64,000 nt of DNA from Macrostomum hystrix (Eukaryota > Animalia > Platyhelminthes). Positions 1 to 64,000 of this stretch are shown here, one piece after another. The position numbers and the translations under genes are program-made. Each line of letters begins with the position of its first letter. Position 1 is the stretch's first letter. Below the pieces are notes generated by a model. The model did no database searches and was not told the DNA's origin. It saw only the letters and a list, made by a program, of their open reading frames with translations. Where the stretch lies: NCBI GenBank assembly GCA_950097015.1, contig CATNEN010000039.1:3596001-3660000 (forward strand), given 5' to 3'.

Positions 1-316
1 GAGCGATCTCTCCTGCGGAGCTCCCAATTTGAACCCAATCTAGCCATTGTCTGTCACTTTTTAATTCAGTTCTCACGCCTGCGACCTGCTATTCTCAGTA
101 GTGAGTGTTGTTTGGTATAAATTATCAACAGCAACTTGGCTCACTGCTGCGCGTGATTTCTAGTTTTCAATCTGACTGAGGCTAAACAAAGGGATAATTC
201 ATTTAGGCGGAAAAGTACAAGTAATATAGGTACTGCTGCAACCTACTAATCACCTGAGGTTTATTATTTAATAAAATCTGACATTTCCTATTGCAGGTTC
301 GCCAGCCGGACTCGCC

Positions 317-778
317 ATGTTTCTAGCCGCTTCCAGATCAGTTCGTTCGGCACTGAGTCTGTCGCCACGCTCTCTGACGGCCGCGCTATTTTCGACATCT
401 TCCGCATCAACACCCGGCTCGATGCACGCCAAGATTGCGGAGATGGTCAAGGCCAACAAGGTGGTCGTGTTCATGAAGGGCGTGCCGGAGGAACCCCGCT
501 GCGGCTTCTCCAACGCCGTCATCAAGATTTTGGCTTTCCACGGTCTGAAGCCGGGCGAATACTCCGCTCACAATGTCCTGGAGGATGAGCAGCTGCGTCA
601 GGATATCAAGACGTTTAGCGACTGGCCAACGATCCCGCAGGTCTACTTCAACGGCGAGTTCATCGGCGGCTGCGACGTCATGATTAAGATGCACCAGAAT
701 GGCGAACTCATTGAAGAGCTGAAGAAGGTTGGCATTAAGTCCGCCCTGCTGGCCGCTGCCGAGGAAAAAAAGCAGTAG
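317..778 (+). CDS. GLRX5: Mitochondrial monothiol glutaredoxin 5 (single exon)
   Basis: 153 aa with an Arg/Ser-rich N-terminal presequence, VVVFMKG, CGFS active site, WPTIPQVY and GGCD motifs. Acceptor tttcctattgcag ends at 296. Confidence 0.95.
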
Positions 779-1074
779 AAATTATTGGAACCTGATTATT
801 CTGCTTGTTATATTTGTTTCATTGTACTATTGTGAACTTTAGTATCAATTTTCAATTTGAAATCAAACCATTTATATTTTTTGTCTAACTTGTAAAGTGC
901 TCATTTTATCCTCCCTAGAATGGGAATCACAGGATAACCCAACCGTTGGTGTTTCAGTGTTTTCAAAGTCGCGTTTTTTGAACTTTCGGAATAAATTTCC
1001 ATACTTGCCCATTGCAGTTCATAAAAAAGCTGGTTTTAGTTTGCGTTTATTCTGAACATTTTTACGCCACACAC

Positions 1075-1165
1075 TACTATAGGTAGTGTAGCTAGTACTA
1101 CAGGTAGTGTAGCAAGTACAATATATAGTGTAGCTAGTACTATAGGTATTGTAGCTAGTATTACC
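1075..1165. repeat. Short tandem repeat, ~21-bp unit (GTAGCTAGTACTACAGGTAGT-like), ~4 copies
   Basis: Seen directly between GLRX5 and the C5orf22-like acceptor. Confidence 0.7.
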
Positions 1166-1207
1166 TACTATTGGTAATACAAACTCGTATTAATTTATTT
1201 ACTTCAG

Positions 1208-2515
1208 GTTAAACGGCCTCAACCAATTCGGGTGTTTGTTCGCGAGCCGCACCATGAGGTGCTGCTCGATATTTACCGCCTCATCGGCTCCAAACGCTTG
1301 CCATTCTCTCGCCTGACTCTGCTGCACCTGGACTCGCATCCCGACCTGCAGCTGCCACCGGGACTCACGCCAGCGGAATGCCTCGACGCTGGTCCTGACG
1401 GAGCGCTGCAGTCGCGTCTCAGCATCGGCAGCTGGATTCTGCCGGCTGTTTACGCCGGGCACTTTGACAGCGTCTCTTGGCTGAGGCCACCCTGGGCCGA
1501 CCAGCTGCCAGATATTCAGCGTGAGATAGTTCGCATTGGTACTTGTCCAGCTGAGTCAACTGGTGCGGCTTCCAGCGACACTCCTCTTCGCCTGGACTGT
1601 AGTCTGGCCTACTTTGCCGCCGAGTGCATGTACTGTCGTCATTTAACTGATGAGACAGGGTCAGTTGGAGAAGGCAAGTTCCAGGAATTTCGCCTCTGCT
1701 CGCATGATTTTGATGCCATTTCGGGTTACTCTGAGAGTCCGGCCTGCGATTGCGTCGGGGATGCGGGTCTTGGCCAGGCCTCGGCCTACGTTGTGGACCT
1801 AGATTTGGATTATTTTTCAACACAAGACGCGCCAGCAAAATGGCTGCCAGCTGATCTGATCGCCGCTGCCCGCAGAGTCTACGGATGGCGGGATGACGAC
1901 GTGCTGAAGTTGGACGGACCAGCTTTGGAGACGGCCTGTAAGCAAAGGGAGAAGCGGCTAATGAGGCTTGCTCGAATCATGGCCGAGGTTGCAGCCGAGA
2001 GTGACGTGACCGAAAAAAACAGAGCTTCTGGATCTTGCGATGAGAATTTGAAAGCTGGTGACAAATCAGATTTCACAGTGGCTAGTCGTTTGGACACAAC
2101 GGCAAATGGCGATGGTCAATATAATGATGCTGCTGATAATGTTTCTGAGGTGGGAGATGGTTTGGAAGCAGATCGAGTCGCTCTTCGTTCGCTACTCGTT
2201 GAAGCTCGCCGTCTGGGCACCTGGACGCCGGAGGATCTGCACGAGGTGCTCAGCGGTCAGGACGGTCTCAGTGGCGACCTGCCGCATCGGGTTTCGTCGC
2301 CCGAAGAGATTCGGTTAATGGCCAGAAAATTTGGCGACTGGCTCGGCCGACTGTCAGCTCGCTACGGCCCGCCAGCTTGCGTCACCATCGCCAGATCCTC
2401 GCTTGACGACTATTGCCCACCTGATCAGGTGGAACTCATTCAGACTGAAGCAATTGCCTGCTTGCGCACCGCGCTGGAACCCTACGGAATTGTGGAGGTT
2501 ATTTGCAACTACTGA
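1208..2515 (+). CDS. UPF0489/C5orf22-like protein with no genomic ATG; ORF opens at a splice acceptor
   Basis: VFVREPHHEVLLDIYRLIGSKRLP, LLHLDSHPDL, LSIGSWILPAVYAGH, DLDLDYFST, LPHRVSS and TIARSSLDDYCPPDQVELIQ match C5orf22 family blocks. Acceptor ttttacttcag ends at 1207; 1208 is in frame with the ORF; in-frame TAA at 1175-1177. Confidence 0.85.
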   Translation, partial: VKRPQPIRVFVREPHHEVLLDIYRLIGSKRLPFSRLTLLHLDSHPDLQLPPGLTPAECLDAGPDGALQSRLSIGSWILPAVYAGHFDSVSWLRPPWADQLPDIQREIVRIGTCPAESTGAASSDTPLRLDCSLAYFAAECMYCRHLTDETGSVGEGKFQEFRLCSHDFDAISGYSESPACDCVGDAGLGQASAYVVDLDLDYFSTQDAPAKWLPADLIAAARRVYGWRDDDVLKLDGPALETACKQREKRLMRLARIMAEVAAESDVTEKNRASGSCDENLKAGDKSDFTVASRLDTTANGDGQYNDAADNVSEVGDGLEADRVALRSLLVEARRLGTWTPEDLHEVLSGQDGLSGDLPHRVSSPEEIRLMARKFGDWLGRLSARYGPPACVTIARSSLDDYCPPDQVELIQTEAIACLRTALEPYGIVEVICNY

Positions 2516-3009
2516 CTTTGTAGAGTTCAAAATTATAGAAGGAACAAGGTGGGGGATTATGCTATGAAGATTGGCACTGGTATATTGTTTGCTCAATTTC
2601 TTGCGTTGCTTTAAAGCACATCAAGACGACAGCTATAAATTTCCAGCTGTCATATCATTGTACTTTTTCTATTAGTCTTATTATTGCATTGCATCTAATG
2701 CTAAATTTCGGACTGAAATAAAAAATTTTTATTACTGCGTTTTTTGTTCCTATTGCATCCTCCGTCCTTATTTTATTCAGATTTTTCAAGGAAAATCGCA
2801 AACTGGTCACGCTGATAAGTACCCTGATCTTGACTGTACACATCAAAGCCTTTGTCTTACAAGTCAAGAATTCGTCGTCAAACAACTAATTTGACTAAAA
2901 TAGACATCAGGCATATCTTGAGCAGAAGTTTCAAGTTGCTCAACGTTGCGTTCCAGTCTCAGCTTTAACAATCACAAAATACAGCCATCGAACTTATTTC
3001 TCCAGCGCA

Positions 3010-4803
3010 ATGTCCAATCAGGCATCGAATCCAGTGTACCTGGACTACAATGCCACCAGTCCAATGTCGGCTCAGTGCCGTGACGCGGTGATAGAGGCCA
3101 TGTACAATGGCTGGCAGAATCCCAGCGTTTGCTCGCGTGCTCGCATCATTGTTGAATCTGCTCGCCGCTCTGTTGCCGACCTGCTCGGCTGCGAATCGTC
3201 TGCTGTGATATTCACATCCGGTGGTACGGAGAGCAACAACTGGGCTGTGAAGGGGGCTGTCACATTGTTTCGCGATCTGGGCTTACCAGAGGGATCTCGA
3301 CCGCATATTGTGGCCAGCTGCATTGAGCACGACTCGATTCGCAAACCCCTTGAAAGACTGGTTAAGCTGGGCCGCGCGGATGTCACCTGGTTGCCTGTCG
3401 ATCCTGATAGCGGAGCGCTGACAGATCCTTGCCAGGTTCTCGATGCGCTGAGATGGGGCAGCACCTGCTTGGTCACGGTGATGTGGGCTAATAACGAGAC
3501 TGGAGCGATTTTCCCTATACGCGAGGTGATTGATTCTGATTGATTTTTGCAACTGCGTGAGCCTTACTACGTACGATAAAGCTGGCAACCCCGATACCTC
3601 TTAAACACCAGTTTTTAACAATACTACAATAACCTAATTTAGGCAGTGAAGACCCTGTTTAGTGAGTCATAGTTAAATCTAGATGGTCAGGGCCCAGATT
3701 TTTCCGTCTCCGTTAAAACTAGATGGTCAGGACCTTGATTTTTCTGTCGCCGCTAAAGCCATATTTTCAGGGCCCTTATTTGAGAGTCAACGTTGAAAAT
3801 TAATGGTCCGGACCCAGATTTTTTACTCTCCGTTGAAGCTTCCTGGTCAGGACCCTGATTTGTCAGTCGCCATCGAAGCCAAATGATCAGGACCTTGATT
3901 TCTTGTGATTTTGACACCCTCAGATTGCTGATGCACTATTGCAATGGCGCGACCTTAACAGCCAATCAGCAACGAGCTACGCTAACTCTGGCCTGCCGCT
4001 GTTCCACTCGGACGCCTGTCAGGCTATTGGCAAAGTGCCAGTTCACATAGCCAATGGTCTAGATTTGCTCAGCGTTGCCGGCCACAAATTTCAAGGTCCG
4101 CGCGGCGTCGGCGCGCTCTTCAGCCGGCGCCAGCTGTCGCCAATGCTGATTGGAGGTGGCCAAGAAGGCGGGGCACGGGCCGGAACAGAGAACACCCCCG
4201 GATTGGCTGGCCTGGCTGCCGCATCGCGATTGGCTAAAGAGCGACTAGAGAGCGGCCTAGTTGAACAATTAGCCGCTGTGCGAAACCAACTGCGAGACAA
4301 ACTGGTAGGGCCTTGATTCCTTCGGTGACATCGCTCTGAAATCAGCGAGCCCATCGATCAACACTTCGCGCGTCCCTTTTTAGCTAGCGGCCGTTAACAA
4401 CGCCGAGATGGCTGCGTCTACCGGCTTTCGCCTGATTGTGAACAACGATTTTCCACGCGGCCGCATTCTGCCGAACACGCTCAACCTGTCCCTGCTGGCT
4501 GCGGTGTCGTCTGGTTCAACACCAGGCGCCGATGTCGAAGCCGCGTCGGTTCGCAATTATATTTTAGCGCGGCGCGGCATTCTGGCCAGCGCTGGCTCAG
4601 CCTGTCACGCGGCCAGCTGGCCGCAGCCGTCAGCTGTGCTGCTGAAGACTGGCGTTTCGGCTGAGGCGGCCGGTGCCGCGCTTCGACTGAGCGTCGGTCC
4701 GGACACCTCCGTGGCGGATGTCGATCGGGCTGTTGGCGAAGTTGTTGCCGCCCTGCGCCAGTGGCGCCTGGACCATCCGCGTGCTGTTGATTCACTCAGC
4801 TGA
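3010..4803 (+). CDS. SCLY: Selenocysteine lyase (PLP-dependent, class V); exons 3010-3525, 3924-4304, 4384-4803
   Basis: [32 protein letters not shown] (SCLY-type rather than NFS1), [20 protein letters not shown] (PLP lysine), [24 protein letters not shown]. Both GT-AG introns are phase 0 and join the three ORFs in frame. Confidence 0.85.
3681..3905. repeat. Diverged 40-bp tandem repeat, ~5.5 copies, in SCLY intron 1
   Basis: Units at 3681, 3721, 3761, 3801, 3841 and 3881 share (TGG)TCAGGACC..GATTT. Confidence 0.75.
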
Positions 4804-5254
4804 TTGCAGATGCTCCGCATAGAAGAATCGACCCCCTACTTGTAGAGCGCATTGTTGTTAGTTGTTTGCTTGAACTTCTCTGGTTTCGGTATTGTTTTTG
4901 CTTTTTATCGGACGCAATTTTTTTGTTGCAACAATCAACGAAGTGGCAGTCAATTATGTGTTTCTTTTGAAGTTCGTGTTCAAATGGTAACACAGTTTTG
5001 TGTTTTCATTTTTTCTGATACAGCTGTTTATTAATGATCTTTAACCTCTACATGTTTTCACATTTTGGTTCTATTCAGTTTTGCTATTTTAGAAAGCTTG
5101 TTTCAACTTGTACTCACTGTGCTGTGCCAAAATATAGCATTATAGATTTGATTTTCGATTTCAATGTGTCTATATCTTACTTTTTCTTGCCACTTTTCTG
5201 TTGTAAAATAACTTTTTAGTCGGTCACTCAATACTCAGTCAGCTCCCTCCTCTG

Positions 5255-5978
5255 TCTGATGTTTTCCTCCTCTCCGTCGGTTGTTTCCCTCCTCTCCGTC
5301 GGTTGTTTCCCTCCTCTCCGTCGGTTGTTTCCCTCCTCTCCGTCGGTTGTTTCCCTCCTCTCCGTCGGTTGTTTCCCTCCTCTCCGTCGGTTGTTTCCGT
5401 CCTCTCCGTCGGTTGTTTCCCTCCTCTCCGTCGGTTGTTTCCCTCCTCTCCGTCGGTTGTTTCCCTACTCTCCGTTTGTTGTTTCCCTCCTCTCCGTAGG
5501 TTGTTTCCCTCCTCTCCGTCGGTTGTTTCCCTACTCTCCGTCTGTTTTTTCCCTCCTCTCCGTCGGTTGTTTCCCTCCTCTCCGTCGGTTGTTTCCCTCC
5601 TCTCCGTCGGTTGTTTCCCTCCTCTCCGTCGGTTGTTTCCCTCCTCTCCGTCGGTTGTTTCCCTCCTCTCCGTGGGTTGTTTCCCTCCTCTCCGTCGGTT
5701 GTTTCCCTCCTCTCCGTCGGTTGTTTCCCTACTCTCCGTCTGTTTTTTCCCTCCTCTCTATAGGTTGTTTCCCTACTCTCCGTCGGTTGTTTCCCTACTC
5801 TCCGTCTGTTTTTTCCCTCCTCTCCGTCGGTTGTTTCCCTCCTCTCCGTCTGTTGTTTCCCTCCTCTCCGTCTGTTGTTTCCCTCCTCTCCGTCTGTTGT
5901 TTCCCTCCTCTCCGTCTGTTGTTTCCCTACTCTCCGTCAGTTTTTTCCCTACTCTCCGTAGGTTATTTCCCCGCTCCG
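5255..5978. repeat. 22-bp pyrimidine-rich minisatellite (CTCCGTCGGTTGTTTCCCTCCT)n
   Basis: Seen directly; lies between SCLY and RPF2. Confidence 0.97.
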
Positions 5979-6052
5979 TACATTGTCAAGACCTGACGCG
6001 TCCAATCACAGCGGAGAATGCACTAACCCAGCCGCCGCATTCCGCAGCAGTC

Positions 6053-9000
6053 ATGTCCGCCGCAGCGACCAACAGTGTGATAAAGCCGAAAACTCAGGCC
6101 GGCAAGCGGGCCGTGGCCAGGCGCGAAGAGAAGGTGACTGAGAACACCAAGACCTGCCTGCTCATACGCGGCGGTCACACCAGCGAAGCCATCACCGCCT
6201 GCCTGAAGGATCTGTACAGTCTGAAGAAGCCGCACGCCCTAATGCTGAAGCGTCGCAATCCTATCAGACCGTTTGAAGAGGCCGGCTTCGTAGAGCGCAT
6301 GGGTCGCAAGTACGACTGCTCTCTGTTCGCCTTCGCCAGCCATTCGAAGAAGCGGCCTAATAATCTGGTGCTAGGCCGGCTGTTCAACTATCAGCTGCTA
6401 GACATGGTCGAATTTGGCGTTGAATCCTATCAGCCATTGTGCACTTTTCCTGTGGCCAAGGTGCCCGTTGGCACCAAGCCGTGCCTCACCTTTCAGGTAA
6501 AACTAGCTGTACTCACTCAGTATTTAATGGTGCCATTCATTACTCAATCTCACTGTGCAAGAAATGTGCAATCCAGAGTTCAAGTGTAGTTGGAATAGGT
6601 ATAGCACTGCCCGTTCAAATTCGCTAAAACCGCGAATCGCCTTGATGTTAAAAAATTGCCACTCGTAATTTCTCTTCTTTTGGCTTAATTCAAATTTAAG
6701 TATTATTAATATTTTTACTATAGCTTCTTTCGATAACTCAATTTTGGTCTCATTCTCAAACAGGGCGAAGAGTTTGACAGCGATCCGATCCTGGGCGCCA
6801 TCAAGAACCTGCTGCTGGACCTGTTCCAGGGCCCGCGGGTTGAAAAGATTCGCCTGCAAGGCTTGGAACACCTGATTCAGTTCTCCTATTGTGAGGAGAA
6901 AATTCTAGTCAGGTAGGGCGTCCTTGGTTATGTTTATCGCTTATTGTCTTTCAGGATCTGCATTCGATCCCTTCAGGAACCGCATTATCTTCCTTCAGCA
7001 GCAGTCTCCTATTCCTTCAGTCAGCAGCTGTCTTATATTCCTTCAGTCAGCAGCAGTCTCCTATTCCTTCAGTCAGCAGCAGTCTCCTATTCCTTCAGTC
7101 AGCAGCAGTCTTCTATTCCTTCAGTCAGCAGCAGTCTCCTATTCCTTCAGTCAGCAGCAGTCTTCTATTCCTTCAGTCAGCAGCAGTCTCCTATTCCTTC
7201 AGTCAGCAGCAGTCTCCTATTCCTTCAGTCAGCAGCAGTCTCCTATTCCTTCAGTCAGCAGCACTCTTCTATTCCTTCAGTCAGCAGCAGTCTCCTATTC
7301 CTTCAGTCAGCAGCAGTCTTCTATTCCTTCAGTCAGCAGCAGTCTCCTATTCCTTCAGTCAGCAGCAGTCTCCTATTCCTTCAGTCAGCAGCAGTCTCCT
7401 ATTCCTTCAGTCAGCAGCAGTAGTATGGGTTAGCAGAACCCTGCCGAACAGTGGAGAGATAGGAGCGCCCGCGGGTGGCGGGGCTCGCTCGAGGTTGACC
7501 GAGTGTGGGGCATTGGCCGCACGTGGGGTGGTGGGGGCCAGGGGAAGGATTGTAGAACCCAGCCGAACAGCGAGATAGGAGCGCCCGGGTGGCGGGGCTC
7601 GCAGAGCTTGATTGGGGTTGGGTTGGTTGCGTTCATATTTTTACACTGGGACTGGCTAACACCGCAGTGATAGGAGGAGATACAAATTGTTGACGTCAAG
7701 AGGAATTAAGTCACTCTTCGGAGCTTGATGCTGTTGCTGAGCATAGCTCTCATCTTCAGCATCATCACTGCCGGAATTTGCATCGACCTGATAAATGTTG
7801 ACAAATGTGATGCCTCCTCGAATCCCTTGCTCAAACATTCGGTACACGTCCGCGTCGGTTAGGAGCTCCGGTTTTGTCCCAGTTGTCTTTAGAGCGGAAT
7901 CGAATAACAGTCCAGGTATAGTGACATGATGGAGGGATCTAACCCATCATCCTGAAGGCTCAATTTTCGAAAACACTCGAAAAAATCTGCCAATTGGCGA
8001 GCGTCTAGCTCTAAGTAGCTCCTCATGTAATCGGCAAGGTTCTGGCAATCGAATTCGTGCCAAGCTCGCTGAGCATGATTGTAGTCAGCGTCACTGCACT
8101 CAGACTTCGTCAGCGTGTTAAAAAATCCTTCTGATCTGGTAACGTCGTGACTAATAATTCGGCGCTGCCTTGCAGAAAATCGTAAGGAAAGACTCCTTTG
8201 GCAAGCAGAATTTCTTCAGAGACATTGGGAAGCATGTTCCTCATTTGCATTGTCACGTGACACTCACTAGCCTCCATGTTCCGCATCAGGCTGTCCAGGC
8301 CACAGTTTAGAAACTAGGGAATCAAGAAATTGCAGGAAGAACGATATCAGCTTCTGCTTTCCATTCGCTTCAACACAGTGGAAAAAATTAAGTGCACATT
8401 ATAGCCAGCGAGATAATAGGCAAAAAGCGACGCTTGAGTTGAGCTCTCATGTTACAATCAGCACAGGATGCCCCTTTGAACTGGCCCGTCAGATGATCAT
8501 GGTCCCAGTGTTTCTGAGAAGAGTCTGAAAAGGCCATTCTGCAGCGATAGCAAGCAGTAGAATCGGTGAATGTCTTTTCACTCTCAGCGCTAAAAGCCTT
8601 AGGTTGGTGGCTGTGCGTCTTATTCCACAGATAGATTTCAATTTTTCGACACAACTCTCAGAATCAGTCTCACAAAAAAGCTTCAGACAAGCGTCCGCGT
8701 GTCGCAATTGAGGACCCCCCTTTGGAGAAGGATGTAGCCAGCGGCTGCGGAATGATGCTCTGTAAGGTGCACCATTCCACTGTTTGGCGATGAAGCACCA
8801 GGGTTTTCGAATGCGCTATCAATCAGGCTTGTTGAGACTGCTGCTTCAGAGCACGGAGAATTGAAATCGGCATAGGCAACAAACGGAGGCGATATGGTGT
8901 TTTGCCAGTTGCTGAATTGGAGTGTGCAGTTCTTCTCGACACTTAGCATCACCTCTCGAACAGTGCACTCATCACTTTGATAGCAGTCCTGTCTATGCTT

Positions 9001-12000
9001 TTCCACTCGCTCCTCCTCAGAGCGAAATCCTGGCAGGCAGCGCTCGCACCACTTTCGCTGGTGGAGACCATCTTTGCTGTTGAGTAGTCGATTCAAACTG
9101 ACAATACCACACCAGTGCGCTTGATGTGCGACAACTTCTTCATCATCCTCCTCTTCAGCATTGTTGCTGCTGCTGCACAAATAAGAGGGGCACTACGAAA
9201 GTTTTTAGCCACGTCTAAACGGAAACAGCTATGAAGCTGGAATTTTCACAGCTTCTCAAAGTATTCTCCACCAGCCTGGATGCAGCGTCTCATCCTCTCA
9301 AACCAGTTGACAAAGCAGTGGTGCAACTCAGAAGTCGACACCCCTTCCACCATCTCGTCGAATGCATCAGCAGCAGTCGAAAACGCAGTCGAAAATCGGC
9401 GACCACGTAGCAAATCTTTGACTTTAGGGAACAAAAAAGTCACACGGTGCCAGATCAGGCGAGTATGGCGGGTGACTGGTCAGCTGCAGTCCCTGAGTCT
9501 GCAGGAACTGCCGTGTTGCCTTGAGCCGTGTGAGCGCTCGCGTTGTCCTGATGCATGCAGCGTCAGGCCTCGGACACCTGACTTCGGGCGCGTCCTGCTC
9601 AGGCTGTGAATTACCTGCGGCAAGCAGACGCTGGTATACCAGGCCGCAGTCACCGTGCGCTGGTCCAGCAGCCGCACAGTCGCCACGTGACCTGAGCGAC
9701 GGAAAAAAGTCGCGACCATTTGCTTGCCGGTGCTCCTGCCCCGCACGACCTTCGTTGGCGGCACCTCGTCCGGAAACGCCCACACCTGTGACTGGCACTT
9801 GCGCTCTGGCTCGCAGCAGTAAACCAAAGTCTCGTCGCATGTCACAATGTCGGCGACATTATCCGCCGGTCAGCTTCTACCAGCTGGCGGACACGAGCCA
9901 CTATTTCTGGTGTCGTGGCAGTGGAAGGTCGACCCATCCGCTCCTTGTCTTCCAACGAGTCTCGGTCACGACGAAACTCGCGGAACCAGTTGCTGACGGT
10001 CGCAAGTGATGGAGCAGCTTCTGGGAAAGCCGCTGACAACCTTTCGTGGCTCTAGTGGCTAAATGCTGCGAGATATTTGCGTGAAATTTGATTCATCATG
10101 GTGAATATATATATTGTCCTGTAAGCCTGTGAAAAATTAATCTGATAGGACAAACAGCTGAGGTCTAGCTAAAAACTTTCGTAGTGCCCTCGTAGAGCAA
10201 TAGAATGACACGCCTTCCTGCCACAACTTAGGCCTTCGGTTGCCTCAATACTTCCGCACGCCCTCTTAGCCACGTAAGTGCAGTGAAACAAAAGTTCGGA
10301 TTCTGATTCTCGATGGCATCCAGTTGTTTAGAGTTACCGGCTGGGAAGCCCCATCTAGATTGAGCTTATCTAGCCAAGGTGCATACGTTGACAGCGAATG
10401 GGGAGACTTGCGCAACGTCTCTGAGCCATGATGAAGAACTGCGAGGCAGGCATATACTCGTAGAAAGCAGTTGTCTCTCTCACTTGGTGCATTTATGACT
10501 GCTTTCTTTCGCTTGAGCGCTTCGGGCAAGGCAAAGTTTTGGCTTCGTTCAATGTAAAATCGGATCAGGTCTCCCTGAGCAATGCCTGTGTGATCTCTCC
10601 CTGAGCATCCAAAGAATGGGCAACGTACCATTGGTGTTTAGGCAGTCGATCATTCGCTCACGCGCCTACTTGGCGAGCCCACCAATCCTCGAACTCTTCA
10701 ATCGAATTGATTTCTTCAAGACAGCTACTGATCCACTTATCTTCTTCTGAAATCACCTCACCAGCTCTCATTCTCTTCATCTGCACGTTGAAACGCAACT
10801 GAGCGCGGACTATCCTGTTAGAGTCAGTTAGCTGATCAGAAAGTGCTTTCCTTACTAGAACCTTGCATGATCTGACGAAAGCGTGTGCTTCGAGTCCTTC
10901 CTGCCTGGGAGCCATACGAAAAACTTGAAGGATGCCATTGTGAGCTCTGATGACCTGAACTTAAGGAGCACCTGTGGAAGTAATTGAATAAATCGAATTA
11001 GTTTTGTGATGCAATATAAATATACATATGCACGCTGGAGAGAGAATATAATGAATATTGATTAAAAATCGCTGATTTTATTCCATTTTTATGTTTCCGA
11101 CGCCGCCGGAATGACATGTTATGATGTCGCCGACTGCAATGCCTTTGTTTGATAATGTCGTGACGACAGTAGCACGAATGCAATGATTTGTGTACTTGCG
11201 TGATAGATTCGCCCTTGTAGAGATCCGAACCATCATGTCGTTCAGGGTGTTCTTACCGAGAACTTGAGTTGCGCTGTACCACTGTTCCGTAGAGAATTTC
11301 GCCAACGGCCTTGGAAACAAATCACTCACACCAGGAGGCAGCAAGGTTAAATAAAGACGCACCGCGGCAACAGGACACGTTGATGGGTTATTGGTGGCAT
11401 ACATCTTAATCTGCTTTCCCGTAGATGAGTTGGCAACATTAGTTGTCTTCTCTTTACCGGACATGACCAAGTCGATGCAGGCAGTCCCAGCCTCCTCAGA
11501 GAAGACAATAGCGTCCTTCGTTAGCTGGCGAAGCCACTTGCGTCCTCTGAAGCCAAAATGCGTACACAACTTGTAGAAAACCTCATCTTGTAGTTTCACA
11601 GGCTTTCGATTAAAGTACGATCCGAGCTTCACAACATCCTCGTCGGTGATGGCTTGAAAGCCGCTCTGCTCTCCAACGTGTCTGTTCCGTTTCACGGATG
11701 CGGCTAGAGTAGCTTTGTAGGTCTTGTCAAACTTCTGAAAGGCTACATTGCCAATCACTTCCAAATCCCTCACCTCTTTGAAGTGACGATGGAGGCTGGC
11801 ACGAAAGCCTGCCAACGTGCTGACGCTGTAGGCATCTCCGTCTGCCCTTTGTAGGGATGCAAACCATAAGCGCATGTACTCAACAAGATACCTTAGAGGC
11901 ATGCTGTCAATACAATCAGAAAGATTCTGCTTGCGCAAAAATGTCTTAAATTGCTCCACAAACTGTCTTGTTTTTGCATCTGTAGAGGCTACGCGAGAGG

Positions 12001-15000
12001 CCGTCTCCACGTCTAAAATCGCACCCACTTCTTCAGGCGATAACTCCCTGAGTTGATTATCACTGTTCGCTTCGGCGGCCAAATCGGATACAAGGGCGTC
12101 CAAAACGCCGTTGTCCAACGCACGACTGTGTCCAATTCCAGGTACCGGCAGGCCGGTGTATTGCCCGATGAAAAAAGTGAGCCGCCGTTGTGGGTCAAAA
12201 GTGTCTCAACTCCGCTAAGTGCAGCACTCAGTTAGCTATTTTAAGAGTGGTAAGAGTTGAGACGCTTTAGCCACTTTTAACCCCAAATGTCAAACGCGGA
12301 CCGCGATTTCGGGTCAAAAACGTCTTAAAAACGGATCATATGAGCCGCTTGAGCCGCCAGTTGGGGGGTGGTGTACGTGGGGCCGGGGTTGGCGCATGGT
12401 TGTGCGTACATTACTGGGGTTGGTGTGGCAGGGAAACCCCAGCTGGTCATGTGGGTTATAGATGGCTTAAAAACGGGTCAATTATGGCTGTGGCGTCTCA
12501 AATGTTGCTTAGAAGTTTTCAATGCGGCTAAAGTGTTGGTTAAATGATGGTTAAGCGGCTCAACTGGTGGATTCCCGCAAAAAGTCACGTGACAGCTGTG
12601 GCCGGATGGATAATGTACAAATAAGTGGGCCATGAGGCTCAAGTACTGGTTAAAAGTTGTGCATTCGGCTCAAATACTGCTTAAAAGTTGCTTAAATACG
12701 GCTCAAATACTGCTTAAAAGTTGCTCATGCGGCTCAAAAAGTGCTTAAAAGTTGCTTATCCGGCTCAAATACTGCGTAAAAGTTGCTTGTCCGTAACAGC
12801 TGCTAGTAGTTCAGCTAGTAGTGCTTGACGCTCCTTTTAATTTAAGTGAAAAGAAGATTTTGAAAGAGTTATGTCGCGCAAATAGTTATGCATTTGTTTG
12901 CTATTATTGGTATGTAGAACATGCTGGTTTTATTGAGCGTAGCGTTTATTTAGGCATATATATGTATATACGTATGTAAACAGCATCGAAAAACAATCGG
13001 CCTATCAACTGGGATCCATTGGGATGGACTAGCAATCCATTCTGTTTATTCTATCCATTGGGATGGACAAGCAATCCAATATTTTTATTCTATCCATTGG
13101 GATGGACAAGCAATCCAATCTTTTTATTCTATCCATTGGGATGGACTAGCAATCCAATCTTTTTATTCTATCCATTGGGATGGACAAGCAATCCATTCTG
13201 TTTATTCTTTTCATTGGGATGGACTAGCAATCCATTCTGTTTATTCTTTTCATTGGGATGGACTAGCAATCCATTCTGTTTATTCTTTTCATTGGGATGG
13301 ACTAGCAATCCATTCTGTTTATTCTTTTCATTGGGATGAAGTCCCAATTGAATGGCCTATAAGTTTGATTAGGAAACAAAGCAAACAGAAAAACAAAAGC
13401 AAACAGAAAAACAAAAGTAAACAGAAAAATAAAGCAAACAGAAAAACAAAGCAAACAGAAAAACAAAGCAAACAGAAAAACAAAGCAAACAGGAACATAA
13501 ACAAGCAGCAAAAAGCAATGCAGAATAAAGCAATCGTCACCAATAAGCAATAAGCAAGAAGGAAATATGCAATGAGCAATAAGAAATTAGCAATAGGCAA
13601 TAAGCAATAAGGAAATATGCAATATAAAGCAATAAGAAATTGGTATTAAGCAATAAGAAGTTAGCAATAGGCAATAGGCAATAAGCAATAAGCAATATAG
13701 AAAAGAACAAAAAATGTTAGTAAAGGAAAGCAAGAAAGTGGGGACTGCGCAGATGGAGCCAATTAGAGTGTAGGCGAGAGCTTCATTTCTTACTATTTCT
13801 ATGCTTCCTAATAAAGACTAGCTAAGCAATTGAAGGCAGGCCCGACCTGTTCGCCTCATCCGACCCGACCTGGGGAAGAGCGACAGCCCAAACCACACCT
13901 ACCTGATAAAAAAAGTGAACCGCCTTTGTGGGTCAAAATTGGGGGAAGACCTGGGGGAAGAGCGGCGGCGCAGACCACACCATTCCATGTCATGGAACAT
14001 TCCATGGAATAACATTACATGTTATTCCATGGCCTCCTCATCTGACCCGTCGTCACTTTCTTCTTCAAAATCATCAACAACGGCTGCTCCGGCTGCTTCG
14101 GCAGCGGCTTCGGCTGCGGCCCCGGATGCGTCGGCAGCGGCTCCGGAGGCGTCGGCAGCGGCTCCGGCTGCAGCGTCAGCGGCTCCCACTGCGCCTGCGT
14201 CGGCACCCTTGCTTTTTTTGGAGTGCTGGTAGGCGGGCGGAGGGCACGGCGATGAGTCTCCGTGAGGCGCCGGAAGATATCATGCACCTCCCGCTCGCAC
14301 TTTGACAAGCCAGCCTCGCTCAGCAGTTAGCTGGAGACGGCCTGCCGCTTGTCGAATGGTGCGGCCATACGACCTTCACCTCCGCGGCTCTTGCCCTTGT
14401 ACGTGCAGGACCGAATCTCCTCTTCGGAAAATACGGCCTGCAGCAGTTTGCGTATCAAAAGGCGGCGAGTGGCATCTGTCCTATTGGCCTTATACTCGGC
14501 CAGAGCGGCTGCAAGAAGGGACCAGCCTGCCGGGGTAACCTGTGAGATATTTTGCGAGAAGACCCAGATGACAAGGAGTGGTGACAAGGACGGCTTTTAA
14601 TACTGGCAAAATATTTTTGCCTCCTCACCAAAACCGAGCTGCCAGACATGAGCCGCTGGGTGCAGCTGGTGGCAGAACGGGCTGCAGCTGGCTTCTGACT
14701 GGAGTATCCTGCAGTCACTCCGGAGTCACTGACTCCCTGGCTGATCGGAGTCAGCGCAAGGTCGAAGAGGTCGCTGGGCAGCTGGGCAGGCTGAGAATCA
14801 TCTGCAGCGCAAGCGCCACGGCTGCCGAGCTTCCCGGCAGGAACAGCTCGGAGCTGTTCCACCAGCGCAGCCACGGATGCCAGTCCGTTGGCCAAATGTG
14901 CGCTGTCGCGCTGCTGCTCCGAATGCAGTGCGTCGATGACACTGCGCAGGCGATCGATCTCGCCCCGCAGCTCATCCTGTACAGCAATAGACTTTGCCAG

Positions 15001-17554
15001 CTCATCTCGCAGCTGACTGGCTTCAGCTGCAGTACGGCTGACCGTATCTCGCATGCTGCTGGGGACCCTGGTCGGGTCGGCGCCATCTCGATGATGACCT
15101 GGTCCAACAATGCAGACCAGTCAATCGGACTGCCGTCACTGCCTTGGGCCATCTGTAAACTAGCGTAGTTACAGGCTACTAGCTTGTCAGCTCGAGTCAG
15201 ACCAAGCACATTCGAATGTCAAATACCTCAAATAGCTATGCGACCATGCATGCTGTCGTATAAACGGCCCAGTAATAAAAGGATTTAAAACAAAGGCTTA
15301 AAAGGATTAAAACAGTAGCACACTCAGTGCTTCAAAGCGTCCAAGCTGGGCAACTTTTCGGGTATAAAATCGGTTTGCGAAAACATTTACTTACGAAAAA
15401 TTTCAAGTGTTGGATTTAAAATGTTCAATTTAAAAAAGACAATCACAAACTGGGAGGGATAAAATAAATATTAAAATTTTTTGTTCGTCTTTACTTCGCA
15501 CCGATAGAGTGGAAAGGATAAAATAATGATAAATAGACAGTTGTCCTAATTTGGGATCACATCCGAGTAATAATTCTGTCTGACCTAAACACATCTAACG
15601 TACAACCCAAAAAATAAACTCCAGCTGTCTTCAGAGTCAACACGCGCAACTGCGTCCATCACTCACTTTTATTTGCTTCGCAACAGATTCCAGTAGCTTG
15701 CAATAGTTTCGAGTACAGTTGAATACACATTTGGTAGCTCCGAATAGTTTCGAGTACATTTGAATAAACATTGGGTAGCTTCGAATAGTTTCGAGTAGTT
15801 TCGAATAGTTTCGAGTACAGTTGAATACACATTGGGTAGCTTCAAATAGTTTCGAGTAGTTTCGAATAGTTCCGAATAGTTTCGAGTACAGTTGAATAAA
15901 CATTAGTTAGCTTAGAACAGCTTCGAATAGTTAGGAATACTTTTAAGTACAGTAACATACATTATGCGCTGTTCGAATAGTTTCATGCATGTGCAGTACG
16001 TTGAAGCACACACATTATTATAATAATATTTTGGGTACCTGTTGCTTCGATCACTGCTGTACGCACCTGCAGGTTCGACTACTACGTTTGGAGTACTTCC
16101 ATGTATGGAACCAGTCATATGATGCAGACTGGAATACCTTGCAGGGTAAAATAGCAATATATATTACTGTTACATATCACAGTTACGAGTACATGCAATA
16201 AGTATATTAAAATATATTAGCTCACAGAAACTCACTTGCGACTCTTTTGCATCCATTGAGCAGTGCGAGCCACTTGAGACACTTGACCAGCAGTTGAGCA
16301 GCTTTACCCACTTGAGACACTTGACCAGCAGTTGAGCAGCTTTACCCACTTGAGACACTTGACCAGCAGTTGAGCAGCTTTACCCACTTGAGACACTTGA
16401 CCAGCCATTGAGCGGTTAGAGCCACTTGAGCCACTTTTTAAACGTACTTGAGCCATCAAACACATATGACCAACTTTTAGGCCGCGTAAGCCTCGAGAGC
16501 CGCTGAAAAGTTAAGCAACTTTTGAGCAACTTTTTAAACACTTTAGACACTTCACCCGCACAGGTGGCTCTAAAATTCTTAAATACGGTCCAAACTGCAA
16601 AAAAATTGCGCAAATACGGGTCAAGCGTCTCATATGAGCCGTAAATGACCCACCACGGCGGCTATCAGAGTTCATCGGGTTGGTTAAACAATCGTCCACG
16701 GCCACGCAGTTGACACACAAAGTCGATCTCCTCGCGCTCCAGACCGTTAATCTCTCCTCCCTCTATACAGGAGTAGTCTATCATGTGTATGCGTTCTATA
16801 AATAGAATGAACTGGAGTGACACGTAAGATGGAATGAAAACGATATTTCTGTCTAGCTGTTCTATCTGACAAGAGAGATGATTCTCTATCGAACTCAAAG
16901 GCTTTTCTGGAACTGTATTCTAGAAATTTGTCTATGGTTAATAGTGGGGGCTCTGCCCCCACACCCCGTCAAAGGAGCAGAAGGCTTTTCTTCCATAGAA
17001 TATCATTTTCTAGCGGGCCAAGAAACGTGACTTGTTCTTCGTTTCCATTCAAACCAATGCAGTTTGCTTCGCGGGCCGAGGAATAACGTTTCTCGGCCCG
17101 CCCTTAGAATCAAGAAGGAATACTAATCCTTCACGCTGTCTATAAAGCCTGAAGGATTCATATATTCTTCCATTCAACCCCCCGCAGATCCTACCGCATC
17201 TTGCTGAAGAACTCCGGCTCCAAAATTCCGCGGGTTGAGCTGCAGGAGATGGGGCCGAGGCTGAACCTGCGGCTCAGGCGGCACCGTCTGGCCGGGCCGG
17301 ACCAGTTTAAGCAGGCTCGCCGCCAGCCTAAGGTGGCGCTGGTCAAGAAGATCAAGAACATTGTGCCCAAGGATGGGCTGGGCAATCGGCTGGGTCGGGT
17401 GCACGTCGGTCGGCAGGAGTTGGACAAGCTGCAGACCAGGAAAGTCAAGGCTCTGAAACGGCCGGCCGGCGATGCGGCCGCCTCCGACCCGGCCAAGAAG
17501 AAGGCAAAGAAGCGCAGATTTTCGGACAATAAGAAGCGAAAAAATAAGGCCTGA
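6053..17554 (+). CDS. RPF2: Ribosome production factor 2 (Brix domain); exons 6053-6496, 6764-6912, 17188-17554
   Basis: KPKT..GKR, ENTKT.L, DCSLFAFASHSKKRPNNLVLGR, LLDMVEFGV, KPCLTFQ|GEEF, KNLLLDLF, GLEH, VR|SYRILLKNSGSKIPRVELQEMGP, GRVHVG.QELDKLQTRKVKALK. Intron phases are consistent; intron 2 spans 6913-17187. Confidence 0.93.
6991..7420. repeat. 26-bp minisatellite (TATTCCTTCAGTCAGCAGCAGTCTCC)n
   Basis: Seen directly at the 5' end of RPF2 intron 2. Confidence 0.97.
7676..10973 (-). pseudogene. Degraded Polinton/Maverick-type protein-primed family B DNA polymerase, split by a mariner and truncated after motif A
   Basis: Fragments in the expected order: LPEALKRKKAVIN..DNCF; HWCGIVSLNRLL..WCERCL..F..H..C; PPFVAYADF (ExoI); CYRC..WDHDHLTGQFKGASCADCN (EndoVII-like); FLDSL; KGVFPY (8181-8202); ADYNHAQRAW; ELLTD..MFEQGIRGG; DVNNLY. 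Several frameshifts and stops; motifs B and C are absent. Confidence 0.85.
9184..10192 (-). mobile_element. Mariner (Tc1/mariner) element, internally deleted and frameshifted
   Basis: TIRs GAGGG(G)CACTACGAAAGTTTTTAGC at both ends; TA TSD at 9182-9183 and 10193-10194. Transposase fragments APSLATVSNWFREF..GRP, TCDETLVY, PPYSPDLAPCDF and CIQAGGEYFEKL. Confidence 0.93.
13015..13338. repeat. 39-bp minisatellite (CATTGGGATGGACTAGCAATCC...), ~8 copies
   Basis: Seen directly inside the TIR element; followed by A-rich low-complexity repeats to ~13700. Confidence 0.9.
14015..15152 (-). pseudogene. Coiled-coil plus BEN-domain-like protein (cargo of the TIR element), disrupted
   Basis: Coiled coil SQLRDELAKSIAVQDELRGEIDRLRSVIDAL; probable intron ~14627-14540; BEN-like RRLLIRKLLQAVFSEEEIRSCTYKGK. 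In-frame TAA at 14329-14327, then LSKCEREVHDIFRRLTETHRR; frameshift near 15055. Confidence 0.55.
16270..16435. repeat. 38-bp tandem repeat (CCACTTGAGACACTTGACCAGCAGTTGAGCAGCTTTAC), ~4 copies
   Basis: Seen directly in the subterminal region of the TIR element. Confidence 0.85.
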
Positions 17555-17820
17555 TGTAGGTCTGTAAATCTGTCCGCCTATATCCTCTTCATACTACTTC
17601 CAGTTAGTGAGGCAGTATGCGCATTGTCATTTTTTGCTACTTTGACACGGCATTTTTAACGTTGAGTAGAGATCCTGTTGGCAGTTTAAAAAAGCGAGTT
17701 TCTCCAATTTAAACTTTATGAAATAAAGAAGGAAGCAGGATGAATTGAACCCATTGCTCTAGTGAATTGATTAAGGCGTGCATATTCTGTTACATATTTT
17801 CATTTATTTACATATCTTAG

Positions 17821-18361
17821 CTGGAACTGGAAGCGCAGCTAGAATCGTAATAGGAACTGGAAGCGCAGCTAGAATCGTAATAGGAACTGGAAGCGCAGCT
17901 AGAATCGTAATAGGAACTGGAAGCGCAGCTAGAATCGAAATAGGAACTGGAAGCGCAGCTAGAATTGTAGCAGGAACTGGAAGCGCAGCTAGAATTGTAG
18001 CAGGAACTGGAAGCGCAGCTAGAATCGTAGCAGGAACTGGAAGCGCAGCTAGAATCGTAGCAGGAACTGGAAGCGCAGCTAGAATCGTAGCAGGAACTGG
18101 AAGCGCAGCTAGAATTGTAGCAGGAACTGGAAGCGCAGCTAGAATTGTAGCAGGAACTGGAAGCGCAGCTAGAATTGTAGCAGGAACTGGAAGCGCAGCT
18201 AGAATTGTAGCAGGAACTGGAAGCGCAGCTAGAATTGTAGCAGGAACTGGAAGCGCAGCTAGAATTGTAGCAGGAACTGGAAGCGCAGCTAGAATTGTAG
18301 CAGGAACTGGAAGCGCAGCTAGAATTGTAGCAGGAACTGGAAGCGCAGCTAGAATCGTAGG
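17821..18361. repeat. 30-bp minisatellite (GGAACTGGAAGCGCAGCTAGAATTGTAGCA), 18 copies
   Basis: Seen directly between RPF2 and TIMM29. Confidence 0.97.
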
Positions 18362-18479
18362 AGAAAGAGCGTTGGCGATTTCTCACCGGACTACTTGTGG
18401 CCTTGTTTAAAGCGAACTATTTGCATCAAAAATCCTTCCCACGTGTTTACAGTGGCTCACCACAGAGCAGATTAAGCCA

Positions 18480-19115
18480 ATGGCTCAAGCCACTTTGATA
18501 CGACGCCTCAGCCGCGGCCTGAGCGGCACCGCCGCAGCGGTGGACCAGCAACAGAAATCTGTGAGCTTCTGGCGGCGTCAGGCGTCAAATCTGTCCGACT
18601 ATGTTCGCCGATTGCTAGTTGATTATCGACAGGCTACAGCTGAGGCTTTGGCCGATATGGAATCTGCGCCGAGGAAAACCCTGGCCTATCTATTTTTAGC
18701 CTCTCTAGGCATTGTAGCCTGGCGGGGAAATCCTAGCTTCGCCGACTATGCCAACCAGTTAAAGGCGTGCAGCCTGAAGCTGGGCGAATTGTCCCCGGCT
18801 GTGCGCAGTCCGCGCTGCTCCAAATTCGTGCACCGACTGTGCCAGCTCAGGGATGCCCAGCAGTTGCGTCGGTTAAATCTCGGATTTCTTTCGTTGCTAT
18901 GGGCAACTGAGCTGAGCTCGGATTGCCGCCTGCCGGATCACACCTGCGAGCATTTGAAGCCTAGATGGAGTCGGATGAGGCCGGTGGATGTTGGCTGCTT
19001 CTCCAAGTGGATTCTGCTGTCAGGTGCGCTGACAGATTGTGACATCAACGAAGCGGAGTGGAATGAGATCAGACAATCTCCAGCTGATCCTGTCATTAGT
19101 GACGCGTGGAGCTGA
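18480..19115 (+). CDS. TIMM29: Mitochondrial TIM22 complex subunit Tim29 (C19orf52)
   Basis: Presequence-like N-terminus; LLVDYRQA; single TM segment; SPAVR; LRRLNLGFLSLLW; C..L.PRW; VDVGCFSKW.L...L.DCDINEAEW. Acceptor gtgtttacag ends at 18452. Confidence 0.85.
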   Translation: MAQATLIRRLSRGLSGTAAAVDQQQKSVSFWRRQASNLSDYVRRLLVDYRQATAEALADMESAPRKTLAYLFLASLGIVAWRGNPSFADYANQLKACSLKLGELSPAVRSPRCSKFVHRLCQLRDAQQLRRLNLGFLSLLWATELSSDCRLPDHTCEHLKPRWSRMRPVDVGCFSKWILLSGALTDCDINEAEWNEIRQSPADPVISDAWS

Positions 19116-19134
19116 GACTTCGCCTTTGCCATGC

Positions 19135-19460
19135 CCCTCGGTGCCGCGATTGTCACCCTCCCCCTCGGTGCCGTGCCCCAACTGTCACCCTCCCCCTCGG
19201 CGCCTCGATTGTCAACCTCCACCTCGGCGCCTCGATTGTCACCCTCCCCCACGGTGCCCCAATTGTCGCCCTCCCCCTCGGTGCCCCGATTGTCACCCTC
19301 CCCCTCGGTGCCCCAACTGTCACCCTCCCCCTCGGTGCCCCAATTGTCACCCTCCGCCTCGGTGCCTCGATTGTCAACCTCCCCCTCGGTGCCCCGATTG
19401 TCACCCTCCCCCTCGGTGCCCCAATTGTCGCCCTCCCCCTCGGTGCCCGATTGTCACCCT
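19135..19460. repeat. ~30-bp minisatellite (CCCCCTCGGTGCCCCAATTGTCACCCT-like)
   Basis: Seen directly, immediately after the TIMM29 stop. Confidence 0.9.
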
Positions 19461-19756
19461 CTGCTCTGCTTTCTGGCCTCCTCAAAGTTACTTTACCCTC
19501 TTCCACTCACGGAGGAGGGCCGAAATATTTAATTTAATTCGCTTTCATGCATGCGCTTCTTGAACTGAAATCAAGTCGCATTTTGGAAATATACTTTTTC
19601 TATTTGTTGTTACTTATCAATGCCAGCTTATCGCGTAATACGTTTTGCTTTTTTATTCCATTTTAAGAAGCATAGAATTTGAGCTGACAATTTTTTTATA
19701 AAATATTTTTCATAGTCCTTCAGCTCCGCTTTGCCAACCATTCCAGCCGCGCAGCC

Positions 19757-21316
19757 ATGAGCTCCCAGCGGGGTAACTCCAATCGCAGCCGGGCTCAGAA
19801 GCATCAGAACAGCCACGCCTTCAAAAACAGCATGCACGACACGTCCCGCCGAACTAAGACCGTCAACCAGCTGAACTTTGGCGGCCTGACTTGTCAGCGC
19901 TGTAAGGACATTCTCGACTGGAAGGTGAAGTACAAAAAGTATAAAGTGCTCAGCCAGCCGAGGAAATGCGTCCGCTGCGAGGGCCGCTGCATTCAGAGCG
20001 CTTATTTCACTGTGAGTACCGATGCTCACAACAGAACGGTCTGCTCCACTAGAGAATCGCCTCAAACTCGCCATAGAGAATCGCCTCAACCTCGCCATAG
20101 AGAATCGCCTCAACCTCCCCATAGAGAATCGCCTCAACCTCGCCATAGAGAATCGCCTCAACCTCCCCATAGAGAATCGCCTCAACCTCGCCATAGAGAA
20201 TCGCCTCAACCTCGCCATAGAGAATCGCCTCAACCTCCCCATAGAGAATCGCCTCAACCTCCCCATAGAGAATCGCCTCAACCTCCCCATAGAGAATCGC
20301 CTCAACCTCCCCATAGAGAATCGCCTCAACCACCCCATAGAGAATCGCCTCAACCTCGCCATAGAGAATCGCCTCAACCTCGCCATAGAGAATCGCCTCA
20401 ACCACCCCATAAGAGAATCGCCTCAACCTCGCCATAGAGAATCGCCTCAACCACCCCATAGAGAATCGCCTCAACCTCGCCATAGAGAATCGCCTCAACC
20501 TCGCCATAGAGAATCGCCTCAACCACCCCATAGAGAATCGCCTCAACCACCCCATAGAGAATCGCCTCAACCTCCCCATAGAGAATCGCCTCAACCTCGC
20601 CATAGAGAATCGCCTCAACCTCGCCATAGAGAATCGCCTCAACCTCGCCATAGAGAATCGCCTCAACCTCGCCATAGAGAATCGCCTCAACCTCCCCATA
20701 GAGAATCGCCTCAACCTCCCCATAGAGAATCGCCTCAACCTCGCCATAGAGAATCGCCTCAACCTCCCCATAGAGAATCGCCTCAACCTCCCCATAGAGA
20801 ATCGCCTCAACCACCCCATAAGAGAATCGCCTCAACCTCCCCATAGAGAATCGCCACAACCTTCCCATAGAGAATCGCCTCAACCTCCCCATAGAGAATC
20901 GCCACAACCTCCCCATAGAGAATCGCCCATTTCAAACCCAGGTGTGCCAGAAGTGCGCCAAGGACCGGGCCGAGTGCCAGAAGTGCGGACAGCAGCGCGA
21001 GCTGACGCCCGCGCCGGCGCCGACTTTGGAAACAAGCCAGACAGGCGCTGCAGCCACAGCCGCCAACCTGGAGTCGGAGATGCAGCAGCTCAGGGAGCGG
21101 GATAAGCGCACCTTTCTGCGCCTGCTGCAGGCAGAAAGATTTGAAACTTCAGCTGAGGCGACCGCCTGGATTCGCCGGCGCCTCGGCGAGGGGGAATCGG
21201 ATGATCGGGATGACGATGAAGATGATGATGAGGATGAGGATGACGGTGATCAAGGCTCCGAAGGTGAAGTGGACAACACTGACGACGATGAGGAAAGGCT
21301 GAATTGTGGCTCGTAG
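19757..21316 (+). CDS. C9orf85/DUF2039-like Cys-rich protein; exons 19757-20011 and 20942-21316
   Basis: MSSQRGN..R.RAQKHQN..AFKN..HD, CQRCKDILDWKVKYKKYK.LSQPRKCVRC, AYFT|VCQKCA..CQKCG, ERDKRTFLR and an acidic tail. Phase-0 GT-AG intron. Confidence 0.88.
20050..20926. repeat. 27-bp minisatellite (ATAGAGAATCGCCTCAACCTCSCC-type unit) filling the C9orf85-like intron
   Basis: Seen directly; ends about 15 nt before the acceptor. Confidence 0.95.
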
Positions 21317-21589
21317 CACTTTGAAGTCCTGAAATTGGCGGATACGTAGAATAATATATATGCTAATCTAGAGGGTGATAATTATTAGGTAGCGAGTCCC
21401 AATGACTGCTGTTTTTCCTGGGCTGCCTTGTCGATACTTGAACTGTTGGTATAAATAAACAAACTATAGTATGTGCATATTCATCATTTTAATGCAATCG
21501 ATTTCACTGGAATAATTAGTGTTTTTGCTTTATTTTATTTATTTTTAGAATTGAGTACTTAAACTTTTTTTGCCTGAGACCTCTCCCAG

Positions 21590-23439
21590 GCTTCTGAGGT
21601 GAGATCTCATGGCTGCCATTCCAGGGTATTGGGGGTGGATCTCATGGCTTCCATTCCAGGGTATTGGGGTGAGATCTCATGGCTTCCATTCCAGGGTATT
21701 GGGGTGAGATCTCATGGCTTCCATTCCAGGGTATTGGGGGTTGATCTCATGGCTTCCATTCCAGGGTATTGGGGGTGGATCTCATGGCTTCCATTCCAGG
21801 GTATTGGGGGTGGATCTCATGGCTTCCATTCCAGGGTATTGGGGGTGGATCTCATGGCTTCCATTCCAGGGTATTTGTGCTAGATGTCACGGCTGCCATC
21901 GGGGGAGATTCAGCCAATGTCATTCATTTTCTAAGTGGAAATCTCTCATCTGCAAGCAGCGAAAGGCGATCCACCAGGGCCGCTGTCACCCATCCGCAGG
22001 ATTCCCTGTCGCTCACCGACCGCGTTGCCATAGTAACGGGCGCCAGCTCCGGCATCGGCCGGGCAGTGGCCGTCCAGCTTGTCCGCCTGGGCGCTCGCGT
22101 CCTGCTGGTTGGCCGCAGCCAATCGGCGCTGGACGAGACGCTCAGCGCCTGCAGGCAGCAGGCCAAGTCGGATGGCATAGCGGCTGTCAGCCTGTCAGTG
22201 GATCTTGTTGTGCCAAGCGACCTGGTCCGCGTTGTCCCGGCGGCCCTGACCGCGTTCGGCCGGCTAGACATTCTTGTCAACGCCGCCGGCGCACTGATGA
22301 ACGACACCGTCGAGACCTACGAGGCCAGCGCCGCGGATAATCTCCGCCGCCTGAATGTGGACGTGGCAGTCGAACTGACCAAAGCCGCCGTGCCGCATCT
22401 CATCGCCTCGGGCAAGGGCAGCGTGGTCAACGTGTCCTCCGTGGCCGGCAACTGCGCCTTCCCCAACATCATGACCTACTGCATGAGCAAGGCCGCCTTG
22501 GACCAGTTCACTCGGTGCGTAGAGCTTTTGGAATCTGATTTTAAGCATCGTAAGTCCCGGGCTCGAATCCTGGCAGCTTGGTCATATTATAAATTTGGCA
22601 CGCGCTTGCGTAAAAACTTTAGTATATAGTACTGGCGGGGCGGTCTGGTATTCAAATCTCAGCACAGAGAGGAAAATTTGCCATGAACTTTTCTATTTAT
22701 TCTAGCGTCTTTCTTTCTTGTCAACTATTTTCATTCTGCAGAGCTCAAAGCAATTGCGAAAGTTACTTTTTTAGGCACCCGTTATGTTTTGTCTAGGTAA
22801 AAGTGGGTGGTTGTAGCCTAGTGGTTACAACTTTAAGGTCGGGAGTTCGATTCCCGACTCCACTGGTACAATTTGTGACCTTTAGCAAGACAATTAACTC
22901 CGCATTGCTTCAGTTCACCCAGCTGTTAAATGGGTACCAGCATCAGCTGGGGAAATTAATGGTGGGTGTGGCGTCCGCCCAGTCCATGGACTGAAAAGCC
23001 GTACGCAGCATTCAGATGCGCCGCGCAATAGCTGCGGCTGTGCTGTCGGCTGCACATCTGGCCCAATTGGGGCAGGTGTAATCAATTATTGTTTCTAATA
23101 AGTATTACTGTTAGTAGTGTGCAAGTCGGCAAACTCCTTATATTTATTGTGCACTACAAACCCAGATGCACCGCTCTGGATCTGGCGCCCAAGGGTGTCC
23201 GCGTCAACTCCGTCAATCCCGGCGTGATTGTCACCGAGATACACAAGCGGGCGGGCATGACCGAAGAGAAATACGCCGAGTTCTTGCAGCGCTCCAAGAC
23301 TACTCACGCCCTCGGCCGGGCCGGCCAGCCGGAGGAGGTGGCCACCACTGTGGCTTTCCTGGCCTCAGACGCTGCCAGTTTCATCACCGGCACCATTGTG
23401 CCCGTCGACGGCGGGCGGCACGTCATGACGCCTCGATGA
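21590..23439 (+). CDS. Classical short-chain dehydrogenase/reductase (FabG-like); predicted exons 21590-21598 (9-nt microexon), 22000-22514, 23166-23439; no genomic ATG in this model
   Basis: VAIVTGASSGIG, LDILVNAAG, VVNVSS, YCMSK (YxxxK), GVRVNSVNPG, ASFITGTIVPVDGG. The 22515-23165 intron joins CG|A in frame. The microexon is inferred from ctctcccag|GCTTCTGAG|gtgaga. Confidence 0.85.
21599..21875. repeat. 35-bp minisatellite (GATCTCATGGCTTCCATTCCAGGGTATTGGGGGTG), ~8 copies
   Basis: Seen directly; starts at the predicted 5' splice donor. Confidence 0.95.
22803..23085 (+). mobile_element. tRNA-derived SINE with a CORE/Nin-like central domain, in the SDR intron
   Basis: A-box-like GTAGCCTAGTGG and B-box GAGTTCGATTCC, followed by GTGACCTTTAGCAAGACAATTAAC and CACCCAGCTGTTAAATGGGTACC. 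The 3' boundary is approximate. Confidence 0.65.
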
Positions 23440-23564
23440 CACTCGCTCTGATTTGATTGGCACTGCTGGTCCCGTTTTACTCGCTGTTGGCTTTCCTTTC
23501 CCGAGTCTGCTTATTGATTTGTCAGTTAGTTCTGACCCTGATACTTTTGCATCTCTGGTTTGAC

Positions 23565-24142
23565 TTCCAAATCCTCTCTGACACTTCCGGAGTCTCTCTG
23601 ACACTTCCGGATCTGACACTTCCGGAGTCTCTCTGACACTTCCAAATTCTCTCTGACACTTCCGGAGTCTCTCTGACACTTCCAAATTCTCTCTGACACT
23701 TCCAGAGTCTCTCTGACACTTCCGGATCTGACACTTCCGGAGTCTCTCTGACACTTCCAAATTCTCTCTGACACTTCCGGAGTCTCTCTGACACTTCCAA
23801 ATTCTCTCTGACACTTCCGGAGTCTCTCTGACACTTCCAAATTCTCTCTGACACTTCCGGAGTCTCTCTGACACTTCCGGAGTCTCTCTGACACTTCCGG
23901 AGTCTCTCTGACACTTCCGGATCTGACACTTCCGGAGTCTCTCTGACACTTCCGGATCTGACACTTCTGGACTCTCTGACACTTTCAAAGTCTCTTTGAC
24001 ACTTTCAGTCTCTCTGACACTTTCAAAGTCTCTCTGACACTTCCAAATTCTCTCTGACACTTCCAAATTCTCTTTGACACTTCCTAATTCTCTCTGACAC
24101 TTCCGGAGTCTCTCTGACACTTCCAAAGTCTCTCTGACACTG
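23565..24142. repeat. ~20-bp minisatellite (TCTCTCTGACACTTCCGGAG and variants)
   Basis: Seen directly downstream of the SDR. Confidence 0.95.
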
Positions 24143-24660
24143 ACATTTTGTTAGGCACACAATGAATCACTCTTAATTTACATACCCAGTTGTTCCAGCC
24201 TCCTACTTTTCAATCCAAGTCAGAAATTGTATTTTAATGAATTACTGGTAGCTCTATCATCAGAAGTATAATACTAGACATTGAGGTCAAATTTCGAGAT
24301 GAATTTAAACTGGATAGTTGATTGCTAAAAATAGTTTCTAAGGCCGTGTTAGCTTATGTTCAGTTTGCTCTAAGAAAGCAAATATATTTTCTGTATCTGT
24401 AGTCTAATCAATGAGCGCACGAATTAGAAAAATAAACTGTTGCATTTTGGACACGAAAATGGCTTTTCAAATTGTGGACAAGAATGACAACGGATTTTTG
24501 AGACGGTTTTGGTGCACATTCAGATGCTGAAGAAGCAAAGGCGATTCTGGATAAGCTTTCAGGCTGCATGACTCAGGAGACTGCAGAGATTTATGACATT
24601 CGATAGGACCCGCTAGAAGCTTCAAAAGTGCATTTTAGTTCAGTTGATGATTGAAAGGCT

Positions 24661-25777
24661 TCAAGAGTCGCGCAGCCGCTTCATCAGGAAGCTCTCGATG
24701 GCTTCAGGTTTGCCTCGGTAGCCGCTGGCCAGCCGGCTCAGGCCTGCGTTCAGCGCAATGAACTGGTCCAGGTTGAGGCAATGCTGGCCTTTCACCTTGC
24801 GGCCGAATCGGTGCAGCATCTGTTCGCTGAAGTTGCGCGAGAACTTTAACGGCGCGTGGACGGTGTTCAGTGAGTCCAGCAGCTCGTTTAGCTCGATGGT
24901 GCCGCTGTTGTCGGCGTCGTGGTGCAGGAAAATTTCTCGCCACTTGCGCACGTAGTGATATAGCTGGACGAATTCCGAGAGCTCGATCTCACCGTTGGCG
25001 TTGTCGTCAAACATGTTCACCTGGGGCGCGAGTTGGTTGCGCAATGCTGATAGAGAAGAGCTCATTAGCACCTGTTTCATCCCCTGTCTGATAAGGGCTA
25101 TGTCATCCATCACCTGTCTGATAAGGGCTGTCATCCATCACCTGTCTGATAAGGGCTATGTCATCCATCACCTGTCTGATAAGGGCTATAATTTTTCATG
25201 CCAATACCCCCAAGTGTTTCATTGTTAACAAAGTACTGTGCGATCGCCTGAACGCACCAGTGTGCGGCAAGTCTTGATGCTGAATGGCCGGCAATTTTCA
25301 TCTAGCAGCGCCTGCTGCAGCTCATCGGCTGTGATGTGTCCGTTGCCGTCCTCGTCTACTGCGTAGAACCAGACGCTTAGTTCGTCTTCTGGCGGCTGGT
25401 AGTGCTGCTGCGGCGGCTGCGGCATCTGGTAGTGCTGCTGCTGCTGCGGCGGCTGCGGCATCTGGTAGTGCTGCTGCTGCTGCGGCGGCTGCGGCATCTG
25501 GTAGTGCTGCTGCTGCTGCGGCGGCTGCAGCATCTGGTACGGTTGCTGTGGTGACGGCGGAGCGCCTGGCGAAGCGCTCCACACGCTGCCGCCGCTGGTG
25601 GCCTCCAGGTAGGACGGCGGCGCCTCCGGGTACCCGCCTGGCGGACCAGCCGGAGCCGGATATTCGGGGAAGCCCCGGTTATTGGACTGCGCGTAGAATT
25701 GGAAGAATCGGATTTGAAAATTTTCGTGTTAGATCGGAACTTAAAGATCCAAAATCTTAAACAGGTATGCTCACCAT
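24661..25777 (-). CDS. Penta-EF-hand protein (peflin/ALG-2-like); coding exons 25777-25775 (ATG only), 25686-25258, 25020-24661
   Basis: Gly/Pro/Tyr/Gln-rich N-terminus with PPSY; WFYAVDEDGNGHITADELQQAL; FSIKTCRTL|VNMFDDNANGEIELSEF; WREIF..HDADNSGTIELNEL; LNLDQFI. All introns are GT-AG, phase 0. Confidence 0.85.
25066..25188. repeat. ~30-bp tandem repeat (CATCACCTGTCTGATAAGGGCT...), ~4 copies, in the penta-EF-hand intron
   Basis: Seen directly. Confidence 0.8.
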
Positions 25778-26574
25778 AGCGCAGTTTGTTGCAAGCCCCT
25801 ATGTAAGTGAATTACTGAATTCCTTGATATCACCGAGTTGCTTTAATAAAATACTCCGAGTATGGTAGGGTCTTACCAAGTCTGAGTAGCTGCATATGAA
25901 TACAACTGAAAGCCGAGATGTGCCATACCTTGCCGTCCATGATTCATTTGGCCAAGAATGTACACCTATTGTTTTGTGAGGCCGCAGTGAAGCATACGGC
26001 TGTTCCATAAATGTCGCCCTCGGTTTGTGGCCCATGTACACTTTAAAATTTGGGCCGAGCTTAGCCAAAGTTGTGTATAATTGCGAGCTGTAGACGCTTG
26101 TTTTCGAATAGTTTTTTCTCTCTCGTTTTTCTCAAATTCATTTTCCTACCCCCACGCACTCCCGCGCTCTCGCTGCCCCTCTGCCTCACCTTGTGACTTG
26201 CGATTCTCGCTGCATAAAACCTGCGTAAGGAGCTGTGTTTGCGCTTGCATTGGCGCAACGAAGTGCGCAAGAGGCGCTTAGGAAAAATGTGTACGAGCGT
26301 ATAAACATGACCGATTTAATCCGCTAAGTATGTTTCATTGGGACCTTGTTTTGCTGTTTCTCAACTGAGCCTTGGCACGGACAGTGTGTTGCGCATGTCT
26401 CATGGGCCTATTACGACACCGCAATTATTATTAGTGCAGCCAAACTATAAGTTCAGGTCTAGTATTCTGGGAGCTTTTAGGGCAATTTTCTTTAGCTTTT
26501 TATCCTAAAACCATCTGGGCAACCATTCCCAAAAATCTTCAGACCATTCTCACAATCTTCAGCAAAGCATTCCT

Positions 26575-27412
26575 TGAATCTTCAGAGCTCCTAGAATCAT
26601 CAGGATTACTATTCCTAGAATCATCAGGATTAACATTCCTAGAATCTTCAGGATTAACATTCCTAGAATCTTCAGGATTAACATTCCTAGAATCTTCAGG
26701 ATTAACATTCCCAGAATCTTCAGGATGACCATACCTAGAATCGTCAGGATGACCATTCCTAGAATCGTCAGGATGACCATTCCTAGAATCTTCAAGATGA
26801 CCATTCCTAGAATCGTCAGGATGACCATTCCTAGAATCTTCAGGATTACTATTCCTAGAATCGTCAAGATGACCACTCCTAGAATCGTCAGGATGACCAT
26901 TCCTAGAATCGTCAGGATGACCATTCCTAGAATCTTCAGGATTACTATTCCTAGAATCTTCAGGATGACCATTCCTAGAATCTTCAGGCGACCATTCCTA
27001 GAATCGTCAGGATTAACATTCCTAGAATCGTCAGGATGACCATTCCTAGAATCTTCAGGATTAACATTCCTAGAATCGTCAGGATGACCACTCCTAGAAT
27101 CGTCAGGATGACCAATCCTAGAATCGTCAGGATTAACATTCCTAGAATCTTCAGGATGACCATTCCTAGAATCGTCAGGATGACCACTCCTAGAATCGTC
27201 AGGATGACCATTCCTAGAATCGTCAGGATGACCATGCCTAGAATCTTCAGGATGACCATTCCTAGAATCGTCAGGATGACCATGCCTAGAATCGTCAGGA
27301 TGACCATTCCTAGAATCGTCAGGATGGCCATTACTAGAATCGTCAGGATGACCATTCCTAGAATCTTCAGGATTACTATTCCTAGAATCTTCTGGCGACC
27401 ATTCCTAGAATC
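26575..27412. repeat. 24-bp minisatellite (ATTCCTAGAATCGTCAGGATGACC)n
   Basis: Seen directly. Confidence 0.97.
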
Positions 27413-27755
27413 TTTAAAACCACCATTAGCAAGTACTCGTAACTTCAAAAATAGGATTTTATTAAAAAGCAAAACTGATCTTTGTAATTTGAAAGGCCGA
27501 TAAAAATTTGTTTTACTACTCACTAGCAACTCCAGGTACATGTTACTGCATGAATGAGTGCTCAAACGAGCAATTATTAAATATGGGTTTATTTTCAAAC
27601 TGAATCTTGTTCACTTTTTCTGGAATGCACGATTTGGAAAATTAGAAATAATTAAAAATATTTAGTTTGCGAATCTACACATGATAGACTAATTATTAAC
27701 ATAATTGATTTATTGCTTCATTGGTTAGATTGTTTTCGAATTGAGCAGCAGAAAT

Positions 27756-28695
27756 TCAGTCCGCTTCGTCGTCTATGTCCGGGATGTCCTCCAGGTCAGC
27801 CAAGGTAGCTAGGGAGTGACCGTTACTATGGACAGAGTTGCTGTTCTTGCTGCTACTGCTGTTGTTGTTGTTGTTGCTGCTGGGGTTTGAAGCTGTCACC
27901 TTCTGGCAGGCTGACGTCACGCTGCCGCGGGGTATCGATGAGTCAGCTGGCAGTTGAGCAGTGATTGAGAAGTCAACTGTTGGCACGCGGTTGACGAGCT
28001 TGGCCAGAGCTAGCGCTGTGGCTACCGAAGATGGCGGCGGTGGAGGCGGCGGCGGCAGCGGTGGCTTTGGGGGCGGTGGCGAAGAGGACTGGAATGAAAT
28101 ATTAGTACAAATTATGACACCTGACACTCGAAGTGACTAGGGTAGGGTGAGTTCAGAAGGGTGGTGTGAGATCAGTAGGGTGGTGTGAGATCAGTAGGGT
28201 AAGTTGATATCTGTAGGGTGGGGTGAGATCAGTAGGGAAGGGTGAGTTCAGAAGGGTAGGTTAGACTCAATGGAAGAGCGCTGAACGCAAGTCTGGTGCA
28301 GTTAAAAATTGAGGCCTAATTATCCCCAAAAATTGCAAGTCGCACAAATTACCGTTGCAATTTGAGATGTATTCCATTGCTGCTGCTGCTGCTGCTGCTG
28401 CTTTGAAACCATTGCATAGACTGCATCAAAATTTTCGTCCTCGTCAAAGTTAAACCGAACACTCATCGGTGCTGCAGACTTCGTTGATTTCGAGGGCAGA
28501 GGCGGCGGAGGCGGAGGTGGCGGTGGCGGAGGGGGATCTCGCTGCTGCTGCTGCTGCGAACGAGTCTTGCTCGTCACTGTCGGCTGATTCAGTCGCGGCA
28601 ATCGAAGGCTGCTACTCCGATTCGGTGGCGGGGGTCGCGAGCCCGACTTCTGCTGCGGCTGCTGAGTCACCGCGGCGGAGTCTTCAAATCTGAAG

Positions 28696-28732
<37 letters not shown>

Positions 28733-30943
28733 CGTTCGTTTCTTTTTACTAGAAACAAACTAATTCTGACTCACTTCAATTCGAGGGCAGAGTCCTTGGA
28801 TACAGTTGACGATGACAGCTGCTGCTGCAGAGAGTACGTTGCCATGGAGACACTCATGGCGTTCGCGGCGGCAACAACGGCAGCTGCCTGACCTGTTGAG
28901 CCAGACGACGAGGAGCCGCTCCAGTTGCCTGGGGTGAAATTGCAGGAAAAAAATAATTTAGATAGCAACATCCGCTACCTGCCTACTTTTAGTAGACTAA
29001 TAGCAAATAATTAAAAGCACAGAGAAGCGCCATTAATCTGCTCGGATATCAAAAATGAATAAATTCGGCCAAATCTCTGCATCAACTGAAGGTCGCGAAC
29101 TTGCATGACTCAGCTCAGATCTCTTTAAAGCATTCTTAATTTCTTTGTCTCTTTTGATCAGCCGCCTGCAGGCAGAGTTGATGCGGGTATTACGTCACAC
29201 AGAAAGGAGATATGGGACACGGATCAGCTGAGCTGAAGGTGCTGTGCCAAACCACAACAAAACACTTTCCCGAGGCAGGCCTAGCAAAAATAATATTCCC
29301 AAAAAATAAACACACTGAGCCTGAGTCCAGAGTTTCACCTGTTTAAACAAAATCAGCGCGCACAGGGCCGTTCAGTCATACAACACACACTGCGGATCAG
29401 TTTAGAAATGTGGACTCAAGTGAGCAGCCAATTCCGTTTTCAATTCTTCTTAGAAATCTGGGACGAGATTTCGCATGCAGGGCGGCAGATTTTAATGGCT
29501 TTGCGGTCTACCTGGAGTCCGGTTTGTGAGATCAAACAAAATTTCGCCGCCAAATTTAATGAACAACTATAGTATAGCGGCATTGCATAACAGTGCTCAG
29601 GGTGGAGCTTCAGCCCTGCCCCACTTCTCATTGAGGCTGCTCTCAATGAGAACTGTGTCTGTAACAAATAACAATTATTAACATTTAACAACCTGTCTAG
29701 CAAATGACACACTGCCTAACAGGTACCACACTGCCTAACATGTACCACACTGCCTAACAGGTACCACACTGCCTAACATGTACCACACTGCCTAACAGGT
29801 ACCACACTGCCTAACAGGTACCACCCTGCCTAACAGGTGACACCCTGCCTAACAGGTGACACCCTGCCTAACAGGTACCACACTGCCTAACATGTACCAC
29901 ACTGCCTAACAGGTACCACACTGCCTAACAGGTACCACCCTGCCTAACAGGTGACACCCTGCCTAACAGGTGACACCCTGCCTAACAGGTACCACACTGC
30001 CTAATAGGTGACACCCTGCCTAACAGGTACCACCCTGCCTAACAGGTGACACCCTGCCTAACAGGTGACACCCTGCCTAACAGGTACCACACTGCCTAAC
30101 AGGTGACACCCTGCCTAACAGGTGACACCCTGCCTAACAGGTGACACCCTGCCTAACAGGTACCACACTGCCTAACAGGTACCACCCTGCCTAACAGGTA
30201 TCACCCTGCCTAAGAGGTACCACACTGCCTAACAGGTATCACCCTGCCTAACAGGTATCACCCTGCCTAACAGGAGACACACTGCCTAACAGGTACCACC
30301 CTGCCTAACAGGTACCACCCTGCCTAACAGGTGACACCCCTCTCAAATGTATACCAAGTTTAGCTGTCAATAAATAGTTACTCGTAGAGCAGGCAGTCAG
30401 CAACACAGGTAGTACGGCCATTCACTGTTAGTGCTTATCGACCGGCTCTCCCATTAATCCTCCTCGATTTGGCTTCATTCGGGTGAGGCTTCCATTCCTT
30501 CCTAGCATCGATCTTTAATATCTCGTTGCTAAATCTTATTACTATGCGTAGCCACACCTTGGATTTGTAACATTCAGACTCGAGAAAGCTGGTTGCACTC
30601 CCTATCTGTGCATGAGATTAACTTCAAGAATGCCGGCACAGACGCCAAGTTTTGAGCAACAAAATTTCGCACAATGGCGGAACGCACGTTTCTGGCTTGT
30701 GAATTTTTTGTGCCTATTCTGCTTGGCCAAGCAAAGTTAAGAACAGTGAGAAGGGAGGCGAGAGAGAAAGTGTGAGAATTTTGAACAAGAAGCAAACCAA
30801 TCTTCTGCTTGAGCGCTTGCTTGCCTGGGCTAGGTTAAAAAACTGAATTGCTACCACTCAATGCAGCAGAATAATTGACTGACTGCAACAGGCCCTACCC
30901 AATGCGATAGCAAGATTTTGAATGTATCTGCCTGTCTGCCTGC

Positions 30944-30978
<35 letters not shown>

Positions 30979-31148
30979 CCTGCCTGTCTGCCTGCCTGTC
31001 TGCCTGTCTGTCTGTCTGTCTGTCTGTCTGCCTGCCTGTCTGCCTGCCTGTCTGCCTGTCTGTCTGTCTGTCTGCCTGTCTGTCTGTTTGTCTGTCTGTC
31101 TGCCTGTCTGTCTCTCTGTCTGTCTGTCTGTCTGCCTGCCTGTCTGCC

Positions 31149-31189
<41 letters not shown>

Positions 31190-31228
31190 GCCTGCCTGTC
31201 TGCCTGTCTGTCTGTCTGCCTGTCTGCC

Positions 31229-31277
<49 letters not shown>

Positions 31278-31351
31278 GCCTGCCTGTCTGTCTGTCTGTC
31301 TGTCTGCCTGCCTGTCTGCCTGCCTGTCTGCCTGTCTGTCTGTCTGTCTGC

Positions 31352-31382
<31 letters not shown>

Positions 31383-31428
31383 CCTGTCTGTCTCTCTGTC
31401 TGTCTGTCTGTCTGCCTGCCTGTCTGCC

Positions 31429-31465
<37 letters not shown>

Positions 31466-31540
31466 GCCTGCCTGTCTGCCTGTCTGTCTGTCTGCCTGTC
31501 TGCCTGCCTGTCTGTCTGTCTGTCTGTCTGTCTGTCTGCC

Positions 31541-31593
<53 letters not shown>

Positions 31594-31628
31594 GCCTGCC
31601 TGTCTGTCTGTCTGTCTGTCTGTCTGCC

Positions 31629-31681
<53 letters not shown>

Positions 31682-31684
31682 GCC

Positions 31685-31743
<59 letters not shown>

Positions 31744-34700
31744 ACTAAATCAAATGACTCTTTAATTATGTAGTTTTCTTTTAGGTCCTACAGAACTTAG
31801 TTAGCAATATGAGTAGCAAAACTTAATTAAGTTCTCAATCAAGGTCTAACAATGCAATTGTGGCCCGTCATTGACATAAAGGCTTTCAGAACAGAACTTT
31901 TTAAGAAGGAAATTAAAAGGAATTCTAGAAAAGAAAAATGACAGATAAGAAACTAGTTTCGTTGGGGCTTTTAGGATGATTCTGTTCGAGCAATGGGATG
32001 CCAGGTGAGACAGTTGGGTATGCCAGGTGAGACAGTTGGGTATGCCAGGTGAGACAGTTGGGTATGCCAGGCGAGGCAGTTGGGTATGCCAGGTGAGACA
32101 GTTGGGTATGCCAGGTGAGGCAGTTGGGTATGCCAGGTTGGACAGTTGGGTATGCCAGGTGAGACAGTTGGGTATGCCAGGTGAGGCAGTTGGGTATGCC
32201 AGGTGAGACAGTTGGGTATGCCAGGTGAGACAGTTGGGGATGCCAGGTGAGACAGTTGGGTATGCCAGGTTGGACAGTTGGGAAGTAGTAGAGCTGTGGG
32301 ATTTGGAAGACACAAAGAACAGTAATAAGAATTAAACTAATCCCAATCACTAGCAGAGGCAGGGTAGGTTCCAGCAATGATAGGCAGAGCTGATTTTCTG
32401 CATTTTTAACGGCTCCGATGGAACTTTTTTCTACGCGCGTGGCCCACGCGCCCATGTCGCCAGGGTGAGTGGGCTGGGGGGCAGAGGGGGGCAGTGGGGG
32501 GCTTTAAAGTGTAAAAAAACTCCGCAGCTTAGGGGAGCAGATGTTGGTGAACACTTCGGACTGGAGGTGGTTGGTGGGCCAGATTTTGAGTAGACAGAAC
32601 CAGTCCAGTTTTTTAGGCCGCTGAGGGTAGGGGAGCTGAGGGCAGCGGGGGCGGGTGCTGGGCCGGTGACTCAACGGCTGCTTGAGGCGAGGTCCGCGGG
32701 CTTTTTCTGAGCGGCCACCCACCCGGCCCTACAAAAGAAGGTGGAAATAATGGTGCGGGGAAGCCGGGAGGGGAGTGGAGGGGAGCTGCTCGCGGGGGAA
32801 CGCAGAAAAAGTCCCACCTCAGTTTATGAATAGCATTCAGACATGCCAAGCTGAGCACGCGCTGAGATCGGTGAGGGCGCGCTCATTTCTCCCCTGTGCT
32901 CACTTGCCCCACCACCCCAGCTCTCCGACGTTGCGCCGTGAGTCAGTTCCCGTTCCACCCATGCAGGCAAAAAATTTGCAATTGTAGCTCAGCCGTGTTA
33001 GCAGGTGCAGCATTGGTCATTGCGGCTGGCTGAGTAGATGAATCTTTGTGCTCAATATTCACGGTCCGATTGAGTGCAAAATTACAAGCAATTTGCTGCA
33101 CAATGATGCACGCAACACAGTGTCTAGCCGGCAATATTGTGAGAGTATTAAATGCTAAAATAAGCTAAAAACCTGACCTTGAGGTCCGGGGTTCGTTCTA
33201 TACTAATTTGCAGATTGTGATTATTATCTAACTGCATCCAATATTCTACCTGTGGCCTTAAAATGCTTCATTAACAATAGAAAGACCACGGCGTGGTCCA
33301 AATACCCACATGTTTCTTTTCCGTCATCTCCTAAAATATTCAACCAATCTCCATAACAATAATTATTATAATAATAATTGCAGGAGGGCTGCGGGCAATG
33401 GCGCATCATTTGGTGACACTAGACCCGCAGCCAGCCAGGAGGCAATTCTGCCCATTTCGCTGACTCCTGAGCACACACGCACACAGATACTGTACGCAGG
33501 CACACGCTCACACAGGTGCGTACATCTGCCCTGACTTTCTCATCGTCAGGCAGTGTGCACTCGAACTGTGCCTTGGAGGTTGGCCCTCAAGGGCGTAAAT
33601 TGCACGACAAGCCCCCAAGCCTTCTCTCCGCGGCTGCGCCCCAAATAAATGTGGCCTCGCCGTGGAATCGAACTTAGGGACCGTGGTGCGAGAGGCAAAC
33701 GCGTTAACCGCTCTGCCACCGATCGCCGTAACTACAGAATACGGGCTAGAATCTTTCGCTCTATCTGATGAAACAACTTCCAGAACCGCAGAAAATCCGC
33801 ATCTTCGAGATATTCAACGATTCTCGTTGGGGTGTTTGGTGGCGAAAAGTACCAATACAGGGACTCTGGTGGACTTTTCACAAAAATCGGTCGTTGTGAA
33901 TCTTTTGAATGGAACAATTACTATTTGTTGCGGGGATTGCATCAGAATGTCACGGAAGCAGTGCTAAACACATAGGAAATGCCAGGGCCGCATAGAGAAA
34001 AGCATTTTCTAGTGCCCATCACGACACAATGTACTGAAGACAATCATCACGACACAATGTACTGAAGACAATCATCTCGACACAATGTACTGGGGACAAT
34101 CATCACGACACAATGTACTGAAGACAATCATCTCGACACAATGTACTGGGGACAATCATCACGACACAATATACTGGGGACAATCATCACGACACAATGT
34201 ACTGAAGACAATCATCACGACACAATGTACTGAAGACAATCATCACGACACAATGTACTGAAGACAATCATCACGACACAATGTACTGGGGACGATCATC
34301 ACGACAAAATGTACTGAAGACAATCATCACGACACAATGTACTGAAGACAATCATCACGACACAATGTACTGGGACAATCATCACGACACAATGTACTGG
34401 GGACAATCATCACGACACTTCTTCGGTCCCAACACGACAAAAGCAAGTCCGGCTAGCGATGATGTGATCAAATGGAGCTAAAGTAAGATATGGCAGCAGA
34501 ACAAATCAGTAAAATCACGCACCGCTTGACAATCGGTCCAGTCCGCCCGATGATGGCTTCGACTGCCTCAGCAGTGCCGTCGAGGTCGCTGTGCTGGTCG
34601 CAAAGTCTACCGCTACGCCGACAGCAAATCTTCTAGCTAGCAGATCCAGCTGCTCCGCTGTGCTGCCAGACAGATGACCGCACTCTGATAGGCCTGGCAC

Positions 34701-37700
34701 AGATGCTGCTGCGGTTGCTGCGGTCTGAGAGCTTGTCATTGTTGTAGATAAGGCCGACGAGGGGAACGTGGCCATCGCATTCGTCGAGCTGACGCCTGAT
34801 GCAACTCCAGATACGACGGCGCCCTTGGAAGCTGGGCACCTTTGCAGCCAGTCGGGAGCTCTGTGCAGCGGCAGGGCTGGCGGGCTGAGCAGAAACTCCG
34901 CTAAGCGACTGCGCCGCCTGCGGTGATTGGCTGACAGCGCACTGACAGCTTCTAGGCTGCTGGACATGGTTGCCAGGGGATCAACGGGCGCTGCTTTGGG
35001 CTTCTGCTGGCTATGCGTTTGAGGATTCGTCGCTTGCAGCTGTTGTTGAAGCTGCTGCTGCTGCGGCGGCGGCGGTGGCTGTGGCGGCGGAGGCGACGGT
35101 AGCAGGAACTGCCCCTCACTGGTCGGATTGGCTGCCGCGGCAGCCGCCGTGCGCAGGTGATGATTGCTGGCGTTGAGCTGCTTGGAGTGGCCGCCACCAC
35201 CGCCGCCGCCCCCGCCGCCGCCCAACAACTTGGCAGCCGGCGCCGCGAAGAAGCTGAGCGAACGCGAGATTTTCCGTCGCAGATTCGAGCCGCCAGACTT
35301 TGACTGCTGACCTTTCTTCTTTGGCTGCTCATAATTTACCTGCTGCTCCTGCTGCTGCTGCTGCTTTGCCGGTGATTCCATCAGGACGCAGTCATCACTG
35401 CGGTGTCGCTTCACGGGCTCTGCATCTGGCTGATCCTCCGCCGATAGTTGTCGCTGTCGTCGACTACCGCGCAGGTGATCGCGAATCAGTCGCCGAAGAT
35501 CCCAGACGCTGCCGCTCCGAACCCCGCTGCGGCTGACCTCGGCGCTGACTTTGACACCGTTCGCGGCCGCTGACACCTGCCTGTCGATGTTCGACTCAAC
35601 AGAAGCGGCGCTGCCAGCCGAGTCCCCCGGCCGTCTGGGCAGAATTTCGCCGATGTAGGCGTAGCCAGGCTCCTCGAAGTCGGCGCTGTCGGCGTCATTG
35701 TCGTCGTCATCGCCGAAGTTGCGCCAGGATGGGGCGGCGGCTGCTAGGAAGCGGTTTTGGCTGTCGGAGGAGGAGGAAGCAGCGGCGACGGCTCCGTCTG
35801 TTGAACTTGAAGTGGACAGCGAGGCCGAGTTTCTGGCAGTTTGCTGCTGCTGCTGCTGCTTCAGTTCATCTGGGTTTTTGGACATTGTGGGTGCGATAAC
35901 AGATTTTATTTTAGTGTCATCGTCTAAACTTTACATCCCAACATACACATCCCCGAACTTTCCATTTCTTTAAAACTATTGCAGCCTACAAAATTTCTGG
36001 AATATTGAATGTGATTCAGAAATTAAATCTAGCAAGTACTTTCAACAAACTTTCAAAAACAGAGTTTGGAGAATGAGAAACTCGGGTTCGCTCTCACAGG
36101 TGGTGGAGTCCACGCCGATGCCGCTGCCACCGGAGCGCGGCCTCTCTTCGCTGGCCGACTTTGACCGGCTCAGCGGACGCAGCGGGCCTCGCTGCCGCCG
36201 CGCGCCGCTTTTCAGCTTGGCCAGCCGGGGCCTGAGCACCGGCGTCTCGGCGTCCTCCGAGATCCAGCGCCGCCCGGTGATGGGATCCGTGCTGGTTTTT
36301 GGCGCCGCTGAATTCCCCGCCGCAGCCGTTGCCACCGCGGCAGCCGAGGAAGACTGACGCAACAATGTTGACCGGTCCAGGAACTTCGGGATGCGCTGAA
36401 ACTGCGGATGGGATAAGATAATGTGGGATCTATGAGGGTTTTTTACAAAAAAAACTATGCAGAAACAGCCGAAAAGTGCATTTTACTGTGTACATGCAGT
36501 CGATGTTTTGGTCTATGATGGGTGGTGAGGGGGCAGAGCGGCTAAAGCATTTGCCTCTCGCACCAAGGTCCCTGAGTTCGATTCCGCGGCGAGGCCACAT
36601 TTATTTGGGGCGCAACTATGGAGAGAAGGCTTGGGGGCTTGTCGTGCAATTCACGCCCTGCAAAGAGCCAATTTCCCAGGCACAGTGAGAGTGTACACCG
36701 CCTGACGATGATAAGTCAGGGTAGATGTGAGTGTGTGCATGTGTTCGGGTATCTGTGGGAGTGTGTGCTCAGGAGTGAACGGAGTGGGCAGAATTGCCTC
36801 CTCGCTGGCTGCGAGTCTTACTGTCACCAAATGATGTGCCATTGCCCGCAGCCCTCCTGCAATTATGATTATTAACAAAGCTATTTAGCTACAATAGCAT
36901 CAAATAGCTAAAATCCTTGTACGCGGATAGCTACAAAATCCACATCCAAGCAATCTATCTTACACAAATATGGATGCAGTTTGGTTTGTACTTTTCAAAG
37001 GCCCACATTGATATTTTCACGTTCAGCTGATCAGCCAGACATTAAACTACTGTCCTACTGCATTGCTTTCAGATCTCTATAGCTTTAGTCACTGCGTGAA
37101 TGGGATTCCAATAGGTAAGGATGAAATATTAGCTACCTGAGAGAGGCAGTCAATTCAAAGCGGCGGGAACAATGGGTGCCAAGCAGAATGGATGGCTTTA
37201 TTGGCGTGCTTAATCTGTGCTCAAGCTTTCTGTCGCTCCTTCACCATGACTACAATACAACTGCGTTAACATATTAAAAGGGATTAAATTAATGATCACT
37301 AGACAACGCAGCTTCGGCGATCGCTAAGGGCCTTAACAAACTCTAGGGGCTTGAGTAGGAACTTCGGATACTGAGAAGATCGAGTAGCGGCTAAAAACAT
37401 AGAGGGGTTTAAGTAGGGACTTAAGATACTAATCGGATTGAATAGGGGCTCAAGATTCCAATAGGGTTGAGTACTGACTCAGGATATGTTGACTGACTAT
37501 CAAAAATATATATTTATAAAAATGAATTAGCATAAACTAAACTTTTTATAAGACAATGTCCACAGCCCGCTGCTTACCAGCCCAGCCGCTGCGGTCAAAG
37601 CCGAGGACGCAATTCTTCCATCACCCTGCCGATCGACTTCTCCATCGCCGCTGCCGACGTCTCCGTCAGCCAAACCGCTGCCAGACAGCCGGCTGCCGTC

Positions 37701-40700
37701 TGTCTCGAACTCTGAGTCGACAACCGGCTGCTCAGGGTCCGCGGACTGCTGACCGAATCGAAACAGCCGGCCGGGCGACGCGGCAAGGCCTCGCTCAACC
37801 AGCTGGCGATTGCTGGCGAGCTTCGACATCTCGGCTGCCAGCAGGCTGGCCAGACGGGCCTCCTCAGCGTCGCTGGTTGGAGGCCCCGGCTCCGCAGCTG
37901 ACCGAAGTCGGTCAAGGAACGGCGGCCGGGTGTCGGCTGTGAGTTGATGAAGCTCGCGACGCATCAGAGAAAAGGCGGACGTGGGATCAGCTGATTCCGG
38001 TTTCGCTGTTGCTAGGGACGCCAACTGCTCGGCTGTGTAAGACAGCTCAGGAATGCCTGGAGGGTTGATTGATTGGATGTCCCACGTATTTCACAGGTGC
38101 AAACCGCAAACTGTTTGCGAACTGCAAACCGAATACCAAAAGGAATATTTTCGAACTTTTCCAGCCAGCCAAACACCTTCTTCCTCCGCGCCGCGCTGCT
38201 GTACAATGTACATTGCCAGCCCATCCCTTTCTTCCACCGCGCGGCGTTGGTTTACAATGTACATTGCCAGCCAGTCCCCTTCCTCCTCAGCGCCGCGTTG
38301 GTTTTCATTGTACATTGCCAGCCAATCCCTTCCTCCTCAGCGCCGCGTTGGTTTGCAATGTACATTGCCAGCCAGTCCCCTTCCTCCTCAGCGCCGCGTT
38401 GGTTTTCAATGTACATTGCCAGCCAATCCCTTCCTCCTCAGCGCCGTGTTGGTTTACAATGTACATTGCCAGCCAATCCCCTTCCTCCTCAGCGCCGCGT
38501 TGGTTTGCAATGTACATTGCCAGCCAATCCCCTTCCTCCTCAGCGCCGCGTTGGTTTGCAATGTACATTGCTAGCCAATCCCATTCCTCCTCCGCATAGA
38601 AATTCCTACATTCATAAAAATGGTGACGCGCTTTTATTATGTACATTACAATTGAAATCATCAAACTAGCTCACCCGTTTAAAACAGCCTATTAAATTTT
38701 CAGCCGTCCAGATAGATTTTTTAATTAGATTCCGTGACAGTTATAAAAGTACGTATTCTCCGGGACTTTCGTGCGCCCGGCAATGGGCTTCCGCCTCAGT
38801 TTTTTGCATTGATTTTCTCCTGACTTTCTCCTGTCTCTATTGCAAGCAAATGGCAATGTCCCGCGGAAGCACCGGCGGCTATAGAACTTTACACTAAAAC
38901 CAATCTATGCATTCAGCGCAAATACTGGCCATGGACTTCTTAATCGTAGAATCTGTAATTGAACTTTATAAAAAAGTTTACCAGTATGGGCTCCAATGGA
39001 TTGCTTTATGTGCCAGTTTTTTTAAACAATCAAATATTAGCCAGAATGAACAATGCATGGCGGCAAACGGAGCAACAGCTGCTCGCCATTCAGTCAAAGA
39101 CAAACCTAAGCAAAATCTCTCTTGAGTAGTATTGAGGCGCCTGCTCAAAGTCCTGAGCTTCCCATGCTCAATTGAGCCCCCAATGTCGATTAGCTCCTGG
39201 TACGACGAAAAACAATGCGAGAGGTACAATGGCACACCCTCCTGTCACTGGAATCTCAACCGCGGGTACGAGAAATGCATCCAAGCCTTGAAGCCAGGGA
39301 CAGCTATATACTAACCTTGAGACCTGGGGTTCCACTACATGCAGAGTAACCCATGCTGTAACCCATGCTGAAACCATAATGGGACTGGACAAGTGGTCTG
39401 AAAGCCATGGTCCGCTGCGCATACAAAATTTGGGGCTTCTGTTTGCCGAAGTTCAGTTCAGTTCCTGTCCGGTCTGTGCTTTTGTAAAAATGGCTGCCGC
39501 GCTGCAGTGAAATAATTAGCAAGCTCAACTCTTTAAGCAGTCTGTGCTTTTGTAAAAATGGCTGCCGCGCTGCAGTGAAATAATTAGCAAGCTCAACTCT
39601 TTAAGCAGTCTGTGCTTTTGTAAAAATGGCTGCCGCGCTGCAGTGAAATAATTAGCAAGCTCAACTCTTTAAGCAGTCTGTGCTTTTGTAAAAATGGCTG
39701 CCGCGCTGCAGTGAAATAATTAGCAAGCTCAACTCTTTAAGCAGTCTGTGCTTTTGTAAAAATGACTGCCGCGCTGCAGTGAAATAATTAGCAAGCTCAA
39801 CTCTTTAAGCAGTCTGTGCTTTTGTAAAAATGGCTGCCGCGCTGCAGTGAAATAATTAGCAAGCTCAACTCTTTAAGCAGTCTGTGCTTTTGTAAAAATG
39901 GCTGCCGCGCTGCAGTGAAATAATTAGCAAGCTCAACTCTTTAAGCAGTCTGTGCTTTTGTAAAAATGACTGCCGCGCTGCAGTGAAATAATTAGCAAGC
40001 TCAACTCTTTAAGCAGTCTGTGCTTTTGTAAAAATGGCTGCCGCGCTGCAGTGAAATAATTAGCAAGCTCAACTCTTTAAGCAGTCTGTGCTTTTGTAAA
40101 AATGGCTGCCGCGCTGCAGTGAAATAATTAGCAAGCTCAACTCTTTAAGCAGTCTGTGCTTTTGTAAAAATGGCTGCCGCGCTGCAGTGAAATAATTAGC
40201 AAGCTCAACTCTTTAAGCAGTCTGTGCTTTTGTAAAAATGGCTGCCGCGCTGCAGTGAAATAATTAGCAAGCTCAACTCTTTAAGCAGTCTGTGCTTTTG
40301 TAAAAATGGCTGCCGCGCTGCAGTGAAATAATTAGCAAGCTCAACTCTTTAAGCGGTCTGTGCTTTTGTAAAAATGGCTGCCGCGCTGCAGTGAAATAAT
40401 TAGCAAGCTCAACTCTTTAAGCAGTCTGTGCTTTTGTAAAAATGGCTGCCGCGCTGCAGTGAAATAATTAGCAAGCTCAACTCTTTAAGCGGTCTGTGCT
40501 TTTGTAAAAATGGCTGCCGCGCTGCAGTGAAATAATTAGCAAGCTCAACTCTTTAAGCAGACTGCCATGCAGTGCGTGAAACATGTACTCGTAAATCAAC
40601 TCTAGCTGCAGCGGCTAAAGTCACTCCCGCACGGGACAACAGGGAATAGTGAGACTGGGACTTAAGCATTAGTCACTTGGCAACCGTTTTTTTGCGCCCT

Positions 40701-41482
40701 CCGAACAGCTTTGAGTACTCTAGGCTCCTGGCCATAAAGACCTATATTAGCACATGTAAAGTTTTGAGTCTGAGTACACCAGAGTGACCACTCGTGTCGT
40801 TAAATTTTCTAAATTATTTACGCTGGATTACGATCCGCGAGATTTCTAATCAGTGCTAACAGTTCCTCAAATAGAAATACACGCGGCTATCTAGCCTGCC
40901 AAAGGCATAAAATAAGTGTTCAGAATCCCAGACCGACTCACCCAGCATGTCCCTGATGTCAACCCGCTCGAATTTGTCGTCCAAGTCTTGAATCCTCTGT
41001 CTAAGCCGCGTGGTTCTTTCGTGAATAGTTTTCATGCTTTCTGTGTACTCGGCGAACATGTCTTGGAAGTTTTGAATGACTTTCATGGCATTTCTAGTGT
41101 AGCAGTCATCAACGCGGCTGTGAACTGATCTGAACACCGAGCAGGCTGCCAGCAATTCCTGCATATGCTCCAGCTCAGCCTGCTTTTGCTCTCTTCTGCG
41201 TGTCCGATTATCCGGAAGAGATTCATAAGTGCAATCGGACCAGTTTGTGATGCTCGAGATGGTCATCGGGCCATTAATATCGCCAGCATTGCTGGGTGCT
41301 GTTGACGAGTCCTCCTTCGATTCACTTATTAAAGAATCGTTGGCTACAGAGTCGTTCGACATGCTTTCCTTGCCGCAATCTTGAACTGTGTCATCTTGCT
41401 TTTCTATTTCAACAACAAGAACATCTTCTTCTGTTACGAAATTAGCCGAGTCACGCGTCAGACGAGTCTCAAGTCGAATCAT
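27756..41482 (-). CDS. NHS/GUK-holder-like protein (N-terminal WAVE-homology domain, long Pro/Ser/Gln-rich tail); exons 41482-40942, 38032-37578, 36401-36098, 35923-34523, 28928-28775, 28689-28353, 28088-27756
   Basis: All six introns are GT-AG with matching phases (1,0,1,1,2,0). QDMFAEYTESMKTIHERTTRLRQRIQDLDDKFERVD and LTADTRPPFLDRLRSAA resemble WHD/NHS blocks. Poly-Pro tracts; no VCA domain seen. The gene model is stronger than the family call. Confidence 0.65.
29705..30338. repeat. 20-bp minisatellite (CTGCCTAACAGGTACCACAC)n
   Basis: Seen directly; intronic. Confidence 0.97.
30925..31743. repeat. (TCTG/CCTG)n compound microsatellite, ~820 bp
   Basis: Seen directly. Confidence 0.98.
31995..32282. 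repeat. 22-bp minisatellite (GGGTATGCCAGGTGAGACAGTT)n
   Basis: Seen directly. Confidence 0.95.
33355..33722 (-). mobile_element. tRNA-derived SINE, copy 1
   Basis: Reverse complement of the 36528-36875 element. Minus-strand head GGTGGCAGAGCGGTTAACGC...AAGTTCGATTCC; (ATT)n-like tail. Confidence 0.8.
34017..34418. repeat. 28-bp minisatellite (CATCACGACACAATGTACTGAAGACAAT)n
   Basis: Seen directly. Confidence 0.95.
36528..36875 (+). mobile_element. tRNA-derived SINE, copy 2
   Basis: A-box-like GGCAGAGCGG and B-box GAGTTCGATTCC; body shared with copy 1; tail AATTATGATTATT. Confidence 0.8.
38160..38595. repeat. 50-51-bp minisatellite (TGTACATTGCCAGCCAATCCCTTCCTCCTCAGCGCCGCGTTGGTTTGCAA), ~8 copies
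   Basis: Seen directly. Confidence 0.93.
39473..40560. repeat. 68-bp near-perfect tandem repeat, 16 copies
   Basis: Unit TCTGTGCTTTTGTAAAAATGGCTGCCGCGCTGCAGTGAAATAATTAGCAAGCTCAACTCTTTAAGCAG; 1088 bp = 16 x 68; only occasional single-base variants. Confidence 0.97.
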
Positions 41483-43541
41483 ACCTAAACTCTGGTGCGC
41501 ACTAAATGGCTCTTGGAGCCATTTGCTAAACACAAGTAAAACTATATGTATATTTAGCTTTTCTAGTCGATAAAAATTTATAAGGTGTTTGCGATACACA
41601 AAACGGGGAAACTTTGGCCGTAGCTGAAACAGAATCTGAGCCTCAGCTGAGCGATAGACACGAAAATGTGATGAGCAAAGTTAAATATATGGCAAAACTA
41701 AAATATAATATAAAAATAAATGATAATTTCAAAACAAAATGCTACACAAGTAATTTATCTTCTTCTTTCTATATGCGTTAAAGTATAATATATTTAAAAT
41801 ACTCTTAGGAAACTTTTACTTTTGTTTAATTATTATATACATCGATAACTACGAAAAATGTAATTATTGGAAATAAGAAAGAAACTGTTTTCGAACAACA
41901 GCCATTTCTTTTTTATATATGTTCGTATGAATTATTAAAATAGAAAAAAACTACATTTTTTTATTTAAAGACCGTTATAATTTCGTATAAAAACATGAAC
42001 TTAGTTTTATTAAAATTAAAATTAGCCACGCATGGCAATGCCATGACTTCAATCTAAATGCTACTATTGTATCAGTTGTATATATTAGTGCTGGAATGAT
42101 CCATAATGATTGCCAAGTGATCACATTTACATTGTTCTGCATCATGAAAGAATTCTCCATAGCTTAGCCGATTCTTCTCGTCAAGCTTTATTTCAAAAGA
42201 TCTACAACTTGCCATATATCAATGACAATATCACTTAGTATTTTTCACATTATTTCCCATCATGTTGTCGTAACTTTTATGAAACAGTTAGTAGAGTTAA
42301 ATAGTTACTCTTTAGTTTGAAATTTAAATTAATATACTTGGTTTAAGTTAAAGCAATTTAAGAGAAAGTTATTAAAGGTAATGATTCAGATAAGTGTATA
42401 AAACTGATAAAATCATATTTATCCTCATGGGTTACATCCACTTTATATAAATAGGGATTCAGAGTAAAAAAACTAATATCAGCATGCCAGAAGCATAGTA
42501 ACAGATGGAGGGCGCATCAGATGATGCACTTAAGTTCCAGTGAAAGCAAATGATACCATGTTGGTAGTGTCAGGTTCTTAAGCATTTTCCCATTTAACCC
42601 ATTTATGTCTCTTGTAATGAGCCTATGCCTATGTGATCAGATAATACAAGGTGGTCAGCAAGATGTCCTGTATAATCTATGTGCAGTAATTCTTGGCCCA
42701 GATCGAATTGCCCCCTGAGTTAAGGTCTCTTGTGTTGCAAGAAGATTGAGAGGTGCACTTGGTACTTGGTTTTCTTTTCTTTTCATTGACATTTTCATTT
42801 GAAACATAAAATGACTCCACCTAGATACATTTTAATTGACAGCTTTAAAGCTTTCAGAATTCGTCAATAAGTATAATTGATAGCAGACTTATAACCCTAT
42901 CTATGCTAAACCAAGGCAGCTAAGAATTTCTTAGATTTTTTTCTTAGAGGTTTCTTTGATTAAAAAATATAATGAGGCTGAATGTATTTTAAATGGTAGG
43001 TTTATGCTTAAGATATTGTCTTTGTTCTCTAAAGAAAAAATATAGTATAATAAAATATAATTACACAAACTTGTATAGCTGTTATGTCTGTACACCTAAA
43101 ATATTATAATTATAAATTCACATTTTAAACAGAATGAAAAATATTGTTTATTCAAAGAATAAGTTCACATGTATTCACAGAAAAGTAATGTATATGTATA
43201 TATTTATATTTATATTTATATTTATATGCTGCAGCAATTGCGATATAGTTTACAAAGCCATGGAAACTTCTAACCCAATAGCCAGTTACTAAATTACTTG
43301 AATCGGGCTTCACATCAGGCACAATGTAACCATGGTTACGCATATACGAGTTGTACATTCAAAAAATTATTTTCAGTTAAAAAATTGTTGAACTGTTGAA
43401 TTGAAAAAAAGACGAAGAAAAAAGAAAATCGGACGCCAATTTCTGGGATGATAAAAAAGGAAATAACAGCAGCAGAAATTCAGATTTGAGCTTCGAAGTG
43501 TAAAATATTATCAGTGACCTGCAGCCAGGGACACCGCTGGC

Positions 43542-46500
43542 ATGAAGGTGACTGTGAGTTTCGGGCCAACCAAGCTGGTCGTTCCTTGCGGCAGCGGCGA
43601 CTTAACAGTTCGGGATCTGGCTCAGAAAGCTGCCAGCCGCTTTAGCGCAGCCGCCTTGGCGTCTGCCAGCCAAGGAAAGTCGGCCAGCGCCCCGGATGCC
43701 AGTCCTGTCCCAGCTGCCGAGGTGACCGTCACCTGCCTGACTTTGGCCCGGGATGGCGGCATTCTCGACTGGAACGACCGGGTAGCTGACGTGGTCGACG
43801 ATAGGGAACTGGTGAGTCCTGCATTTAAGGATTTGATGAATCACGGGATTTTAAGGATTCGACTAGCATGTTTTGCCCCCCTTCGGGGAGCAGAAATATT
43901 TTTAATTCGTCTTGTATATACTGTTTAGCAGCTGAATTTACAGCTTTTTAAAGCTAAAATAAACCCCCAGTTGACAATGATCCCCCAGTTGATGATGATC
44001 CCCCAGTTGACAATGATCCCCCAGTTGACAATGAACCCCCAGTTGACAATGATCCCCAGTTGACAATGATCCCCCAGTTGATGATGATCCCCCAGTTGAC
44101 AATGATCCCCCAGTTGACAATGAACCCCCAGTTGACAATGATCCCCAGTTGACAATGATCCCCCAGTTCACAATGATCCCCTTGTTGACAATGATCCCCC
44201 AGTTGACAATGATCCCACAGTTGACAATGATCCCCCAGTTAATGATGATCCCCCAGTTGACAATGATCCCCCAGTTGACAATGATCCCCCAGTTGACAAT
44301 GATCTCACAGTTGACAATGATCCCCCAGTTGACAATGATCCCCCAGTTGACAATGATCCCCCAGTTGACAATGATCCCACAGTTGACAATGATCCCCCAG
44401 TTTACAATGATCCCCCAGTTGATGATGATCCCCCAGTTGACAATGATCCCCCAGTTGACAATGATCCCACAGTTGACAATGATCCCCCAGTTGACAATGA
44501 TCCCCCAGTTGACAATGATCCCCCAGTTGATAATGATACCCCAGTTGACAATGATCCCTCAGATGACAATGATCCCCCAGTTGACAATGATCCCCCAGTT
44601 GACAATGATCCCCCCAGTTGACAATGATCCCCCAGTTGACAATCATTCCCAAGTTGACAATGATCCCCCAGTTGATAATGATACCCCAGTTGACAATGAT
44701 CCCCCAGTTGACAATGATCCCTCAGTTGACAATGATCTCCCAGTTGACAATGATCCCCCAGTTGACAATGATCCCCCAGTTGACAATGATCACCCAGTTG
44801 ACAATGATCCCCCAGTTGACAATGATCCCCCAGTTGACAATGTTCCCCCAGTTGACAATGATCCCCAGTTGACAATGATCCCCCAGTTCACAATGATCCC
44901 CTTGTTGACAATGATCCCCCAGTTGACAATGATCCCACAGTTGACAATGATCCCCCAGTTTACAATGATCCCCCAGTTGATGATGATCCCCCAGTTGACA
45001 ATGATCCCCCAGTTGACAATGATCCCCCAGTTGACAATGATCCCCCAGTTGACAATGATCTCACAGTTGACAATGATCCCCCAGTTGACAATGATCTCCA
45101 GTTGACAATGATCCCCCAGTTGACAATGATCACCCAGTTGACAATGATCCCCCAGTTGACAATGATCCCCCAGTTGACAATGATCCCCCATTTGATGAGG
45201 ACTCCTTATTGATGATGATGCCCAGTTGACAATGTTGCTCAGTTAATTTTTATATTAGCTTCTTTTGTAGAAAATTGAGAAGAACAACAATTAAATGATT
45301 ATTAGGCAAAATATTTATCATACAAATATATATCATTATGACGTTATGAGATAACAAACTCAAAATTCAATTCAATGACAAAAGAAAAATTTTGCCATGA
45401 TTCAAACGCTGGTTTAGCCATGATTCAGACTCTGGTTTAGCCATGATTCAGACGCTGGTTTAGCCATGATTCAGACTCTGGTTTAGCCATGATTCAGACT
45501 CTGGTTTAGCCATGATTCAGACTCTGGTTTAGCCATGATTCAGACTCTGGTTTAGCCATGATTCAGACTCTGGTTTAGCCATGATTTTAACTCTGGTTTA
45601 GCCATGATTCAGACTCTGGTTTAGCCATGATTCAAACTCTGGTTTAGCCATGATTCAGACGCTGGTTTAGCTATGATTTAAACTCTGTTTTAGCCATGAT
45701 TCAGACTCTGGTTTTGCCATGATTCAGACTCTGGTTTAGCCATGATTCAGACTCTGGTTTAGCCATGATTCAGACTCTGGTTTAGCCATGATTCAGACCC
45801 TGGTTTAGCCATGATTCAAACTCTGGTTTAGCCATGATTCAGACTCTGGTTTAGCCATGATTTAAACTCTGTTTTAGCCATGATTCAGACCCTGGTTTAG
45901 CCATGATTCAAACTCTGGTTTAGCCATGATTCAGACTCTGGTTTTGCCATGATTCAGACTCTGGTTTAGCCATGATTCAGACGCTGGTTTAGCCATGATT
46001 CAGATTCAGACTCTGGTTTAGCCATGATTCAAACTCTGGGTTAGCCATGATTCAAACTCTGGTTTAGCCATGATTTTAACTCTGGTTTAGCCATGATTCA
46101 AACTCTGGTTTAGCCATGATTCAGACGCTGGTTTAGCTATGATTTAAACTCTGTTTTAGCCATGATTCAGACTCTGGTTTTGCCATGATTCAGACTCTGG
46201 TTTAGCCATGATTCAGACTCTGGTTTAGCCATGATTCAGACTCTGGTTTAGCCATGATTCAGACTCTGGTTTAGCCATGATTCAGACCCTGGTTTAGCCA
46301 TGATTCAAACTCTGGTTTAGCCATGATTCAGACTCTGGTTTAGCCATGATTCAGACTCTGGTTTAGCCATGATTCAGACCCTGGTTTAGCCATGATTCAA
46401 ACTCTGGTTTAGCCATGATTCAGACTCTGGTTTAGCCATGATTTAAACTCTGTTTTAGCCATGATTCAGACCCTGGTTTAGCCATGATTCAAACTCTGGT

Positions 46501-49500
46501 TTAGCCATGATTCAGACTCTGGTTTTGCCATGATTCAGACTCTGGTTTAGCCATGATTCAGACGCTGGTTTAGCCATGATTCAGACTCTGGTTTAGCCAT
46601 GATTCAAACTCTGGTTTAGCCATGATTCAGACGCTGGTTTAGCCATGATTCAGACTCTGGTTTAGCCATGATTCAAAGTCTGGGTTAGCCATGATTCAAA
46701 CTCTGGTTTAGCCATGATTCAAACTCTGGGTTAGCCATGATTCAAACTCTGGTTTAGCCATGATTCAGACTCTGGTTTAGCCATGATTCAGACTCTGGTT
46801 TAGCCATGATTCAGACTCTGGTTTAGCCATGATTCAAGCTCTGGTTTAGCCATGATTCAGACGCTGGTTTAGCCATGATTCAAGCTCTATTTTTGCCATG
46901 ATTCAAACTCAGGTTTGCTATGATTTATGATATTTTATTTACGAAATGAAAAAAAAAATCAAAATAATCTTCAATCACTACTGGCTGAAAATTAGTCTAA
47001 ATGATTTGACGCAGTGCAGAATCGAACCCTAGCCTAGCCTATAACCTATTCCTAGTGCCTACACATCGGCTATTCCGACTGTTGGTTAGTGGGTGCAAAA
47101 ATCAGCCTTATAAAATGAATTCTCAAAGTTCTGGCTTTGTACAATGAAGTGAGAAAATAGAGTACACTCAGTCTCGCGGTTGGTTGTGTACATTTATTTC
47201 AAATTTGTCTCCAGAGTGCAGGCTTCTAACTCAGTCAGCGAGGGGGTGTTGCGCAATTTGACGATGCAATTCCAATTCAGCGGCAGTGAGTAAAATTCTC
47301 AATAGGCCAAGATTGTTTGACCTTTGAAAAATCATGTTTTTCGAATATTTAATCCCTTTAGCAATGTAGTTAAGCTTAATAAAAATACGTGTAAAATTGT
47401 CCCCATATTTGGCATCTTTTGGTGAAGAAATGGTGAAAATCGGTTGAGCCGTTCGGAAGAAAATCAATTACAACCAACCAACCATTTCATTTTTAGTATA
47501 GTGGACTAGCATGTTTTGCCCCCCTTCGGGGAGCAGAAATATTTTTAATTCGTCTTGTACATACTTTTTAGCAGCTGAATTTACAGCTTTTTAAAGCTAA
47601 AATGAACCCCCAGTGGACAATGATCCCCCAGTTGATGATGATCCCCGAGTTGATGATGATCCCCCAGTTGATGATGATCCCCCAGTTGACAATGATCCCC
47701 CAGTTGACAATGATCCCCCAGTTGACAATGATCCCCCAGTTGACAATGATCTCACAGTTGACAATGATCCCCCAGTTTACAATGATCCCCCAGTTGACAA
47801 TGATCCCCCAGTTGACATGATTGCCCAGTTGACAATCATTCCCCAGTGGACAATGATCCCCTTGTTGACAATGATCCCCCAGTTGACAATGATACCCCAG
47901 TTGACAATGATCACCCAGTTCACAATGATCCCCCAGTTGGCCATGATCCCCTAGTTGACAATGATCCCCCAGTTGACAATGAACCCCCAGTTGACAATGA
48001 TCCCCCAGTTGACAATGATCTCCCAGTTGACAATGATCCCCCAGTTTGCAATGATCCCCCAGTTGACAATGATCCCCAGTTGACAATGATCCCCCAGTTG
48101 ACAATGATCCCCCAGTTGACAATGATCCCCCAGTTGACAATGATCCCCCAGTTGACAATTTTCCCCCAGTTGACAATGAAGCCCCAGTTGACAATGATCA
48201 ACCAGTTGACAATGATCACCCAGTTGACAATGATCAACCCAGTTGACAATGATCCCCCAGTTGACAATGATCCCCCAGTTGACAATGATCCCCCAGTTGA
48301 CATGATTACCCAGTTGACAATCATTCCCCAGTGGACAATGATCCCCTTGTTGACAATGATCCCCCAGTTGACAATGATCCCCCAGTTGACATGATTACCC
48401 AGTTGACAATCATTCCCCAGTGGACAATGATCCCCTTGTTGACAATGATCCCCCAGTTGACAATGATCCCCCAGTTGACAATGATCCCCCAGTTGACAAT
48501 GATCTCCCAGTTGACAATGATCCCCCAGTTTGCAATGATCCCCCAGTTGACAATGATCCCCAAGTTGACAATGATCCCCCAGTTGACAATGATCCCCCAG
48601 TTGACAATGATCTCCCAGTTGACAATTTTCCCCCAGTTGACAATGAAGCCCCAGTTGACAATAATCAACCAGTTGACAATGATCACCCAGTTGACAATGA
48701 TCCCCCAGTTGACAATGATCCCCCAGTTGACAATGATCCCCCAGTTGACAATGATCTCCCAGTTGACAATGATCCCCCAGTTTGCAATGATCCCCCAGTT
48801 GACAATGATCCCCAAGTTGACAATGATCCCCCAGTTGACAATGATCCCCCAGTTGACAATGATCTCCCAGTTGACAATTTTCCCCCAGTTGACAATGAAG
48901 CCCCAGTTGACAATAATCAACCAGTTGACAATGATCACCCAGTTGACAATGATCCCCCAGTCGACAATGATCCCCCAGTTGACATGATTACCCAGTTGAC
49001 AATCATTCCCCAGTGGACAATGATCCCCTTGTTGACAATGATCCCCCAGTTGACAATGATACCCCAGTTGACAATGATCACCCAGTTCACAATGATCCCC
49101 CAGTTGGCCATGATCCCCTAGTTGACAATGATCCCCCAGTTGACAATGATCCCCCAGTTGACAATGATCCCCCAGTTGACAATGATCTCCCAGTTGACAA
49201 TGATCCCCCAGTTTGTAATGATCCCCCAGTTGACAATGATTCCCCCAGTTGACAATGATCCCCCAGTTGACAATGATCCCCCAGTTGACAATGATCCTCC
49301 AGTTGACAATTTTCCCCCAGTTGACAATGAAGCCCCAGTTGACAATGATCAACCAGTTCACAACGATCCCCAAGTTGGCCATGATCCCCTAGTTGACAAT
49401 GATCCCTCAGTTGACAATTTTCCCCCAGTTTACAATGATCCCCCAGTTGACAATGATCCACCAGTTCACAACGATCCCCCAGTTGGCCATGATCCCCTAG

Positions 49501-52500
49501 TTGACAATGATCCTCCATTTGATGAGGACTCCTTATTGATGATGATGCCCAGTTGACAATGTTGCTCAGTTAATTTTTATATTAGCTTCTTTTGTAGAAA
49601 ATTGAGAAGAACAACAATTAAATGATTATTAGGCAAAATATTCATCATACAAATATATATCATTTTGACGTTATGAGATAACAAACTCAAAATTCAATTC
49701 AATGACAAAAAAAAATTTTGCCATGATTCAAACTCTAGTTGGCTAGGATTCAAACTCTGGTTTAGCCATGATTCAGACTCTGGTGTAGCCATGATTCAGA
49801 CTATGGTTTAGCCATGATTCAAACTCTGGTTTAGCCATGATTCAGACTCTGGTGTAGCCATGATTCAGACTATGGTTTAGCCATGATTCAAACTCTGGTG
49901 TAGCCATGATTCAGACTATGGTTTAGCCATGATTCAAACTCTGGTTAGCCATGATTCAAGCTCTGGTTTAGCCATGATTCAAACTCTGGTTAGCCATGAT
50001 TTAGACGCTGTTTTTGCCATGATTCAAACGCTGGTTTTGCCATGATTCAGACTCTGGTTTAGCCATGATTCAAGCTCTGGTTTAGCCATGATTCAGACGC
50101 TGGTTTAGCCATGATTCAAGCTCTATTTTTGCCATGATTCAAACTCAGGTTTGCTATGATTTATGATATTTTATTTACGAAATGAAAAAAAAAATCAAAA
50201 TAATCTTCAATCACTACTGGCTGAAAATTAGTCTAAATGATTTGACGCAGTGCAGAATCGAACCCTAGCCTAGCCTATAACCTATTCCTAGTGCCTACAC
50301 ATCGGCTATTCCGACTGTTGGTTAGTGGGTGCAAAAATCAGCCTTATAAAATGAATTCTCAAAGTTCTGGCTTTGTACAATGAAGTGAGAAAATAGAGTA
50401 CACTCAGTCTCGCGGTTGGTTGTGTACATTTATTTCAAATTTGTCTCCAGAGTGCAGGCTTCTAACTCAGTCAGCGAGGGGGTGTTGCGCAATTTGACGA
50501 TGCAATTCCAATTCAGCGGCAGTGAGTAAAATTCTCAATAGGCCAAGATTGTTTGACCTTTGAAAAAATCATGTTTTTCGAATATTTAATCCCTTTAGCA
50601 ATGTAGTTAAGCTTAATAAAAATACGTGTAAAATTGTCCCCATATTTGGCATCTTTTGGTGAAGAAATGGTGAAAATCGGTTGAGCCGTTCGGAAGAAAA
50701 TCAATTACAACCAACCAACCATTTCATTTTTAGTATAGTGGACTAGCATGTTTTGCCCCCCTTCGGGGAGCAGAAATATTTTTAATTCGTCTTGTACATA
50801 CTTTTTAGCAGCTGAATTTACAGCTTTTTAAAGCTAAAATGAACCCCCAGTGGACAATGATCCCCCAGTTGATGATGATCCCCGAGTTGATGATGATCCC
50901 CCAGTTGATGATGATCCCCCAGTTGACAATGATCCCCCAGTTGACAATGATCCCCCAGTTGACAATGATCCCCCAGTTGACAATGATCTCACAGTTGACA
51001 ATGATCCCCCAGTTTACAATGATCCCCCAGTTGACAATGATCCCCCAGTTGACATGATTGCCCAGTTGACAATCATTCCCCAGTGGACAATGATACCCTT
51101 GTTGACAATGATCCCCCCCTTTGACAATGATACCCCAGTTGACAATGATCACCCAGTTCACAATGATCCCCCAGTTGGCCATGATCCCCTAGTTGACAAT
51201 AATCCCCCAGTTGACAATGAACCCCCAGTTGACAATGATCCCCCAGTTGACAATGATCTCCCAGTTGACAATGATCCCCCAGTTTGCAATGATCCCCCAG
51301 TTGACAATGATCCCCCAGTTGACAATGATCCCCCAGTTGACAATGATCCCCCAGTTGACAATGATCCCCCAGTTGACAATGATCCCCCAGTTGACAATTT
51401 TCCCCCAGTTGACAATGAAGCCCCAGTTGACAATGATCAACCAGCTGACAATGATCACCCAGTTGACAATGATCAACCAGTTGACAATGATCCCTCAGTT
51501 GACAATTTTCCCCCAGTTGACAATGATCCCCCAGTTGACAATGATCCCCCAGTTGACAATGATCCCCCAGTTGACATGATTACCCAGTTGACAATCATTC
51601 CCCAGTGGACAATGATCCCCTTGTTGACAATGATCCCCCAGTTGACAATGATCCCCCAGTTGACATGATTACCCAGTTGACAATCATTCCCCAGTGGACA
51701 ATGATCCCCTTGTTGACAATGATCCCCCAGTTGACAATGATCCCCCAGTTGACAATGATCCCCCAGTTGACAATGATCTCCCAGTTGACAATGATCCCCC
51801 AGTTTGCAATGATCCCCCAGTTGACAATGATCCCCAAGTTGACAATGATCCCCCAGTTGACAATGATCCCCCAGTTGACAATGATCTCCCAGTTGACAAT
51901 TTTCCCCCAGTTGACAATGAAGCCCCAGTTGACAATAATCAACCAGTTGACAATGATCACCCAGTTGACAATGATCCCCCAGTTGACAATGATCCCCCAG
52001 TTGACAATGATCCCCCAGTTGACAATGATCTCCCAGTTGACAATGATCCCCCAGTTTGCAATGATCCCCCAGTTGACAATGATCCCCAAGTTGACAATGA
52101 TCCCCCAGTTGACAATGATCCCCCAGTTGACAATGATCTCCCAGTTGACAATTTTCCCCCAGTTGACAATGAAGCCCCAGTTGACAATAATCAACCAGTT
52201 GACAATGATCACCCAGTTGACAATGATCCCCCAGTCGACAATGATCCCCCAGTTGACATGATTACCCAGTTGACAATCATTCCCCAGTGGACAATGATCC
52301 CCTTGTTGACAATGATCCCCCAGTTGACAATGATACCCCAGTTGACAATGATCACCCAGTTCACAATGATCCCCCAGTTGGCCATGATCCCCTAGTTGAC
52401 AATGATCCCCCAGTTGACAATGATCCCCCAGTTGACAATGATCCCCCAGTTGACAATGATCTCCCAGTTGATAATGATCCCCCAGTTTGTAATGATCCCC

Positions 52501-55500
52501 CAGTTGACAATGATTCCCCCAGTTGACAATGATCCCCCAGTTGACAATGATCCCCCAGTTGACAATGATCCTCCAGTTGACAATTTTCCCCCAGTTGACA
52601 ATGAAGCCCCAGTTGACAATGATCAACCAGTTCACAACGATCCCCCAGTTGGCCATGATCCCCTAGTTGACAATGATCCCTCAGTTGACAATTTTTCCCC
52701 AGTTTACAATGATTCAAACGCTGGTTTTGCCATGATTCAGACTCTGGTTTAGCCATGATTCAAGCTCTGGTTTAGCCATGATTCAGACGCTGGTTTAGCC
52801 ATGATTCAAGCTCTATTTTTGCCATGATTCAAACTCAGGTTTGCTATGATTTATGATATTTTATTTACGAAATGAAAAAAAAAATCAAAATAATCTTCAA
52901 TCACTACTGGCTGAAAATTAGTCTAAATGATTTGACGCAGTGCAGAATCGAACCCTAGCCTAGCCTAGCCTAACCTATTCCTAGTGCCTACACATCGGCT
53001 ATTCCGACTGTTGGTTAGTGGGTGCAGAAATCAGCCTTATAAAATGAATTCTCAAAGTTCTTGCTTTGTACAATGAAGTAAGAAAATAGAGTACACTCAG
53101 TCTCGCGGTTGGTTGTGTACATTTATTTCAAATTTGTCTCCAGAGTGCAGGCTTCTAACTCAGTCAGCGAGGGGGTGTTGCGCAATTTGACGATGCAATT
53201 CCAATTCAGCGGCAGTGAGTAAAATTCTCAATAGGCCAAGATTGTTTGACCTTTGAAAAATCATGTTTTTCGAATATTTAATCCCTTTAGCAATGTAGTT
53301 AAGCTTAATAAAAATACGTGTAAAATTGTCCCCATATTTGGCATCTTTTGGTGAAGAAATGGTGAAAATCGGTTGAGCCGTTCGGAAGAAAATCAATTAC
53401 AACCAACCAACCATTTCATTTTTAGTATAGTGGACTAGCATGTTTTGCCCCCCTTCGGGGAGCAGAAATATTTTTAATTCGTCTTGTACATACTTTTTAG
53501 CAGCTGAATTTACAGCTTTTTAAAGCTAAAATGAACCCCCAGTGGACAATGATCCCCCAGTTGATGATGATCCCCGAGTTGATGATGATCCCCCAGTTGA
53601 TGATGATCCCCCAGTTGACAATGATCCCCCAGTTGACAATGATCCCCCAGTTGACAATGATCCCCCAGTTGACAATGATCTCACAGTTGACAATGATCCC
53701 CCAGTTTACAATGATCCCCCAGTTGACAATGATCCCCCAGTTGACATGATTGCCCAGTTGACAATCATTCCCCAGTGGACAATGATACCCTTGTTGACAA
53801 TGATCCCCCCCTTTGACAATGATACCCCAGTTGACAATGATCACCCAGTTCACAATGATCCCCCAGTTGGCCATGATCCCCTAGTTGACAATAATCCCCC
53901 AGTTGACAATGAACCCCCAGTTGACAATGATCCCCCAGTTGACAATGATCTCCCAGTTGACAATGATCCCCCAGTTTGCAATGATCCCCCAGTTGACAAT
54001 GATCCCCCAGTTGACAATGATCCCCCAGTTGACAATGATCCCCCAGTTGACAATGATCCCCCAGTTGACAATGATCCCCCAGTTGACAATTTTCCCCCAG
54101 TTGACAATGAAGCCCCAGTTGACAATGATCAACCAGTTGACAATGATCACCCAGTTGACAATGATCAACCAGTTGACAATGATCCCTCAGTTGACAATTT
54201 TCCCCCAGTTGACAATGATCCCCCAGTTGACAATGATCCCCCAGTTGACAATGATCCCCCAGTTGACATGATTACCCAGTTGACAATCATTCCCCAGTGG
54301 ACATTGATCCCCTTGTTGACAATGATCCCCCAGTTGACAATGATCCCCCAGTTGACATGATTACCCAGTTGACAATCATTCCCCAGTGGACAATGATCCC
54401 CTTGTTGACAATGATCCCCCAGTTGACAATGATCCCCCAGTTGACAATGATCCCCCAGTTGACAATGATCTCCCAGTTGACAATGATCCCCCAGTTTGCA
54501 ATGATCCCCCAGTTGACAATGATCCCCAAGTTGACAATGATCCCCCAGTTGACAATGATCCCCCAGTTGACAATGATCTCCCAGTTGACAATTTTCCCCC
54601 AGTTGACAATGAAGCCCCAGTTGACAATAATCAACCAGTTGACAATGATCACCCAGTTGACAATGATCACCCAGTTGACAATGATCCCCCAGTTGACAAT
54701 GATCCCCCAGTTGACAATGATCTCCCAGTTGACAATGATCCCCCAGTTTGCAATGATCCCCCAGTTGACAATGATCCCCAAGTTGACAATGATCCCCCAG
54801 TTGACAATGATCCCCCAGTTGACAATGATCTCCCAGTTGACAATTTTCCCCCAGTTGACAATGAAGCCCCAGTTGACAATAATCAACCAGTTGACAATGA
54901 TCACCCAGTTGACAATGATCCCCCAGTCGACAATGATCCCCCAGTTGACATGATTACCCAGTTGACAATCATTCCCCAGTGGACAATGATCCCCTTGTTG
55001 ACAATGATCCCCCAGTTGACAATGATACCCCAGTTGACAATGATCACCCAGTTCACAATGATCCCCCAGTTGGCCATGATCCCCTAGTTGACAATGATCC
55101 CCCAGTTGACAATGATCCCCCAGTTGACAATGATCCCCCAGTTGACAATGATCTCCCAGTTGATAATGATCCCCCAGTTTGTAATGATCCCCCAGTTGAC
55201 AATGATTCCCCCAGTTGACAATGATCCCCCAGTTGACAATGATCCCCCAGTTGACAATGATCCTCCAGTTGACAATTTTCCCCCAGTTGACAATGAAGCC
55301 CCAGTTGACAATGATCAACCAGTTCACAACGATCCCCCAGTTGGCCATGATCCCCTAGTTGACAATGATCCCTCAGTTGACAATTTTCCCCCAGTTTACA
55401 ATGATTCAAACGCTGGTTTTGCCATGATTCAGACTCTGGTTTAGCCATGATTCAAGCTCTGGTTTAGCCATGATTCAGACGCTGGTTTAGCCATGATTCA

Positions 55501-58500
55501 AGCTCTATTTTTGCCATGATTCAAACTCAGGTTTGCTATGATTTATGATATTTTATTTACGAAATGAAAAAAAAAAATCAAAATAATCTTCAATCACTAC
55601 TGGCTGAAAATTAGTCTAAATGATTTGACGCAGTGCAGAATCGAACCCTAGCCTAGCCTAGCCTAACCTATTCCTAGTGCCTACACATCGGCTATTCCGA
55701 CTGTTGGTTAGTGGGTGCAGAAATCAGCCTTATAAAATGAATTCTCAAAGTTCTTGCTTTGTACAATGAAGTAAGAAAATAGAGTACACTCAGTCTCGCG
55801 GTTGGTTGTGTACATTTATTTCAAATTTGTCTCCAGAGTGCAGGCTTCTAACTCAGTCAGCGAGGGGGTGTTGCGCAATTTGACGATGCAATTCCAATTC
55901 AGCGGCAGTGAGTAAAATTCTCAATAGGCCAAGATTGTTTGACCTTTGAAAAATCATGTTTTTCGAATATTTAATCCCTTTAGCAATGTAGTTAAGCTTA
56001 ATAAAAATACGTGTAAAATTGTCCCCATATTTGGCATCTTTTGGTGAAGAAATGGTGAAAATCGGTTGAGCCGTTCGGAAGAAAATCAATTACAACCAAC
56101 CAACCATTTCATTTTTAGTATAGTGGACTAGCATGTTTTGCCCCCCTTCGGGGAGCAGAAATATTTTTAATTCGTCTTGTACATACTTTTTAGCAGCTGA
56201 ATTTACAGCTTTTTAAAGCTAAAATGAACCCCCAGTGGACAATGATCCCCCAGTTGATGATGATCCCCGAGTTGATGATGATCCCCCAGTTGATGATGAT
56301 CCCCCAGTTGACAATGATCCCCCAGTTGACAATGATCCCCCAGTTGACAATGATCCCCCAGTTGACAATGATCTCACAGTTGACAATGATCCCCCAGTTT
56401 ACAATGATCCCCCAGTTGACAATGATCCCCCAGTTGACATGATTGCCCAGTTGACAATCATTCCCCAGTGGACAATGATACCCTTGTTGACAATGATCCC
56501 CCCCTTTGACAATGATACCCCAGTTGACAATGATCACCCAGTTCACAATGATCCCCCAGTTGGCCATGATCCCCTAGTTGACAATAATCCCCCAGTTGAC
56601 AATGAACCCCCAGTTGACAATGATCCCCCAGTTGACAATGATCTCCCAGTTGACAATGATCCCCCAGTTTGCAATGATCCCCCAGTTGACAATGATCCCC
56701 CAGTTGACAATGATCCCCCAGTTGACAATGATCCCCCAGTTGACAATGATCCCCCAGTTGACAATGATCCCCCAGTTGACAATTTTCCCCCAGTTGACAA
56801 TGAAGCCCCAGTTGACAATGATCAACCAGTTGACAATGATCACCCAGTTGACAATGATCAACCAGTTGACAATGATCCCTCAGTTGACAATTTTCCCCCA
56901 GTTGACAATGATCCCCCAGTTGACAATGATCCCCCAGTTGACAATGATCCCCCAGTTGACATGATTACCCAGTTGACAATCATTCCCCAGTGGACATTGA
57001 TCCCCTTGTTGACAATGATCCCCCAGTTGACAATGATCCCCCAGTTGACATGATTACCCAGTTGACAATCATTCCCCAGTGGACAATGATCCCCTTGTTG
57101 ACAATGATCCCCCAGTTGACAATGATCCCCCAGTTGACAATGATCCCCCAGTTGACAATGATCTCCCAGTTGACAATGATCCCCCAGTTTGCAATGATCC
57201 CCCAGTTGACAATGATCCCCAAGTTGACAATGATCCCCCAGTTGACAATGATCCCCCAGTTGACAATGATCTCCCAGTTGACAATTTTCCCCCAGTTGAC
57301 AATGAAGCCCCAGTTGACAATAATCAACCAGTTGACAATGATCACCCAGTTGACAATGATCACCCAGTTGACAATGATCCCCCAGTTGACAATGATCCCC
57401 CAGTTGACAATGATCTCCCAGTTGACAATGATCCCCCAGTTTGCAATGATCCCCCAGTTGACAATGATCCCCAAGTTGACAATGATCCCCCAGTTGACAA
57501 TGATCCCCCAGTTGACAATGATCTCCCAGTTGACAATTTTCCCCCAGTTGACAATGAAGCCCCAGTTGACAATAATCAACCAGTTGACAATGATCACCCA
57601 GTTGACAATGATCCCCCAGTCGACAATGATCCCCCAGTTGACATGATTACCCAGTTGACAATCATTCCCCAGTGGACAATGATCCCCTTGTTGACAATGA
57701 TCCCCCAGTTGACAATGATACCCCAGTTGACAATGATCACCCAGTTCACAATGATCCCCCAGTTGGCCATGATCCCCTAGTTGACAATGATCCCCCAGTT
57801 GACAATGATCCCCCAGTTGACAATGATCCCCCAGTTGACAATGATCTCCCAGTTGACAATGATCCCCCAGTTTGTAATGATCCCCCAGTTGACAATGATT
57901 CCCCCAGTTGACAATGATCCCCCAGTTGACAATGATCCCCCAGTTGACAATGATCCTCCAGTTGACAATTTTCCCCCAGTTGACAATGAAGCCCCAGTTG
58001 ACAATGATCAACCAGTTCACAACGATCCCCCAGTTGGCCATGATCCCCTAGTTGACAATGATCCCTCAGTTGACAATTTTCCCCCAGTTTACAATGATCC
58101 CCCAGTTGACAATGATCCACCAGTTCACAACGATCCCCCAGTTGGCCATGATCCCCTAGTTGACAATGATCCCCCATTTGATGAGGACTCCTTATTGATG
58201 ATGATGCCCAGTTGACAATGTTGCCCAGTTAATTTTTATATTAGCTTCTTTTGTAGAAAATTGAGAAGAACAACAATTAAATGATTATTAGGCAAAATAT
58301 TTATCATACAAATATATATCATTTTGACGTTATGAGATAACAAACTCAAAATTCAATTCAATGACAAAAAAAATTTTGCCATGATTCAAACTCTAGTTGG
58401 CTAGGATTCAAACTCTGGTTTAGCCATGATTCAGACTCTGGTGTAGCCATGATTCAGACTATGGTTTAGCCATGATTCAAACTCTGGTTTAGCCATGATT

Positions 58501-61500
58501 CAGACTCTGGTGTAGCCATGATTCAGACTATGGTTTAGCCATGATTCAAACTCTGGTGTAGCCATGATTCAGACTATGGTTTAGCCATGATTCAAACTCT
58601 GGTTAGCCATGATTCAAGCTCTGGTTTAGCCATGTTTCAAACTCTGGTTTAGCCATGATTCAAACTCTGGTTAGCCATGATTTAGACGCTGTTTTTGCCA
58701 TGATTCAAACGCTGGTTTTGCCATGATTCAAACGCTGGTTTAGCCATGATTCAAACGCTGGTTTAGGCATGATTCAAACTCTGGTTTAGCCATGATTCAA
58801 ACTCTGGTTTAGCCATGATTCAAACTCTGGTTTAGCCATGATTCAAACGCTGGTTTAGCCATGATTCAAACTCTGGTTTAGCCATGATTCAGACGCTGGT
58901 TTAGCCATGATTCAGACGCTGGTTTAGCTATGGTTCAGACGCTGGTTTAGCCATGATTCAGACGCTGGTTTAGCTATGGTTCAGACGCTGGTTTAGCCAT
59001 GATTCAGACGCTGGTTTAGCCATGATTCAGACGCTGGTTTAGCCATGTTTCAAACTCTGGTTTAGCCATGATTCAAACTCTGGTTTAGCCATGATTCAAA
59101 CTCTGGTTTAGCCATGATTCAAACTCTAGTTTAGCCATGATTCAAACTCTGGTTTAGCCATGATTCAAACTCTGGTTTAGCCATGATTCAGACGCTGGTT
59201 TAGCCATGATTCAGACGCTGTTTAGCCATGATTCAGACGCTGGTTTAGCTATGGTTCAGACGCTTGTTTAGCCATGATTCAAACTCTAGTTTAGCCATGA
59301 TTCAAACTCTGGTTTAGCCATGATTCAAACTCTGGTTTAGCCATGATTCAGACGCTGGTTTAGCCATGATTCAGACGCTGTTTAGCCATGATTCAGACGC
59401 TGGTTTAGCTATGGTTCAGACGCTTGTTTAGCCATGATTCAGACGCTGGTTTAGCCATAATTCAGACAGTGGTTTTGCTATACAAAAGCGAATTAAAAGT
59501 TTCCCCCTTTTTTTCAAAATTAAATAAAAATCTATCGCTTCGCATCCATCACTACTGACTGACAATTAGTTTAAATGATTTGACGCAGTGCAGAGTCGAA
59601 CCAGTGACACTTCGCCTAGCCTAGCCTAACCTATTCCTAGTGCCTACACATCGGCTATTCCGACTGTTGGTTAGTGGGTGCAGAAATCAGCCTTATAAAA
59701 TGAATTCTCAAAGTTCTTGCTTTGTACAATGAAGTAAGAAAATAGAGTACACTCAGTCTCGCGGTTGGTTGTGTACATTTATTTCAAATTTCTCTCCAGA
59801 GTGCAGGCTTCAAATTCAATCAGCTAGGGGTTGTTGCGCAATTTGACGATGCAATTCTAATTCAGTGGCAGTGAGTAAAATTCTCAATAGGCCAAGATTG
59901 TTTGACCTTTGAAAAATTATGTTTTTCGAATATTTAATCCTCTTAGCAATAAAGTTAAGCTTAATAAAAATACGTGTAAAATTGTCCCTATATTTGGCAT
60001 CTTTTGGTGAAGAAATGGTGAAAATCGGTTGAGCCGTTCGGGAGAAAATCAATTACAACCAACCAAGCAACCATTTCATTTTTAGTATAGTGGAGGATGG
60101 ATGGATGGATGAATTCTGGAATTTTTAGAATTCGATAAATCCTGGGATTTTAAGAATTCTATGAATTCTGGGATATTGAGGATTTAATGAATCCTGGGAT
60201 TATTTAGTTTCGAGGCATCGTGGTTTTTAATGTTTTACGAATTTGATTCGTATATTTATTCAGATTTTAAGGACTTTATAATCAGGATTTGAGGATTTTT
60301 CGGGATTCCAGGATTTTTTATTCCCGTTCTTTCTAAAATAATTTAAATCGGCTAAACTCCAGATTATTGCAGAAACTTGCCACGTCTCGCCTACTGTGGA
60401 TTCCGACTCTTTGCCGCCGCCTCCGCCGCCTCCGCCACCGCCGCCGCCACCGCCGCCACCGCCGCCGCCTCATCTGCCGTCGCAGCCGCCGCCGCCTCCG
60501 CCTCCGAGGACATCGTCAGTTTTAGCCCAGCCGTCGGACTCAAATTCTCATTGCAAAGCGGGCACCACGGACGAGAGAGCCTCGCGACCAGAATGCGGCC
60601 AAGCTGATGCGACTGATCGGCGCGAGTCCTTGATGCTGCCGCCGCCTCCGCCGGCTGACTTTCTGCGACAATTGTCGGAAACTCAACAAACTGAAAGTCT
60701 GGAATTTGGGCGCTTTGAAGTTTGCGACGATGTCGCTGACGACGAAGACGACGACATTGAGGAAGAGGAAGCTGAGCAGCCGCAGGGCTTCGTGTCCGTT
60801 CGCCTGCCGGTTGCTGGGGAACCCACTGGTCGAGTCGGCGGTCCGCTGACAACCAAGCCCTTTCTGGACAGTCGGCAGCTGTCCGCGGGCCTCGAAGTGC
60901 TGTCGGTGACGGCGCCTGGCTGGGTGGCGCTGATACGGCCGGGCGATAGGATTGTCGCCATCAACGGCAACTCGCTGCTCGGTGTTTCCTTTCATCAGTG
61001 AGTTGATGGAAGACGGGAAGGACGGGACATTTCGTTTCTTTGAAAAAATGTAAAGGCTGATTTTCATGGAAAAATGCACTCGCGAGATGGGAACTTTTCA
61101 CTTTTTTTTCTAAGTAAATTGTTGATAACTTGAAAATCTGGCTTTAATAAATTTTCCAAGAAACCACGTCCTTCTTCTAGTTGTCCTTGGCACACACTCG
61201 CCCTTTTTAATTGTTCTTAGGGGCTTTGCCCGAGGGCGAAAATCACGCCATAAGCTCCAAGCCTTCTCTCCGCGGCTGCGCCTAAAATTTATGTGACATC
61301 GCCGCGTTATTGAACTCAGGGACCTTGGTGCGAGAGCCGGATGAATTCCACCAGGCGTTTGAGTATTAGGAGTTTTGTATATTGGTTTAGAATTCCTTAG
61401 TGAATATTGCGAGTCATTTGGATTTTAAGCAACCGTAGAGGTTTGCAACGTCGCTCTCCTGATTGCTAGCACTGGCTAACCCACCGGCCGTTAAACTTGC

Positions 61501-62394
61501 AGGGCCCAGCAGGTGCTTCGCGAAGCTCTGCACAATGGACATCTGCAGCAGATGAGGCTGGCTGAAGCCGGGCTGGAATTCGCCGCGCCAGCTGTCACGC
61601 TGCGCCTGTTGGCAAGAGCCGGCGCATCGCCGAAAACCGCAGCATCGTCGGCTTCTTCGTCTGCCACCGTATCCGCCGCTGAAGCAGCTGGGGCTGCGGA
61701 CGCAGCCGCCGCCGCCGCCGCCGAGTCGCCGCTGAGAATCTCGCCGAGCTGCACTGGCCGCGCCGGTTGGCATCAGCATCAAGGGGCCAGGCGTCGAATC
61801 TTTGCTGTGGACATTTGCAAGTCCTCCGAGGGACTCGGCTTCTCGGTGACAGACACTCCAGCTCCACCGGCCGCTGACTCGCCCGACGCCTCCCAGCCCG
61901 CGGTGACTTTTTCATCGTCCTCCTCCTCCGCGTCCTCGATGGCGTCTTTGTCGGCGAATTCACCGACATTGTCGAATCAAGGGGAAGAGGCGGCGAATCG
62001 CGACAGCGAAGGCCAGCGGAAGCCGGCAACCTCGCAGGTGGACCCAGCCGCCGGGGCTCATCGCAGTCGGAGGCGCCGGAAGAGACGTCGGATCTACGTG
62101 AAAGCGGTGCTCGGTCGCGGCTCCGCTGTGCGCGACGGTCGCCTCCGGGCTGGCGACCGCATCCTAGAGGTCGATGGCTACAAGCTGACCGGGCAGAGCC
62201 AGGCCGATGCGGTCAGCCTGCTGAGAGCTATTCCGGTGGGCGCCACTGTGAAGATCCTCGTCTCCAGGCGCTGCGTGACTGACGATCCTCTTGTAGGCGG
62301 TGACGATGACACCGCGGTGGCAGCTACCAGCAGTCTGGCTGCGGCAGCTTTCAATAACCTGGGCCAGGCCGCTGTGAGGATGGGCTTCTTCGAG
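43542..62394 (+). CDS. PARD3: Partitioning defective 3 (Par-3/Bazooka)-like; exons 43542-43811, 60363-60997, 61503 to ~62394; 3' part not resolved in this window
   Basis: CR1 domain MKVTVSFG..KLVVPCG...DGGILD..D.VADVVDDREL|IIA; PDZ1-like IRPGDRIVAING..FHQ|AQQVLREAL; PDZ2 KSSEGLGFSVT...IYVKAVLGRGSAVRDGRLRAGDRILEVDG..SQADAVSLLR. Intron phases are consistent; the last donor (62395) is tentative. Confidence 0.85.
43960..58190. repeat. 18-bp satellite (GTTGACAATGATCCCCCA)n; five blocks, one per Helitron unit
   Basis: Blocks at about 43960-45190, 47600-49520, 50840-52710, 53530-55400 and 56222-58178. Confidence 0.97.
45392..59465. repeat. 23-bp satellite (GCCATGATTCAGACTCTGGTTTA)n; five blocks of very different length
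   Basis: Blocks at about 45392-46920, 49718-50155, 52710-52845, 55400-55540 and 58376-59465. Confidence 0.97.
61220..61340 (-). mobile_element. Fragment of the same tRNA-derived SINE family
   Basis: CCAAGCCTTCTCTCCGCGGCTGCGCC...GAACTCAGGGACCTTGGTGCGAGAG matches 33616-33695. Confidence 0.7.
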
Positions 62395-62527
62395 GTGAGG
62401 CTAAGGTCGAATCAAGGGGACGAGGCCCCGGCGGCTGGGTCCACCTGCGAGGTTGCCGGCTTCCGCTGGCCTTCGCTGTCGTGATTCGCCGCCTCGTCCC
62501 TTTGATTCGACACTATTTGATCCTATC

Positions 62528-62866
62528 TGTCACTCTGTCCCCATGTCACTCTGTCCCCATGTCACTCTGTCCCCATGTCACTCTGTCCCCATGTCACTCT
62601 GTCCCCATGTCACTCTGTCCCCATGTCACTCTGTCCCCATGTCACTCTGTCCCCATGTCACTCTGTCCCCATGTCACTCTGTCCCCATGTCACTCTGTCC
62701 CCATGTCACTCTGTCCCCATGTCACTCTGTCCCCATGTCACTCTGTCCCCATGTCACTCTGTCCCCATGTCACTCTGTCCCCATGTCACTCTGTCCCCAT
62801 GTCACTCTGTCCCCATGTCACTCTGTCCCCATGTCACTCTGTCCCCATGTCACTCTGTCCCCATGT
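62528..62866. repeat. 16-bp perfect minisatellite (TGTCACTCTGTCCCCA)n, ~21 copies
   Basis: Seen directly. Confidence 0.97.
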
Positions 62867-64000
62867 GTTAAAAGTGCATTCCTCAGTGGCTTGTTGTTCG
62901 GTGCTAGTCACAAACCTGCTAGTCCGTCACCCCATACTAAAGAGGCGTTGAGGCATGCATTTGTTTTGCCGCAAATTGTGAAACTAACACAGTTGGCAAG
63001 CCTTCTGGCTTTGCTAGAGTGACTGACTGGTTGAGTGAGTGGCTGTATTAGGAGGTAGCATTGATTTTATTGACTCAATCGGATCGACTTTCCCCCAGGC
63101 TGTAAGCCAGCGAGGCTCACACGGCTAATACCCATCATGTTTGTAGAGTGAGAATCATTTCTGCCTGGCGCCCCGTTAACTTATCAATCATCATGGAAAT
63201 GTTGAGAGCACCGCCCAACTTATGATCTCATTGTCTCTCTGAATAGGACCAGCTGCTCTTAGTCTTTGCTGCTTCTTCTTTCCCGTCTGAGAGCTTTTTT
63301 TGTGAGGCTTCATGCTTACTGGGCCTGCGGAATCATATGCTTGTGTGGGAGTGTGAGTGTGTGTGTGTCCTGGTGTGTGTGTGTGTGAGCGTGATTGTGT
63401 GTGTGTGAGTTCTGAGGGGCCTCATCTCCTCTTCTCTCTATCTGTGCGGATCCTCAAATTAGGCGAGATCTCTCTCGCAGTCCTCTCAGTTCGCAGGGTC
63501 TACTGCAGTAGATAAGTACAGTCTGCAGTAGCTGAGCAGGGAGAGTTTGGCCTGCTGATGGGATAACTGAGTAGGGGCACTGGTTAGTGGGGAGCAGAGC
63601 AAAGAGGTCAATTATCGGCTTTAGCTGCAGTGGCGACCCGGCTCTCTTTCATAGCTCCGGCACGCGATTATGCCAGCAGTAGGAACTGCCAAACGGGATC
63701 CCTGTGCGGGAGAATTATCTTACTGTAACTGATACTTGTAGTTAGCTTTAGTACAAGCGCAGTCTTGCTCTCTATTAGCTGTATCTGCTGAGGCCTGATT
63801 GGCTCAAAGTGCTTTAATATGAAAGATGCGAGAATATGCTCAGCGTATTTTTAGACTGCTCTGAACGCTTCAGATGGCTATCTGGGCTGAGTTCTTGCTT
63901 TGAGAAAAAATGGGAATAGACATTGTACTAGGATAGCAATTTCAAATAGGGAATAGCGACAGATGTTCCGCTGGCCATGCCTCATCCCTACTCAGTCTCT

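Follow-up and report, generated by a model that had tools for sequence, protein, structure and literature searches.

The UPF0489 locus

The window, which is the whole analysed stretch of 64,000 nucleotides of Macrostomum hystrix DNA, contains three genes that follow each other on the plus strand. The gene in the middle is a homologue of UPF0489/C5orf22; it is flanked upstream by GLRX5 and downstream by a gene that Pfam assigns to the class-V aminotransferases. The features of this locus are listed in the order of their positions in the window:

295..1028, plus strand: GLRX5, with its acceptor AG at 295-296, ATG at 317, stop codon at 776-778 and AATAAA at 990-995; RNA contigs end at 1011 and 1028
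1029..1205, plus strand: spacer between GLRX5 and the UPF0489 gene, with no RNA contig, no ATG in any frame and a tandem repeat at 1075-1160
1175..1177, plus strand: in-frame TAA that closes the UPF0489 frame 5´ of the acceptor, found by reading the sequence and by script
1186..1207, plus strand: T-rich tract followed by AG (1206-1207), the trans-splice acceptor, where the leader-bearing contigs of runs X5 and X7 are joined
1208..2515, plus strand: UPF0489/C5orf22 homologue, single-exon coding region, 435 codons with no start ATG in the genome (436 with the leader AUG), TGA at 2513-2515
1232..1234, plus strand: in-frame GTG, codon 9, at which the Pfam match begins as well; a rival near-cognate start
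1628..1630, plus strand: the earliest in-frame ATG in the genome, codon 141 if counting starts at 1208, located within the conserved domain
2516..2738, plus strand: 3´ UTR with AATAAA at 2717-2722; the RNA contigs stop at 2738, 16 nucleotides past AATAAA
3004..5014, plus strand: class-V aminotransferase gene (Pfam), with its acceptor AG at 3004-3005, ATG at 3010 and introns at 3524-3921 and 4304-4382

The coding region of the middle gene starts with GTT AAA CGG at 1208, directly 3´ of the AG at 1206-1207, and is in the same frame as the open reading frame of 427 amino acids that begins with GTG (1232..2515). An in-frame ATG was sought between the TAA at 1175 and position 1208 and is not present there, and a scan of positions 1000-1207 in all frames revealed not a single ATG. 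Thus, an ATG-bearing mini-exon is impossible between the end of the GLRX5 mRNA (~1011-1028) and the acceptor. Further downstream, ATGs in any frame are located at 1254 (frame +1, 20 codons), at 1378 (frame +2, 6 codons) and at 1628. If an ATG is imagined directly before 1208, it opens a frame of 436 codons that runs to the TGA at 2513, as read in window coordinates and not on a joined sequence. A second copy of the UPF0489 gene was not found in a whole-genome DNA search of the M. hystrix assembly.

The original prediction, which had been made from the window sequence, stated that this gene has no start codon of its own, that no mini-exon with an ATG plus donor lies between GLRX5 and 1207, and that the ATG at 1628 is located downstream of the conserved N-terminal blocks. 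All three statements hold: after the TAA at 1175 no in-frame ATG appears until 1628, the region 1000-1207 is free of ATGs, and the HLDSHPD block precedes codon 141.

The spliced leader in RNA and in the genome

Transcript runs X5, X7, X1 and X2, taken from a set of eight runs from two studies, were aligned to positions 1-5200 of the window. One contig of 1,555 nucleotides is present in both X5 and X7; it starts with 23 loose letters, TGCGAAGACTCAATTTATTGCAT, which end in TTGCAT, and continues gap-free with window positions 1207-2738. The 23 leader letters do not match anywhere in the stretch 1-5200. The alignment begins at 1207 and not at 1208 because the leader ends in a G, as does the acceptor AG. 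Since the contig is colinear with the DNA, the UPF0489 coding region contains no intron. Joints of the GT..AG type are present in the X5 and X7 contigs at 3523/3922 and 4303/4383, and the depth between the genes is zero; therefore both runs were taken as RNA-derived. The leader junction at 1207 was observed in these two runs of one study, in assembled contigs, which drop rare isoforms. The leader is also joined at 296, upstream of GLRX5 (where the tail has 25 letters, or 10 letters in run X2 of the second study), and at 3005. Splice joints into 1208 from elsewhere in 1-5200 were found in none of the four runs, and the two introns of the next gene were detected.

Runs X1 and X2 belong to the second study and come from related organisms A and B. 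Their coverage does not reach 1207, and X2 has the leader tail at 296. Compared to the window, the X1 and X2 contigs have 6 additional letters after 846-848 and differ by several substitutions within GLRX5 and the 3´ UTR of this gene (530-924). Judged by their letters, which are 95-99% alike to the window, these are close relatives or other strains.

The leader 26-mer, consisting of the loose letters plus G, has 28 exact copies in the M. hystrix assembly, and the reversed control has 0. Two of the copies, L001 and L006, are SL RNA genes and read TTGCATG followed by a GTAAG donor (...TTATTGCATG directly before GTAAGACACC); the leader exon therefore ends in ATG with a canonical GT donor next to it. 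Both loci have the same layout: ...CGGTCTCTTACTGCGAAGACTCAATTTATTGCATG, then GTAAGACACC, a hairpin, the Sm-like AUAUUUUUAG and a 3´ hairpin. The fold of the 114-nucleotide SL RNA has a z-score of -4.3, and the donor is base-paired within the first stem. According to previous work the leaders of M. hystrix and M. lignano are highly conserved, and the final ATG of the M. hystrix leader has been noted as a translation start codon (Wiberg 2023, PMC10468722). The leader found at the UPF0489 gene is this same leader of Macrostomum SL trans-splicing.

Trans-splicing of the UPF0489 mRNA to a leader that donates the AUG, as put forward in the original prediction, is thus supported by the X5 and X7 contigs, which consist of leader plus 1207-2738, and by the leader exon, which ends in ATG and in frame. 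Three circumstances had been named that would speak against it, of which initiation at GTG 1232 is discussed below. One was a cis-spliced upstream exon supplying the ATG; the contigs run uninterrupted from the leader into 1207-2738, and no ATG is present in 1000-1207. Another was a leader that does not end in AUG, and here the SL RNA genes read ...TTGCATG before GTAAG.

Several further observations were made at the leader loci. Many leader copies are arrayed with a period of ~11.6-11.7 kb on three contigs (C15, C17 and C42, e.g. L006:1380-2000). At these loci Rfam detects no curated SL RNA family and reports only a U1 snRNA adjoining L006; this U1 snRNA gene (RF00003, 151.7 bits) is located ~310 nucleotides from the leader copy. 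Four loci (L002, L003, L004 and L005, positions 1501-1526 in each) contain the exact leader without the GTAAG donor, and their downstream sequence is unlike that of the SL RNA genes. Possible origins of these four copies are retro-copying of trans-spliced mRNAs or decay of SL genes. On C7, L003 and L004 are separated by 5 kb and are similar to each other; the open reading frames downstream of the leader-like sequence in L003 revealed nothing interpretable.

Conservation of the protein and its annotation

The translation from 1208 matches the Pfam family UPF0489 (PF12640) with an E-value of 6e-34 over residues 9-203; the score is 118.3 bits, compared to a gathering cut-off of 27, and profile positions 1-167 of 167 are covered. 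An alignment of the window protein with 15 homologues (16 sequences, from M. lignano to mammals) contains 29 invariant columns. The window protein keeps all 29 of them, among them E13, H15, H40, S43-H44-P45-D46, D197/D199/D201 and R396/S398/D400, and 20 of the 29 are located ahead of codon 141. The lack of an ATG is thus not a chance gap, since a product started at 1628 would have lost the larger part of the conserved domain.

The best protein relatives are M. lignano entries with ~61-72% identity. The first eight residues, VKRPQPIR, are identical to M. lignano VKQRQPIR in 6 of 8 positions, which is about the level of the whole alignment (72%), and most animal homologues have a basic pair at the aligned position of K-R. 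Adding the leader methionine makes the N-terminus exactly as long as in Ciona (M-SKKFQKIPIHVVE compared to M-VKRPQPIRVFVRE). Some homologues have an N-terminus as short as a GTG start would give (Capitella, MKTFVVEDH).

An AlphaFold model built from the homologue alignment has a mean pLDDT of 78.5 and a pTM of 0.79. It places beta-strand 1 at residues 7-12, where it straddles the GTG codon 9, and it contains low-confidence insertions at residues 148-178 and 275-314. Among PDB structures the model significantly matches only OspR (8brp), a peptide arginase, with an E-value of 1e-10 and a TM-score of 0.63-0.66 normalised to the target. Since OspR is the only significant structure match, the predicted fold would be arginase-like with conserved His/Asp blocks, and for the animal C5orf22 family this points to a metal hydrolase fold of the arginase type. 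The UPF0489 model has this fold in common with OspR; however, the identity is just ~15%, and a hydrolase activity would be a prediction from the fold.

The comparison with the M. lignano orthologue is based on protein entries, of which its cluster contains three. PAA75225.1 is flagged partial and begins with VKQRQPIRVFIREPHH (VKQRQPIRVF) without a methionine; its first residue corresponds to the codon at 1208. PAA92349.1 is likewise flagged partial and begins with QRQPIRVF. PAA93214.1 is presented as complete and begins with MYCHHLTS, which is the equivalent of the ATG at 1628, and it is without the N-terminal domain. The M. lignano orthologue thus appears to begin at the same codon, likewise without an ATG. 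Ab initio annotation had been expected to mis-start the gene, and in M. lignano this is what happened: two entries are 'partial' without methionine and one was started at an internal methionine. Gene finders will call the UPF0489 gene partial or start it 140 codons late, and both errors are present in the M. lignano GenBank entries. The correct M. hystrix protein very probably begins with a methionine that is absent from the gene, and the main value of the finding is for annotation.

Probable initiation at the leader AUG, and the neighbouring genes

The UPF0489 pre-mRNA is trans-spliced at the AG at 1206-1207 to the Macrostomum spliced leader, the exon of which ends in AUG directly before its own GU donor. 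With the leader joined at 1207 and ending in ATG before GT, the mature mRNA therefore reads ...UUGC AUG GUU AAA CGG.... A scanning ribosome would meet the leader AUG first, in frame with the open reading frame of 436 codons, and the protein would be M-VKRPQPIRVFVREPHH.... No other AUG precedes it on the UPF0489 mRNA, and the leader AUG is the sole one able to yield the conserved protein. As judged from the structure of the mRNA, we consider it very probable that the leader AUG is the main initiator.

The two neighbouring genes differ in this respect, with a leader AUG that is not in their reading frame. On the GLRX5 mRNA it opens a uORF of 10 codons (297-326) that overlaps the genuine ATG at 317, and on the class-V aminotransferase mRNA a uORF of 26 codons (3006-3083) that overlaps the genuine ATG at 3010. 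Since the leader AUG is out of frame and its uORF overlaps the true ATG on both mRNAs, it would be bypassed at least sometimes; to judge from the reading frames, it must on these two mRNAs be either bypassed or dampening translation. Such a bypass on the neighbours makes leaky scanning likely on the UPF0489 mRNA too, and there the use of the leader AUG is probably below 100%.

It might also be possible that translation starts at the near-cognate GTG at 1232 (codon 9), with the leader AUG skipped or irrelevant and with a protein M-FVREPHH... as the product. This GTG is in frame and has a G at -3, the Pfam UPF0489 match begins exactly at this codon and would be full with a GTG start, leaky scanning past the leader AUG must happen on both neighbours, and very short N-termini do occur in homologues such as that of Capitella. 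However, an in-frame AUG is located 8 codons upstream on the same mRNA, and near-cognate codons are usually far weaker than AUG. A ribosome that skips the leader AUG would next meet the ATG at 1254, which is out of frame, before it reaches any in-frame AUG. In addition, the 8 residues before the GTG are identical to M. lignano in 6 of 8 positions with a K-R pair that matches the basic pair elsewhere, and a GTG start would cut into the predicted beta-strand 1 (residues 7-12). The relatives and the predicted strand favour the leader AUG over GTG 1232 without proving it, and we regard a GTG start as improbable.

Even less probable is a product of 295 amino acids that starts at the ATG at 1628, with the upstream open frame being untranslated. 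In the 5´ part of the open reading frame the genome has no other in-frame ATG, and the M. lignano model PAA93214.1 uses the equivalent methionine; such a start would nevertheless delete 140 codons, and with them two thirds of the Pfam domain and 20 of the 29 invariant columns, the HLDSHPD block included. Conservation of the protein sequence of residues 1-140 extends from M. lignano to vertebrates, and the leader AUG as well as the out-of-frame ATGs at 1254 and 1378 are located before 1628. The chances are equally slim for a cis-spliced 5´ exon with an ATG from further upstream (e.g. within or before GLRX5) that is joined to 1208 in some transcripts, so that the leader form would be one isoform. 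Assembled contigs drop rare variants, and cis- and trans-splicing sharing acceptors has been reported in parasitic flatworms (PMC12582326). However, a joint into 1208 from within 1-5200 is seen in none of the four runs, in which the two introns of the next gene were found; furthermore, 1000-1207 contains zero ATGs, and the M. lignano models are 'partial' and likewise have no methionine. Thus, initiation at the leader AUG is the reading that we prefer for the UPF0489 mRNA.

The three genes are encoded on the plus strand, each with a leader acceptor (296, 1207 and 3005), and the GLRX5 and UPF0489 mRNAs end at ~1011-1028 and 2738, respectively. The spacers are short, with ~180-195 nucleotides between the GLRX5 poly(A) site and the UPF0489 gene and 267 nucleotides between the UPF0489 gene and the aminotransferase acceptor. 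More than 1.2 kb located 5´ of GLRX5 are without a long open reading frame, and the nearest one there is on the opposite strand. RNA contigs covering 1029-1206 or 2739-3004 were not found among the assembled contigs, which drop rare species. The arrangement suggests that GLRX5, the UPF0489 gene and the aminotransferase gene are probably one co-transcribed polycistron, in which the UPF0489 gene takes the central position. For M. lignano, precursors that contain several trans-splice sites have been described (Wasik 2015; Wudarski 2017, PMC5730564; Ustyantsev and Berezikov 2021, PMC8629364), and the three-gene layout found here is like that of its multi-gene precursors (PMC5730564; operon share as quoted in PMC12582326). 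Every mature mRNA of an internal gene of a polycistron must carry the leader, and with such an obligatory leader the loss of the gene's own ATG would be tolerated and harmless.

A more far-reaching reading is possible, and we put it forward as a tentative one that is rather doubtful: the dependence on the leader AUG might be old and common to M. hystrix and M. lignano, the proteins of which share just ~60-70% identity, and within one polycistron the same AUG might serve as the obligatory start in the middle gene and presumably as the start of an inhibitory overlapping uORF on both flanks. If this were true, the phase of the acceptor would set the relative translational yield of co-transcribed genes.

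The mechanism itself is not new and has been ordinary in flatworms since 2006, and the UPF0489 gene is a further case of it. Use of the leader AUG as initiator was described for Schistosoma mansoni (Cheng et al. 2006, as cited in PMC9851317, PMC12582326 and PMC5832876), and essentially all reported flatworm leaders are stated to end in an AUG that is able to initiate (PMC12582326). According to the summary in PMC9851317, 28% of the trans-spliced S. mansoni transcripts have the leader AUG in frame, and more than 40 cDNAs need it. The situation in M. hystrix is similar to the S. mansoni case as cited from Cheng et al. 2006, with an AUG before the GU donor, a phase-0 acceptor and an open reading frame without its own initiator. 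It differs from that case in being found in a free-living macrostomorph and not in a parasitic trematode, in the gene, which is UPF0489/C5orf22, and in being known from the structure of the mRNA. The concept of a start codon supplied by the leader is also the same as that of the slORFs (slORFfinder, PMC9851317); however, slORFs of nematodes, trypanosomes and Oikopleura were tested with ribosome footprints, whereas the Macrostomum gene is known from mRNA structure. An estimated 10-20% of the M. hystrix genes are trans-spliced (PMC10468722). Lists of genes that depend on the leader AUG, or a mention of the UPF0489 gene, are not contained in the searched passages of the Macrostomum papers cited here.

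With the UPF0489 gene, a mechanism that was first demonstrated in schistosomes gains a cleanly documented case from a free-living flatworm. One small cluster combines a leader AUG that is in frame and needed with a leader AUG that is out of frame and starts an overlapping uORF. This contrast is a tractable entry to the efficiency with which the leader AUG is recognised.

A 21-bp tandem repeat, TACTATAGGTAGTGTAGCTAG, is located at 1075-1160 in the spacer downstream of GLRX5, with 4.1 copies and 83% matches. It was considered as a recurrent intercistronic signal and rejected, since no other locus of the genome contains it. Downstream of the aminotransferase gene, in the region 5259-6589, a further repeat (5266-5398) consists of short words that are present more than 12 times. 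It is overlapped by an open reading frame (5303-6589) that encodes a Brix domain in its C-terminal part.
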